Origin: Anthoceros angustus
Lineage: Eukaryota; Plantae; Anthocerotophyta
DNA: 64,000 nucleotides
Reading direction: 5' to 3'
NCBI GenBank assembly: GCA_010909165.1
Contig: MU008201.1
Coordinates: 1-64,000, forward strand
Shown here: one piece after another, positions 1 to 64,000 of the stretch
Position numbering within the stretch: the stretch's first letter is position 1
How the letters are laid out: each line of letters starts with the position of its first letter
Translations under genes and position numbers: made by a program
The notes under the pieces: generated by a model
The model's input: the letters and a program-made list of their open reading frames with translations, nothing else
Database searches by the model: none
What the model was told of the DNA's origin: nothing

Positions 1-1139
1 GCATGTCTTGGAAAATGTGCTGCCCTGGGTGCGTACTTTGTCCGGATGCTCATTTTAGCTTTGGGAGTGGCGCCGTGGAGATCGACAGCGGAATTCTGGT
101 CTTTCACAGCGATGCGTTAAAAGTTTGACAAGGATCCGACACTTGTTCAAGCAGGGATTGATGGACATCGGATCCGAACTGGCCAGCCTGGCGCTCTCGA
201 TCCGCAGCCTCGCCTCCTCACAGCCGCCCCATGGACGGGAGTCCTCGGACATCTCCGAAACATGCCAGATGGAGATCCGATCAGAGGGAATCATGTATCA
301 CCCACCACCTGTTCGCTGCTGGATGACTGCTGCTGCAGCAGGCGGACGCAGCCTTCAAGAGGCCCATTCGTGGCATGCTGGAACCATGCATGCCACGCAT
401 GTCTTCTACAAGTAAGAACATGAACAGCATCAGAGTTGCAAATCGATATACTTGTACTTCTGCATCATTTCTTGGCCTCACATGTCAGTTCTCCTCCTCC
501 AGTAGAAACACGAGGGCTCAATCCTGTCTCAGCACTGCAGCAAGCAGCCCATCCACTCGCCCACAAGATACCGAGGGCTGGATATGTTCGTAAGTTTTTT
601 ATAGAATTCTCCTTTTTCACGCCTCAAGGCGGGTCTGGCTCCTGCAAAATCATCTCAAGCCATGTTCTCCTGTCCATTGAATATTCTGGTGCAGGCGGAA
701 GAACTGGGGTCGTCTTTGTTTCACGAAAAGAAAATCGTTTGTCTCTGCGGCTTCCGCGATGGTGCGATGACAGTGCCAATCAAGCCAGCGCGCTGTGAGC
801 GGGCGAAGGATTCTACGGGCCAGAGCTCCTGGCAAAGGCAGCGCTCTGGGTGGGTGAAGGAACCCACTCCTCTTCTGGTGGCGGAGGACAAGGTGAGCCA
901 CCTACCATTCTCATGCTTCTATTTTTAGGCATGCTTGAGACAGCTGGAATCAAGTGTAGAGCAGCGCGCTCAGCAGGAGGGGCCCGTGGAACTGGCCCAC
1001 CTCCCGCCAGTTTAATGCACCTCGCTCTTGGAGCAAGCGCATAAATCCCCCACCTCTCACACTTGGTATCAGAGCTCGCCTTGCCTAGTGTTTGTGGGCG
1101 ATTCGACGGGCCCTCCCCTGCAGCCCACCACGCCAGAAG

Positions 1140-2655
1140 ATGGCCGTGATCCTCTCCTCGCGGTGGCCTTCCTGGCCCTCATCGCGGCTTTGAATGTCGA
1201 TGGTGAGCATGAGTGTCTGAGCGAGTCGAACGTGCTTGTCCCCGGGGTGCTTCCAATGTCGCTAAGCTGGTCGTGGCAGTCGCTCTCGAGCGGCCTTGTT
1301 CCTGGATATATGCTTGCTGGAATGCGACGTGACTCTGGGGGGTTTGTGCTTGCATTGCAGCTCAAAGGGAAGGCAAGACTGGCTACAAGTACGGGCCTGG
1401 GCACGGGCATCCGAAGCCAGGGCACGGGCATCCGAAGCCAGGGCACGGCTACCCGAAGCCAGGGGACCCGAAGCCGTGCAATCGCTGGCACCCGGGATAT
1501 GTGAAGGACGACCCGGTGTTCGTGGGCAACGACGGGCAGCAGTTCTACTTCCACGGCCGCAAGGACGCCGACTTCTGCATCGTCGCTGACTCAATCTCCA
1601 CGTGAATGCGCACTTCATCGGGCGCCGGGCGGACCACATGTCCCGTGATTTCACCTGGGCAGTCTCTCAGGATCCTCTTCGGCGACCACCAGTTGTACGT
1701 GGTGCCAAGAAGGTGAGAGCTCCATTGTCTCCTTCTTCCGTTGTTTCCTTCTTCCGCTTCCTTGTCTGTGTGTACATTTCCCATTTGCTTCCCTGTTCCT
1801 TGTTTCCTTGTACATTTTCGATTGTGTCCTTCCCTCGCTTTCTTGTTTGTTTGTACATTTTCCATCGTTTGCTTCTACCCTTCCTTGATTCTGTCTACAT
1901 TTTGCTTTGTCCTTCTTGCGCTTGCTGGTTTCTTTCTACATTTTGCATGTGTCCTTCTTGCGTTTCCTCGCCTGCTGCCTCCGTTTTGCATTGTTTCCCT
2001 CTTCCGATTCCCTGTCTCCGTGTACATTCTTTCTTCCGCTTAATTGTTTGTGTACATCTGCACGTATTCGTTGCCCGACTCAGAAACGTCTGACGAATTG
2101 CGACCGGCTCTGCAGGTGGCGACCTTCGATGAGTCTGTGGACTACCTGGTGATGGCCTTCGACTCCAGCCCGTCGTCCTGGCCACCGCCCAGGATGCCGT
2201 CTGGACGGCGCCCTACGCCAGGTGAAGATCACCAGAACCGAGGACCGCAACGCCGTGCACGTGGAGGTCGAGAACCAGTTCTCCTCACGGTGGTCGTGGT
2301 GCCAGTGACGGAGGAGAAGATAACATCAAACACCAGTACGGCATCACGGCCGACAACTGCTTCGCTCACCTGGAGGCGAACTTCCAGTTCAAGGCGCTCC
2401 ACGCCGACCGTGGCCCAGCGTGTTGGGGCAGACCTATGCTCCCGGCTTCAGGCATCAGGAGAAAAGCCCGGCCAGAAGTCGCTCGTCATGGGCGGAGAGA
2501 AGGACTACGTCTCGTCATCTCTCATGGCGGCCGACTGCAAGGTTTCTGCATTCCAGGGCCAGGCACCAACGAGGTTCTGTTTGATTTCCTCAGACCACCT
2601 GCTCTGGCGGGTCTGGGCTCGTGTGCCGTCGCTGAGCTTCGAACTCCGGTCATAA
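1140..2655 (+). CDS. Root-cap / LEA-related secreted protein (Root_cap family) with N-terminal His/Pro/Lys repeats; several apparent single-base frameshifts
   Basis: Signal peptide (MA-RDPLLAVAFLALIAALNVD), introns at ~1203-1360 and ~1713-2116. Exons read GYKYGPGHGHPKPGHGHPKPGHGYPKP...DDPVFVGNDGQQFYFHGRKDADFCIVADS-LHVNAHFIGRRADHMSRDFTW, then VATFDESVDYL...VVPVTEE...HQYGITADNCFAHLEANFQF...LGQTYAPGF...VMGGEKDYVSSSLMAADCKVSAF, the typical root-cap family motifs. The 3' end is approximate. Confidence 0.85.
1720..2070. repeat. Degenerate pyrimidine-rich tandem repeat inside the root-cap gene intron
   Basis: The core (G/C)TACATT(T/C) recurs about 7 times at ~35-80 bp spacing within a CT-rich tract. 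Confidence 0.55.
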
Positions 2656-2931
2656 ATTTCTGGAGGTTGCTTTCGCTCGAAGTGGAGTGCTTGTGATCTC
2701 TGAGGAAGGGCATTTTCAAGATATGTATACAGGCAGGTAATTGCATCTATCGATGCGCAGTCTTGAAGTATCCGTTCATCCTAAGGTGTGTGGTCTTTCC
2801 GCACCAAGGCCCTGCTAGGAGCTGCATAGACATATGTATTGATCTTGCTAAGGAATTTTGTACTCTACTAATTAGAATGGGAGGTATAGGCTTAACCTAC
2901 ACGCCCACAGAATAAGCTCGTACCATAGGGC

Positions 2932-3378
2932 GGGCGTAGCTTTCATGCTTCGACTGCTCTCGAGGATGAGAGATTCTTTATCATATGCCCAGACTACGAA
3001 GGTGAAAGTCCTTGTAGTCTTTTTCCAGTAGAAGGTCGTGAGAAAGAATCCCCGGTCTGTACACGCTCTGTGAAGAATGTGAAAATGAAACGAAATTTAG
3101 TACACAGTTGCCCTGAAGCGCAGAAGCAAGTGCAGGCGCACATCCGTGGTGAGACGTGGGCGTAGCTTCCATGCTTCGACTGCTTTCGAGGACGACATCC
3201 ATATCATATTCCCAGACCACGAAGGTGAAATTCCCTTCAGTCTTTTTCCAATAAATGGTCGCGAGAAAGAACTCTTATCTGTACACGCTCTGTGAAGAAC
3301 GTGAAAATGGATGGGACTTTAGCACACAGCTATGCTGAAGAACAGGAGCAAGTGCAGGCGCACATCCGTGATGAGACG
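2932..3378. repeat. Diverged ~226-bp tandem duplication
   Basis: Units start at 2932 and 3158 (GGGCGTAGCT..CATGCTTCGACTGC) and both end GCAAGTGCAGGCGCACATCCGTG.TGAGACG. Confidence 0.85.
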
Positions 3379-4910
3379 CGTGTAATCGCCAAAGCCATGA
3401 CATGCTGATCTCGAATGGGTCACGGAGATAATTGGTACATGTCCTGCTTTTCCTTTTATACTCCCAAGCAACGATCGTGGCCAGTATCCTGCCACTAACC
3501 TGAACTCTTTGCAGGAAAAGCATCCTGCCACGCTTCTCATATTCCTTTCCGAGGTGTTACCCAAAACCAAAACCACTCTCTCATGGGTCGGTCACCTGCA
3601 ACACTGGGCTACAGCCCTCAACCACCTTTCACTTTCTCTCAAGTGTCAGGCACATGCCTCCATTACACCACATCTGGCGGTATCTGGGTGTGCAGCATTT
3701 CTCAAAGAATTTGAGTACAAGTGTGGACCCGAATTGAAGGTAAAGGACACTTGTCATCGAAAGTGCATTGATGAGGTCATGTGGCAACCATCCTCGCATC
3801 GTTGACGGTATCACAGCGGTCCCCAGCCGATTACACTCTGTCTCGACCATCAGGCCATCACCCGGGCGTCCATCTTGTATGTCCGTACATCTGGTCTCTT
3901 TCCATGTGCAGGACAGCCCAAGCAGAGGAACGCCTGACTATCCATCCGCTTTTCACTGTGCAGACTTGTTGAACAAGCTTCGTTGCTCTGAGCGGCCTGT
4001 GCCTCATGCTTGTTGTCCTGACCGCAGGCTGATCCCTGAAGCACATCTGCATGACCATCACAGCATGACATCCTGTCCGTATTGCCATAGCACTTTCCAA
4101 ATTTATTTTATTCATATTTACAGAAGTAGAAAACTTTTAGTTAAATCAAGGCGACACATACACTTCATATGCAAAAATAGAAAACTCCACCTACCCCAAT
4201 AAAAAGGGAACAACCCAACAAAGGCAGCATGCCAAGGGGACTAAGGCTGTGGTTGTTCATTTCAAACTACCTACAATCCAGAAATTTCTTAGTTAGGGAT
4301 AGAAAAGACCTACCTACCATATATGCCATATGCCAAAGAAGTTGCATCCAAGTGCTAGCCGCCGTCTTGCACACCGAGTTTGGCATTGCCCATGCAGGAT
4401 GGACACATTGTTTAAGAGAATCACAATATGAGGAAGACCAAACCCATTCTTGTAGTTGTAGTACATCTTGGGATGAAGGAGTGGACACATTGCTTAAAAA
4501 TTCACAATATAGAAGTATAGAAGAGGAAGACCAAACCCATTCTTGCAGTTGTAGTGTTGTAGTACATCTAGGGATGAAAGAGTGGCCGTTATGCAGAGGA
4601 GAATACTTTATATACCTTCACAAGCGAACCTTCAGCCCATACTCGCAGACGCGGTTCTAGGTAGGATATATTGCAACTACACTGTCCACTTAAATCAATT
4701 GAGGACGTTTCCGGACAAGGTACCTAGGTATATATGTTCAGACAGGTATGCAGAATTTCGCAATTTCGCTTTGCTACTTGACACTTGCGCGTGTTAGACT
4801 GTTACTCGATTTCCACACGGGAATCCTTTGCGCAATAAGCGGGTGGGGCGAAGCGCGCATCGCCGTACCCTGCCTCTGCGTCTCTGTCCGTTTGTGGCGT
4901 CCGGAATGGC

Positions 4911-5616
4911 ATGGCAGGGCCAGCAGGTCGGGATGCCAAGAGCAGGGCGAATTTGATCTCGCAGGATGGCCGGCCCAAGGCTGTGGAAACGAGCCACACC
5001 TCTGAGCTTGACAACATGGGTGTCGTCAACCTTCAGCGGCAGACGATGAAAGGTATGCCTTGCCTTGCTGCGCGACAGCTCCGTTGCTGTTGCCTTGTTC
5101 CGCTCAGTTGCGTAGCCCGTTTGTGAGCGATGCTGCAGAGCAGGATCTTGATTTAGCCGCTCTCGAGGCAGCAGTTTTGAGCACGAAGCACATTGCGTTG
5201 ACTGTGAACGAGGAACTGGACCTTCACACGCGGCTGCTGGTAGGTTTTCAGAAGGACCTGGTTTGGGGATTTTGCTTGTTTTCAACGTCAAGGTCCTATT
5301 TGCTGTCCACCTTGTAAATGGTGTTCTGGTTTGGTGTTGCAGGATGATATTGATCAGGATACGACTGCCACGAATAATCGTTTGCAGGTGAGTGAGTGAA
5401 TGAGTGGTGTGCGTGTCACTGTGGGATGAATGTACTTGCCTGAGTTATGGCAGATCTCATTCTTTGTGCTTTGAATTTTTCCTTCTGCAGATGGTACAGA
5501 AGAAACTCGGCTTGGTGAAGGAACGAGCTGGCAAGAGTTGCTCTGCAATGTACATGTGCCTGCTGGTTGTAGTGGTCGTGTTTCTAGTGTTGTTGGCCTT
5601 CAAGCTTTTGCTGTGA
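4911..5616 (+). CDS. SYP5: Qc-SNARE of the SYP5 (SYP51/52) type, apparently lacking the N-terminal Habc domain
   Basis: Exons 4911-5052, 5139-5239, 5343-5387 and 5491-5616 with GT-AG introns give GVVNLQRQTMKEQDLDLAALEAAVLSTKHIALTVNEELDLHTRLLDDIDQDTTATNNRLQMVQKKL plus a C-terminal transmembrane segment. Confidence 0.85.
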
Positions 5617-5792
5617 CTCAGCTGTGAGCTGTGCAGCATTTAGAGATCATTTGCTGGCAACTCTGCAGCTCCCTGTACAGTACCACCGCATTACATTGGG
5701 ACACATTACATTATTTGATGATCCCGTGTTTGCTGGCTGCAATTATCGTGCTTTGCTTTTCTTCTTCTTGGCCCTAAAGCTTTTGATATGAC

Positions 5793-6780
5793 TCAGCTGT
5801 TAGCGGATCCATTGACTGAGCCATTTACGGCTTTGCATTTCTGCAACTCCAAAGCCACCTGTGTACAGATGAACGCAAACACACTCACATCAGACACATC
5901 TTACACCAGTGCTGACAAGAGTCCAAATGTAGCCATACCTTGATGTAAGCTGGATGTGTTCCTATTGCAGCCATGACCTGTGGACGGTACGAACCAGAAT
6001 CAGGCAACGGTATGAAAGACAAATGAGGACATGAGCAAAGTCGAGTTCTGCAAGGAAGACGAAGGAAAGGGAGGGGAACACACCGTCTCAAACCGTTCGC
6101 CTCGTACGTTCAGTCTGACAATCTGCATACCTTGCGGACTTGTACACCCTGATAGCTTTCTGCATCGTTATAAACCACTGCACTTGTGGCAATCAGCTGA
6201 TCACCCACATCCACAAGACCAGACTTGGCAGCATTGCCGTCATCCACCAGGCCCGCAACAAAAATGTTTCCTGCCTTATCCTCTTCCAGAACAATACCTG
6301 CTACACCCAAAAACACAGGCATGGGATATGGGAAATGCTCCTCCTCGCCACTTGTGCACCATTTTAGCATAACCACAAGCAACAGCTACCTAGAGGCTTG
6401 CTAAGCTCCAGTTTTATCCGACTGCATCCTGGAGGCGGCAAATCAAGCCCTTCTGAGATGCTTCCTGGTGCTCGGTCGGAATCCGCAACAGCCTTGACAA
6501 TGCAGGGCCGTTGCAGCCTTAGCAGAGGTGATAGGTGCCCACGGAATTGCCTTCCAACGCCTGCCAGAGAGGAGAACAGCTGTAATCCCAGGTGACTGCA
6601 CAGAGTAGCATGTGATTCGTGAGCACATTTCGTACCAGCTGCAGGCAAATGCGACAAGGACATACCTAATGGAGATGAGAGACTGCAGACCTGCAATCTG
6701 GAAGAAGCCACAGGCGGCGATCCCTTGAAGTAGGGCAGTGCAACCAGGGATTGAGCTGCCATTGCAATAGCCACGGCCAT
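5793..6780 (-). CDS. Plastid-targeted single-PDZ-domain protein
   Basis: Transit-peptide-like N-terminus (MAVAIAMAAQS). Spliced exons give LELSKPLGIVLEEDKAGNIFVAGLVDDGNAAKSGLVDVGDQLIATSAVVY...VRK-GMQIVRLNVRGERFETVMAAIGTHPAYIKVALELQKC. One missing G at ~6131 (AAGGTATG for AAGGGTATG). Confidence 0.8.
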
Positions 6781-7989
6781 CGGTATCTTCACTTGCCGGA
6801 GAGTTGCAGACAACTGAACTCCGGAGATTCCGACGAAACTCGTCGCCAGTGGAGAGAACCGAAATCCCCAAGCACAACGAAATGGCGAGGATCCTACAAC
6901 AGCTCCTACAACCATGAATCAGGGCAAGGCTATGCAAACGCCGCGTGGCAGTGCACGGATAAGTTGCCCGACGCCTTTGTTGCGCTGTTCATTTCCGTCC
7001 CATGACGGAAATTCCGTGCACGTGGACTAAAATCGAATTCTTACCAAGGATGTGAAGTAGACAAAGACATATTTTCTATAATATTAATTCATAGTGAATT
7101 CAGGGACATGGATCGTTGGTTCTTTTGTATAGTTTTTCTATTCTTTAATAATAAATCTGATAGCAAGTTTGATTAAAGTAGCTCCAAAAGATTTTTACTA
7201 CGCATGGTCCGTAGGACTTTTTAAAACAGGAAATAGGTAATAACCCCATCCCAACAGTGACTCCAGGATGCTTGAACGTGGAGTTTTACTGAAAACATTC
7301 TTAAGTTTGTTCATTGCATTGATGAGGGGCTGATGTAATGACAAGAGTTAATAACTTTCCTGGTTTGTTCATGGTACTGATGAGGGTGATGTTAATGATT
7401 TGTTAAAAGCAATTTATATGATATAGCTTTCCGATAGCACCATAATCGGTTGATAATATCGGTTGAAACTATTCTTTATGATATAGCTTTTCGATGGCAC
7501 CATTATCAATTGTCTAAAATTTGAAATCATCTTGTTGTAAAATTTGAAATCAATTTGTTGTCGAAGATCATACCGCCTTTTAAACCTAGTTTTGCTAGAG
7601 AGGGAGGAATGTTTGATATCCGAACACATTAATGAATATATGAATTTAAGAAATATCATGTAATAATTCTAAACATTATAATGTATGAATCTAAGAAATA
7701 TTATATAGTAATCCAAATTTTTAAACATAAATTTTGGATTGACTTACTAACCGTTTTTGACTTTGGACAACATGCACTTGCTCACTCATCTCCGAGAGGG
7801 GCTAACTGACACGGCTAATGGGTTGTGGTTGATGAACATTTATTGATGCTCTAACTGCTCTAGCATTTTACACAACTGAGTTGTAAGTAGTCTTCACTCC
7901 GAGTGGGCTCCTCAAATTGTGTGTTGTCTCGAGTTGTGAGCGCAGGATTTGTTACTTGCTGGAGTCGGACTCCTTTGCCATGTAACAGA

Positions 7990-9886
7990 AAGGGCTTTGT
8001 CTTCGTGACCAATAAAAAGGAAGTACGTCTACATTGCGAACTGACTTCGAGGCAGGAAGCTTTTTATCATACTATCAAGAACAAGGTGGCAGTATCTCAT
8101 CTGCTGGAGGGGAGGATTAACAACTTGAGGATGAAAAACCTCATGGATCTTGTGGTGGAGCTGCGGAAGGTATCTCCTTGTCTTCTCTGTTTCATTTTTG
8201 CCACTTGTGCACTGAGAATACATATTTTCTTCATTCCTTTCCACTGGATCTGTTGCCACCTTAAACTTGCCCGTGTGCAATCATCTCGACCTCTGTATGA
8301 CCCCATAATGTTTCAGGTGTGCAACCATCATGAGCGTCTCGTTTCCAACGAGGGAGTAGCTTTCTCCATTTTACATATTTTGAACACTTGCAGCTCCAGC
8401 CTGCACCATTTAGAGAGCTTGATGACATCCATTGTGCAGGAGGTCGTAACCTCTATTGTTCCAGGTATTGTACACCTTGCTCATGTGCCTGGAGTGGATC
8501 GTTATCAAGATTGGATGGTTCTCCATCTCATGGTTCTTCATGTTGGCTTAAAGGGACTTTTGTGTGGTTATGATCCTTGCAGGTTCCAAGGCTAGTGTAC
8601 AGGGATGGCATGACCTGACCTGCCTGCGAACTTGAGCTCTGGCTCTGTGCAGGGCTCTTAAAAAGTGGCTTGCAAATATGCTCAGTGTTTTGCACCAGAA
8701 AATATTCACCGCTCAATTTTCTCTGAGGGCGATGTAGGCCATTCCATCAGTGGGGCTTTTGGGGTTTCTCGGCTGATGCTTCTCTAATTGTTATAGAGTT
8801 GGACAATATTGTCATACGACAGGAATGGTTAGATGACCATACGTTGAAGGCCCAAGATGTAGATACCAAAAGCAAGAGCTGTGCAGAGGTTACTACTGCT
8901 GCCTTCTCGAACAGGTTGGATAGGACTTCAAACGAAGGTTTTCACAGGCTATAAGTCTGAGCCTTTGAATTCCTTGTTGTATCGCACCAGGATAGGCAGC
9001 TGAAAATATCAGCCTGTTGAGGTCGGTGTGAACATATATGTCACCACGGCTCCTCAGGAGGTATGCCATCTGTATCTTCAATTCTTTTCTAGTTTGCTTT
9101 GCTGGACAAGCATGTGTGCCTGATGGCTGTTCCTGCATCTGACACAGAACGAGGAGAATATGTTGTTCTCCTATTTGTTGCAAGGATTCCTTTCCTGTTG
9201 TTGTGTCAGATCGATACCTCTTGCTCAGACCACTGCTTCACCAATGGAAAAAAAGTAGAAATGCATGGGTCAAGCGTTTGTTGGTGGGTGTTCGTGGTAT
9301 CCGAGACACAGGCTTGGGATCAAGACCACCTAGAGGCCCTGGGTTCATTGAAGAGCGTGGAGTAAAGTGATGGAGAGACTGGAATAACCATTGCTTGCTT
9401 TGCCATATTCGGTATTCGGCTCGTCTCCTCCTGTACAGAATTTTGACTTTGCAAAGATATGCTATCGGTGAGCAGTCGTATCAGCTCCCAAGGATTGTGG
9501 CTCTGCAAAAATTGTGTGTGACCAGTCTGGCCCTTTCTATTACATCGGCAAACTAGGAGAAACTTTGACATTGCTGACTGCCGGTGCTGGACTCTGGAAA
9601 ACTCAGTGCCTGGATGGCCTTTTGAAACGGTTTCGTGCTGAAAACCACAGGGTCCTTTTGTTTGCCCATATGACAAAGATGCTTGACCGCCTGGAGGTGA
9701 GATGCCCACGCAGTGTTCATATCTGTTCCAAGCATCTGGTGTGCTTTCGGGGGTTCTGTAGTCATGGTGATATGCCTTGAATGGAACGAGGACTATGTGA
9801 TCTTTAGGAAGTATAAGTTTCTGCGATTGGATGCTGCGTCAGGCATTATGGATCGTCGAGACATGGTGAAAGATTTCCAAGCTTGA
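7990..9886 (+). pseudogene. INO80: Decayed, truncated INO80 chromatin-remodelling ATPase (C-terminal half of the SNF2 helicase)
   Basis: HCELTSRQEAFYHTIKNKV...LMDLVVELRK|VCNHHE, IDTSCSDHCF, LDGLLKRFRAENHRVLLFAHMTKMLDRLE|DYVIFRKYKFLRLDAASGIMDRRDMVKDFQA*. Many substitutions and stops; both ends are missing. Confidence 0.8.
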
Positions 9887-10030
9887 TGGAGCTTCCTGAG
9901 TTGGATTCTGCCGATGCTTATCGGCTGTTGTCATGCGGCGAGGTTGCGGGTTGAGGACGCTCTGCTGGCAGGGTACCATGGCAGGGTTGATGGAACTAAG
10001 CTGGTACCAAACTGGAAGGGCCATGGTAGG

Positions 10031-11484
<1,454 letters not shown>

Positions 11485-11807
11485 TCTGGTGCCTCGCTCC
11501 GCCATTCTGGAGCCTCGCTATTCGGCACAGGCTTAGGGCCCTTGTATCATCTCTGATGGCCGTTCCAGTGTTGTGGTTGTAACTCAACCCGCTTGTTTCT
11601 GCTCCCACAGGATAAGCATGGAGGAGAAAAAGGGATGGACCGTTGGCAGCCACTACCCACACACAGACACAGGGTTCCGAGCTTTGTCAGAAGTGTTGAG
11701 GAATTCGTGCGTGCTGAAGATTGAGGAATGGATGTCAATTGCAGGAATCAGGGGTGAATTGGTGTAGCCCGGTGCAGGTTGGTCGAGATGGGGAGGGCAG
11801 CTTGGCC

Positions 11808-11901
11808 TGTGAGGGGCCGTGAGGGGCAACTTGCGTGTGGCCGTGAGGGGCAACTTGTAAGCCCCAACCTCTCACGGCCACAAACTTGCAAGCCCCAACC
11901 T
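11808..11901. repeat. Small direct-plus-inverted repeat cluster (MITE-like or hairpin)
   Basis: GTGGCCGTGAG (11837) pairs with CTCACGGCCAC (11871-11881). GGCCGTGAGGGGCAACTTG occurs twice and AACTTG(T/C)AAGCCCCAACCT occurs twice. Confidence 0.6.
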
Positions 11902-12102
11902 GACTTGTGAGTTGGAGGTTGCTGGCCGCTGGGCAGCCCGGATGCTAAGAATGGAACACCAAAGCGGATAGAGGGATGGGCACTATTTGTTTCGCAACTT
12001 CATGGTACGATATGGGCATCTACATAATATATGGGCGCACCTTGTATGGATGTCCTACATAAGTTTAGGTGTTCTTTGGCATCCTCACCAATGGCCCATG
12101 TA

Positions 12103-13060
12103 GAAGAAGAAGAATTTTATTGAAGTCCACTAAGGACGGATTTCCATTATGGGACTGAAATATGATAACTATATAGATTATGGTAAAATAGTTTAGATGA
12201 ATGTAAAGGTAAAATTAAATAAGATAAATAATCTTCAATCAATCAAAGTGTCAATGAAATTGCGTGAGCGAGGCCAAACACCACCAATTCATCCCCCCAC
12301 GAAGAAGCCACTTGACACCGGACGAGCGGGTAACTTCTCGCTATTAGTCTTCCATCGCAATGATGTAAGATCCTCATTGATATATAAGTTTGTCCGTAAC
12401 ATAGACCTAGCCTTCATAACTGGTAATCATCCATAGAGTGAAAAGTCATAATCAATATCGCTCCTTCCAAGCCGGAAGGCTCGAGGCGACCACATCGACC
12501 TCTAGCCTATTGACTCCTTTCAGCCTGTTGAGAAACTCCTTTGCAACCACAAATGTTGCAACAATGTCATTACCAAGACCATAAATTCTCAAGTTCAAAG
12601 CACGCGAGCACGGTCGACTATCTAGGAAACAACTTCCGATCTGTGTTGCCACCGGGACAAGAAGGAGCAAGGGATCATTAATTCCATGAGGGTTTTACCG
12701 ATAAGCTTCTCCAAATATGTAGGTAAAACTTGTTTCGTTGAAGTGAAATAATGTTCCAAATTTATGGCTTTCTCCTCTATGGTCTAGTGAAAAACTTCAT
12801 TTAATAACCCTCCACCAACCTTTGAGAGTCTTCCAACTTGATCATCCAAACCCTACAACTTTTGGCCATATAAGCATTTCTTCCCTCATGCATGAATAAG
12901 CTTGAGAATAACCTTCTTGTAGCCTTCCAAACTAGGTGCGGATCGCCTTGATAGTAACCCACAAGCGAATTTGCGAGGCATTGACTTGCAAAGCAATGAA
13001 TCAAACTTGACCTAGAAAAGCGCCTCAAAATCTTTTGGCCCATGAGCTTGCCGATTCAAG
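12103..13060 (-). mobile_element. Degenerate non-LTR (LINE-like) remnant: (TTC)n tail plus ORF1-like relic
   Basis: The tail at 12103-12160 matches the repeat at 13.5 kb and 37.9 kb. The minus strand upstream holds a stop-riddled frame with LRTNLYINEDLT, a motif typical of LINE ORF1. Confidence 0.4.
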
Positions 13061-13529
13061 ATCCTGTTGCAATTTTCTAATGATAACATCCTGACTATTA
13101 AATATCTTATCTATAAGATAATCCATTACGAATTGAACTCATCCCCTCCTCCTGGCCCTCCTCACGCTCTCTCGTCCTCCAGTCCCATGCCAAAGATTGG
13201 TGCTTAGCCAAGAAAGACTCATATTTTTCCCTTAAGGAAATATTTGAGAAGTGTGCTGATTTCGGACCGGGCATTAGTACAAGATAACTGTAGCTGTGAA
13301 AATGCGCTTAAGTGTGAAAATTTCCCTGAGCGGGAATGCGAGGCTTCTTGCTCGAGGCCTCGATGGGCTCAAGCACGGAGGCCTTGTTGAAGGTCGAGGC
13401 TGTCGTCGAATCCGAGTCGTGGATCAAGGATGAAGTGAAGGTCCATGTCAATGGGCAAGTTGGGTTGGTCTATCCCTACAGTCCAATTCAAGCTTGATGG
13501 AGCTTCCTAAGTTGTATTTGGGGGACTTA

Positions 13530-13730
13530 TTATACCATGATAAGAATTTTATTTAAGTCCACTAAGACGGATTTCCGTCATGGGACTTGGTACTTAACAA
13601 CTTGTACCATAGTGACCCTAAGCTACTTGCACCAAGGGCAGACACTCCTTCAGGCACCCCATCTAAGTACCGATCTAAGCGACAGTATGCTTAATCACGA
13701 CGTTCTTATAAATGTATGTCCATTTGGATA
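13530..13730 (-). mobile_element. ~200-bp SINE or LINE 3' fragment, copy 1
   Basis: Close match to 37905-38100: GAATTTTATTTAAGTCCA.TAAG.ACGGATTTCCGTCAT.GGACTTGGTACTTAACAACTTGTACCAT...GGCACCCCATCTAAGTAC.GATCTAAGC. Confidence 0.75.
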
Positions 13731-13769
13731 GGGTACCATGGAAGGGGTTACTATGGAACTAAGTTGGTA

Positions 13770-14605
13770 CTAAACTGCGAGGGCCATGCCCAGATGTTCA
13801 AGATCTGATGTATCGATCAAGTGAGCAGCAGCAGAGACGAGCCGAGGCAAGGAGGAGGCGTCCAACCTTGCACCCGAGGCTGCCGCGTTTCCAGAAGAAC
13901 CCGATCGCGTCCGGCTCGGAGGTCCAGACGAAAGTGCAGGAGGAGATGGGCGATCAGGAGGAGATGGGCGATCAGGAGTGTCACCCGTAGGCCGGGATCC
14001 TGCAACGTACTGGATGCTGAAGCGCATTCCGGCAGCGCAGTCGCCGGTGAAGCTGCTGCTGAAGTAGTAGATGCCGGCGTCGGGAAGCTGCAGTTGATCT
14101 CTCCCAGAGTCGAAGGTGGCGATCGGGCTGCTGGTATCGCAGGTGCGGTAGGACGTGGAGTCCAGCTGCACCACGTTGTGGCTCTGGCGGGCGTAATCGA
14201 ACTCTGCCGCATGTACAGGCAGCAACTCCGAGTCCTCACAGTCAGAAACAATGAAACAGTGCGATGCATTCGGCCATGAAACGGCCCAAGAACAATGAGA
14301 CTGCTGAAGGACATGGGCATGGAGCGCTCACCCAAGATGTCAGTGTCCGCGTACAGCGGCGCCACGGAGTCGGCCCAGTTCTGGTAATAGCTCGGGGAAC
14401 TGCGGATCATCCATCGTCCCGACCCGTAGCGTCCATTTTCCCCACGGAGAAGGAGTAGGCGGTGGGGCCCGGGCCCGGGGAGGATCCGCAGCGGCAGCAC
14501 CAGGCGCACGACATGTACATGTACAAGCGCGGCGTGCACGGCCAGCACCGCCCTGGTGTCCAACCTCGCCCTGCTCCTGCTCCTGCTGCTCCTGCACACC
14601 GCCAT
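13770..14605 (-). CDS. Single-domain phytocyanin / ENODL paralog (tandem duplicate of the 10-11.5 kb gene)
   Basis: MAVCRSSRSRSRARLDTRAVLAV, YYQNWADSVAPLYADTDIL with an intron at the same position as copy 1, HNVVQLDSTSYRTCDTSSPIATFDSG...YYFSSSFTGDCAAGMRFSIQY. Frameshifts near 14.4-14.5 kb. Confidence 0.75.
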
Positions 14606-15789
14606 TCTCACCTTCGCACCAGAGCGGCAGCACGGGAGAGGAGATTAGAGGACAGCAGACCTAGGATTGTATAGCGCTCGCTGGCTACCGTCCTGGAGCT
14701 CTCTGGAGTGCGGAGCAGGCCGGAGAGATCGATGGTGCAGTGTGCAATGCCTGAGTCAGAAGAAGGATTTAAAGGAGGTGACGGGCAGCTACAGCTAGTA
14801 GAGGATGGCGGTCCGGACGATCGGTCTGGCTATGGCGGAGAGACATCACAGTGCTGGAGCGGGCTTCGAGGAAAGGGATCCGGAAATAGCACGACCACCG
14901 AGTTTTGGACCGAGTCGCAAGCCAGGCTGGGGACTGGGCATGATTTTGCTGTCGGATATCGTCCCAGGCATGGGCAAGTGGCTGCCACTCGCCGTACCGC
15001 ACGGCGATGTGCATGTTTTCAGTTCCTCGGCCTGATGAACCTCATCAGCGAATCAACGCGGCTGCCCACGTTGCCGAAAGCCTGCGATGTGTGCAGAATG
15101 GCACATTGGCCAGCCCACTTGCCATTGACTAAAGCAACGGAAACCGCATGAGAGGCCATGTGAGCAGAATTGCATTCCCAGGTCCAGTGAACGGAACTGA
15201 CCAATTCTGCCCTCTGCCCATCATCCAACCTCAACATCGGAGAGGAGAGTCTAGAGGTTCCTACACAATCTTCTTCTCTTTGAGATCAACCCCGCATTCT
15301 GAGGCCTATCGTGGAGTTCCATCCTACGAGTCTCGATTCCCATCACCCCAAACAACTTAAGAACGTCTCACAAATACCAAGCTGGATTGCAGCAGGCACT
15401 ACTTGAATCCAACGCTGTGAGCACTGCTCACCAGCGGTTGATATCCGACAGCAGCAGCTCCAGCTTCAGCTTGACTGGAGTCGAGGCTTGAGTACAAGGA
15501 AATGCTTCTCTGATTCGGTGCCTCCTGTTTCACCCTGACGCCAAACTGTCAGCAATGGTCAGCATGCCCACAAAGCATATCTTCCTTTCTCACAGAGTGG
15601 CTTCAACACCAATTTGTGAGGTACATGGCCTCCTTCCTGCTCCAGACGTGCATTCGTGCTCTCTGGTGGAATCAGGCTTGGCTCGAGGTTGCTCCTGCGG
15701 TTTCTGTGAGCGGAATTGGGTCAGGATGGGAGCGGCGGTGCAAAGAGTGCAATATCATCTTTCCTTTCCCCACCGCAAATGCATAAACC

Positions 15790-16200
15790 TGTATCCAGCA
15801 GTCCTCTTTCGACAATCTGCGAGTGCAGCTGCCCGTCCTTCTGTAAGGCACCAGTGCTTCACAAGCCTTCAGAAGGCAAGGAAAAATAACACGGTTAGCC
15901 AAATGCAGGCCTCCTGCTCCATTTGTCCATACACAACAAGCGCCTCATGTCCAAGCTGTTGCTCTGCATACCCAGCAATCAGGGCTGTCCATGTCAATAC
16001 ATCCTTTGTGGCCAAGCTGTCAAAACCTGGCGTGCATCTTCCAGTTCACCACTATTTTGCATACATGTCCACCAGGCAGGTGCCCAGCACTACGTAACCT
16101 GGAAGAGACGTAACCTGGACCGGGCGTAACCTGGACCAGGCGTAACCTGGACCAGGCAAGTCCATTGCCTGATGGAGATTCATATTGTGCAGGCTATGGC
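15790..16200 (-). pseudogene. PLS-class PPR gene fragment
   Basis: VLGTCLVDMYAK*GELEDARQV-DSLATKDVLTWTALIAGYAEQQLGHEAL...NRVIFPCLLKACEAL...LHSQIVERGL, with a stop and frameshifts. Confidence 0.75.
16092..16158. repeat. 16-bp tandem repeat x4 (CGTAACCTGGACC(A/G)GG)
   Basis: Directly visible, within the PPR relic. Confidence 0.85.
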
Positions 16201-16261
16201 AAATGCACCTCAAGTAGCTAGGTGATACAAATTCTCTAAGCGCATAGGTAATAAGTAAAAT

Positions 16262-17125
16262 TCATATCTCTAAGCAGGCCAGTTCCACATCCTTCAAGTG
16301 AGTCCTGATATCTCGTTCCAAAATTTGCAGTCTGCTGGAGTTCAACTCAGCCTTGCTTGTGTCTCTCTCATGAGACGCAGAACCATCAAGACCATTACGA
16401 TTTGTGTCTTGATCAGATGGCAGCTCCTTAGGCAGCACCGTGTCCTCGTAGTAGAAAAGCCGAGCATCTTCTACCTTCACTGCTGTAACAGCAGAATGAA
16501 GCTGTCCAAGGCGAGACCTAGCATCCTCCACCTGTACCAGAGACATTTGAGCATGGAGCGGCAAAGCCGCCCAGGCACTGCCACAAGCAAACGGCATCTC
16601 AGCGGCAAAACCCTCAGTCTCAAACATTCCACTATGACACCTTCCTCACCTGCTGGCTCCCTTCACCACGCCCCAGTTGAACCCCGCAGGAGCTGCCTCT
16701 TTGTAGCCAGCATCAAACCCTTCTTGCAAGGTGGACAGCTTCCCGGCGTCAATCCCCATCACGGTATCCCAGCTGCGCCACATCAAGGCTTCTTGCATCA
16801 CAAAGAAGCACATCAAGCACCACAAAAACCAAATCGAGCATCACCAAGAAGACCAAGCTTCACCAAGACCAAGCATCACAAGGAAGAAGCAACATCACCA
16901 CGAAGCAGATCATGCAACCAAATCCTGATCCACCAGCATGCAAAGCAAACGATGCAGAAAGCCCTAGCCGAAGCCGCAGCGAGCAAGGAAGGAAGGAAGG
17001 AAGCATACGTTGTGGAACTTGCTTTGCCGCAATCCCCATTCTCTGTTCAGCTCCTCTTGCTGCAGGCCAGCCTGGTCGCTCTCCAGACCAAGCTCCCAGA
17101 CATCCCGTCCTCCCACCGCTTCCAT
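16262..17125 (-). CDS. YAE1: YAE1-like protein (Yae1_N domain)
   Basis: Exons 17125-17009, 16772-16650 and 16577-16262 give ELNREWGLRQSKFHN|LGYRDG-IDAGKLSTLQEGFDAGYKEAAPAGFNWGVVKGAS|SAWAALP. One extra G in a GGGG run at ~16757. Confidence 0.85.
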
Positions 17126-17283
17126 TCCCAGGGTTTTCCATCCAGCAACAAGGCGTGTAAAGCCCTTCCGCTCACGCTCACGAGAGCCTTCTCTTCTCCG
17201 AGGTGATCTGTAGACTGCCTTCCCTCCACATCCCTACACGCATATCTCCTTTGCTCCGTCCACCAATTCTCTTAGCTCCTCCG

Positions 17284-18282
17284 ATGGCAGCCACGGCAGG
17301 TGCCGGCCGCTGGACACCGGCGTCCTCCCGCCATGTCTCTCTCGAAGCTGCAGAGCGGATGGGCGTGCAGGTGGAGCCAGGGTGCGGCTTGCGCTGTTGG
17401 AAGGGCGCCCGGTGGTGGCTCTCGAATCCACCATCATCTCTCACGGGATGCCGTTCCCGCAGAACCTCAGCACCGCGCGGGAGGTGGAGCAGGCGGTGCA
17501 GGAGCAGGGCGCCGTGCCCGCCACCATCGCCATCCTCGGCGGCGTGCCCCGGATCGGTCTGACGGAACCAGAGCTGCGGCACCTGGCGGAGCTGGGACCC
17601 GGGCGGTGAAGACGGCCAGGCGGGACATGGCGGCTGTGGTGGCCCAGGGGATGGACGGCGCCACCACCGTGTCTTCCACCATGTTCCTGGCAGCTGTAGT
17701 CGGATCTCGGTGTTCGTGACGGGGGAATCGGGGTGCACCGGCACGGAGAGCTCCATGGACGTGTCGTCCGATCTGACAGAGCTCGGGCGGACGCCCGTGG
17801 CTGTGGTTTGCGCGGGCGTGAAGTCCATCCTCGACATTCCTCGGACGCTGGAGTACCTGGAGACGCAGGGGTGACGGTGGTGGGATACGAGTGCGATGAA
17901 TTCCGGCCTTCTTCACCAGGCGGAGCGGGTGCCGGGTCCCCTGCAGAGCCGACGGGGCTGGAGTGCGCTGCCGTGGTCCAGGCCGCTCTCAGGCTGCAGG
18001 TGCAGAGCGGGGTGCTGATTGCGGTGCCTGTCCCTGAGGAGCATGCTGCGGTGGCGGGGTTGGTGGAGGATGCTATTCATGCGGCCCTGAAGGAGGCGGA
18101 GGAGAAGGGGTTGTGGGCGCTGCAGTCACGCCGTTCTTGCTGAAGCAGTGAACGAGCTCACTGGTGGAGCTTCTCTTGCTGCCAATATCGAGCTGGTGAA
18201 GAACAATGCTCGTGTGGGAGCAAAGGTGGCTGTGGCGTTGCAGGGGCTGCGAAGAGGTGGACTGCAGGTTGCTAGACTGTGA
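17284..18282 (+). CDS. psuG: Pseudouridine-5'-phosphate glycosidase (PsuG/IndA family), intronless, with several single-base frameshifts
   Basis: [120 protein letters not shown]. Confidence 0.9.
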
Positions 18283-18480
18283 AGGCCTCGGTTATGCTGG
18301 TGGGAGATGGATGGGCATGCTGGAGTGGATGGCAAGGCATTCCTCAAATGGGCATGGCCTTTTAGCCACTTGCAAGAGTATCAAGCATGTTGTTTGATAC
18401 CCTTCGGCCGTGACATTTCGCTAAGGGGTGGTATAATTTGCCCGATGAAGTGGGAGCTTGTGAAGAGCCGGTGCTGGAGA

Positions 18481-18678
18481 AAGCTTCTTGCGTGAGATGA
18501 TATTAGCACCTGGCTGCTGATGGAGGTCTATTCTTTCTCTCAGGGAGAGACAGGAGTTGGAGAGCAGGAAGGACAGTGAAGCTTCTTAAGTGAGATGATA
18601 TTAGCACCTGGTAGCTGATGGAGGTCTATGCTTCCTCTCAGGGAGAGACAGGAGTTGGAGAGCAGGAAGGACAGTGAA
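18481..18678. repeat. 98-bp near-perfect tandem duplication
   Basis: Units start at 18481 and 18579: AAGCTTCTT..GTGAGATGATATTAGCACCTGG...GAGAGCAGGAAGGACAGTGAA. Confidence 0.9.
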
Positions 18679-19576
18679 CACAGAAGGCAGCGACAAAGGA
18701 GGACGGCGAACAAAGAACGACAGTGAACAGAGTAGGACAATGAACAAAGATGGACAGCAAATAAAGCTGGACAGAGAACAAAGGAGGACAGTGCAGAGAG
18801 GAGGACATCGACAAAGAGTTCTGAGACAGGCAAAGGTTTGTGTTGGAGTGGCATTACGCATCACATGAACCCACAAATATATGGCAAATTTTTCCTTCTC
18901 ACTCTTGAGTAAATCGCATCAACTGTTATCGTCCAGCACCTGCTCTGAAAACCAGTCTGTCTGCGGCAGCCATCCATAATGGCAGCACCAGTGTGGGGAC
19001 CACGGAGCACTAGGGCTCCTTTCTCGCAAACGCCAAAACGTCAGTCTGCGTGTGCAATGAAAGGATGTCCTGTAAAGCATCTAAATGCCATCCAGATCGT
19101 ACACCTCTAGTATCACAATCCTCCCCGTCAGCATCACGCCTGCCAGCACACCACGTGTTGAACTACTCCAAATCTGACATGTCCGGTGTTGCTGTTGCCA
19201 TCCCAGCAGCCCCAAGACCAGTTTCAACGAGGCGTGCAACGACCAAAGACTCTACAGAGTCTAGACTCTCGGCGTCAAGAATTGGCATTTTCCAGCTTCC
19301 CTATATGAACATCTCACTCGTGATCAACAGAAGATTTTGGATAGACATCCCCGTGAGGAAAGACCTGTGATCACCTTAGGATATCGATTTTGGATAGACA
19401 TTCCGTGGAGCCAAGCTGCATGGATAGACATCCCGGTGAAGTCCGTTTGAGGAAACTTCTTTAACAGACGCAGGCAGCACGCAGATAAATTTCGCAAACA
19501 CACACTTGGTTTTCACTGTTGCGGACGCTTTGTCTCTTGCTTTTCATCTCTTCCGCTTCCGACACCAACTGTCATC

Positions 19577-20872
19577 ATGGCCCCTCCAGCTACGGACCTG
19601 AATTCGGCATCCAAGTTCAAAGTAGTGTTCGTAGGAGCTGGAGGTGTGAATTTCGGAAGTTTGGAAGGTCCATGGAACCATTCTGCGCGGCTGGAAAGGT
19701 GAGTTTCTTGTTCTGAGGCTGTTTCGAGGCTGCTCTGTTCTGCTCTGTTCCTTCTTGTCAAGCTCCCTGCTTGAACACGTTGTCGCTGCTTTTCTTACAG
19801 TATTCTCGGCAAGAGTCTGGAAGTGACAGCACTCGTCAGCCCCGCGGGTCGTGAAAAGGTCTTGGCTCTCAAACGATCGTCTCCCGCAGCTGCATCCTAT
19901 GCCAACACGAAGGAATACGACGATGTTTCAGACTTCCTCGCAGATCTGGCCTCCTCCCCCGACAGCAACTCCATCAAGCCCGACCTGGTGCTAGTCGGCG
20001 TGCCACCAGCATACCACGGCAACACCGCACCCGGAACCGACATCGAAGTCCAGCTTTCCAATTCCATCACCAACAACTTCGTCCTCTTCGTGGAGAAGCC
20101 GATGTCGAGCTCCCCGGTGCAGGACGTGAAGCTGGTAGGCAAGTACCTGGCGGAGCAACACCGCCTGGTGTCCGTGGGATACTTCATGCGCTACCTCAAG
20201 CTGGTGCAGACCATGAAGGACATCATCAGCAGCAACAAGCTGACGGTGATAGCCACAGTGGCCCGCTACACGTGCTGCTACGCCGCCATCGCCAAGAAGG
20301 AGTGGTGGATGAAGACCATCTCGTGCGGGCCGATTGTGGAGCAGGGCACGCACTTCTGCGACCTGTCTCGCTACTTCGGTGGCGACGTGGAGATCTCGAC
20401 TGTGCAGGCGCACGCGGTGGAGCACAACGAGGCGCCCGGGAAGCTCTCCAGCATCCCGATCGACGAGGCGAGCATCCCCGAGGAGGATCGCATCCCGCGG
20501 CTCACCTCGGCCATCTGGAAGTACAAGTCGGGCGCCGTGGGCTCCATCGTGCACGGCATCAACCTCCAGGGAGTCAAGTTCAACTGCGAGCTGGAAGTGC
20601 ATGCCGACGGATGGCTGCTGCACCTGGTGGATCCCTACCACTCGCCTCTGCTCAAAGTCCGGTCTCCTGCCAGCGACGAGCCCAAGGTCTTCACTGCCCC
20701 AGGCGATGATCCTTACCTGAATCAGATGCAGACTGTGGTTGCCGCTGCTCGGAATCCCGGCAATTCGACAGTCTTGTCCACCTGGGAGGACGCTGCCAAG
20801 ACCTACGAGCTCACCTGGGCCATCAGACATGCAAGCGAGGCTTCTTCTGGTAGAGGCAGCAAGTCTAATTAG
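19577..20872 (+). CDS. Gfo/Idh/MocA-type NAD(P)-binding oxidoreductase, fungal-like subfamily (397 aa, one intron)
   Basis: Exons 19577-19698 and 19801-20872 are in frame. Rossmann motif VVFVGAGGVNFGSLEGPWNHSARLE, LFVEKP, VSVGYFMRYL, GPIVEQGTHFCDLSRYFGG, ELEVHADG, DAAKTYELTWAIR. Confidence 0.9.
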
Positions 20873-21055
20873 GTAGACAGGGTACATGGGTGTCCATTTT
20901 GCTTTTGAATTAGGTCCGTTTTTTCCTTTTGCTGGATGAATACTATGCACCTATGTACATGGAATCGGGTCTCTCGTCCGGACACCCACATAAATACAAG
21001 AAATTTTCAGAGTTCACGATAGCATCTGCATAAGGCCAATCAAAGATTGAAAACG

Positions 21056-24000
21056 TCATTCATCGACGAAGTACTTGTAGCAAGCCCGGATGGACCTTGA
21101 GTCGGGTTCAAAAGAGGAACGGAAGGGGTTGTCAGCAGAAAGCGGAATTTGGAGTTGTCCGGAGGTTCGGTGATGGATAGGTGGGAGGGGAGAGGTTGGT
21201 GTATCTGTGTGAGCGGGTGATGGCTCTGTGGAGTCTGGACACACGAAATTTAGGCTCTCTAACCTAGAGAGCAGATTCTCTGTTCCGGTTTGAGGAGATG
21301 GAGAGGGGTCGAAAGATAGTGGGAGGCTGGTAAACAAGACACGCTGACCGTCTGATTCTTGGGTTTCTGATGATAGGTCATGGACACAGCTTGAACAAAG
21401 AGGGGATACAGATATTGGGAGGTCGCAAAGGAGATGGACTTCTGGATCATCCAAGCTTGCAACTTCAGAATCTGGAGTGGCTGCCACCCTTGTCACACCT
21501 GCTTCTTCGAAAGGGAAGTCGAAGTAGGCGCATCGTGTGCTCAGGTCGTCGGTCCAGAAGCTGTCTGACTCCTCCTGCCTTCGGTTTGTCCCGCTTTCAG
21601 AAACCTCAAGGGCAGGTGACGGAGAATCCTGCACAGTCAATGGCCGACTGCAAGCGGCCCACAAGCTTGAGGGTATGCAGTCAAAAGGAGAGGACAAGCT
21701 GGTGACACAGGGAGGGATTTGCCAAACTGCCCTAGCCACAACTTCAGCAAGGTCAGCCAAGACGCGATCTGCAATATCCTCGTACTCGTATTTGTCGTCG
21801 TTCAGTATACCATTGCTGTTGGTGTAGATCACAGCAGACAAGAAGAAGGACCGTTGTCTCTCAAGGTCAAATATGTACCTGCGTAGTGGTACAGATTGTT
21901 AGAGTGATACAGAATGTTTGGGCACTGCTGATCGCTGCATCACATGGAGATAAAAAGGAGACCATACGCGTTGTCAATTGTAAACCCGTATGCACGGCCG
22001 ATCTTGTTGTAGATACGTAAGGCTCCTTTTGCACGAACCCGTGAGAGGCCTGGTAAGAAAAACTGGAAACAGAACAAACAATGCGCAGATCCATGACTCA
22101 AGAGTTTCCACTGACTCTCCATGGACTGTCACAGACATCAACAAGAACCACTGAATTCGAAATCTATACCTTGCAATAATCGTCAGGGTAATCAGCCTTG
22201 TTATATTTCGGATTGCTGGAATCTGATGGGTACTGGCTCATGGCCTCCATCAGCATCATGCGTGTGCCGTCATTGAGCCTAAGTGGAGGTGAGTCTAACT
22301 TCCATCAGCCAAGAAATAGAGAGGTGTTATACACGGCTTCACTCCACGGCTTCTGAGCCTCCCACGAAAAGATAGGAAGCAGCAGGGTGCTCACCTCAAC
22401 ATCTCTCCGAACCAGCTTTACAAGCAGATTTTGCAAGTCTAGCAGACTCATGTAGTTCTTCTTTGAAAAGTCCATTGACTCTGGAACCTGGGAAAGCATG
22501 TCGGAAAACCGTGGCATGGTTAGCACATGCATTCAGTGCGTTATGGACTTGTTAAGCCCACAGAGTGATGCAGGCAGGAAATGAAGACATACCAGTTTCT
22601 CATCTTCCGTGACGTATGCAGTCCCCACATGCACTCCTGGCAAGGAGCTGTTTTCCGGAAGCACCAGGTTGCTCTTCTTGGGAGGCAGCGTAAGGTTAGT
22701 GGCCCCTAACTTCAAGCTCACCGGTTCGCAGTACTGGTTTTCTTCTGGTGTCAAGCACACAGAGAGTCGGTGTTGGAGCCTTGCACTCAACAAGCCAAGA
22801 CTCCACCTGCAGTGCACAGTGATTCATTTCGGCCAGAAATACTGGCACATCCAACTATTCCCGCCAGTGAGAGTGCCGAACACAATTTAACACTGCTCCT
22901 CACCAAGAAACATAACCGACAGTCTGTGACGAACCTACTCACATGGCTCTGTTCATGGAGTGGTGACCAACAAAGGTATACAGACGATTATATGCAGTGT
23001 TATCCGATACCTGGCAACATTTTCAACAGCACAATCACTATCAGAGGCATCGAAACACAGCTCCAGCTCAAGAAACAACCGAAACACACCTGCCACAACT
23101 TATACCAGGAAAAGCTTACGAATCTCATGTGCAATGGTGATGTTCTGCTGATCCAAGTTGGAAGGATCCACCTTCTCCTCTTCTGCTCCCTCAAAAAGAG
23201 GATAGAAGGAAATAGGAGTGGTGCAATTCACGTCTACAGCTGGAACCAAACCCTAAACCAATCAGCTCGGGAGCAGACACCAAACTCAATCATCAAGTTC
23301 CAGCTCCGAACCAAACACGGCCACACACCTAGCACCTCCTTCAGGTGTTTAACCTTCTGAACAGCAGCCACAGCGCCACAGAGCTTGATCGCACTGCACC
23401 AAACAGGCAGGCCTTGTTCACATGCATTGCCAAAATGAAATCCGACCAATTCCACCCACCACTCCTCTCCGCTACTCACCTGGCAGGATAGAAATACTCA
23501 TGATCCACACGGTAAGCGTGGCGCAGGAGCTGAGCAGGCCCAGCCCCGTCCCCCTCCACCACCTCCGACACTAGCACCTGGAACCTGAACGTGGTGGCCT
23601 TCTCCATGACACGCCCAAACATGGCAGGATGCGCATCCAGAACCCTCTCCAAGAAGCCGGGCCTCCCTTTCTCCCCCAACGCATGGCCCCCACCCCGCAT
23701 CTCCTCTTCCAGCAATTCTCTCCACTCCACCCTCCTGCCACAACCTCATCACTGCTCAAAATCCAACAAGAACATGCGCCCTGCCAGCACAGACCCCGAT
23801 GACATCTGCCAACACCCAGTGGCGAATCTCACTCCACTCCCCCGTCACTCAAAAACGAAGGTGAAATCCAGTCTGACTCGGAAAACAAGCACACCTTACC
23901 ACCTGTACGCGGTATCCACAGACCTCCGGGTCAGAGAAGCTGCCAACGCGATTCCTGTGGTCAAGCCCGTCAGAAGTAAAGTCCAATCTGTGCCCCTTGA

Positions 24001-24093
24001 AAAAATCAAGCCACGCCAGTCGCCAGTTACAGGCCGCATTAAATGGAGTCTGCAGTCAGTCACGCGACCAATTCGCACAGACGTCTGCCGCAT
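21056..24093 (-). CDS. Multi-exon serine hydrolase of the class A beta-lactamase / penicillin-binding fold, bacterial type, with N-terminal hydrophobic anchor and Ser/Pro/Asp-rich C-terminal extension
   Basis: About 10 GT-AG exons give RFQVLVSEV...YRVDHEYFYPAS|AIKLCGAVAAVQKV, IAHEIRKLFL|VSDNTAYNRLYTFVG, ESMDFSKKNYMSLLDLQNLL, MSQYPSDSSNPKYNKADYPDDYCK|FFLPG, LRIYNKIGRAYGFTIDNA|YIFDLERQRSFFLSAVIYTNSNGILNDDKYEYEDI. One junction (~22290) needs a 1-nt correction. Exon 1 (24093-23903) is inferred from phase compatibility. Confidence 0.85.
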
Positions 24094-24349
24094 TCATGTC
24101 GGAAGTCCAGTCGCCTCTGAACACAAGCTCTTGAATTCCTTCCCAGGCCCACCCACAATATTCTCCTATTTATCATTAATTGCTATCATCATGGGCTTAA
24201 TTCAATCCATGTGTCCATTCGAAGACTCAATCACAAAAGGTACAAAGTAAGAATATATCCCTCACTAGATCAATTAAAAATATATAAAAATTATACAAAG
24301 AAGTATATAATTTGAATATATCTAGTTTAAAATTATTTGAAAATAAATA

Positions 24350-24386
24350 TAATATATTATATTATATTATATTATATTATATTATA
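24350..24386. repeat. (ATATT)n microsatellite
   Basis: Directly visible. Confidence 0.85.
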
Positions 24387-25908
24387 CCAAACAATAACAT
24401 CTAGAGAGAAAAAGACATTCTTCGTTTTTTCTGTCCCCGCTTGAGGAATGACATGATAGCCGGAGTTCATGGGAACTCCATAGTAAAGTAATGAGGGTTT
24501 CTTCCTTTTTTGTCCTCCTTTTGGTCGGATACTACTCGGATCGTGGTAGCGATTCTTCCTTTTTTGTTCTCCCTTGAGGAGTAACATGGAGTAACATGGC
24601 TAAGCAACCTTCTCGCGGGATCACTATTGGGATGGTGGTAGCATGTTCGAATCTCACAGCCCACTGCGTTCGGGTGGAAAGATGGTTCCCTGCATTTTTG
24701 TCCTTCTTTGAGAAGTGACATAGTAATCAGGAGTTCATTGGAACTCCGTAGTTAAGCAGCCTTATGATCAGCTCTCTATTGAAATGAGGAACCACCTACT
24801 ACCGATTACTCCTTCCTAGCACTTGGTGACTACTGCGATGGGGTACCACCCATCGCCAAGTAGGTATTCTGGTCTACCTATTCTCCCTTGGTGATTATTG
24901 GGATGGGATACCACCCATCGCCTATTACTCCTTGCTGTTGGAATCATCCCGATGGATACACAACCCATCCGGTACACAACCCATCACCTCTTATACCCGG
25001 CCCTTGGTGGCATGCCTGTTCTAAGCCCTTCGAGATGCCTGATATATGATCTGAGTTGTAATGTCCTTTGGAGTGAAGCCCTTCGAGCTGCGTGATATAT
25101 GATTTTCGTTGTAAGGTCCTTTGGAGTCTCATAAATTATGTGGAATATAAATACTTGATCAATTTCACAGAAAAAGATGTCATAAATTATATGGAATGTA
25201 AATACTGGATCAATTATCTAGACAGTAACTATGATATATAATATTTATAATATATCTATATACCTATATAATAACCAACCGAAGAATCTTTTGGTTAGAA
25301 GAGTATAAGGAGTCGAGGAAGGCATCTGCGTCCGTTTTCGGGCTTTGGTTTTTCCATCGCGCCTGCCCCTCCCCTCGTGCGGATCTTGGGCGCTGTAAAT
25401 GTTTAGGAGTCGAGGACTCTTGGAGTAGGACGTTGAATTCCAATATATTCACATACATATAATGTTCTGTATTCACATACATATGTACCTAGTTAAAATT
25501 CCATGTCGTTGGTTCAACACGGTTGCCCATGTCAGAGCCCGCGACCCCATGAGTCACTGGTCAGTGGCTGTGTATCAATGGTGGCCCCATCCACGATCGG
25601 CTATTTGCTGACTTGGTCTGCGTCATCAAGCCAGCGCCTTCTTGTCCGACTCAAATGTAACCGGCTTGGAGGCTTGTGCCGGGGCAGCCGGCCGCATTGC
25701 GAGCGTCAGCTTCTACATGTTTGGCTTTGCACGTGTGCGGATTGGCTCGCGGCGGCATCCGCGCCGGGTTGGCGGATTGGTGTTTTAGAATCCGGAGCGG
25801 AGGAAGGGAAAATTTTGGTGCGCAGGCGTGCTGTGCAGGTGGTAGATCTTGAGCTGGAATTGGGAGCTGTATGTATCGTGCGTAGGAGGATTTGAAGCGG
25901 CGAGGAAG

Positions 25909-26775
25909 ATGTTGCAAGAATGTGTGGACAACTGCATGAAAATCTGCACTTGCGCGGGGAGGCAGGAGGCGGACAATCCGGTAGTGGTGCTGAGGAAAGA
26001 TGGCCAGGTGTCGGAGTTTCCCAGGAGGATCAGGTGCTCCGAGGTGCTGGCCGAAAATCCGCACTACAGAATTTGCCATGCCAGCTCCTTGCTGTTGAAG
26101 CAGAAGGGGCGGATACTGTCGAATGCCGCCATGTTGGAGCCGGGGGAGATCTACTTTCTTGTGCCACAGCCTGGGACGCCTGCAGCCGGCAAGGGGGCCA
26201 TGTCCAAGGGAGCGGATTCCTCCATGCATTTCATGATCCCTAAAGAGTATTTGGAGAAGATTGCTGGAGATTTCGCTAATTCTGCCAACGCTGCCAGATC
26301 TGGTGCTGGCAGGAGGAGAGTGAAGAAGGCTGCCTCTAAGGTGCAGGGTCTGAAGAGGTCCAGGTCGAAGAGCAACTTTGTTTCTTCTTTTGATTCGTCT
26401 ATGCAGTTTGTTGTACCGAAGGACATTTTGTCTAAGTCTGGCGAAGAGGCCGCTAGCGCTGCATCTGATTACGGATCAGGACTGGCTGCGGTTCCGAAGG
26501 CCAGACCTGTGCTGACCAGAAGTGCTACCATAGGGAAGGGTAGGCCTCAGATCAGGTTGAAGAGGAACAGGCGCGTCTGGGTGCCGCCTTTGGACACCAT
26601 CGCTGAAGGGAGCTCTGGCCGATCATCTCTGGCGTCCAGGGGACACAGCAGATCGTCGGGAAGGTCCTTTGAAGCCGCATCTTTTCGGGATCCTCACGGG
26701 AATGGGACATCGTTTAGCACGCTGGATGAGACTTTAAGAGAAGACGAGGATGTAGCCCTTGCCTCACAATCTTGA
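25909..26775 (+). CDS. DUF4228 (PADRE) domain protein, intronless
   Basis: CMKICTCAG...VVVLRKDGQVSEFPRRIRCSEVLAENPHYRICH...LEPGEIYFLVP, followed by a Ser/Arg-rich tail containing WVPPLDTIAE. Confidence 0.8.
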   Translation: MLQECVDNCMKICTCAGRQEADNPVVVLRKDGQVSEFPRRIRCSEVLAENPHYRICHASSLLLKQKGRILSNAAMLEPGEIYFLVPQPGTPAAGKGAMSKGADSSMHFMIPKEYLEKIAGDFANSANAARSGAGRRRVKKAASKVQGLKRSRSKSNFVSSFDSSMQFVVPKDILSKSGEEAASAASDYGSGLAAVPKARPVLTRSATIGKGRPQIRLKRNRRVWVPPLDTIAEGSSGRSSLASRGHSRSSGRSFEAASFRDPHGNGTSFSTLDETLREDEDVALASQS

Positions 26776-27467
26776 TGGTGCTGTTGCGAAAAAGAGATGC
26801 CGTGGATGAGAGCTTGGTTTTCTCGCTTGCGAGTGATCTTTCTGAGTGAAGACATTCTCATTCTGAGGTTGTGCTGGGAACGGTCACTCGTCCGGTCGAA
26901 TTTGCAAGCTGAGAAGCGGGAGGCTTGCATCTGTTGACCTTGCGGCAGCTAGCTTGTCTAGACTTGGAGCTCCCTCACGACTCTTTTGGCCAAATGTTGG
27001 CAAGTGCGATAGGTTGGAGGAGCGACATCGGAAACAAATAGGAACTGTACAGTAGAATGTGTGCTCGTCCTTGTACATTAGTATACATTTGTAGCTAGAA
27101 CTGGCTTTGGTGAGGGCAGTTTCTCTCCATTGTGCACCGTGTCTTGGTGTGCTGCTGTCATCGGAAAGGTCTGCTTCGGTATTTCAGACTAAAATCTTGG
27201 TGCGTGATGATCGTCATTTCCAGAAAACGTTAAAGAATCTTGGTTTTTGTGAGGAAAAGGTGCAGTGCTGCTCATGTAGACAGGAACCACAAGTGGAATG
27301 AGCCGTCAGGGGCAAGCACGGTTGAACTTCGAAATCAGGGACACGCACGGTTTACCATGCAGGAGGACCTTTCATCATATCGTATGTACAGTCAGTGAAT
27401 GCAGAAGCTTCTTCGGCTGCCCATTTGGTTCCACGCCACTTGTTGATCTCTTTTAAACTTGTCTACA

Positions 27468-28349
27468 CTAGCTGCTGCTTTCCATAGCACTCATACGCTT
27501 TGTTATGAGATCCACAGCAGCATTAGCGGAAGTGAAAGCTCCATGGAAGCTTTCCTTGAATGAGAATGTCTCTAGATTGCTAACCATTTGCATGAGAATG
27601 TCCCCAATATCAAGCTGCTTTTCCAACAAGCAGTAGTAGAACACGGAGGCGCAACGCCTACTGATTTCTGCATTTGCAGGTTCAGGGCAGTACTCATCAT
27701 CAAGCCACTGGTGCAGGGCTTTCTTCAGCCACTCGGATTCCTGCAAGGAGCCACATGTCAATAACGCAGGTATTGTGCTGCCCCGCCTCATGAAATCATC
27801 CATTGAGCTCTCTGCTGCTCCCATAGAAAATCTTGTCACCTATCCTACAACAGACTACCCTAGTTCCAGCTGCCTCGCTCAGGCTGCAGATTTGGGTGCA
27901 ACCCACTTCCAACCAGTGACTCAAATCTGAATGTGGCCTGACCCTAAGCTTGCAAGCACTGTAGCAACGACAAGCAGAGCCCCAATCTTGGAGCCCAGGG
28001 GAAAGGATGAACACCAAGCTGCGGAATGACGACGCCCAGGAAAGTATAAACCGTGTTTACAGCATACCTTCTCTGCCTCAGATGGGACGGTCCACGCCTC
28101 AGGTACCTGCAGGGATGGCAGCTCGGCAGCCTCGAATTCCTCCTGTCCTGATGCCACACAGCAGGTGAGCCTTCCTTGAGCTTTTGTTCCACAAGGGTGG
28201 CTGGAGCGGGATACAGAATTCTGACCGCGACGGTCTGAAGTCTTCCCCGGAATCCGCAAACAGGACAGTCCTGGAGATACAGCACCTCGCGTCCCCAGAA
28301 TTGAGCAGGTCAAGCCTACCAAGTCTCCACCCTGCGCAGCCAGGGCCAT
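27468..28349 (-). CDS. Conserved plastid-targeted protein of unknown function (184 aa, one intron)
   Basis: Exons 28349-28068 and 27740-27468. Transit-like N-terminus, then VPEAWTVPSEAEK|ESEWLKKALHQWLDDEYCPEPANAEISRRCA...FKESFHGAFTSANAAVDLI, a motif I recall from conserved plant proteins with cyanobacterial relatives. Confidence 0.75.
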
Positions 28350-28761
28350 AGCAGCGCTAAGACCTACAGACCGCAGCAGGGCGAGGGAACCTGGAGGGCA
28401 GCGTCAGGCCGTCCAATCCACCACCCCGCATGCGATTATTCTGCACTTGTCTGCAAGAGGTACAGAAGGATGAGAGGACGCGATACTTCTGGGCAGGTGA
28501 AGGGGACAACGCTTTCGAGCTGAGTTTCGCAAGGATAAGATGCAGAGCGGACAGATGCTGTAGGCCGAAAAAGCGACTGTGAAGGCCAGATGTGCACAGG
28601 TTATGCAGCGCTGGATAAGCAGCATCATGTGAAGGCTTGCAGATAAAACAGATTTTGAAACATCGTTTCTCAGATGCCCAGAAGATGAGACCTACCTACT
28701 ACCATGTTGGAACACTTCGGTCTAATTACAATCTTGCTAGCGCAACAAGCAGGCTTAAACC

Positions 28762-30273
28762 TCATCTGAATCGGGCCCTATCGTGCGGCGCCGAGTAATC
28801 GAAAGGAAACCCAAGAGGGATTATGCCATGAGGGTTGATAGTGGGGTGACTGCCATAATAGTGCCTCTTGATGTGATCCATTTTCACAGTGTCAGCGACG
28901 CCATTGGTTTGGTAGATATCTCTCGTGTAGTTGATCAAATTGGGGTACTCTCTGATGAAATGCTTGTTGCATTTGAAGTGCACAACGTAGACCTGCAAAA
29001 CAGCAGTTGGCTCTCTTATTTAATCTCATGTTTCAACACACACACCCGCTTTGCTAATGTCATGTTTCAAGAAGAGAGCGAACCTCATCAAACCGGATCA
29101 GGGTGACAAATAAACGGATGTCTGCCTCTGTCAACGTGTTGCCTACCAGGTACCTCTGTGTCCCCAAAATACCTTCGACTCTTTCCAGTGCATTGAACAC
29201 ATCATGGAAAGCCTGGATGCAGTGCAAAGCAAGAATCAGTCCTTTGACCTAAACCACGAACTGACAGAGCTCCCCAGCAGGTCAGGAAAGGACAGGATGG
29301 AAGCAACACCAACCTCTTCATAAGGCTTCTGCTTAGTTGCAAAGCCTGCCCGGTACACACCATTGTTAATGGACGGGTAAACCCACTCATTCACCTCGTC
29401 AATCTCCTTCCTCAGTGGCTCCGGGTACAGATCCAGCGCTGGGTTCTTGGCTATGTGGTTGAACTCGGAATTGAACATGCGCACGATCTCCGAGCTCTCG
29501 TTGTTGACGATGGTGTGCTTCTCCTTGTCCCACAGGACCTGAACAGGCATGCATGACGCACAAGAGAGACCTCAGCTACAAGCAGGAGCGGAAACCGATC
29601 TGCAATTCTGGGACATATGTCGCTCAACACTTACGGGTACAGTGTATCTGCCATTGTACTTAGGATCAGCTCTGTCATACAGGTCCCGAATGCTTTTGGA
29701 CCCAAAAAGAGGATCCCTGTGGGCATCTGGCTCCTCGGCTCCAGGATGCGGGAAGACCCACCCGAAGTGCTCGTCATTCTCCTTCGTCCTCTCCCATTTC
29801 GCATTGGTGGCCTGCGCAGAGACCAGGTCCATCCAGTACCATCCCAGCTGACAAAAAAGAGCCCACTACATTGAGAGCGAGGTCCAGCAGCTTACAGTCA
29901 GCCCGATGGCGTGCTCCAAACCCTTGAGCTTGATGGCAGCGTAGCATCGAGACGCCCAGGGGCAGGCATACGAGATGTAGAGATGGTACCGGCCAGCTAC
30001 AGGGGGAAACTCAGCTCCCTCCTTGCTGGAGATCCAGTTGCGGAAAACCGAGGCCGGCCTCTTGAACTCCCCATCCTTGAGATCCGACAGAGTGGTTTTT
30101 CCTGGGGCCATCTGGGCGGACACGACGCACACACCCCGGCTTTTGCTGCAGCTCCTCACTTTAAGTTCAGGAAGGCCAACTCCAACAAATCTCTGCAGCC
30201 CAGTTCTCAGTCCAACCAACCCAGCTCTGTCCACTCTCAGAAGAGCAACAGGCGGCGCTGCCAGACTCAACAT
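28762..30273 (-). CDS. Glutathionyl-hydroquinone reductase (Xi/omega-like GST, YqjG/ECM4 family) with transit peptide
   Basis: [39 protein letters not shown]|[67 protein letters not shown]. Confidence 0.92.
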
Positions 30274-30784
30274 TCAAGCAGGTACGCGATCCCCAGCCCC
30301 AGCCCTCTGCTTTTGTTGGGCACATGCAAATGGTGCGAATGAATCGTGGCAGCTGCTGATTAAATACAAGTGCCATCTGCGGATGTGGCGCACCAAAGGA
30401 CAAGATGCTCACTGACAGTGGGGAGGGTTGCCGGTTTTGGAGTCTCTCCTGGGGGAAGCTGCAAAGGCACCTTCGCCTGGATAATATTGCGCTTTTCTCA
30501 AAAACTGCATGTCTGTTTCTCTTTATCCTGTTCAGTACGTTGGGATTGTCCGACACTGTGTCGTCGGTTGGCCTCGATGAGCATGATTGTGGTTGTACTT
30601 GATTCGTGTTCTCCACTGAAACCCTAACCTCTTCGTGGACATTGGAAAATGCTAGTTCTCGGATGGGAAATGGTGGAAGCGGAGGATGGTGGGGTGGAAG
30701 ATTTGGGAGAAATCTGACGTGTTCAGATAGGAGTAGTGTTGTGAGCAGCATGTGAGCGAGCGGAGTGCAACAGATCGTGTGACA

Positions 30785-31919
30785 ATGTCGAATCCTCTGC
30801 GGCTTATGAATTTTGTGCCTGAGGTATGAGGTGGAGGTTGGAACTGGAGCTGTTGTGAATTGCTATTGTGCAGAGGGTTTAGGGTTGATGCTGTGCAGGC
30901 GGGCGAAGAGATCGTGTCGAGGCAACCCGTGATCCCCGACAGGCCTCTGTTTGAGGTGGGTTGGTGCAGTCTAGCAAGGTTGCGAAGTTTCGTCAGTGTT
31001 GCTGCTGTGTGATGAGATGTAAATGAGTGGGTTTGAATTCATTGGCAGATTCTAAAGGAAAACAAAGACAAGAAGGATGCGGAATTCAATGAACGCTTCA
31101 AGCATCGTTAGCACGTTGTTGCTTCCTTTCCGTTTCCAGGAATTTAGGTCGCCTTGGTGGATGCATGATGTTGGTTTTGGTGTGCGTAGGGCCACCCAAG
31201 GCACTTGACGAAGATGAGACGGAATTTCTGGAGCTTGTTCGGACGGTGAGCATTGTGGAAGCTCTGTAGCCGTCCGTGGCCAGGATAATGCGAGCTGGTC
31301 TTTTTTATCGTAGTTTTTGTCGTATGCTTCTACGATGTAAGGCCGGCGCGTAGACAACTGACTCTCGCTTATCTTGGCTGCAGCACAAGCAGGAGCAGGA
31401 GAGACTGATTGCAACTGAGGAGGCGCGTGAGCTGGAGGAATTTCATGTCTGTCAGCAAGCTGTGCCCCTTGTTAAGTCATCGCAATAAGCTGTTTGTCCA
31501 ACATCTCTGTGAGCTCAAAAGATTTCTGTCGTTCCTATGGATGCAGGCAGCCATTGCAAGCAGGGCTGCTATCTCTGAAGAGCAAAAAGTTACTGCTGTC
31601 AAACATGAGGTTCGTCATCGGTTTGAGCCAAGATGTCTGTTGGCGCCCAGTCGCTGGGTAGGTAGACTAACCCAGAGAATGGTGCCTTCAGCAGAACGAG
31701 AGACCAGCCCTCAACAAGGTCCAAAGTCGTCCCAAGACCCATGCAGCTTTCATAAGAATTGTCCCACAAGCCAAGAAGGCAAAATTGGACGTAGGTTCGA
31801 AAGACACGCAGTCCGCCTCCGTAAGCCCAGCTGCGGATGATGTTAAAACTGATGACAAACCAGGTAGCACTGCATTGGGACTTGTGTCCTATAGCGATGA
31901 AAGTGACGATGAGGACTGA
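30785..31919 (+). CDS. FAM192A / NIP30 (PSME3-interacting) family protein
   Basis: Small exons read LRLMNFV, DRPLFE|ILKENKDKKDAEFNERFKH, PPKALDEDETEFL, and end in LGLVSYSDESDDED*. Confidence 0.85.
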
Positions 31920-32078
31920 ACAGTGAGAAGTTTTTGCTCCATTCCGTCCGTGTACAGCAATTGTTGTACAAGTTTTGCATCACTGAAGTATGTAATCCTC
32001 ATTGCGCCCATGACACAGGATTGCCGCCAATAGCAGACATTAATAAAAGGGCCCTCCACCTATAAGACCACAGATTGG

Positions 32079-33914
32079 TCACAGGCGGGTGCAGGTCATG
32101 TCGAAGTCATCGGGAGCTATCCGCATTATCCAAGAACTTAGAGTCCTTTTTGCCTCAGTGCTATTCATGGATGATAGTTCGTACATGCTGCACAGGTTCA
32201 AGACGAGTGACTCCGTCAACGCTGTCAAGGGACTCTTTTGTAGCACATCTTCCAGGACTTGAGTTGCCCCGACCAGGTCCCTCGAGTACATCTGACACAA
32301 GGCCTTGTTGTTTGCAGCAATTTCATCCCCAGGATCCTGTCTCAAAACTGCTTCGAATTTCTTGCTCGCTGCTGGGTACTGCTTAAGCGCGAAGAGTAAC
32401 AGTCCCCGGTTTCTGCCTATCAGGTTTGCAATTGGTCCTGGCGCATTGCCCTCCTTGCCAGCAAGAGATTCCACTGCTGCGAAGGTTAACTTGGCCCCAT
32501 CTAGATCACCCACCTGCAGCTGCACATACCCATACTTGGAGAGCAGCACAAGATCATTCGGCCTGCTCTTCAGCAGCTGCTCCAGCCAACTGAAGGCCAC
32601 CATGAAGTCCTTGTCACCCAAATGATGGCTCACAGCAGTGTGCAACACCATCTCTTGCCGTCGTCTCCACTTTTCCAGCATCAACTGGTACCCTGCAGGT
32701 GAGTGGTCAACTGCAGCATCTGGGCTGAAAGAGTTGCTCCTCACCTGCTCCTCATCATCCACCCACCCTGAATGGGAACTCACCCCTGCATGTTGCGAGG
32801 ACCCTGTCAGCAAATCCACCTCAGGAGCAGGACCTGCTTCCCTGCTGTCCTCCGCCTGCTTCAGGCTCTCTTCAAGATTGTCTAACTTCTTGTTGCAGTG
32901 TGCCAGCAGCTCATACAGACGGTCAGATGCCTTGGCTGACTCACCCAACCATCGGGGAAGAATGGCATACAGCCATCTCAAGCCAAATGGAACCATGGAC
33001 CCAAACTTGCCAGGATACAGAGATGGGTTCTCCTCATACCGGAACTTGGGGTCGTCAAGGTCCCCCAGCGCAGCAAGCTCATCAGCAGCAGCTCCATAGT
33101 TTCGCAGCTTCATCAGGGCCAAGACATGGTAGCTTGTGTAAGAAAGCTGCAGGTCGAGGGAGCTGACAATGTCTCGCTTTCTGGTCTCCTTCACCTTCTC
33201 CACTATAGCCCGCCAAGAGCCTTGCCTTGCCAGCTTCTGGAGGCTGCCGAGGTCGGAGGAAACGTCCTGCACTGAGATCCTCCTGAAAGGAAATGAGGAG
33301 CTCCTTCGATCCTGGAAATGGACTGCTGGAGGGTCTGGGACGATGTCCTTCGAGAAGCTCGGAGCCCTGTTGGCCATGCGAGAGGGGTAATTGCCGGAAG
33401 ATGCGGATGCAGCTGGAGAAGGGGGACCAAGGGAGCCTGATGATCTCCTGCTGTAACTGGAGTGCCTAGACATGGGTTGAGGGGAAAGACTTTGGTCCTC
33501 GCCCTGATCTGCGCTGTCATTCCCCATGAGAGGATGCGAGATGACCTCATTTCCTCCAGATTCCCGGACCATAGAATGCTGAGGAGCTGGAGTTCCCGAG
33601 GAAGGTTGGGGGAAAATAGAGGAAAGGGAGGCCGAGCGTGGCATGGGAGAGGACGGAGATGGGGATAGGTACTTGCTGGGTCCCGATTCAGGAACCGAGG
33701 CATGCCCCTGTGCTGAACCAGAAGCAGAAGGGAAGAAGGAGGAGTTCCGCTGGAACGCAGGGAAGGACGGAACAGGAGGCGGCTTTGAAGCAGAGTGTGA
33801 TCCTGTTTCTGTGTGCCGAGTAGCAGACTCTGATCCAGCTCCGTTGGCCACACTGGTGAGCGCATCGTCGGGTAAGCTGGGTGATTCCCCCTGCTGGCGT
33901 TTGTTGTCGTCCAT
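32079..33914 (-). CDS. TRAPPC12: Trafficking protein particle complex subunit 12 (TPR protein), intronless, 611 aa
   Basis: LQKLARQGSWRAIVEKV, YHVLALMKLRNYGAAADEL, VPFGLRWLYA, ANNKALCQMYSRDLVGATQVLE, LVLNLCSMYEL, APDDFDMTC. Confidence 0.88.
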   Translation of the reverse strand: MDDNKRQQGESPSLPDDALTSVANGAGSESATRHTETGSHSASKPPPVPSFPAFQRNSSFFPSASGSAQGHASVPESGPSKYLSPSPSSPMPRSASLSSIFPQPSSGTPAPQHSMVRESGGNEVISHPLMGNDSADQGEDQSLSPQPMSRHSSYSRRSSGSLGPPSPAASASSGNYPSRMANRAPSFSKDIVPDPPAVHFQDRRSSSFPFRRISVQDVSSDLGSLQKLARQGSWRAIVEKVKETRKRDIVSSLDLQLSYTSYHVLALMKLRNYGAAADELAALGDLDDPKFRYEENPSLYPGKFGSMVPFGLRWLYAILPRWLGESAKASDRLYELLAHCNKKLDNLEESLKQAEDSREAGPAPEVDLLTGSSQHAGVSSHSGWVDDEEQVRSNSFSPDAAVDHSPAGYQLMLEKWRRRQEMVLHTAVSHHLGDKDFMVAFSWLEQLLKSRPNDLVLLSKYGYVQLQVGDLDGAKLTFAAVESLAGKEGNAPGPIANLIGRNRGLLLFALKQYPAASKKFEAVLRQDPGDEIAANNKALCQMYSRDLVGATQVLEDVLQKSPLTALTESLVLNLCSMYELSSMNSTEAKRTLSSWIMRIAPDDFDMTCTRL

Positions 33915-34709
33915 GCCTTCCAGTCTTCAGCGACAACAAGGCTATGCTACGCTGGTCTTACCCACAAACTGTCAATCCAGACCTGTTGCCTTCTGCAGAA
34001 GTGGAGATCAGCTTCGCCAAATTACAATGCTGACAAGAACGATATCAGCTACAGAACAGGGGACCCAGGAGAGCGGATTGGAGTCCTAGGATTCCTGCAC
34101 CTGGTGTAGGTAGGAAAAAAATTGCGACCGGCAGAAGGAGCATGAGCTGCACCCGCAACCTGGAGGATCCACAGCTTCGCATTGAAAAGGGTAGTTGGGA
34201 TTCCAACTCCAATATGACTTTCAGCCGTCACAATTCCAGTCGGAAAGGGTAGCACACCTGGCATGCACGTCAGGCGCACGGCTTCTGGTCTGGGGCTCGC
34301 ATTCTGGACTGCCCTAAAGAATGGCTTCTGTGGGACTTATCTTCACAATTGGAAACTATAATGGAACGCGTCCTCGCCAACCTATGCTGCTGTGGTGTGG
34401 CGCCCGACCGTGCCATGTTACCGCGGTACAATGGCATAAGTGTTCCCAACGTCCAGAAGATCACAGGAAGGTGTGGGTCGTAGCAACACAGCTGATCAAT
34501 TCTGGAAGCTGTATCCGTGTTGCAGCAAGCTATATCTCCCTTGCGTTTGAGCCTCGTGTTGCAAGGCAGCAACACCAGGCTCAAATGCAACGGAGATATA
34601 GCTTCAGCGATGGAGTTGAGAGCCAGTTGCACGGAAGGTATGGAGCTCCGCCTTCGTCTGTGGGTTCACTTGTGGGTTGGTTTCGAAGGAGTTTTTCGTC
34701 GATCTCTGA

Positions 34710-36671
34710 TTGATGGGTGTTGCTTCTTGTAGGATGAATGGAGAGGGACCCAAGATTCGTCAGTTGATGAAACGTTTGTGCCAGGAAGGACGGTTGGATG
34801 AGGCTTTAAGTGTCCTTCGCCTCATGGACCAGGAGGGCATTGTAGCTTGCAAGGAGACTTACCTTTCTCTGTTTCAGGGATGCATCAAAATGAGGGCCCT
34901 TGCGGAGGCAAGGCTAGTGCATGCCCACATTATCCAGAAGGGGTATGAAAGTGACCTCTTTTTGAGTAATTCAGTTGTCAACATGTTTGTGAGATGTGGA
35001 AGCTTTTCAGATGCTATGCAGGCTTTTAGCAGGTTACCTCGACGTAATGCTTTTTCGTGGACGGCAGTCATATCATGGTACAGTAACGGAGGCCAAGGTC
35101 GTGAAGCCTTGCTATGCTACCAGCAAATGCAGGTAGAAGGAATTGCACCAAGCAAGTATACCTTCCTCAGCGTTCTACGAGCCTGTGGCAGCCTAGAGGA
35201 TCTCGGTGAGGGTAGACGGATTCACAATGACATCCTCAAAAGTTGTTGTGAGGCAGATGTTTTTTTGGGAACTGCTCTGGTGGACATGTATGCAAAATGT
35301 GGAAGCATGGTGGATGCACATCAGGTATTCGACTCATTGGAACAGCCGGACGTTGTGGCTTGGACGGCAATGGTTGCAGGCTATGCTCAGCATGGCCAAG
35401 GTGAGAAGGCGTTGCAATTGTTTGCCCAGATGGAGGCACATGGTGTGAAACCAAATGATCGGACCTTTGTCAGTGTGCTCAAAGCGTGTGGCAGCCTTGC
35501 TGTGCTGGAAGAGGAGAAGCTGGTCAACGGAGAGCTGCTGAAGATGGATACTTTGCATAAAGTTAGGGTGATTCATGCTCAACTCGTCAACAGCTATTTT
35601 GAACGTGATGTGTATGTTTCTAACACTCTGATAGACTCGTATGTGAAATGTGGGAGCATGGCAAATGCGAGGCATGTCTTTGACAATGCACCCCAACGCA
35701 CTGTTGTATCGTGGACTGCACTGATTTCAGGATATGCTCAGCAAGAACAAGGGCAAAAGGCTTTGCAACTCTGGGCAGAAATGCAAGAGGATGGTGTGGA
35801 AGCAGATGAGGCTGCATTCCTCTGCTTGCTCAGAGCTTGCAGTCAAGTGGGCGCCCTGCAATATTGTTCTGAAGTTCATCGCAGTCTCCGTCAAAGCGCA
35901 GTTCAGCTGAGCCTGACAGTGTCAAACTGTCTTATCCACACATACGGCAGATGTGGGGCCATGGAGGAAGCCCAGGATGTGTTTAACAGCTTGTCTCATC
36001 CCAACATGGTGTCATGGACTGCTCTCATTGCAGGATACGCCTGGCAAGGGCATTACAACACAAGTCTGCAACGTTTTGATGAAATGAAACAGGCGGGCAT
36101 CCAGCCAGGTGAAGTCACTTTTCTGTCATTGCTTACAGCTTGTTGCCACACTGGCCTTGTGGATAAAGGCCTCGAGCTCTTTGTATCAATGTGCAAAGAC
36201 TACAGCCTGACTCCAACCATTCGACACCATGCTATCCTGGTTGATCTCCTAGCCCGTTCAGGACTGTTGAAACTGGCAGAAAAGTTCCTACTTTCAATGC
36301 CAGTGCAGCCTGATCTTGCAATGTGGTTGTCTTTGCTTTGTGCCTGCCGCAACTACAAGGAAGCGGAGATCGGCATACGGGCCTTCCGACATGCTGTGAC
36401 CCTGGAACCAGCTCAGAGCTCCGCTTACGTGCTGATGAAGGACATATATGCCGATGCTCAGATGTGGGACAACGTAAGGCTGATAGAGGACATGAGGACA
36501 CACGCAGGTGCATGGAAGCAGCCCGGGCAGAGCTGGATCGAGCACGAGGACAAGGTTCACGTGTTTGTAGTAGGAGACACATCCCACCTCCAAATTGTGC
36601 AGATACATGCAAAGCTGAAAGATCTAAGTGTGCTTCTTCAGGAAGGCAAATCAAGTTACTTTGTAGTCTAA
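34710..36671 (+). CDS. PLS-class pentatricopeptide repeat protein with E/E+ domain, no DYW
   Basis: Repeated P-L-S motifs (VFLGTALVDMYAKCG, VVAWTAMVAGYAQHG, TFVSVLKACG), then WLSLLCACR...AYVLMKDIYA...WKQPGQSWIE...HVFVVGD. Confidence 0.93.
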   Translation: MMGVASCRMNGEGPKIRQLMKRLCQEGRLDEALSVLRLMDQEGIVACKETYLSLFQGCIKMRALAEARLVHAHIIQKGYESDLFLSNSVVNMFVRCGSFSDAMQAFSRLPRRNAFSWTAVISWYSNGGQGREALLCYQQMQVEGIAPSKYTFLSVLRACGSLEDLGEGRRIHNDILKSCCEADVFLGTALVDMYAKCGSMVDAHQVFDSLEQPDVVAWTAMVAGYAQHGQGEKALQLFAQMEAHGVKPNDRTFVSVLKACGSLAVLEEEKLVNGELLKMDTLHKVRVIHAQLVNSYFERDVYVSNTLIDSYVKCGSMANARHVFDNAPQRTVVSWTALISGYAQQEQGQKALQLWAEMQEDGVEADEAAFLCLLRACSQVGALQYCSEVHRSLRQSAVQLSLTVSNCLIHTYGRCGAMEEAQDVFNSLSHPNMVSWTALIAGYAWQGHYNTSLQRFDEMKQAGIQPGEVTFLSLLTACCHTGLVDKGLELFVSMCKDYSLTPTIRHHAILVDLLARSGLLKLAEKFLLSMPVQPDLAMWLSLLCACRNYKEAEIGIRAFRHAVTLEPAQSSAYVLMKDIYADAQMWDNVRLIEDMRTHAGAWKQPGQSWIEHEDKVHVFVVGDTSHLQIVQIHAKLKDLSVLLQEGKSSYFVV

Positions 36672-37605
36672 TTCCACATTTGCGGATTTTGAGTGTTGAC
36701 GTCCCTCTCTATAGACTCTCTCTACCCCAAACTCTCAGCTTTCTCAACCCGAAAGCTCCGTCCGTGAGAGCTCGGACGTTGAGATGGGTTTGTCTCTGTG
36801 CAATGTACGGGTAGACTTTTTAACTACGTATGTTTTAAATAGATATTGTTTGGATTACGTATAGGTATGTAGGTTATGGACATTATAGTGCCATAATAGG
36901 CCTCTATTTGCTCTATTTGGTGAAGTGTTCCTAGTAAACTTGCCTAAGTGTGAGATGAGATATGGAGTATCAAAATGGGCAAGACGAAAATTATCTCTTT
37001 TTAGAAACTATAAAAATTTTAAAAACTATATAAATCAGGTATATCAAATTTAAATTGGACATTCATTTTGGTGGCTTATTGCCTATTATGAAAGGGCTTT
37101 AGATGAAAGGGTCTCCTATTTTTCCTTCAAAGTTTTTTTGAACTAGCGCCTTTGAGTCTCTGTAATTACACAATGTCATTGCACTATTGGAGATAGACTG
37201 GTGAACCAAAGTGTTCGAATTTTGAAACATGAAAGACTGCGCTTCGGGTTGAAGTTGAACGCTGTCAATGGCACTAGGGGGCGCCACTTGTCATCGCAAC
37301 CTACCACCAAGGTAATCTTATAGTCATTGAATACTATGAAGCACAAGATTTATGAGCTCCTATTTTGTAAGTAGGGGTTGTCTCTTCCTCCTCCTCTTCC
37401 AGCAAACTTGGTATCCCACACACAAGGTACCAACCATGTTCATCACTCAATGCATTTTGGTTAGTCCTCCAGTAGCCACGGGCTTCTATTTAATCGCCTG
37501 CCCTTTGTTACAATCATGTGCTCACATCCAGACCCTTCAAGTCCTACACTTGCTACTTTGGGTGCAATGCACAACACCTCAAGGTGCCTTGGATTCGCTT
37601 CAGTG

Positions 37606-37796
37606 TTGCTCTCCCGGTAGTTGTTGTCCTACTATTTAGTGCACCCAAGCTCTAAACATGAGTTCATTGAAACCCTATAATTAAGCACCCTAGAGGTAAA
37701 TTGCTCTCCCGGTAGTTGTTGTCCTACTGTTTAGTGCATCCAAGCTCTAAACATGAGTTCATTGAAAGTCTGCAATTAAGCACCCTAGAGGTAAAT
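37606..37796. repeat. 95-bp tandem duplication
   Basis: Units start at 37606 and 37701: TTGCTCTCCCGGTAGTTGTTGTCCTACT...AAGCACCCTAGAGGTAAA. Confidence 0.9.
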
Positions 37797-37890
37797 CACT
37801 GCTGGGAAGGGGTTCCTTCACGTTTAGTGTAATATCACCTAGATGGCTAATTGCCTTATATTACTACAGAATATCACCAAGAGGGGTGAT

Positions 37891-38100
37891 TGAAGAAGAA
37901 GAAGAAGAATTTTATTTAAGTCCAATAAGGACGGATTTCCGTCATAGGACTTGGTACTTAACAACTTGTACCATGGTGTGCCTAAGCTACTTGCACCAAG
38001 GGCATCCACTCCCTTTAGGCACCCCATCTAAGTACTGATCTAAGCTCAGGATGCTTAATCACGACGGTTCTTATACATGTATGTCCATTTGGCTTAAGCC
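37891..38100 (-). mobile_element. ~200-bp SINE or LINE 3' fragment with (TTC)n tail, copy 2
   Basis: A (GAA)5 run followed by sequence closely matching 13530-13730. Confidence 0.75.
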
Positions 38101-38389
38101 ATTTGGATACACATTACAGTACTATGCAATACTATAAAAATATGATAACAAAAAGATAAGATCATCCAAAAAAGTCGCCCGATATATAAGTGGTCCACAC
38201 CAAGTGGGGCGTGCCGGTTTCCCGCATGTCTTTCACTTCAAACATAGCCACAAGTAAGTGCTTTACTACTTTCCTACACATGAAGAGAGGCACTGGGAAG
38301 TGCTTTCCTACGTTCCTACACTTGAAGAGAGGCTCGTGTGCCCACTTTGATACACTATACTGCGCCTTGTGCACAATTGGAAAGTATCT

Positions 38390-38540
38390 GGTTGTTGCGG
38401 AGGATTGATATTGCACATACTGTAGCGTACACAATGTTTCAGACGAGGTATATATCTACTCCTCCTATCTCCATTTTATATTAGGATTTTGGTGTGCGGA
38501 GCTGTTAGATCTGAGCTTCTTGCAAGAGCTAGCATGTGAT
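38390..38540 (+). pseudogene. Degenerate copy of the 5' end (UTR, exon 1, intron 1) of the proteasome alpha-5 gene
   Basis: GTTGCGGAGGA...ACAATGTTTCAGACGAG|GT...TTTTGGTGTGCGGAGCTG...CTGAGCTTCTTGCAAG parallels 41845-41985 (ACAATGTTTCTGACAAG|GT...TTTTGGTGTGTGGAGCTG...CTGAGCCTCCTGCAG). Confidence 0.7.
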
Positions 38541-38749
38541 CTAAGGTGGAAACCTCAAGTCCCCAACTACCCTGCAATATTCAAACTAGTAGATAAGTTT
38601 TATAATTTAGCGAGGGAAGGAGAACTAATAACTTAGTAAAATATTGTGGGATGTAGACTAGGTAGTGAGATAATAGGTTAATGTATTTCACTTTTATATC
38701 TAAATTATGTATACCAAATTTAGTACTATTGACTCAGTAAGAAGCCATG

Positions 38750-41100
38750 GATGCAAAAAGCGAATTATCTTATATCTAAGTTAGCAAGTTAAGAGGTTAG
38801 TGGTAGTGATGCTTTACTTGGATCTTAAGAAAGTTAGTCTACTTTAAGCAGTTACTTAGGAATGAAATAAGCCTCCCTATATAAAGCATCGAGTTAGACT
38901 AAGGGGGTCATTCCCTAGCACTTGAGCCACACTCTTTTTTGGCAAGATTAAGGCCTTATGAGAAGAGGTGCCTAAAGGCTATGGGAGCCTAGAGTGCATG
39001 TGTGCTTAGAGGAGAGCTTTGAGGAGGAGATCAATAGGAGAGAGCTTCAGGTGTAGGTAGCAGCCAACACTCTGTGATCTCTCTTGTTGTTTTGTTGTAC
39101 TCGTGCTATTGTAAAGAACAGTAGTGGAGGTACTGCCTACGAGACGTCCTTGGGAGGACAACAAAGGTTGTTTCTTTTAACTGTGTGCTTGCAAAAAAGG
39201 GGTGTTACTTGTGGTATCAGAGCTTACTATTGTTTAGCTAGAGATGGCCTATTCGAGAGAATTACAAGGCGGAGCAGAGAGAATAAAGCGGAAAAGAGAT
39301 ACCTTCACTCTTGTCTTAGATACTAGGTTTGAAGAGCCGCATGTGGAATCACCACAATTTGAAACGGCACAGGCAGAATCCTCCAGTCCGAGGATGATCT
39401 CCATGACTAAACAGGAGCTGCAAGCCATCATACGAAGATCGGTGAAGGAAGCACTAGACGAACTTGGCTTTGGAAAAAGAAAGCTCGTAGAAGACAAGAT
39501 GGGAGAGGAGCAAAAGCAAGAATCTTCCTTCCCATGGAGAGAGAGAAAAGAAAAGACCGACGATGTCGCCTTCCAAAAGTTCAGCATTCATCCCCTGAAT
39601 AAGTATCAAGACGAGAGAGATGCGGAGATGATCAACTCCTTGTTATTCTCCTTTGAATCTTTTCTTAAGGCAGCTGGGATTGCTCAAGAAGATTATTTGA
39701 ATTATATCGATACTTTCTTGGATGGGTATGCTTGCACCTTGTGGAAAAATCACCTTGAAGCTGTGAAGCAAGGTAATAGGAGGAACAATATCACCAGCTG
39801 GGAAGAATTTAAGAGTGCATTGATTCAGAAGCTCCAGTTCCAGCCTACTAATTCATCTAGACCAAGAAGAGAGTTAGAAAACGTAAAGGGAATGGAACCA
39901 GATCAGCAGTATGCGGATAACTTTAGTCAAGCTATCTTGCAATGTCCTAACTTGCATGCGCAGGAAGGTGATGATCTCAATAGATTTGTACAAGGACAAA
40001 GGTGGGTTGTTGACAAAGTTGAGTTGTCGAAAGCTCAAACACTGCAAGATGCTATTATAGGTGGAGATACGATATCAAGCACTCAAGATGCTATTATAGG
40101 TGGAGATACTATACCAAACACTCAAGATGTTATTACAGGTGGAGATGCGATACCAGACACTCATCGTTATCGTATTGAGGAGTCTCAGGCCCTTGTGTCC
40201 ATAGGGAGAAGGTATCCTAGGGCAAGGGGAATAGCCACCAACATTGGCAAAGGTAGAAGAACTAATGAGAAGGTTGGTAGAGGAAGAGGAAGGGCCAAAG
40301 GAGCTAGTAGAGGCCGTGGAAGCCAAAGGACAACAAGCCCTCAATTTGGCTTGTGCTTCAGTTGTGGAAATCCGGGACATTTTGCAAGAGACTGTTTGCA
40401 GGCTAGGGATCAATCATTGAATGTGATAAATGCCAATAATCCTCCAACACAGAGACTAACACCATAATTTTTCAAAGGGGGTATATGCATGATAGGGGCT
40501 TTGTGCCTTATATACTCCTAAGGAGGTTTCTCATGGGTCCTAAATCACTTATTATTTAGGATTTTGGAAATTCTTGCAAATTCTAAATGATGCTCGTGGT
40601 CACATGTTGTTCGTGAGTCTCCTAGCATCAATTAGGATGACATTGGTTTGAGGGAAAGTGGAGCCTTATGAAGGTAACATGTATATGGAATACTGAAAGA
40701 GTAAACAAAGGTTGATTAAAGGGATTGGAGTGAGGATGGTAGAGTTCTCCCTTTATCTAAGATAGCAAGTTAAGAGGTTAGATTATTTAAGTTAGCAAGT
40801 CAAGGGGTTAGAGAGGTAAAGATAGTGAGGTTTATTTACAGTTTAAGAAAATTAGTCTACTTTATTCAGTTACTTAAGCATGAAGTAAAAGAAGTCATAG
40901 ATTAGTTGTAGATAATCATTCCCTAGCACTACAAACTACACTCTCGTTGGGAAGGATTGAAGTGTTTAGAGGCTCTAGGAACCTAGAGTGCATGTATGCT
41001 TTGAGGAGAAGATTGAGGAAAGAGAGCTGAGTACTGGCCATAACTTTAGGTGTATAGAGCGTATAACAGCGAGATGCTGCCTACGAGTCTTCCGCTACAT
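38750..41100 (+). mobile_element. Gag-only LTR retrotransposon (TR-GAG-like) with diverged LTRs
   Basis: LTR-like direct repeats at ~38750-39200 and ~40740-41100 share TATCTAAG.TAGCAAGTTAAGAGGTTAG, TTAGTCTACTTTA, TCATTCCCTAGCACT and CCTAGAGTGCATGT. tRNA-iMet PBS TGGTATCAGAGC at ~39212. No pol sequence. Boundaries are approximate. Confidence 0.75.
39244..40467 (+). CDS. Retrotransposon Gag protein with CCHC zinc knuckle
   Basis: 407-aa open frame with retrotransposon-gag features (FLDGYACTLW, ITSWEEFKSAL), an RG-rich stretch and CFSCGNPGHFARDC. Confidence 0.85.
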   Translation: MAYSRELQGGAERIKRKRDTFTLVLDTRFEEPHVESPQFETAQAESSSPRMISMTKQELQAIIRRSVKEALDELGFGKRKLVEDKMGEEQKQESSFPWRERKEKTDDVAFQKFSIHPLNKYQDERDAEMINSLLFSFESFLKAAGIAQEDYLNYIDTFLDGYACTLWKNHLEAVKQGNRRNNITSWEEFKSALIQKLQFQPTNSSRPRRELENVKGMEPDQQYADNFSQAILQCPNLHAQEGDDLNRFVQGQRWVVDKVELSKAQTLQDAIIGGDTISSTQDAIIGGDTIPNTQDVITGGDAIPDTHRYRIEESQALVSIGRRYPRARGIATNIGKGRRTNEKVGRGRGRAKGASRGRGSQRTTSPQFGLCFSCGNPGHFARDCLQARDQSLNVINANNPPTQRLTP

Positions 41101-41881
41101 AGAGTCCAAATGAACACATCTACTTTAAGAACATTTAAGGGAGCGCCCTTACACCTAGCGATTGCTTTCTTCCGGCAGAGGGTTTCTATCGCTTTAGGGA
41201 TTGCTTTCTTCCGGCAGAGGGTTTCCATCGCTCTGCAGAGGGTGTTGGCCAACGTCGTGTACTTCTTCGACACCGATGGTAAGCAGGCCTTTTCACATCA
41301 CTGACCACGAAGTTCTTCGGGAGGTTGGTAGTTTTGAAATGCGTGATCGTGGGGGCTAGTCCCTAGGCATGTACCCTTCATTAGATTTTCCCCCTTTTGT
41401 TTTTGGGGTGGATGGATTTTTCCCAACTCTTTTTTATAATAAAGTCTTCTTTTCCACTTTAAGAACACCAGAGTTAAGTGCTGTACACTGCAAAGAGGAC
41501 TGAGTAGGGTATCTAGAGAGAATGCCTATGATGCCAGTAGCCTAGTTTACTCCATGGAGCAAGTTACCCGGAGAACGAGAAAATAATTTGTTTGTTTGTT
41601 GTAGTTCTGGTGTGTGCGGTTTCTTATATAACTGCTTGCCGACCTGCCTTGCGAGAAATGAGTATTATAAATATTTTTTATTGATTAGGTATATATAATC
41701 GAATAAAATATCATATAATAGGTAATAATTCTTAGTGTGTAGATTAGTTTCATTTTGAATTAGGTATGCTGTTATGTGGTGAAGTGTTTCCCAAGTAAGC
41801 TTTTCGACCGTAGGCGGGGCCTTGTGGACACTTGGGCAGCACTTGGTGTTGCGGAGGAATTGCCCATATCCATCGAATACA

Positions 41882-43250
41882 ATGTTTCTGACAAGGTGTG
41901 GAATCCTTGCCCCTATCCCATTCTGCACTAGGCTTTTGGTGTGTGGAGCTGCTGAACCTGAGCCTCCTGCAGGAGCGAGTATGACCGAGGAGTTAACACG
42001 TTCTCTCCGGAAGGGCGGCTCTTTCAAGTGGAGTACGCCATTGAGGCTATCAAGGTAGAATGCACCCGTTTGCAGCTCGCAGATTGATTCGCCGATCAAC
42101 CCTCATGCTTTCCTTGCCTGATATGCAGCTCGGATCTACAGCAGTGGGGCTGAGGACCAAAGATGGAGTTGTTCTCGCTGTGGAAAAGCGAATAACCTCC
42201 CCTCTCCTGGTGAGCTTCACACGCAGCACCCCGAACGATGGACGAGAGTTTGGAGTTTTCTGACCTAATTTGTGGGTTCAGGAACCGTCCAGTGTGGAGA
42301 AGATCATGGAGGTGGATGAGCATATCGGGTGTGCTATGAGTGGACTGACTGCGGACGCCCGCACACTGGTGGAGCATGCTCGGGTTGAAACACAGGCGAG
42401 TTCAGGCTGCCGGGTTTGCTGTTGAGATTTGGCCATGTGAAGTAACGTTTGTCGCAAGCGCTGACCCCGGTCTCGTGATGTCATTCATATAGAATCATAG
42501 GTTCTCGTATAATGAGCCTATGAGCGTCGAGTCCACGACGCAAGCGATATGTGATCTGGCTTTGCGGTTTGGGGAGGGCGACGAAGACTCTATGGTATTT
42601 CACACAATCATCGTGCCTTGGCCTTCTGGTAGCCTTTCCAGAGGCTTGCCTTGACACACGCCCTCCTGTTTGCAGTCCAGACCTTTTGGTGTGTCCCTGT
42701 TGATGGCCGGCTGGGACGAGAATGGACCTTGCTTGTGAGTGCCCTACCATTTGAAAGCTTTCTGTAGCATCAACCTCCAGGTGATGCTACGCTTAGCACA
42801 GGAGGTGACTCCCTTGTCCTTGCAACAGGTACCACACAGATCCATCGGGCACGTTCTGGCAGTGTCACGCGAAAGCTATAGGCTCTGGTTCTGAAGGAGC
42901 TGATACCTCACTACAGGAGCACTACAACAAGGTGAGATCCTCCATGGCCAACGTCCATCTAAGTATTATCATATCTGCCTCCACTCAACTAACCTTCTCC
43001 TAAACAGGAAATGACCCTCGAGGAAGCCGAGACTCTGGCTCTCTCCACACTAAAGCAAGTCATGGAGGAAAAGGTAGGATGGTCTCGGATCTGAAAAGCC
43101 CTTGTCTTCTCCATCCATAGTTCTCTCATCTCTTATGCTTTTCATTGTACGCAGATCACACGCTCCAACGTAGACATAGCGAAAGTGGCACCGAAGTACC
43201 ACCTGTACACGCCTGCTGAAGTGGAGTCCGTGATCACCCGATTGTCGTAA
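41882..43250 (+). CDS. PAE: 20S proteasome subunit alpha type-5
   Basis: MFLTR|[27 protein letters not shown]|[27 protein letters not shown]|[38 protein letters not shown] ... [18 protein letters not shown] ... [17 protein letters not shown]. Confidence 0.95.
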
Positions 43251-43696
43251 ACCGATGTCCAAGAGTTCAGCTGTAAGATTCCCATCAGCGCAGGCCATGA
43301 AACAGTTTTGAAATTTCTCGTCAAGAGACCATTTGCTGCGGCAGGAAAATTGTCTCCCTCATCACAGGGCGCCCAGAAGCCCTGTCGAGTATGTACAGTC
43401 GATTCGACTCAGTATTTACGTTGTAGCTCTCTCGAGTAGACATGTACCCATATGTGCATGTTGATACCTTGGCCACGGCGGATCAAAATGGGGGAGAGGT
43501 ATCAGCTAGTGAGGGCGCTTTTGTACGATTTTTATCGAGTTCGAATTTTAATCCTTTGCTACTGACTTGTCAGGCAGCCATAATGACCGCTCCTGTTGAC
43601 ATTCGGCTTAGGGCGAAGTCCAATGGACGGTGAGTGTTTAGCGTGCTTTCCTGGGCAGCTGATCGCCTGAAGGCGATTTCCGTAGATTGGAGCTCG

Positions 43697-46600
43697 ATGG
43701 AGCTGGATGGGAGCTCGCCGTATGCGATGGAAGACACGGGTCGTGAATTCCTGGCTCGCGCTCCTGGGTACATGAACGCCGAGGGGGATGCCGGGGGCGG
43801 AGGAGCAGCTCGTGCGGGCGGAGGAGACGTGGCGCAGTCTGTGGAGGGACGTGGGCGGGATGCTGGAGGAGGCGGGAGTCCAGGAGCTGCTGTGGCAGGA
43901 GCCCCGAGCGTGGGTCAGGCTGCAGCCGCGGGGAGAAACGTTGCATTCGGAGAGGCTGCCCCAGATGGTGCTGCAATGTGGGTTAAGGTGTAATCGAGTT
44001 GTCTTCTCGTAGTGGATGCTTAGATTTTACTTTCTGCATACGGGGGTTGAGAGTGTTATCTGAATCTCACTAGGTAGATGGAATGCATGCGCTGGTTGAG
44101 GGCCTGATCACACGACATGTGAGCAGAACTGTGCAAAAGCTGCTTCGTACGAGTTTTGCTTGAGGCTTGTGTGATTTTCCCGACCTGTCACGCCCTGCTC
44201 ATCCATAAGTGGGCAGGCAGTCAAGGAATGGATCTGGTAATCACGGGATCCCTCCCCGAGGACCCATCCTGGCTGTGATGGGAAGTCACGGTGTTCCGTC
44301 TCCGGAGTCCCTGACATTCTGGGCGGTGATTGGCAGTGGAGGGGGAAGTACCAAGCTGGCATCAAGTGCAGCAGCAATGACTGCAAGAAGGCCACGGTCA
44401 AGGCTGCACCTACGCACCGAGCTAAGACGTATATCGTGGTGTATATTCCCAGCAGCGGGAGCTGGTTGTGGGTGTCTGCCCAGAATGTCGTTCCTATCGA
44501 ACAGAACCCGGTGCCCTTGACAGCCGGGACACATGAAAGTGGGCGGATGTTTGTGAGGGACACAAATATTCCGAGGTACCACGTGATGTTCTTGTTGGAG
44601 CATGAAATCCTTGACATCAGTGACAAGCTCCCGCTTCAGGTAGGGTCTGAGCTCAGCCTGCTGTTTAGAGATGCGCCATACGCCTGGTGTTCAGTGGAGC
44701 ACAATTATGAAATGTGTTATCTCATCGCTTTACTGGACCTGCTCTCTGAAGCTCTATTGCCGGTGTTGCCAGGCTGTGCAGGTGTCTGCCCGTAATGTTA
44801 AGGTTTGGCAAGCTTTTGCTTTGGAAGCTGGGAAATCAACTACCTACTCGGAAGTTGGCTCGTTGCTGCCAAAGCTGCATGCTGTATGCCATCCAACATC
44901 TTGTTGTTTCAATTGTCGTAACTTTTGTCTGTCTAAAGGCATGTGTTTGAGCTGTGTCAATGTGCTGCAGAAGATTTTGCCAAGCTTTATCAGCCCATCT
45001 TGGATGAAAGATCGGTACTCAGGCTGGAAAGTAGAGTGTGAAAGCTGTGTGAGTGCAACCTCTGTAGAGGATCTGACACAGGTGGGATATCTGACTCATC
45101 TCCATGAACTTCTCATTCTTCAATCTTTTCTCTATGTCCAGTGGGAGTTTCCTGCTGATGTTGTAACATAACCGTGGCTGGACGTGTCTGGACAACGTGT
45201 GAAACCTAATGTATCTGCTCAGAAAAAGTGTTCCTTTGTCTTCCAGTGGTGCTAACATGTATGTGGTTCTGGGTACTGGCAGGAATTAATTGATAAAGTC
45301 ATCTGGGATAAGGTCCACAAACTCTGGAACACATCTGACCAAACAGCTCTGACAAGTAGTGAGTGGCAAAACTGGAAGGCAGGGACATTTAAGGAGCTAC
45401 GTAATCTGTCTTCTGCTGTAGATATTATTTTGGACCATCTGTCACCAAGCTTGCCCGGAACACCAAGTGTTCCTTCTAAGCCAAGAGCAAGTTCTGGCAT
45501 TCAGCGTGAAGGTGGGAGTTCCCCAGTAGGGTTACCGAAGGAGCTGGGTGTTGCCCTTGGTGGAGCTCAACCATCACCGCTAGACCGTCAAAATCTGCCC
45601 CATGCTTCTGCAAGCACTGTCGCAGGGTTCTCAGTCCCCAAGTCTTTCAATGAGTCAGCAGAGCAGATATGCATTGGTATAACCAAACATGGAGTAAGGT
45701 GCACCCACAAAACCAAGGGAGGAGCTCTTTATTGTGGTAAACATGTCCATCCTGGTGTTACATCTGAATCTCTTGACACAGACACCCAGGAAGATCCTGG
45801 CCAAGACAGAACACTATTTGCAGGAGCTCAGCTGAGAGAGATGGTTAACCAAGCATCTAGTCTGCCTGAAGAATTGGCAAAGCCTTCTGATCTTGTAAAG
45901 GCAGGTGGTACTTGCAGAGGCTGGTCGAAGAGGACGAATGCTCAGTGTGCACGCAGAGCAGGAAAACATTCTCTTTATTGTGAGAAACATGTCCGAACTG
46001 CTAATGATAGGGACTCCGATGATTTGAGCAACAAGATGAACAGCAACGGGTTTGCAGATAATGCAGCTAATGGCTTAGCCTACCAAGAGAGGAAGGACTA
46101 TGATAGGGCCAGAGACATGGTCAATAATTATTTATTACAGAATCTAGGGGACTTGCCCGAAGATGCTCCAACTTTTTCCTCAAAGACGCAACAGAATTTT
46201 CAAGCAGAAGGCCTTGATTGGATTCTGCAGGAAGCTTCCAAAGATCTCCCGATGGCAGTGAAATTGTCAAAGGTGGCTGCTTTGGAGCAGAAAAGGCTCA
46301 GGAAAGAAGCAGAGTGTTGGGCAGGGGAAACACGGTATTCAGTCACTGACTTGAATGAATGTGACCGTGGTGAGGCTATTTTCACAGTTGGGGCGGGTCC
46401 TCCAACTGGCAACAGTGATTATGATGGGAAAGCCATTGTACCAAGTGAGCCAAAATTCTCTGTTTCTGAAGACACATTGGGTGAGCCCTGTGTCATTGTT
46501 ACTGCCCAGAAGGCAATGTTGCATTGTGCCTTGTGCGAGAGGGAGTTCAACCAGAAGGCGGAGCTCAGTAGGCACTGGTCTCTGCAACATGAGAAGGAAG

Positions 46601-49158
46601 CTTCCCTTTTCCTGAAGAGCCTCTCCTGCAGGACCTGTCAATTTGAAGCATCCAGCTTGCCGGTGATGCAAAGCCATTCGCAGGAGCAGCACCGAGATCT
46701 GCCTTTGGAGTATCTATGCTGGTGGATCTGTATCTCATGTGAGAGCTCGTTTGCAAATTGGGAGGCATTGTGGCATCATGTCACCCTGTTGCATGCCGAT
46801 CAGCTGATGCATCATTCCCAGGCCATTGGTGGTTCCTCTTGGAAGCCACGGCATTGCTCGTTGGATGGTGTGCAGCAGGAAGCTGGTTGGAAGTGTGACA
46901 CATCCTATACAGAGATGGCCACTGGCCTGGAATTGTTCGCAGAATATGGGGCTCCTGTGGATTCTTCCAATGTTAATGGTGGCTTGGAGATGCTTGGCGC
47001 TTCGTCTGATACTCAAATGCCTTCATCACATAATCCACCGGCAGCGCATCGGGGCAGAGGTAGGGGTAGACCTAGGGGGAGGGCCAGGGGAAGAGATAGA
47101 CCTAGAGGCCGGAGCAGGGGCACAGTTAGAAGGTCAGACCTTGTGGATGGTGTACAGCAAGACATTTTTGTAAAGAGAACGAAGTTAAACCCAAGTCCAC
47201 AAGGCTGTGTCATGGTTAATGAGAAAGATACTGGACTCGCCAAGACAGATCTAAATCCATCGGGTGCCATCGCAGACATGGGACCTGTACCACAACACAA
47301 CATTGAGCAAGGTGCCGCAGGGGAGGAAACTGCATTGCCAGGTTGTCATGAAGGTGTCGAAGCGATGAGGGATTTCAAACCCTCGACGCGGGATATGGAA
47401 ATGGATGGGCAGCGAGTTGTAAATAGGAACAGTTTGGGTGGGGGTGTAGGACATTTTCTTTCGGAACAGGAGCTTAGATTATCAGGGATACTAGCTGATT
47501 TACACTTTCCATCAAGGAATGCTTCGGAAGTCTTGCTCTGTGAGGACATGAGTCATGGGCTAGAGCCTTTGCAGGTGCCTTGTGTTGTTGACCGAGATGT
47601 GTTGGACGTACTCTTTGATGGCCCCCTTTCGCATGATGAGAAGCAACGCAAGATATCAGAGCTTACTTCATGGAAGAACTTTGTCTATGTCATCAAGCGA
47701 TCTCTTGATCCATCGTTGGGCATTGACACAAAGGTAGTGTGTCGAGTGGAGACATGATGCCAAACTTCCTCAAGGGAACTTGTTATGACCTTTAACTTGT
47801 GGGTGAAGCTCCTGCTTAGAGTAGCTTTTATGATATGTTCGTTGCTGTTGTGCAGGATTTTCAGGTGGGATGTTCTTGTCCAATGGGGAAATGTGTGCCT
47901 GAGCACTGTGACCATGTCAAAATCTTCGACAATGACAATTGTGCTGCTTGTGACCTGCATGGACGTCCTATGCATGGCAGGTTCCCATACGACGAAGACG
48001 GTCGGATAATTCTCCAGGTAAGGGGAATGTGGTTTCACGGGCCACTCAGCTACTCTCTCCTGGTTGACTTGCATCTCAGTGAGTATTATTCCTTTGATGA
48101 AAACCTGAATGGAATGAAACTGCAGGAGGGTTTCTTGGTGTACGAATGTAATTCAAGCTGTCACTGCCTGGAAGATTGTCAAAACAGGGTCTTACAGAAA
48201 GGAGTCCAAGTGAAGCTTCAAGTTTACAAAACGAGACATAAGGTACTGTTACGTAGTTTGTGTCCAAGCACCCGGAACCTGGACGATTTTGCATGGCAAG
48301 TTTGCTGCACATGGGCTGGGCTGTCTCATCATGAGACTCTGCTGTAGGGCTGGGCTGTCAGGGCTGCTGAACCAATTCCTCTAGGAACTTTCGTGTGTGA
48401 GTACGTTGGGGAGGTGCTAAGTGACAAGGAGGCAAACAAGAGAGGTGAAAGGTATGCTGCTGCCTTTTCAGTTTGTCCCATTTTCGGGCTGAGTGATTTA
48501 TGCTCTCCCAGGGAAGCGGGGCATGGGATTTTTTGCTTACGGGCAAGGCTCTCACTTCTCCGCAATCTTAGTTGGATTGTTTGATTAAATGATTGAGATG
48601 GATTGCACTTGAATACTAGGAATGGAATCCTGTGCAGGTACGACCAATTGGGCTGCAGCTACTTGTATGATATTGACGTCCACCTTGATACTTCCGGGAG
48701 GGCGAACAACAGAATACGTCCTTATGTAATAGATGCAACGCGCAATGGAAATGTTTCCCGCTTTATAAATCACAGGTAAACCTTTTTGCATGAGATGTCT
48801 CTGTCCTGTTACGCGAAAATGAATGTCAAGCATGACAGATTTCTTGTTGCAGTTGCTCTCCGAACCTTGTAAATTACCAGGTTCTTGTCGAAAGCATGGA
48901 TTGCCAGCTTGCCCACATAGGCCTGTATGCCAGTCGCGATGTAAGTTAACTGAGTGGAAGATGTGCCCTACTTGTAGGCCTACTTCATTTTCTGCCTGAA
49001 AATCATTCTTCAATGATGCCTACTGAAAGCCATCTTCAATGCTTCTGCAGATCGCTGTCGGGGAAGAGCTAGCGTATGACTACAGATACAAACTGCTTCC
49101 CGGAAAGGGCTGTCCATGTCAGTGTGGATCTGCGAACTGTCGCGGAAGGCTGTATTAG
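43697..49158 (+). CDS. SUVR5: SUVR5-like histone-lysine N-methyltransferase (C2H2 zinc fingers, pre-SET, SET, post-SET)
   Basis: AMWVK|[12 protein letters not shown]2H2 fingers (CALCEREF...HWSLQH, CRTCQF...[14 protein letters not shown]...HVTLLH), [59 protein letters not shown], and C-terminal [15 protein letters not shown]. Confidence 0.9.
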
Positions 49159-50397
49159 GAGGAACCGAGGTGCACCATGTCACCATTTTTTGACAGAACT
49201 TCTCATCTCTTGTTTGAATGGTTTTCCTCGAAGGGCGTGCAAAGGGCCCTGCTTCTTCAAGGCTTTTGTGCGTGTTGTCTGGGGACTTAGGCAGCGCTGT
49301 TGTATAACCTGTTTCTTTCAGTTGTAAATGGCAATAGAGTGGTGATGGTGTGGCCTTCTAGGACGTGAACCATGGATTCTAAGGACTAGCTTGCCAGGAA
49401 AAGTCGTCTCGATCTGATGAAGTCACGTGGAGGAAAGGGAAAACAAAGATTCTGACACTGCACCCCCTACATCTCTAAAGGGGGACTTGATTTCAGTAGT
49501 CTTCTCTTTCACACGGACCATTTTCCCCAGAATGAGATATTACAGCTTATGAGTCTCCTATGAACATCAATTGTCAATCACTCAAAGTGTCAGTTCGTGA
49601 AAAGCCTTGCTTCCTCATATGAAGGTCTTATATGCTATAGCTTATCTGTCAACTTTCTTTATCTGTCAACTTTCTTTGGAGGAGCGTGTTCTCATCTGCC
49701 TGTTAGCTGCTCCATCGGTGCGCTGCAGCAGATCCGACCGCTCAAGAAGAGGACTTGTTTTTGCGGTTTCGTTGCTCGATCAAACTATGGGTCCTGAAGC
49801 TGAGGACATGGTTTGAGACGTAGTAGCACTGATCTGCCAGCTACCATGCCTCAATTGCAAATGACACAGCTGCAAACAGCAAGTGAAGGAAGCACTGCAG
49901 CGAGTTCTGGCTCGTGCTCAAAGCTTCGCCAAGAATGTAAGAAGCCTTCTAATCATGTTGCCAGCGTAGCTGCCGGCAGCTATGGTATGTGTTGGGCACT
50001 TTACAGCTCCCACTTCAACGAGGTGTGCAACATGTACATGTGCCACTACCAGTGGATCTGGAGATGTGGAGAATGTCAAGTTGTCAATGGTGGTGGAGAG
50101 GCCGCGTCTAGGATGCTTTTTCAGCTGCTGCGAACTTGCAAGTGAACATGGCGTTGACGTTCACTAGTGTTGGATCGCAACTGGAGCTTGAGGCCAGGTA
50201 CACGTGCAATCTTGCGACGTCAAGATGCGAGGTAGGCATGCCATGCAGGATGCGAGGTCCACATGTAAATGGCGATCCTGGCCTCCGTTCATCAGCATTC
50301 TCGCCAGCTGCATTGGGCACTGCGTTTCCGAGTAGGTAGCATTGAAGTTCAAGGGTAGAATTGGAAATTGGAACAGATCGATTGTCACCGATCTACC

Positions 50398-52020
50398 ATG
50401 GCATTCTCAGGCAGAGCTATGGCAGGATTGGCGCTAGTAGTGGCTGTGAGTGCTGTTTGATACTGGTCTTTTAATGCAAGTTTTGGACTCGAGTTTGATT
50501 CGTTTGGATGGTCGCTGAACTGGTTCTGCATTATCCACATGTGTTGCAGATCCTGGCGATTGCTGCAGGGGGCTCTGCAGGCTTGGAGGTGAGTAGTCTA
50601 GACTGCCCAGGTCGAGAGTGTTGTGATTTGGGGGCCATTGTAGCGGGTTGATGCTGATGCTGACGTTGAGAATGCGCGGGTGTGCTTGAAATTGAGCAGG
50701 GCTTGTCAAGCGGCCCACGGAAGTTGCTGGCCAGCAATTACGAGTGGTACAACCGTGAGAAGCACGAGGTGCGCGACGCCGCCCTGTCCAAGCCACTGGA
50801 CGTGGAAGACGATGACAACGACATGCTCGTCTACGGCAGGTATACGAGTTCAAGGTCTGTGAAGCTGGAGACGGAAGAGGACTCTAAGAAACACGGTCAG
50901 GAGGAAACGAAGGGAGAGGAGAAGAAGGGCGAGGACGAGAAGGAAAAGGAGGAACAGAAGAAGGAGGAGCAAGGGAAGAAGGAAAAGGAGGAAGAGAAGA
51001 AGAAGAAGGGCGGGGAGCAAAAGGTGAGCAAGACTCAGGAGGAACAGGACAAGGGGCGAGAGAAGAAGGAGGAGGAGGAAGAGAAGACGAAAGACGAGAA
51101 GAAGAACGACGAAAAGAACAAGGAGCAAAAGAAGGAGGAGGAAGAGGAGATTAAGAAGGAGGAGGAAGGGAAGAAGGAGGAAGACGAGAAAAAGAACAAG
51201 GAGCAAAAGGAGTTAGAGAAGAAGAACAAGGACCACAAAGAGCAAGAGAAGAGCTACGAACAAAACAAGGAGCAGGAGAAGAAGGGGGAAGAGGAGAAGA
51301 ACAAGGTCCAGAAGGGGGAAGAGCAGAAGGAGCAAGAGAAGAAGGGGGAAGAGGAGAAGAACAAGGACCACAAAGACGAAAAGAACAAGGAGCAAGAGAA
51401 GAAGGGGGAAGAGGAGAAGAACAAGGACTATAAAGACGAAAAGAACAAGGAGCAAGAGAAGAAGGGGAAGAGGAGAAGAACAAGGACTATAAAGACGAAA
51501 AGAACAAGGAGCAAGAGAGGAAGGGGAAGAGAAGAACAAGGACCACAAAGACGAAAAGAACAAGGAGCAAGAGAGAAGAAGGGGAAGAACAAGGACCACA
51601 AAGACGAAAAGAACAAGGAGCAAGAGAAGAAGAAGGGGGAACAGAACAAGGAGCACGAGAAGAAGGGGAAGAGGAGAAGAACAAGGACCACAAAGACGAA
51701 AAGAACAAGGAGCAAGAGAAGAAGGGGGAACAGAACAAGGAGCAAGAGAAGAAGGGGAAGAGGAGAAGAACAAGGACCACAAAGACGAAAAGAACAAGGA
51801 GCAAGAGAAGAAGGGGGAAGAGGAGAAGAACAAGGACCACAAAGACGAAAAGAACAAGGAGCAAGAGGAGAAGAAGGGGGAAGAGGAGAAGAATAAGGAC
51901 CACAAAGACGAAAAGAATAAGGAGCAAGAGAAGAAGAAGGGGGAAGAGGAGAAGAAGGAGCAGGAGAAGAAGAAGGAGGAAGAGCAGAAGCGGGGAAGAG
52001 GAGAAGAAGCAAAAGGGTAA
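50398..52020 (+). CDS. Secreted, highly charged Lys/Glu-rich tandem-repeat protein of unknown function
   Basis: Phase-0 exons 50398-50445, 50550-50588 and 50700 onward give MAFSGRAMAGLALVVA|ILAIAAGGSAGLE|GLSSGPRKLLASNYEWYNREKHEV..., then K/E repeats. Frameshifts fall in A/G homopolymers of the repeat. Confidence 0.72.
51260..51960 (+). repeat. ~60-bp coding tandem repeat encoding ~QEKKGEEEKNKDHKDEKNKE
   Basis: GAAGGGGGAAGAGGAGAAGAACAAGGACCACAAAGACGAAAAGAACAAGGAGCAAGAGAA recurs about 10 times with variants. Confidence 0.9.
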
Positions 52021-52408
52021 GGGTCACAAAGACAACTAAAGCACGTGCATAAACTAATAGCTGCACGTGCATAACTAATAGCTCAATTGACGAGTAGTTG
52101 CCAATATTGTTCTCAAGCAAACTTCCAGTAGTCCCTCATTTGATCTGGAATGTATAGTTCTCAGATTTTTCTGCAGTTAATCTATATCAGATTGTACTCG
52201 TTGGGGTAACATGATGTATTTGTGGAAGTCTTATCACTTCCTCGCACTTGTTGAAGCCACATGGGGGTATTCTGATGAATCTCTTATGAACAAGAAGTCA
52301 CATGGGAATATGAGCCCAGGACATATTCTTATATGTGATCGACATAATTCACACTCAAGCCAACATTTTCAAGCATTATTTTTGCGTTAACCATTATGAT
52401 CAATAGTT

Positions 52409-52491
52409 AAACGTTAAATATGTTTCTGGCGATGTACGCATGACATGCCAAGCATGTCATGCGTACATCGCCAGAAACATATTTAACGTTT
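52409..52491. repeat. Perfect inverted repeat: 40-bp arms with a 3-nt loop
   Basis: AAACGTTAAATATGTTTCTGGCGATGTACGCATGACATGC-CAA-GCATGTCATGCGTACATCGCCAGAAACATATTTAACGTTT. Confidence 0.95.
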
Positions 52492-53239
52492 TCGGAAGGC
52501 ATTGGAGGGAGACACATATTTTCCTTTAAACACAATGCCCTATTTCCGAGAGACACATATTTGCCTTTTTAAGTTTCAAGGCAAGACACAATGCTGACAG
52601 AAACTCGGTACTCCTCCCCTTTCCATACCAGTCTTGAAAGCGGAACCATCAAATATCAAACTTGGTTTGGACTAGAAAACAGTAGTGTCATATACGGATT
52701 GGGTCCAAGCACGGTTAGGTAGACCACATTATGTGGGGACGGACGCAACGCGTATTTATGTCCACATGTGGACGTAGTTACCTTCTGAAAATTCTCCCCA
52801 CTAGAATATCTATCGAAATGATTCAATTTTTTTCCCATAACTAAGAGCAAGGCAACAAGTCCACAGTAAAATGCTCAGAGTTAAAGGATATGATTTGTGC
52901 ATATGGTATTTAATTGTTTGATCACGGATGGACAAGTGAACTTTGGACACAAAAAGTGAGCACAAGACACACAACCCAAGTTCATTTGAATTTCAAACCA
53001 TCCCATCAAGTGAACACGGAACAGAGTGAGTCTCAGATATCACACTCAAGTTTGGCACTTGTTCAAATTTCAAAGTTTGGAATACGGAATTTCAAAGTCC
53101 GGCTTTGGCGGAATTTCAAACCATCCTCAAGTGAACACGGAACACTAAAAGTGAGGCATGGTCACAAACAAGTGTAAACTTGTTTGAATTTCAAAGTTTG
53201 GGTAAGCGGAATTTCAAAACGAGGTACCCAAGTTCTGCG

Positions 53240-56200
53240 GCTCATCTTTGATGAGAGCATAACCTCCGATCTGCACGCTGCGAGCCTTTCGCCTTCATGC
53301 TTTGGAGGGCTCGGTACCGTGTGTGAACCATGTGCCTAGTATTGTGAGCTGCGACGGAGGAGGCGGGAAGGGAGCCCTCGAGCGAGGCCAAGGAATCGAA
53401 TGGCTCCAGTGCATCCCTCTTGAGTGCACTTAAGAGAGCGAAGCACGCTGGAAGCGCCGATGGAGGGAAAAGCAATTTGAAATGTATCTTTGTGTGTGGA
53501 AGATGTTAGGCAAGATCGGAGCATCTTTGCTGTGGAGGAGGCACCCTTACATGGTGAGAAGGGATCTTATCCACGATTGAATGTTGTTGTGGAAGAACGG
53601 AGCAGGCCGAGGGCAGAGCAAACAACACCTCTTTCATCCACAGAGCGGTCAAGGCGGTTCCGTGCACGGCAAGGGGCGGTGGGATCTCACCCAGGTCAGC
53701 GATAGGGCCGTTGTGATGCACAGTGTGGCCGTGTTGCTCGTGAACTTGGTCACATTTTCTTACATAGAACTGCCCACTTCAATTCTGATAGCAAGGCCAA
53801 GGTGCTAGATGCTTTTTCCAGGCTTCGTGGCCTCAAGGAGTTCTTCCTGCGTGAGGGGTGAAGGCTCAAGCCACATCCCTAGCTTTCCGGAACATCGGGC
53901 GGCCATGAAGAAGGCTGGAGTGTACAAGCGTCGATAAGTTGAAGGCAAGACAAACCTTCATGAATATTGTGCTTACTGAGGATGTGAGGCAAGAAGCTGG
54001 AGCATCTGCCCTTGGCCGGGTCCTTGGGGTCAGCAGGCGTGTTGTGGCACGCCATCTTCAGACCCGCGGCGATTTGCAAAGTGCACCAGAGGAGGTGCAC
54101 TGGTGTGGGTGGGGACGGAAGGCTCGTTCCGATTGTTTGACCCAAGAGGTAAAGCAAGCTGTTTTGCAATTTTGGGAGACGGCATCAAGGCCTTCCTCCA
54201 ACTCCAAGGATGCTAGGCGGCAACGGGTGGCTCCTCTTGTATTCCACACCCACATAATCCATTTCCTGGATACCTCTCAGGTGATCAGTTCAACGTGTTT
54301 TGTCTTTGCTACTTCCACTGGTGGTGAGCACACTGCCACTGGTGGTGAGCGCATCTCCTTGCCTAGTGCCTCTATCCATGCTTGCGCTGGAACACTGCCA
54401 CTAACCTTGTAAGTTGTTACACCGCCACCGTCACCACTACATGTGACCCCGATGGCTACTGCTGTCACTCTCCATGTTCAGCCCTTCCTTCCGTGTGGTG
54501 ATTGTCGCTGAGCCGCTTCATCATTTTGCTTGCGCTGGTCTCGTCATTTGTTCTTGCTCATTTGTTCGGTGCAATGCTCATTTGCTCTTGCTCATTTGCC
54601 CGGCTCCGGTCATTTGTCCTGCTTCGGGCATTTGCGCTAGCTCCTGGTCATTTGCGCTCGGTCATTTGCGCTGGTCTCGTCATTTGTTCGGGTGCAATGC
54701 TCATTTGCGGCCTCGTCATTTGTTGGTGCAATGCTCATTTGCTCTTGCTCTTGCTCATTTCATCTGTATGCAATGCTCATTTGTAGACCCAGTTCACTTG
54801 AGGATGTCCAGGCTCACTTTCTTTGAGAGGAGGCACTTCATGTGGCTCTTTAGAGGGTTGTGTTCGAGCATGCATTGTCGTGTTTGATCTGCAGATGTAG
54901 TTTTTTGCGCTTTCGAAAGGAGCATCCGAACATCAACATTGGCCAACGAGCATTTGAAAGCTGAAGCCCTTCTTCATCAAGTCCCAAGAGAGAAATGTCA
55001 TTGTTGTAGGTACCATGTCGAGATGGCGTTTTGAAGGACGCCTGAACTTGCTACGCAGTGCCACATCAAAGTGCACCTCTGGCGTGTGGGTGTGGAGAGA
55101 AACCCGAGGAGGGGACAAGTGCTACGCTCCTCGGAGATGTTTTACCTCCGTCCGCGAGATGGTGCAATCTGTTTTATGTCCTAGAGCACCGGATGAGGAC
55201 CGCATAGGCGAAAATGTTTGCTTGGTAAATGCGGCTTGTGGAGTTTCTAAGCTGGCCCTCATCCTAAGGAGGTTTCACAAGCAATTTTGGAGGTGAAGTG
55301 GCGGTGCTTTGAGTACCGTAAGTGGGAGTGAATGAGGACGGAACCTCTAAGACCGTAATAAAGCTAGTCTATAGGGAAACTCATCCTTGGCGATGATTGA
55401 ATTCCTTCAAGATAAGCTGGCTGCCTTCATTTCACATGATTACGTCCAAAGATGGCAAGCCACAGGTTTTGAATGCATTGATTGGTTTCGAGGATGTGAT
55501 AGTTTCATATGGACTTCTCGCAGAACTATGCTTTCCAAGTTCGAGCGAGATACAATCAATGCACCGCATAGTGATCAAGTGACTATCCTAGTCCATGTTA
55601 CATATATGCGGATGGGGCGGTGGTAGAGGAGGACCCCTATTGCAATGTTCAAAAGTTTTACCACTTTTACATTAGTGATGACATGCGACGACACTCTCTT
55701 TGTCCAAAGATGCCCTTATGCTACTGGGGATGTTGCTGTCCAATGGATACAAGAGGCCACGGAGCATTGGATGTGGTCGGATGGTGCACTTCCGGTTTAA
55801 GGCTTGCGACCAAGCTATTTTGTGGCGGTACCCGGTCTAACGGGGATGCAAAATCTTTGTGGAGTTATTTTGGGTCGGGACACGGAAAAGGGGAGCACGA
55901 TGGGGCGGTGCCATATTAAAGAGGGCACTACGTGGAGAAGAGTCACACCTTCACCGACAAGGCTGCAGTCAGACGTTGTCGAGTTCTGCGTTCAGATATC
56001 TCATGGGGCATCCTCCTATGCAAGTGGCGAAGGCGGTGCAGAGGGTTTTTGGTTGGTGGGAAAGAATGAAGTCAACCGCAGTGCCGTGGGGTGTGCACCA
56101 ATCCGGGTTCTAAAGGCATGCACATTTACGGGACTCGTGGATGCAACCAACCTCGGCTCAAGATGCGGCATCTAGCGTGTTTTGTGCTATTTGCATGGGC

Positions 56201-56800
56201 GGTGACCATGCGGCATGTGAGTCGATGCCCCATGGCATCGGCATTCGATTACTTTGAGGCCGGACAATAGGGATCCTGGTGACCCGGTGCACTGCACCAT
56301 TGCTGCTAAATGCTCCTGGAGAGGATGGGCCGCCTGCTGCTGTTGACGACGAGGTTGCAAATGAGGATGTCTCTGAACTCGCAGACCTCTTAGAGCTCGG
56401 AGACAACTTTCTGGTGCGTGCAGATCCTAGGGATGAAGGTTCAAGTTTTTATTTGGCAAAATGCACTGTTGCAGTGCATGTGACCACGGAGCACATTACC
56501 TGTCCATGGAGCAAGCAAAACTTCCTCCCAGGTGACAAGGTAGTTGTGGGCCAATACTACTACTCCGGGCGTGAGCCGGATGGTTGTGTGTACACTTTGG
56601 ACTACGATTCGCGGAGGTCACCCTTCTTTCAACTGCGTGAGAGCGCAAGTTCCCCGTTGGAACGAGTGGAAGGAGGCCGGCTATTGTATGTCTGGACTCG
56701 ACACGGAGTCCTTTAAAGAGCTTGTGAGGGAGGGAAACTAGGACATATGCCCATGCCTTCACGAAATGACCTTGATCTGACTTCTAAATACCATGGTCTG
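53240..56800 (+). pseudogene. Frameshifted DDD/E transposase (Sola2-like)
   Basis: RKARSDCLTQEVKQAVLQFWETASRPSSNSKD. Reconstructed across frameshifts: MDFAENYAFQV..EIQSMH..SDQVTILVHVTY, FYISDD, WSDG, WSYFGSGHGKGEHDG. Confidence 0.72.
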
Positions 56801-57699
56801 GTAACCATCTTCACACGCAAAAGGCCTCGATGCACTCCGCATGAATATGGAGCACTTTGCCTGAATTGCAGCATTGCGGGTGATAAGCTCTAACGCAAAA
56901 TCCGGCTGAAAACCCCCCGCCGTCGAGGTTTGTACAGTGTAAGCTTGAAGCAAGTGAGCCATGGCTGCGGAGATGGGTGCGGGTGTTGCTGCGGTGGCAG
57001 GCGCGGGGGTCGCAGCGATGGCAGGAGCGGGTGTCGGTGCGATTGCGGGAGCGAGTGTGGGTGCGATGGCGGGCACGGGGGTTGGAGCAATACCGGAAGC
57101 AGATGGCAGGCGAAGACCATTCATGGCTCAGGCAGCCTACTGGGCAAGTGTCCGGGAAGACCTGCGTGGTCATTTGGCGGTGATCCGGCAACCGCAGATC
57201 CGGCAGGCGCAGATGATGCTTGAGAGACTACCCACGTCCAGCGAGCAGTCAGTGATCATAGACATCGGTGGCCCACCAGAAGATGAGAGTGAGGATACAC
57301 AATCCGTGCAGTCAAGCTAGTCTCCAAGAAGGAATCAAGAAACGGGGAAACTAGAGGTGTATCATGTCAGAGAGACTATTTTCCGGCCCATGTTTGTTCT
57401 TGCGTGCTCGGGGAGTGTGTGTTGGAAGGAAGGCTCTCCCTATGCACATGCGGGAGGCTCTCTTGATTCACTAGTGAAAAACGTCAAAATTGTCCAACAT
57501 TGGAGTCAAGTTTCCCAATTTTTGTCCATTCAAGTCTCTCCATTGTCCAGAAGTCTAGCCACCTACAATTCAGCGTTTGGTCCGTGCCTCTAGGGCTTCT
57601 TCTAGCGTGGCCTGCACTGTAGGGCTTACCCAATACTTGACAACCTCGTTCTTGTTGTGGGGATCCAGCTTGGCTTGCTCCAGCATCTCGACTTTGGCG

Positions 57700-58140
57700 C
57701 ACCACGTAGTCCGCCTGCAGACTTGCTTGCCCAAGCCTTCCCTTGTTGAAGCTCGTATAGCGTGGCCCTACTTCCACGTAATAATTACCCTCTACAACCT
57801 CGGGGCCTGCGAATGGGAAGACCCTTCCAAAATTTGTCTTCATGCCGCTTGAGTTTGTGCACACCTTCACACACGAGGAGGTAGAAGTTAACGTTCTCTA
57901 TATTGCTCCGGCATCTCGACTTTGGCTCGCGTGAATGCGCGGCGTTGCCCAAGCCTTCCCTTGTTAGAAGCTCGTATAGCGTGGCCCTACTTCCACGTAA
58001 TAATTACCCTCTACAACCTCGGCGCTGCGAATGGGAAGACCCTTCCAAAATTTGTCTTCATGCCGCGCTTCGAGTTTGTGCACACCCTTCACACACCTGA
58101 GGAGGTAGAAGTTAACGTTCTCTATATTGCCTGGCTCCGC
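57700..58140. repeat. ~215-bp internal tandem duplication within the transposon
   Basis: Both units contain CCCAAGCCTTCCCTTGTT.GAAGCTCGTATAGCGTGGCCCTACTTCCACGTAATAATTACCCTCTACAACCTCGG...GAGGAGGTAGAAGTTAACGTTCTCTATATTGC. Confidence 0.9.
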
Positions 58141-58379
58141 ACGTACCATATAGTTATCCCCAGGCTCCAACTCTTGCACTGCTGGAGGCAAGTGACTAGT
58201 CTTCGATCTTGCTGAATGTGCTGGCTTGGTCGTCTTTGGAGCCTTACGCTTCGTGCCTCTTTTCCCAGAGCGGGTCCCCATGCTCACAGCAGCCTCACTA
58301 TTATCCTGCTGCACCAAATCTATGCCCACCCCATTCACATTCCCAACGAGACAATGCAGCGACTCCTCGGTGTGTCATT

Positions 58380-58950
58380 CTCCACCTCGGTATGGCCTTC
58401 TCCACCTCGGTGTGTCCTTGTCTAGTTGAGATGCACCCTTCTTCGCCTCGATTGTGACCTCATTCTCCACCCCAGGTTTGTCCTTGTCCACATCATGTGT
58501 GTGTTTCTCCGCGTCACGTGTGTCCTTCTCCACATCATGTATGGCCCTCTCTTGCTCAAGTGTGGCCTTCTCCACGTCAGGCATGGCCTTCTCCACCTCA
58601 AGTGTGGCCTTCTCCACTCCAGCTATGCCCTTCTCCACCTCAGGTATGGCCTTCTCCACTGCAGCTGTGTCCACCTTAGGTATGGCCTTCTCCACTGTGT
58701 CCACCTTAGGTATGGCCTTCTCCACTGTGTCCACCTCGGTATGGCCTTCTCCACGCCTGTGGCCTTCTCCACCTCGTATGGCCTTCTCCACTGCTGTGTC
58801 CACCTCGTATGGCCTTCTCATGTCCACCTCGTATGGCCTTCTCCACGCCTGTGGCCTTCTCCACCTCAAGCTGATCTTCTCCACATTAGGTGTGGCATTC
58901 TCCCTTGAGGTGGTGTTCTCCAGGCGTGGCCTTCTCCCACTGTGGCCTTC
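58380..58950. repeat. Degenerate ~21-30-bp minisatellite (core GGCCTTCTCCAC)
   Basis: About 20 recurrences; the minus strand reads VEKA(I/T/M)P/L repeats. Confidence 0.85.
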
Positions 58951-61900
58951 TCCCCACACCGCACTTTGTTCCACATGAGTGTGCAAATGCACTGGGTCCC
59001 CTCGATCCCCCCGCCTGCATTGTCTTCCTGCCGCAGTGCACTTGCCTCCCCTAGCCCTACTCACAATGCCCCAGCGTTGGCACCCTTTTTCACCGAGGCG
59101 GGTCCAAGGAACCCTCCGTGGCGATCCGCACGCCAAAACCGAGCCATACGAGCCGCCGCCGGTGGCAAGCAGTCGCCGTATTCGAATGGGAACACTCCGG
59201 CACTTGACATCGAGGCAACTTGTCGTAGCTGCAAAAAGCATTGATAGCATTAGCTTTGGAGGAAAGCAATACAAGGGAAAAGGAAATCCCGTTCCTCGCC
59301 CACACCCTCGCCCGGACACGGAGATCTTCTGCGGGTATGAACTGGCGGTGACTTGCGAATCTTCTCAAGGCGAGAGAGCAATCCATCCGGATCCTTTACA
59401 AGCTCAAGGTACTCGGACTTCCACTCCTTGAGTTGTTCATCGCACCATGCCTCCGCGTTCCTCGCGGATCCAGCCCCTTTGCGACGTACCACCGGTGTCC
59501 ACCTCCATCTGCAGTCTTGAGGGCACAATGCTTGTTGGTGCAAATGAGAAAAGAGGCAAAATTCATGGTACATATGCCGCATGAGGCGAGAACACGCTCA
59601 TTGCAAACCACCGCAATGACATGTACTCGGTGAGAAACACGGCAAGCACTAAGCGGACAAGTTCACGGATCCACGGTACCAAAAGCATACCTAGCGCATA
59701 TAGGGCAAGCATTCACAACAATGGTCGGCTCATCCGCTCAAGGGCTGGAAGGAAGTTGGTGCGACCAGCCTCCCTCCACTTCAACATCCATGATGCGCCA
59801 AGGACTTGAGGACGTTGAACATCCGTTCGCTTGTGACACAAGCCTGTTGAAGCTCATCTTTGAGCACGAGAGTCCTCCGTCGCCAGCTCCTCAACCCATA
59901 ATACAGCTCTTCTCCAGCATACAGGCTTGAAGGCGGCCGAAGGTGGGCGACCAAGGATCTGCCCTTGAATGTCCTCAAAAGTCTCGTCATCTTGATGCTC
60001 TTACGCACCATCTCCATTTCACAGGAACACTTGCGAATGTCGAACGCCACCTCCCAAGCCTCTGTTTTCCGGTCAAAGCATGCTTTACCTCCTTTACAGC
60101 ATCCACCTTGTCAAGTTGGACATTTACATCAACTCCCTGATACGGATCGGTGGTTCGAGCACGGTAGCCACCTTGGTCTTCCTTCGCGAGCTTCCTTCAC
60201 CTTCACAAGTACAAAGGCAAGTAAATCACCCATCAGTGGATCCAGTGGGACACTGTTGCAGGGAAAGTAGCAATGTGCCACCAGGTCGAGTGAAGGAAAA
60301 GTGATACTGGGCACATCAAGTGGAGGAGAAACACAGAGCAAATGACCAGGATACAACGCACATGTCGCTCAACAACTTGGTCTGAGTGACTGACCAAGGC
60401 AACAACGAGCATGGTGCACTTCACATGACCCTACACCATGGCAAACTAGGTTGAATGACCAGGAGGGCCAGACTGGGGTGCACCTCACATGATAGTAGGC
60501 AGTGTAGAGGGACTTAGCGACCAGGCATGACAAACATGCAGCACAAGGTGAGACAAACTTGAAAGCACGGTAGCCTACCAGCAACCGGCAGCTGCTTGTG
60601 TCCTTTGGGCCCCCCTAGCAGTAGGGCTCTTCCTCCTTGACTCCTGCAGCCTTCACCGCCTCTGCCCGCTTTCCCTCACGGACTTCTCGTTTCTTATTCC
60701 TCCCTGTTTGTGTCTTCTCGTGGAAGGTCTTCCAGTTCACGTCGAGGCCAACAAGTTTCTCCAGCGCAATTCCAAGGGCCATGAGCCTAGGGATCCGCTT
60801 CTCCCCCAGGCTGGGCCTCAGCTCGTACATGCCAAAAATAAGAACATCAATTTCCCTCCATTCTTCTTCGCTAAGGGCATCAGTTTCCCGCCAGCCATGC
60901 CCCTCGTTAAAACTAGGGGGCCCAAAAAGCCTCTCCACCTCCTCGTTCCCCAACCTGTCCCTCAGTCCATTTGCGAGTCCCAGGTCTTTGACATCCACCC
61001 CAGCACAACGGAGGCTGCCATCAGCCGCCCTCCATGTCCAACTTGCCATGGGCCCTTTCGCTTCTGCCCATATTCCCTCCAGAAGCGCTCTCTTTCTTCT
61101 TGCTCGGCGCTCCTTCCCTTCCGCTTTTCCACTCTTGGATACCATGGATCTGCCACTTCGGCGCTTGGGCACCTCAGGTGAGCTTGCTTCCACCTCGCCT
61201 GCAATCTCGTCACATCCTTTGGATGAGTGCCCAGCTCCCACGATAATTGTCTTCCACATCTCTGGCCTCCTCACTTTCTTCAAGCTCCTGTTATGCGGAC
61301 TTAGAGGCATTTCCACACACAAGGCAACCTTAGACACCATGAGGAACATGGACCAGTTATGTCAAATGGAGCATGAGGAACACGTGAGCCACCCTCCACA
61401 TCTGCACTATGAAAACACGCCTCGGTGGCGGGCCTTCTTTAGCGAGGCCATCACGCGTCTTTGCGTGGCGGCCTCCATCACCAGGCTCGCCCTTGCCTCG
61501 GCGGCTACAACTTTGGTCGGGTCGACGGCCCTCGGCGGGCATGCCTCAGCGACCATCGCCTAGGCTCGCCTCGTCCTCCGCCATCCGCAGCCCTCGCCGT
61601 GCGGACAAGGCCCATGTCGTGGCCCCAAGCCACGGCTGGGCTCGAGGAGGCTCCTGGCTGAGCCTCGGGACATGCAGTGGAGTGCCTCCCTTGAGCGCAA
61701 AACACTCCTCACGTCACGATTACCACCTCACCCACGAGGGCGCCACTAGGAAACATGTAGTACACGGAGGGCATCCGTGATCGTAGCTTCCGAGCTCCTA
61801 GGTGGGCGTTTCCTCAGTGGGCACGGATGTAGTCGAGGCAGGACCATGGCGGCAAGCGCAAAACCCTAAACCCCGGTGAATGCGGCTTGAGCAACCTCGC

Positions 61901-62644
61901 ACCTTGCAGTTGGTGGCTGCGAACTTGCTCCTCCCGTGATTGCCCGTTCTCCCTTCCGCCGTGCCTCGGCCTCTAAGCGTGGGGACCTCATTGCACTGAG
62001 CTGGGCACCCTCCTCCCCTTCCCCGTGAACACTCCAAATGTCGATGGTCGATAGCAGCGGCGACGCCTCGAAGAGCTCCCGCGTGAAGATGAAGCCTGCC
62101 ACACCTTCACGCCCGAGCCGGTACTTTCAGTTCCCAAGTTCAGCTGTACATGACATGTTCACGTTCCAAGTTTGACTTAACTTCAAACTGTATAAATATT
62201 GGATAATCGAAACTTGGGGTATATGCAGCACATATTGCACATTTGCATATGTCACAAAATGTGGTATACCTAACCGTGCTAAGACCCGATTGCATCTAAA
62301 GTATGCGCAGCATCGTCTGCAGTCCGACGGTCAGGATAATCGCCAAAAGGTTATCAGGCAGTTTCATTTTCATCCTGAAAGTGTTCACGGTTTATATCAG
62401 TGTTAGGGCATCAAACATTATGGGGTTTGCAGTCAAGTGATGCAGTTTCGTGGATTCCATGAATCCACGGTTGCACATCTCTAACAAGACCCTCACATTG
62501 AGCAGGCGCGGGCTGCCATGAACATTGGTACCCGGGTGGCAGTAATGGATCCAGCTCTGCAAGATACGTCAAGGAGGAGACAGTGTGGAGAGGCGCGGAT
62601 GTCGCCATATGCATGACGTGCGTGGCCAGCTCCACCCCTGCAGG

Positions 62645-62781
62645 CTGCCAAGACCACAATAAGCAAGGTGGTGGCGGAGCTTGCCCAGACCCTGAAGATG
62701 GAGTTCGGCATCGGAACCAACCTGTCTGTGACAAGCGTTGCGAAGGTGGAGGACGAGAAAGCGGTTGATGCAAACAACTGA
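62645..62781 (+). other. Possible orphan terminal exon
   Basis: CCCCTGCAG acceptor followed by AAKTTISKVVAELAQTLKMEFGIGTNLSVTSVAKVEDEKAVDANN*. Family not recognised. Confidence 0.3.
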
Positions 62782-63179
62782 TCTCCAAGAAGAAAGTTAT
62801 ATACAGTCCACCCCCCTATTTGGGACTGGTTCGGAGTGCCTTTAGTGATCCCATTAAGGGAGGTGTCCTGATTGGATTTTTTTCATATTTAAAAAATAAT
62901 AAATATTATAAATTTAAAAAGAAAAATACTCAAAAAAAGAAAATTCAAATTTTGATTGATAGGTTTTTTCAAAAAATAACTTTTACCACTTCTCTACATA
63001 GTTGCTTGAAAGCTAGCACTCTCTCTAAGTAGCATTAAAAAACCTCTACCTGTTTTGTTAGGAGTCTTCAATCACACCTAAAAGTCTATTGTGCTATGAA
63101 ATAATATACAATACTCCTTTGCACCCGCGATACTTTGAGATGATGACTAATCACGTGTTTCTCAAAGACATTAAGCAAT

Positions 63180-63720
63180 GCCAAAGAGTCTATAGTGTCG
63201 TGTGGCATCTGTATCAGGTAAGTTCTTGCTGCATCCAAACCTTTGATAGCATCTTCCATAGTTTGTCATGGTAGGGGTGGCATTGTCGCTACTTCCTCTT
63301 CAATATTTTCGGCAAGCTCCTCTTCAACAGCTTGAGGGAATAGTGAATTTCATATTTTATCTTCTGTGGGAACAAATGTTATCTCCACATTTTCATCCTG
63401 CTCAAAGTTGACATACTCTTCAGCAGTCATGGTTGGATATCCAACATCTGTTGATGCCATGTCCTCAAAAGTTAACAATGCCAACCTACCCAATGCTTGT
63501 TGCATATCCAACATCTGTTGATACCATGTCCTCAAAAGTTAATAATGCCAACCTACCCAATGCTTGTTGCAGATCCAATATTTGGGTATCCAATGAATCG
63601 ATATGAAATGAAGGATCCCATTCAGGATGGATCATATGCTGGCATTGCATTCAAGTCTAAACCCTCACGCAACCGAGCATCTTCTGCCCGCACTGCTGCA
63701 TCTAGGGTACTCTTAATTTT
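63180..63720 (-). mobile_element. pogo/Tigger-like transposase C-terminal remnant
   Basis: MTAEEYVNFEQDENVEITFVPTEDKI, an acidic stretch, then EDAIKGLDAARTYL. A ~45-bp internal duplication (CAAGCATTGGGTAGGTTGGCATT) is present. Confidence 0.45.
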
Positions 63721-64000
63721 TTTTAGTAAAACAATAAAAAATCGCATTTAGGGAGGTGAAACTAACATGAATGTATGTTTTAAAAGGTCCCAAATACCAT
63801 TTAGGGAAAAGTCCCATTTTTTATATTGTAAACTAAAAGGAGTAGGATCGGAGGGCCTATTTAGAGAGGAATCCCATTTATAGAGTTCCCAATTAAGGGG
63901 GCCGACTGTAGATCTAAGATGCTTGTAGATATATTCAGAGGATGCATTAAGTATAAATGGAGTTAGGTGCTAAAGATTTTATGCATGTGAATAGATATTA

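What the first reader, a model, noticed from the sequence alone, without database searches (positions are those of the whole stretch)
19577..20872. Fungal-type NAD-binding oxidoreductase in a plant genome: candidate fungus-to-plant gene transfer
Seen: an intact 397-aa two-exon gene. From recall, the motifs GAGxxNFGSxEGPWNHSxRLE, ARYxCxYxAIAKxxWW, GPIVEQGTHFCDLSRYFGG, IPxxxRIPRxTSAxWKYxxGAVG and YxDAAKTYExTWAIR closely match an uncharacterised fungal Gfo/Idh/MocA subfamily that I do not know from flowering plants. Inference: horizontal acquisition, possibly from a soil or symbiotic fungus, for sugar or secondary-metabolite redox chemistry.
Basis: partly seen in the sequence, partly recalled or inferred. 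Interest (0 to 1): 0.7.

Follow-up and report, generated by a model that had tools for sequence, protein, structure and literature searches.

The report
Published fungal-origin dehydrogenase gene in hornwort
This is a real, spliced and transcribed plant gene for a sugar-type NAD(P) dehydrogenase that a hornwort ancestor took from a chytrid-like fungus, but the transfer was already published for Anthoceros angustus in 2020.

Summary
A two-exon, 397-codon gene lies at 19577-20872, with a 102-nt GT-AG intron at 19699-19800. RNA contigs of the window's own species and of a relative splice exactly there. DNA and RNA contigs tie the gene to its plant neighbour.

The protein is a Gfo/Idh/MocA oxidoreductase of Pfam family PF08635. 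Its closest relatives are Spizellomycetales chytrids (62% identity). An ML tree puts it inside the fungal clade (100/100) and with the chytrids (100/98). An AU test rejects grouping it with green-algal homologues (p = 1.3e-5).

So transfer from a fungus is supported, but it is not new. Zhang et al. 2020 (Nature Plants, Fig. 4b) report PF08635 "NAD-binding dehydrogenase" genes as fungus-derived, intron-bearing and duplicated in Anthoceros angustus. The scan also noted a second copy on another piece of this genome (s1-291294).

Small additions:
- The intron sits at the same position and phase as in three chytrid genes and one basidiomycete gene, so it probably came with the gene.
- The otherwise near-invariant Asp of the cofactor site is Ser here.

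Substrate and physiological role remain unknown.

The parts
19333..19445 (+). Three direct copies of a ~30-nt motif (core GGATAGACATCCC..GTG) in the promoter and transcript-start region
   Evidence: the repeat finder. The RNA contig of the own species begins at 19421, inside the third copy. Function not tested.
19421..19576 (+). 5' untranslated region (minimum extent)
   Evidence: RNA contig X1 record 3 starts at 19421. There is an in-frame stop upstream of the ATG.
19577..19698 (+). Exon 1 coding part: 40 codons plus 2 nt. It holds the dinucleotide-binding loop GAGGVNFG and the motif EGPWNHSARLE.
   Evidence: It aligns end to end with the N-termini of fungal and algal homologues.
19699..19800 (+). 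Single intron, 102 nt, GT-AG, phase 2, directly after ...HSARLE
   Evidence: Spliced out in RNA contigs of the own species and of relative C, and retained in one contig of relative E. Same position and phase as introns in Spizellomyces punctatus, two Phlyctochytrium arcticum genes and Serendipita.
19801..20872 (+). Exon 2: 1 nt plus 356 codons plus stop. It holds the rest of the Rossmann domain, the EKP motif, the PF08635 C-terminal domain and the E-x3-H catalytic pair.
   Evidence: Pfam; alignment A1; AlphaFold model with pLDDT 91.6; Foldseek.
20873..21055 (+). 3' UTR and short spacer shared with the convergent neighbour gene
   Evidence: The RNA contig runs on without a break from 19799 to 21875. 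A DNA contig covers 20750-22419.
21056..24093 (-). It anchors the transferred gene in plant DNA.
   Evidence: At least 7 CT..AC joints (GT-AG on the minus strand) in RNA contigs of three species. The same RNA contigs in relatives C and E join both genes, so the adjacency is conserved.

Best explanation
The gene encodes a probably cytosolic NAD(P)-dependent dehydrogenase of the Gfo/Idh/MocA superfamily, PF08635 subfamily. An ancestor of several Anthoceros-type hornwort species acquired it as genomic DNA from a fungus close to the Spizellomycetales chytrids. It is now an ordinary, expressed nuclear gene. Shown here: the gene model, its splicing and transcription, its physical link to plant genes, conservation at about 95-96% nucleotide identity in at least two related species, the fold, the conserved catalytic motifs and the fungal/chytrid phylogenetic position. 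Inferred: the chemistry and the role. By analogy with the family, the Lys of EKP (residue 140) and the Glu221/His225 pair would oxidise a secondary hydroxyl of a sugar, sugar derivative or cyclitol, or reduce the matching ketone. A stress-related role is suggested only because the fission-yeast protein SPACUNK4.17, taken here to be a family member, is the most strongly H2O2-induced Atf1/Pcr1-dependent gene. The single intron was most likely inherited from the fungal donor. The Asp-to-Ser change at the end of beta-strand 2 may have relaxed or switched cofactor preference towards NADP(H).
For: Gene model and splice. Plant context in the window: a PLS-type PPR with E and E+ motifs, a PADRE domain and a Root_cap domain. 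DNA contigs bridge 20750-22419, and RNA contigs of three species join the gene to the spliced neighbour. Family: PF08635 at 1e-67 plus PF01408. Fold: model pLDDT 91.6, pTM 0.90. Best solved folds: glucuronide-3-dehydrogenase, glucose-fructose oxidoreductase, levoglucosan dehydrogenase and NAD-dependent sulfoquinovosidase, at E about 1e-15 and TM about 0.68. EKP and IVEQGTH are conserved across the family, and EKP aligns with that of inositol dehydrogenase. Origin: the best hits are Spizellomyces sp. 'palustris' 62%, S. punctatus 58% and Gaertneriomyces 57%, then Dikarya at about 50%. Green-algal homologues are about 36% identical. Careful ML tree: fungi plus window 100/100, chytrid clade plus window 100/98. 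AU test of window plus chlorophytes: p = 1.3e-5. Intron at the same site and phase in 3 chytrid genes and Serendipita, and absent in Cryptococcus, Saitoella and the green alga Myrmecia. Published precedent: PMC7027989 Fig. 4b and Supplementary Fig. 86. SPACUNK4.17 is ranked first among H2O2-induced genes in PMC2905393 Table 2.
Against: The AU test does not reject a position outside all sampled fungi (p = 0.096) or outside the chytrid clade (p = 0.196). The donor is therefore 'chytrid-like', not pinned down. Hornwort proteomes appear to be missing from the protein collections: no self hit and no paralogue were found. Many hits are unnamed metagenome or Logan proteins, so absence from other streptophytes is not proven. 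The family does occur in green algae. GC3 of exon 2 is 0.79, unlike the sampled chytrid genes (0.44-0.70) and unlike the neighbouring plant ORFs (0.45-0.62). This is unexplained. No member of PF08635 has a known substrate. I did not test directly that SPACUNK4.17 carries PF08635. That rests on the name 'UNK4.17-like' given to PF08635-bearing mollusc proteins.
Confidence: 0.85

Rival explanations
1. Vertical inheritance: an old eukaryotic gene kept in hornworts and fungi and lost in almost all other plants.
For: The family is old and widespread, occurring in bacteria, green algae, invertebrates, a stramenopile and fungi. The AU test does not reject a position outside all sampled fungi (p = 0.096).
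Against: The green-algal copies belong to the other deep clade (100/100). Joining the hornwort gene to them is rejected (p = 1.3e-5). Identity is 62% to a chytrid against about 36% to green algae. The intron site is shared with fungi and not with the green alga examined. No streptophyte is named among the best 120 hits of either search.
Confidence: 0.05
2. Transfer from a fungus, but from a lineage other than Spizellomycetales (an unsampled early-diverging fungus, or a stem lineage). The intron was gained independently in the plant at a favoured site.
For: The window's place within the chytrid clade is weakly resolved (86/78; AU p = 0.196). Two unnamed Logan proteins, P0004 and P0122, also sit in this clade. 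The intron position also occurs in a basidiomycete, so it does not identify chytrids.
Against: The five closest named proteins are all Spizellomycetales. A random intron gain would hit one of the 2 intron sites of the nearest relatives with a chance of about 2 in 1191 coding positions, or about 2 in 83 if only sites after AG are allowed.
Confidence: 0.09
3. Contamination or chimeric assembly: fungal DNA wrongly joined to plant DNA.
For: The protein looks fungal, and its GC3 (0.79) differs from that of its neighbours.
Against: Independent short-read DNA contigs cover 18568-20302 and 20750-22419. RNA contigs of three species link the gene to the spliced plant neighbour. Orthologues at about 95-96% identity exist in related species. 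Identity to any known fungus is only 62%.
Confidence: 0.01

Closest known systems
NAD-binding dehydrogenase (PF08635) genes of Anthoceros angustus reported as fungus-derived HGT (Zhang et al. 2020, Nature Plants 6:107, Fig. 4b; probably AANG003219, AANG003233 and AANG012156 of Supplementary Fig. 86)
   Same: Same Pfam family and same fungal affinity. The published genes have introns, are flanked by plant genes, have transcript support and exist in more than one copy per genome. The scan noted a second copy on another piece (s1-291294).
   Different: I could not match the window to a particular AANG gene. The gene table is cut in the held supplement and the organism names of the runs are coded. 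It is probably not AANG003233, because the SDR gene listed just before that gene (AANG003230) is not in the window. The shared intron position and the Asp-to-Ser change do not appear in the parts of the paper I could read.
Chytrid PF08635 proteins (Spizellomyces sp. 'palustris' P0001, S. punctatus SPPG_04130 P0002, Gaertneriomyces P0003, Phlyctochytrium arcticum P0005 and P0012)
   Same: 57-62% identity over exon 2. The catalytic block IVEQGTHFCDLSRYFGGD is identical to that of P0001. P0002, P0005 and P0012 have a phase-2 intron directly after ...RLE.
   Different: The chytrid proteins keep Asp at the end of beta-strand 2 where the hornwort has Ser. S. punctatus has an N-terminal extension of about 25 residues and a second intron. 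GC3 is 0.44-0.63 against 0.79.
[quoted passage not shown]
   Same: Apparently the same family: PF08635 proteins of molluscs are named after it, and S. japonicus P0115 is a member at 49% identity. It is the only relative with functional hints, being the top H2O2-induced Atf1/Pcr1-dependent gene (PMC2905393).
   Different: No enzymatic function is known. Stress induction in a yeast says little about a hornwort. I did not test its membership directly.
Solved Gfo/Idh/MocA sugar dehydrogenases (glucuronide-3-dehydrogenase 8tdi, glucose-fructose oxidoreductase 1ofg, levoglucosan dehydrogenase 6a3i, inositol dehydrogenase 4mio)
   Same: Two-domain fold (TM about 0.68), the EKP lysine and an acid-x3-His catalytic pair.
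   Different: Only 12-18% identity. The sequence-profile match to solved structures is weak (best E = 5e-6, limited to the EKP region). Substrate cannot be transferred.

Membership tests
Gfo/Idh/MocA oxidoreductase superfamily | N-terminal Rossmann domain with a glycine-rich dinucleotide-binding loop | tested here: met
   Exon 1 has VVFVGAGGVNFG. PF01408 hits exon 2 at E = 5.3e-7. The model shows an alternating beta-alpha N-domain.
Gfo/Idh/MocA oxidoreductase superfamily | EKP motif with the catalytic lysine | tested here: met
   FVEKPM at exon-2 residues 96-101. E98-K99-P100 are invariant in alignment A1. The motif aligns with EKP of inositol dehydrogenase 4mio.
Gfo/Idh/MocA oxidoreductase superfamily | C-terminal alpha/beta domain with an acidic residue and His or Tyr four positions apart | tested here: met
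   IVEQGTH: E180 and H184 are invariant in alignment A1 (45 sequences, all fungal or unnamed) and are kept in nearly all of the 41 rows from fungi, algae, animals and bacteria. PF22725 hits at E = 1.2e-6.
Gfo/Idh/MocA oxidoreductase superfamily | Overall fold like solved members | tested here: met
   Foldseek against the PDB gives 406 matches at E <= 0.001. The top matches are all Gfo/Idh/MocA enzymes, with TM 0.62-0.70.
Gfo/Idh/MocA oxidoreductase superfamily | NAD(P)-dependent oxidoreductase activity | not testable with these tools
   Needs an enzyme assay.
Pfam PF08635 (ox_reductase_C) subfamily | Full-length match above the gathering score | tested here: met
   226.7 bits against a cut-off of 22.5, covering profile positions 1-142 of 142.
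Horizontally acquired gene (fungus to plant) | Nested within the donor group in a supported tree | tested here: met
   Fungi plus window 100/100 and chytrid clade plus window 100/98. Window plus chlorophytes is rejected at p = 1.3e-5. However, placement as sister to all sampled fungi is not rejected (p = 0.096).
Horizontally acquired gene (fungus to plant) | Absent from the recipient's wider kin (other streptophytes) | tested here: inconclusive
   No streptophyte is named among the best 120 hits of either search. But only 120 hits are shown, many are unnamed, and hornwort proteomes themselves seem absent from the collection.
Horizontally acquired gene (fungus to plant) | Integrated in recipient DNA, not contamination | tested here: met
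   DNA contigs bridge to the neighbour. RNA contigs of three species join both genes. Plant-specific families (PPR-E+, PADRE, Root_cap) are in the window.
Published Anthoceros angustus PF08635 HGT genes (Zhang et al. 2020) | The genome is Anthoceros angustus and the gene is one of the listed AANG models | tested here: inconclusive
   Run and organism names are coded. Other agents' notes call this genome Anthoceros (angustus), but I did not check that. The features match: PF08635, introns, plant neighbours, transcripts and more than one copy.

The most novel reading that the evidence does not exclude
The gene's only intron is the donor's own intron, an old fungal intron position kept in Spizellomyces, Phlyctochytrium and Serendipita. 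In that case the hornwort received genomic DNA rather than a processed transcript from a Spizellomycetales-like chytrid, and the plant spliceosome has processed a fungal intron ever since. After transfer the enzyme lost the near-universal Asp of the cofactor site (now Ser54), which hints at a switch towards NADP(H) and a new role in the plant.
Probability: 0.45. Interest if true: 0.45.

Novelty: already known. Interest (0 to 1): 0.3.

Why it matters
Fungus-to-plant transfers are few and disputed. A 2025 reassessment (PMC12711439) reports a relatively high share of refuted cases among hornwort candidates. This case stands up to independent checks: splicing, linkage to plant genes in three species, topology tests and a shared intron position. 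It is therefore a sound example, and the intron gives a rare hint that genomic DNA with an intron was transferred. It opens no new question, because the transfer is published and the enzyme's substrate is unknown in every organism.

Tried and rejected
- **Paralogues in the window:** tblastn of the exon-2 protein found only the gene itself.
- **Self or hornwort hits:** none appeared in either protein collection, so no within-hornwort tree or dN/dS could be made.
- **Naming the organism:** the names of the sequencing runs are coded.
- **Matching to an AANG gene:** the held supplement of Zhang et al. has Table 31 cut off. PPR lists and one tandem-gene entry only argue against AANG003233.
- **Verdict of the reassessment paper:** its held supplement lists AANG003219 with recipient 'Anthocerotophyta', but the verdict column was not in the stored part.
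- **Intron as a chytrid-only marker:** rejected, because Serendipita (Basidiomycota) has it too.
- **High GC3 as a donor signature:** rejected, because the chytrid genes have lower GC3.
- **Gene structures not obtained:** exact mapping failed for Microbotryum P0006, and no gene record was found for the scallop protein P0147.
- **Function from sequence libraries:** NCBIfam and PDB sequence searches gave only weak hits around the EKP motif, so no specific function could be transferred.
- **Joined protein:** All searches, the fold and the trees use exon 2 (356 of 397 residues). Exon 1 was compared separately.

Full report
**Observation.** The gene is there as described. Exon 1 runs from the ATG at 19577 to 19698. 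A 102-nt GT-AG intron (GTGAGT...TTACAG) follows, and exon 2 runs from 19801 to the stop at 20870-20872. The two exons sum to 1194 nt, which is 397 codons plus the stop. The intron is phase 2: AG|T encodes Ser41. The fifth begins with W, not Y (WEDAAKTYELTWAIR). Exon 2 (window:19802-20869, 356 residues) was used for all searches, the fold and the trees, and the 40-residue exon-1 peptide was compared separately.

**Is the gene real, and is it in plant DNA?** Yes on both counts.
- *Own species, RNA.* One RNA-derived contig (2582 nt, no mismatch) begins at 19421, skips exactly the 102 nt and runs on into the 3' end of the convergent neighbour, whose own introns are also removed.
- *Own species, DNA.* DNA contigs from the same sample contain the intron (18568-20302) and bridge the 3' end to the neighbour (20750-22419).
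- *Relatives.* Two related organisms (coded C and E) have RNA contigs about 95-96% identical over the coding region. C shows the same splice. One contig of E retains the intron although the neighbour's introns are spliced. In both, the same contigs link this gene to the neighbour, so the arrangement predates the split of these species.
- *Plant families in the window.* It also encodes a PLS-class PPR protein with E and E+ motifs (34710-36668), a PADRE-domain protein (25849-26772) and a Root_cap-domain ORF (2044-2652). From general knowledge these are plant families.

Contamination or a chimeric join is therefore excluded.

**What the protein is.**
- *Family.* Pfam gives PF08635 (ox_reductase_C) at 1e-67 over the whole model, plus the Gfo/Idh/MocA Rossmann domain PF01408.
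- *Fold.* An AlphaFold model built on 45 aligned homologues is confident (pLDDT 91.6, pTM 0.90). Its best solved neighbours are all Gfo/Idh/MocA sugar dehydrogenases: glucuronide-3-dehydrogenase, glucose-fructose oxidoreductase, levoglucosan dehydrogenase, NAD-dependent sulfoquinovosidase, scyllo-inositol dehydrogenase and 1,5-anhydrofructose reductase. These match at TM about 0.68 but only 12-18% identity.
- *Motifs.* The family hallmarks are present and conserved: the glycine-rich loop in exon 1, EKP (Lys140 in full-length numbering) and IVEQGTH (Glu221/His225).
- *Mechanism.* NAD(P)-linked oxidation of a secondary hydroxyl of a sugar-like substrate, or reduction of the ketone, is an inference from the fold. 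No PF08635 member has a known substrate.
[quoted passage not shown] I infer its membership of this family from names and did not test it.
- *Cofactor site.* The Asp that ends beta-strand 2 in nearly all members, from bacteria to fungi, is Ser here (ALVSPAG). In Rossmann enzymes that Asp usually selects NAD over NADP, so a shift in cofactor preference is possible. This is untested.
- *Location.* The protein lacks the N-terminal extensions of many fungal homologues, so it is probably cytosolic. This is an inference.

**Where the gene came from.**
- *Closest relatives.* In a 5.8-billion-protein collection the best hits are Spizellomycetales chytrids: Spizellomyces sp. 'palustris' at 62%, S. punctatus at 58%, Gaertneriomyces at 57% and Phlyctochytrium at 54%. 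Basidiomycota and Taphrinomycotina follow at about 50%. No plant name appears among the 120 hits listed. Any plant hit would therefore have E above 2.6e-96 against 2.6e-139 for the best fungus. That gives an alien index of at least about 99, with the caveat that hornwort proteomes seem to be absent from the collection.
- *The family is not fungus-only.* Representative and follow-up searches found it in trebouxiophyte green algae (Apatococcus, Myrmecia, Trebouxia), a raphidophyte, molluscs, krill, a sponge and bacterial MAGs.
- *Tree.* In a careful ML tree (41 rows, 391 columns, LG+C20+F+G4), these non-fungal sequences form one clade and all fungi plus the window gene form the other, both at 100/100. 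The window gene sits in an 8-row clade with the five chytrid proteins and two unnamed Logan proteins (100/98).
- *Topology tests.* Forcing the window gene together with the green algae is rejected (delta lnL 83, p-AU 1.3e-5). Placing it outside all sampled fungi costs 18 lnL units but is not formally rejected (p = 0.096). Placing it outside the chytrid clade is not rejected either (p = 0.196).

The direction, fungus to plant, is well supported. The donor is 'Spizellomycetales-like' and not resolved further.

**The intron.** I mapped the exact exon structure of homologues on their genomic loci.

| Homologue | Introns | Intron directly after ...RLE, phase 2? |
|---|---|---|
| Window gene (hornwort) | 1 | yes |
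| S. punctatus P0002 | 2 | yes |
| Phlyctochytrium arcticum P0005 | 1 | yes |
| Phlyctochytrium arcticum P0012 | 1 | yes |
| Serendipita P0011 (Basidiomycota) | 9 | yes |
| Spizellomyces sp. 'palustris' P0001 | 0 | no |
| Gaertneriomyces P0003 | 0 | no |
| Unnamed Logan protein P0004 | 0 | no |
| Cryptococcus P0032 | 10 | no |
| Saitoella P0009 | 1 | no |
| Myrmecia P0284 (green alga) | 10 | no |

The exon-1 peptide aligns with each of these homologues so that its last residue falls on the RLE. A random gain would hit one of the two intron sites of the nearest relatives with a chance of about 2 in 1191 positions, or about 2 in 83 if only sites after AG count. The simplest reading is that the intron came with the gene, which means genomic DNA was transferred. 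It is an old fungal intron position, not a chytrid-specific marker.

**Is it new?** No. The only paper in the library that mentions PF08635 is the Anthoceros angustus genome paper (Zhang et al. 2020, PMC7027989).
- Its Fig. [quoted passage not shown]
- The text lists Chytridiomycota among the fungal donor groups and says these genes 'underwent subsequent gene duplications'.
- Supplementary Fig. 86 places three genes among plant genes and notes that they have introns. I infer these are AANG003219, AANG003233 and AANG012156.
- The scan's own notes list a second 'fungal-type Gfo/Idh/MocA oxidoreductase' on another piece of this genome (s1-291294). Other agents call the genome Anthoceros (angustus).

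I could not verify the species name myself because run names are coded. The timing and pattern of the runs and every gene feature fit that species. Even if the window came from a sister species, this would be the same published transfer.

**Unexplained points and limits.**
- GC3 of exon 2 is 0.79. This is above the neighbouring plant ORFs (0.45-0.62) and above the chytrid homologues (0.44-0.70).
- One relative's RNA contig keeps the intron.
- The age of the transfer within hornworts, the enzyme's substrate and its role are all open.
- Trees rest on exon 2 only.
- The protein searches list only the best 120-150 hits and hold many unnamed sequences.

Noticed in passing
window 19333-19445: Three direct copies of a ~30-nt motif (core GGATAGACATCCC..GTG) lie just upstream of and across the transcript start of the transferred gene. 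A relative's RNA contig has a loose end with the same motif. This may be a promoter element that the plant supplied.
   Followed up: partly
window 50900-52010: A strongly purine-rich stretch (GC skew 0.42, AT skew 0.52) with about 12 copies of a 60-nt unit, inside a 404-codon ORF (50682-51896). It would encode a Glu/Lys-rich 20-residue repeat. There is no Pfam hit.
   Followed up: partly
window 19699-19800, in relative organism E (run X21): The RNA contig of this relative retains the 102-nt intron of the oxidoreductase, while all introns of the neighbouring gene on the same contig are spliced. Read through, the retained intron gives a stop right after codon 41.
   Followed up: no
window 39244-40467: A 407-codon ORF with retrotransposon gag and a CCHC zinc knuckle, probably part of an LTR retrotransposon.
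   Followed up: no
window 9914-11140: A GC-rich (0.60) stretch with long ORFs on both strands (407 and 369 codons). The 407-codon ORF, the only one of the two scanned, has no Pfam hit. Nature unknown.
   Followed up: no
window 45430-47757: A 775-codon ORF with weak C2H2 zinc-finger matches. It could be a transposon-related or a host zinc-finger protein.
   Followed up: no
loci L003 (Logan SRR10674624) and protein P0122: Two unnamed proteins fall in the chytrid clade with the hornwort gene. P0004 lies on a contig with HOOK, tetraspanin and XTBD genes, so it comes from an unidentified opisthokont, probably an unsampled early fungus.
   Followed up: no
proteins P0165, P0282, P0284, P0287: Among green algae, the PF08635 homologues that carry names are all terrestrial or lichen-associated Trebouxiophyceae. 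They group with a raphidophyte, next to animal and bacterial sequences, so their own history (vertical or transferred) is unclear.
   Followed up: no

Follow-up and report, generated by a model that had tools for sequence, protein, structure and literature searches.

The minus strand of the analysed stretch of Anthoceros angustus DNA (64,000 nucleotides, hereafter the window) carries a real, spliced and expressed nuclear plant gene. Its product is, on balance, probably a vertically inherited, bacterial-derived hydrolase of the PF13354 family, predicted to be cytosolic and to serve as a penicillin-binding-type peptidase or amidase on peptidoglycan-derived peptides. The joined exons encode SxxK, SDN and KxG motifs in the correct order within a single open frame of 613 amino acids with one terminal stop, bearing out the original prediction of a spliced gene with these three motifs. 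The same prediction of about ten exons holds for the multi-exon structure and fails for the count: there are nine coding exons, because the first exon then proposed is unsupported. Each of the eight introns is of the GT..AG type and 86-136 nt long, and the first of them interrupts the codon of the catalytic Ser74 (AG/T; a slash within nucleotide letters marks an exon border). The features of the gene are:

23700..21056, minus strand: coding sequence, 9 exons, 613 codons plus stop; ATG 23700-23698, stop 21058-21056
23701..24053, minus strand: 5' leader; two related species transcribe it without splicing
23896..24093, minus strand: upstream open reading frame (exon 1 of the original prediction), 65 codons, within the leader and outside the protein
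23480..23700, minus strand: exon 1, 221 nt; ends with YFYPA and the first two bases of the Ser74 codon
23481..23384, minus strand: S-A-I-K motif, spanning exons 1 and 2
23329..23393, minus strand: exon 2, 65 nt; finishes Ser74 and holds Lys77 of SxxK
23106..23239, minus strand: exon 3, 134 nt; from translation, RNA joints and intron comparison
22943..23010, minus strand: exon 4, 68 nt; Ser142-Asp-Asn144 (SDN) at 23007-22999
22593..22806, minus strand: exon 5, 214 nt; His175-Arg-Leu177 (HRL) at 22772-22764, followed by Glu184-Glu185-Asn186; the exon also contains the start of a family-specific beta-rich insert
22395..22487, minus strand: exon 6, 93 nt; from translation, RNA joints and intron comparison
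22170..22298, minus strand: exon 7, 129 nt; acceptor ..gaag/ttag..
21968..22062, minus strand: exon 8, 95 nt; Lys328-Ile-Gly330 (KIG) at 22005-21997; donor ..aacgc/gtatgg
21056..21878, minus strand: exon 9; end of the catalytic domain, WQIPP..DCIPSSLW segment, disordered tail, C-terminal motif and stop
21826-21782, minus strand: end of the catalytic domain, YTNSNGILNDDKYEY, in exon 9
21724-21659, minus strand: WQIPP..DCIPSSLW segment, in exon 9
21082-21059, minus strand: CYKYFVDE C-terminal motif, in exon 9, directly before the stop

Transcript evidence comes from RNA contigs of a run that is 100% identical to the window and derives from the same sample as the DNA (X1), and from runs of two related species (X2 and X16). 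All eight joints, among them 23480 to 23393 and 22298 to 22395, occur at exactly the model coordinates in contigs of X1, X2 and X16, so that every predicted junction is confirmed in the window's species and in two relatives. The acceptor of exon 7 lies 4 nt upstream of a more obvious ttag/ site and is the sole acceptor that preserves the frame: use of ttag/act at 22294 breaks the frame, whereas 22298 fits and agrees with the RNA joint. Similarly, a donor tatg/gtct at 21963 breaks the frame, whereas 21968 fits and agrees with the RNA joint. In the contigs of the relatives, exon 9 shows about twice the divergence of the catalytic exons; its indels at 21351-21356 sum to 9 nt and the frame is therefore kept in these species.

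At the 5' end, the contigs of the relatives are colinear with the genome (23480-24053 in X2 and 23480-24007 in X16), and the first exon of the original prediction, placed at 24093-23900/23903, thus falls in an unspliced leader in both relatives. Several observations led us to reject it: neither X2 nor X16 shows a splice at 23900/23734; both relatives have two 1-nt insertions (23935 and 23940) inside it; an in-frame TGA TGA (23751-23746) shuts the frame ahead of the ATG at 23700; and it is absent from the homologues, which begin at the downstream methionine, the complete ones starting ~3-30 residues from the equivalent position. Among the runs searched for the window's species, 23740-24095 is covered by a DNA run and by no RNA; because the RNA run of this species misses the 5' end, the start codon is inferred. 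A search of the window for an upstream exon matching the free end of the X2 contig found none.

Sequence comparisons place residues 1 to ~395 in the PF13354 'class A beta-lactamase-related serine hydrolase' subfamily. Local alignments give 45-50% identity over ~380 amino acids to bacterial PF13354 proteins from Planctomycetota, Verrucomicrobiota and Acidobacteriota, and 48-60% identity to plant orthologues, the nearest named ones overall reaching 48-63%; a representative search queried with coding exon 1 (84 aa) also returned relatives, the best of them at 62% identity. Family searches and fold prediction were carried out with two proxies, P0012 (60% identical) and P0037, in place of the window protein. 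Orthologues and relatives score above the PF13354 cut-off of 22 bits (P0012 36, P0010 40.8, P0016 43.7 and P0018 63.2), and the same domain is precomputed for nearly all database matches. An exon-by-exon Pfam scan of the window returned PF13354 for the SDN exon only (E 0.024), single-exon matches being weak because the exons are too short. The window protein itself is assigned to the family because it is 60% identical to P0012 and 45-50% identical to bacterial members; it also retains all 69 of the family columns that are conserved at 90% or more, far beyond chance.

The most conserved blocks of the family are YFYPAS, NKxGxAYGF and YTNxNGxLNDDxYEY, the very motifs by which the original prediction had pointed to these serine hydrolases. 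At E < 1e-40 the bacterial family exceeds 1,300 database proteins, typically lipoproteins or exported proteins of ~400 amino acids from Planctomycetota, Verrucomicrobiota, Acidobacteriota, Bacteroidota and Myxococcota. The plant protein resembles them over the whole catalytic domain, including the same inserts and the motifs EYFYPAS.IK, LVSDN, HRL, SxNPxY, PDDYxKFLLPG, NKxGxAYGF and YTNxNGxLNDDxYEY; it differs in having eight introns, no signal or lipoprotein leader and a ~220-aa C-terminal extension with DCIPSSLW and CYKYFVDE. A search of literature and databases found no characterised member of either the bacterial family or the plant orthogroup, and a full-text literature search found no paper on its plant members. 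Given the size of this family, for which we found no characterised member, any assay result would annotate many genomes.

The catalytic domain is predicted to adopt the class A beta-lactamase/PBP-A fold. An AlphaFold2 model of residues 1-425 of the proxy P0012 reached a pLDDT of 91.3 and a pTM of 0.91, and Foldseek matched it to class A beta-lactamases at E ~1e-10 with probability 1.00, yielding the fold that had been anticipated. In VIA-align comparisons (rmsd 2.7-3.2 over ~250 residues) the best structural match is the DD-peptidase PBP-A (2J7V; Z 23.2, 252 residues, rmsd 2.9), followed by LRA-5 at Z 23.1. At the sequence level, phmmer of P0012 against PDB sequences returned no match at E up to 1, and a profile search against the PDB gave marginal matches only. 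PBP-A (Tll2115 of Thermosynechococcus elongatus) shares with the plant protein the fold, SxxK, SDN and a leucine at the position equivalent to Glu166; it is unlike it in belonging to a different sequence family (~16% identity, profile E 0.09), in being exported, in having KTG, and in lacking both the tail and the ~120 extra residues. Likewise, the metagenomic class A 'precursor' LRA-5 (8EO5), which has Val166, shares the fold and a hydrophobic residue at 166, but is a bacterial exported protein of 290 amino acids with ~18% identity and none of the family inserts. The Ambler class A enzymes (CTX-M, TEM, PenP, BlaC) agree in fold (Z 22-23) and in the order of SxxK and SDN, whereas the plant protein lacks Glu166, has KIG, shows 14-20% identity to them and contains ~120 extra residues.

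Glu166, on the omega loop, is the deacylating base of true class A beta-lactamases. In weak profile alignments (E 0.03-0.13; no superposition), a leucine conserved in 95% of the family, Leu177 in the window protein, aligns to Leu158 of PBP-A and Val166 of LRA-5. A conserved Glu185-Asn186 pair lies 8-9 residues beyond Leu177, and the acidic Glu185 could act as a base. The third motif is Lys328-Ile-Gly330 in place of the class A form K[ST]G (Lys234-Thr/Ser235-Gly236); across the family alignment its K and G are invariant and its middle residue is not conserved, being I, V, A, G, T or C in the individual sequences inspected. Such a variable middle position is unusual for enzymes that bind the carboxylate of D-Ala-D-Ala or of beta-lactams. 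NCBIfam class A models score P0037 at 16.7 bits against a cut-off of 200, and P0012 at 20.9 bits on blaCESS against 525. The identification as a class A beta-lactamase therefore does not hold, given the leucine at the Glu166 position, the KIG motif and NCBIfam scores far under the cut-offs. PBP-A lacks the omega-loop glutamate and acts as a DD-peptidase (PMC11189452), and wild-type LRA-5 confers no resistance (PMC12777564). We propose that catalysis would proceed through an acyl-enzyme on Ser74, aided by Lys77, Ser142/Asn144 and Lys328, with Leu177 taking the place of the deacylating Glu166, much as Leu158 does in PBP-A and Val166 in LRA-5, an inactive precursor. The hydrophobic residue at this position leads one to expect a penicillin-binding-type peptidase or amidase, not an efficient beta-lactamase, and the former is the most likely role of the protein.

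In phylogenetic analysis the eukaryotic proteins form one clade (support 100/99), the inner order of which matches the species phylogeny, nested among PVC/Acidobacteriota sequences. The clade is represented in Cymbomonas, Mesostigma, Chlorokybus, Klebsormidium, Zygnematophyceae, a liverwort, a moss and lycophytes. Named orthologues, annotated only as hypothetical or by domain, include those of Ceratodon purpureus (M758_8G077600), Calypogeia fissa, Selaginella moellendorffii (LOC112345750) and Diphasiastrum complanatum (O6H91_18G075200) among land plants, and of Klebsormidium nitens (KFL_000500260), Chlorokybus, Mesostigma, Spirogloea, Mesotaenium and Cymbomonas among algae. All eight introns match those of Ceratodon and Klebsormidium (the two genes checked) in both position and phase, and exon 2 has the same length in all three, which agrees with the intron-rich nuclear gene originally described. 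A cyanobacterial (endosymbiotic) origin was considered and rejected: the 80 nearest genome loci include no cyanobacterial sequence, and the clade sits amid PVC/Acidobacteriota proteins.

Together these comparisons show an ancient single bacterial origin followed by vertical inheritance in green plants. One bacterial ancestor gene, of a type that is widespread today among Planctomycetota, Verrucomicrobiota and Acidobacteriota, entered the green lineage before the chlorophyte/streptophyte split; introns were gained before Klebsormidium diverged, with vertical inheritance afterwards. Hence the notion of an acquired and domesticated enzyme survives in its bacterial origin, on the evidence of the tree, and not as a recent or lineage-specific gain, the orthogroup being old and its introns conserved. 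Of the well-characterised, vertically inherited orthogroup that the original prediction named as removing the novelty, the vertical inheritance is borne out. Among the matches listed (the best 120) in three database searches, no seed-plant protein appeared near the top, as expected of a gene that is not a standard seed-plant one, and no match was named as Physcomitrium patens or Marchantia polymorpha. Algae, bryophytes and lycophytes have retained the gene, and seed plants appear to have lost it. It offers a clean case of bacterial gene entry into the green lineage before the chlorophyte/streptophyte split with full 'eukaryotisation', namely the gain of eight introns, the loss of the export signal and the gain of a disordered tail with a terminal motif.

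The termini of the protein bear on its location. All 13 complete eukaryotic N-termini are short and non-hydrophobic, with 22-52 residues before the first conserved motif, and none of the 13 has a signal or transit peptide; a hydrophobic leader is seen in 78% of the bacterial N-termini. The eukaryotic clade appears to have lost the bacterial signal or lipoprotein peptide, and since neither a signal nor a transit peptide is present, the catalytic domain is predicted to be cytosolic. The tail encoded by exon 9 is rich in Ser, Pro and Asp, disordered and ~190 amino acids long; land-plant members share its architecture and the C-terminal motif, while its length and sequence otherwise vary freely. 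In a full-length AlphaFold2 model of P0012 residues 407-493 have pLDDT values under 50, and the final four residues rise only marginally. A disordered tail with the conserved end CYKYF[VL]DE extends from Zygnematophyceae-like members to land plants, and early-diverging algal members lack the YFVDE terminus; the tail was probably gained in the common ancestor of Zygnematophyceae and land plants. The CYKYF[VL]DE peptide probably serves in docking or targeting. In the algal member P0016 the C-terminus is a hydrophobic helix resembling a tail anchor.

The gene neighborhoods of the bacterial relatives offer contextual information on the substrate. In 18 of 80 bacterial loci, drawn from three phyla, a lysA gene (above the TIGR01048 cut-off) lies directly upstream, and its stop often overlaps the start of the family gene. 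AmpH-like PF00144 genes and a PF00144-NamZ fusion also adjoin family genes, and one bacterial member is fused to NodB; other fusions are with a solute symporter and with CBM20. About a quarter of the bacterial loci have peptidoglycan- or DAP-related neighbors. At loci lacking lysA the neighbors are unrelated (fucosidase, DUF1501, IlvD, MerC), so that genomic context gives a partial signal. Peptidoglycan-derived peptides containing D-Ala or meso-DAP would be the most likely substrate class; proposed only from the neighborhoods and fusions of the bacterial relatives, this is the weakest step of the reading that we favor. Given that the holders of the gene belong to lineages reported to build plastid peptidoglycan still and that the protein has a penicillin-recognising fold, it is a candidate for plastid-wall turnover or muropeptide handling.

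A more specific alternative, which we regard as unlikely, is that the protein is a DD-carboxypeptidase or endopeptidase of plastid peptidoglycan, which reaches the envelope by a non-canonical route, for example via the C-terminal motif, and remodels the wall during division. Its holders (prasinophyte and streptophyte algae, bryophytes and lycophytes) are lineages reported to keep plastid peptidoglycan synthesis, the distribution of which across plant lineages is summarised in PMC9434261, and the matches listed include no seed plant. PBP-A, the nearest relative by structure, is a DD-peptidase from a cyanobacterium; the lysA, AmpH-like and NamZ genes beside the bacterial relatives and the anchor-like helix of P0016 also fit such a role. 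However, none of the 13 complete eukaryotic proteins has a transit or signal peptide, the gene did not come from a cyanobacterial donor, and such a gene goes unmentioned in the plastid-peptidoglycan literature searched. Moreover, most work on plastid peptidoglycan concerns the moss P. patens (PMC9434261), and neither this species nor M. polymorpha is named among the matches listed. An improbable elaboration is that walled-plastid plants possess a second penicillin-recognising enzyme, a cytosol-facing DD-peptidase of planctomycete/verrucomicrobial ancestry that CYKYFVDE recruits to the plastid envelope or division site and that acts there on peptidoglycan or fragments of it. If so, seed plants would have lost it in step with the reduction of their plastid peptidoglycan, and part of the effect of beta-lactams on plastid division might run through this enzyme and not through PBP1A alone.

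Somewhat less probable than a plastid-wall enzyme is a hydrolase that reuses the fold, with its three motifs performing general acyl-serine chemistry, on a small-molecule ester or amide, a cytosolic peptide or some other compound that has nothing to do with peptidoglycan or beta-lactams, in which case the family would be one more conserved orphan hydrolase. The protein has 14-20% identity to any solved or characterised enzyme, no PDB match by phmmer, ~120 extra residues with invariant motifs of its own (SxNPxY, PDDYxKFLLPG and YTNxNGxLNDDxYEY) and a variable KxG middle residue; many bacterial loci have unrelated neighbors, symporter and CBM20 fusions occur, and the protein is predicted to reside in the cytosol, which is not known to contain peptidoglycan. 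Against this, the translational coupling to lysA in three phyla and the AmpH-like, NamZ and NodB associations indicate cell-wall peptide metabolism, as in the peptidoglycan-peptide hydrolase that we prefer.

It is very doubtful that the protein is a true beta-lactamase that shields the plant, and its peptidoglycan-dependent plastid division, from microbial beta-lactams. The class A fold with SxxK and SDN, a conserved acidic residue near the omega-loop region and the sensitivity of plastid division in non-seed plants to antibiotics against peptidoglycan synthesis (PMC9434261) are compatible with such a function, but Leu occupies the aligned Glu166 position, the natural hydrophobic-166 proteins PBP-A and LRA-5 are not effective beta-lactamases, KIG replaces K[ST]G, and NCBIfam class A scores are 17-21 bits against cut-offs of at least 200. 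Finally, an artefact in the form of bacterial contamination or a decaying pseudogene, for which the bacterial affinity of the protein and nothing more would speak, is refuted by the eight spliceosomal introns common to moss and alga, the spliced RNA in three species, the intact frame with all conserved residues kept, and a GC content that resembles that of the surrounding DNA.

The window carries an expressed gene on its minus strand. Between 24400 and 20800, exons joined at GT..AG sites give a single open frame of 613 codons, in which the SxxK, SDN and KxG motifs of the original prediction are all found in the correct order. As had also been noticed there, the gene is invisible in single ORFs, the longest in the region being the 261-aa last exon. 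Contigs from three RNA runs, X1 (same sample as the genome) and X2 and X16 (two related species), were placed on 20600-24500, and all 8 joints of the model occur at its exact coordinates in contigs of X1, X2 and X16; the ends read CT..AC in plus-strand orientation and hence GT..AG on the gene strand. Of the words sampled from the gene stretch, X1 contains 60%, about the share of the exons. The introns are 86-136 nt long and the GC content is about 50%, compatible with the short introns and roughly 50% GC of hornwort genomes.

Exons (GT..AG joining and RNA joints) and catalytic motifs of the hydrolase gene
23700-23480, minus strand, exon 1, 221 nt
23393-23329, minus strand, exon 2, 65 nt
23239-23106, minus strand, exon 3, 134 nt
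23010-22943, minus strand, exon 4, 68 nt
22806-22593, minus strand, exon 5, 214 nt
22487-22395, minus strand, exon 6, 93 nt
22298-22170, minus strand, exon 7, 129 nt
22062-21968, minus strand, exon 8, 95 nt
21878-21056, minus strand, exon 9, the last exon
23481..23384, minus strand, SxxK (Ser74-Ala-Ile-Lys77), serine codon AG/T interrupted by intron 1
23007-22999, minus strand, SDN (Ser142-Asp-Asn144), from the spliced translation
22005-21997, minus strand, KxG (Lys328-Ile-Gly330), from the spliced translation

The catalytic exons of X2 and X16 differ from the window by 2-8% substitutions with zero gaps. Their tail exon shows about 9.5% substitutions, and its listed indels, at 21351-21356, total 9 nt, so that the reading frame is preserved. 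Given this greater divergence of the tail, the catalytic part looks to be under the stronger constraint.

The start of the gene differs from that originally proposed, which placed a first coding exon at 24093-23900. X2 and X16 contigs follow the genome unspliced from 23480 as far as 24053 and 24007, respectively, across the supposed intron, and within the proposed exon each has two single-nucleotide insertions, at 23935 and 23940. Two in-frame TGA codons (23751-23746) lie ahead of the ATG at 23700. Complete eukaryotic homologues begin 22-52 residues ahead of the first conserved motif, as does the window protein from Met 23700, and the annotated first coding exon of the moss Ceratodon measures 212 nt against 221 nt in the window. 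Together these observations argue against 24093-23900 as a coding exon. As X1 does not reach the 5' end of the gene, and 23740-24095 is present only in a DNA run, the start codon at 23700 is a predicted one. The ORF at 24093 is most plausibly an upstream ORF within a long leader; it spans 65 codons (23896-24093, minus strand), and a second upstream ORF of 13 codons starts at 24096. Should transcription in the window's species begin upstream of both, the two might act in translational control.

Relatives were found by a search with the first coding exon, and family and fold are established through them rather than on the window protein. Its identity is 60% over 398 aa to the transcript-derived protein P0012, 48% over the full length including the tail to Ceratodon purpureus P0037, and 45-50% over about 380 aa to bacterial proteins of about 400 aa, which NCBI labels 'serine hydrolase' or 'class A beta-lactamase-related serine hydrolase'. 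The relatives pass Pfam PF13354, and the window protein retains all 69 columns conserved at >=90% in an alignment of 82 family members. AF2 modelled residues 1-425 of P0012 with high confidence (pLDDT 91.3, pTM 0.91), and for this proxy the predicted beta-lactamase-type fold is borne out, with Foldseek matching class A beta-lactamases at E about 1e-10 and 14-17% identity. VIA-align matches the model to PBP-A, a cyanobacterial DD-peptidase (2j7v; Z 23.2), and to LRA-5, a class A precursor, and many class A enzymes (Z 22.6-23.2), with about 250 residues aligned at rmsd 2.7-3.2. Sequence alone barely detects this kinship: phmmer returned zero matches for P0012 against PDB sequences, and a profile search against structures gave E 0.016-0.09. 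Unlike the class A enzymes, the family has invariant motifs of its own and is about 120 residues longer, mostly through a beta-rich insert past the SDN helix region.

In terms of activity, the window protein is probably not a beta-lactamase, and its sequence features would better suit a penicillin-binding-type acyl-serine peptidase. NCBIfam class A models score family proxies at 17-21 bits against cut-offs of at least 200. At position 166, where true class A beta-lactamases have the deacylating glutamate, weak profile alignments place a 95%-conserved leucine of the family (His-Arg-Leu; Leu177 in the window) against Leu158 of PBP-A and Val166 of LRA-5. PBP-A is a DD-peptidase without the class A omega-loop glutamate (PMC11189452), and wild-type LRA-5 conferred no resistance in E. 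coli (PMC12777564). Likewise, the middle residue of KxG is isoleucine in the window protein and variable across the family, as opposed to threonine or serine in class A. A Glu-Glu-Asn triplet (22737-22745, minus strand) places Glu185-Asn186 8-9 residues past the leucine aligned to position 166; family members have E/D at the former position in 85% and Asn at the latter in 73%, and the two could form a displaced catalytic pair.

Among eukaryotes, the gene is held by the algae Cymbomonas (a prasinophyte), Mesostigma, Chlorokybus, Klebsormidium, Spirogloea and Mesotaenium, and by the land plants Calypogeia (liverwort), Ceratodon (moss), Selaginella and Diphasiastrum (lycophytes). No seed plants, core chlorophytes, fungi or other eukaryotes appeared near the top of three homology searches, and neither P. 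patens nor M. polymorpha was among the best 120 matches listed by them. All eukaryotic sequences form a single clade in a quick tree of 106 rows (SH-aLRT 99) and a careful one of 61 rows (UFBoot/SH-aLRT 100/99). Its inner order is that of the species phylogeny: Cymbomonas, then Mesostigma with Chlorokybus (99/90), Klebsormidium, and Zygnematophyceae with land plants (96/87). The clade sits among Planctomycetota, Verrucomicrobiota, Acidobacteriota and Myxococcota with no resolved sister in the trees, and cyanobacteria are absent from the 80 nearest bacterial loci. When annotated Ceratodon and Klebsormidium proteins were aligned back to their own loci, all 8 window introns proved identical in column and phase in both. 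The inner exons are 65, 134, 68, 214, 93, 129 and 95 nt in the window and Ceratodon, and 65, 134, 68, 220, 96, 129 and 95 nt in Klebsormidium, which has one additional intron. The single clade and shared introns thus show one ancient transfer, with introns gained before Klebsormidium diverged and vertical inheritance thereafter. The original prediction held that a well-characterised, vertically inherited orthogroup would remove the gene's novelty; vertically inherited it is, and well characterised it is not. Full-text literature searches found no published study of the plant orthogroup, and its database entries bear automatic names only; the gene belongs to an already catalogued, uncharacterised orthogroup of a known Pfam family. 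P0021 and P0011 (eukprot SM000206S06293 and SM000222S06962, which we take to be Spirogloea) are two paralogues; the pair includes a 703-aa gene model with extra segments breaking the catalytic-domain alignment, probably unspliced introns left in the annotation.

Bacterial members have hydrophobic leaders, many with a lipobox-like Cys, a strongly hydrophobic window in 78%, and a median of 54 residues ahead of the first motif. None of 13 complete eukaryotic N-termini (median 32 residues) has a hydrophobic leader or a visible transit peptide. Land-plant and Zygnematophyceae-like members have three elements past the catalytic domain.

Tail elements
WQIPP..DC[IV]PSSLW segment
variable Ser/Pro/Asp-rich linker, about 190 aa in the window protein
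21059-21082, minus strand, terminal C-Y-K-Y-F-[VL]-D-E peptide, also in relatives P0037, P0039, P0043, P0045, P0046 and P0050

The AF2 model of full-length P0012 has a disordered tail. The terminal peptide that follows this freely evolving linker is nevertheless conserved, its range extending from Zygnematophyceae-like sequences to mosses, liverworts and lycophytes. To our knowledge no targeting signal fits it (PTS1, K/HDEL and the EEVD TPR motif do not). We read the peptide as a candidate short linear docking or targeting motif, and infer that the tail would be a docking device on a probably cytosolic catalytic domain. P0016, a 448-aa algal member of the eukaryotic clade, has a hydrophobic C-terminus of about 20 residues in place of the YFVDE tail and may be a tail-anchored version.

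Clustering of ORFs across the 80 bacterial loci identified the diaminopimelate decarboxylase gene lysA as the commonest conserved neighbour (361-441 bits on TIGR01048; cut-off 298). In 18 of the 80 loci, belonging to Planctomycetota, Acidobacteriota and a gammaproteobacterium, lysA is the gene immediately upstream, in the same orientation, and its stop codon often overlaps the start of the hydrolase gene. Further genes that recur nearby encode a Kbl/BioF-type PLP enzyme, a 2,4-diaminopentanoate-dehydrogenase-like protein and AmpH-like PF00144 proteins, and one planctomycete clade has PF00144 fused to NamZ, an exo-N-acetylmuramidase; elsewhere the family itself is fused to NodB or a sodium:solute symporter. 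Neighbours at other loci are unrelated in function. This context suggests a role in the metabolism of cell-wall peptides or DAP, for which the lysA-hydrolase pair looks like an uncharacterised cassette. The pair, often translationally coupled, was seen at L006, L008, L010-L012, L014, L018, L022-L025, L029, L030, L032, L034, L040 and L057, some with Ord-like and Kbl/BioF-like genes ahead or the PF00144-NamZ fusion after. By analogy, the substrate of the plant protein would be related to peptidoglycan peptides. A role in plastid peptidoglycan, as originally suggested, would be a speculative reading, attractive because of the phyletic pattern of the holders.

The gene has a convergent neighbour.

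19823-20869, plus strand, intron-less ORF of 349 codons, oxidoreductase with PF08635 (E 1e-67) and GFO_IDH_MocA domains

An X1 contig continues from the oxidoreductase gene's end into the hydrolase gene's 3' exons, placing the convergent 3' ends of the two within about 200 nt. For the oxidoreductase family, transfer from a fungus into the hornwort Anthoceros angustus has been published (PMC7027989), in a paper whose text and supplements mention no lactamase-like gene. An (ATAAT)n microsatellite (24338-24397) lies immediately upstream of the hydrolase gene, and an ORF fragment at 28762-28998 (minus strand) resembles a glutathione-transferase-like exon.
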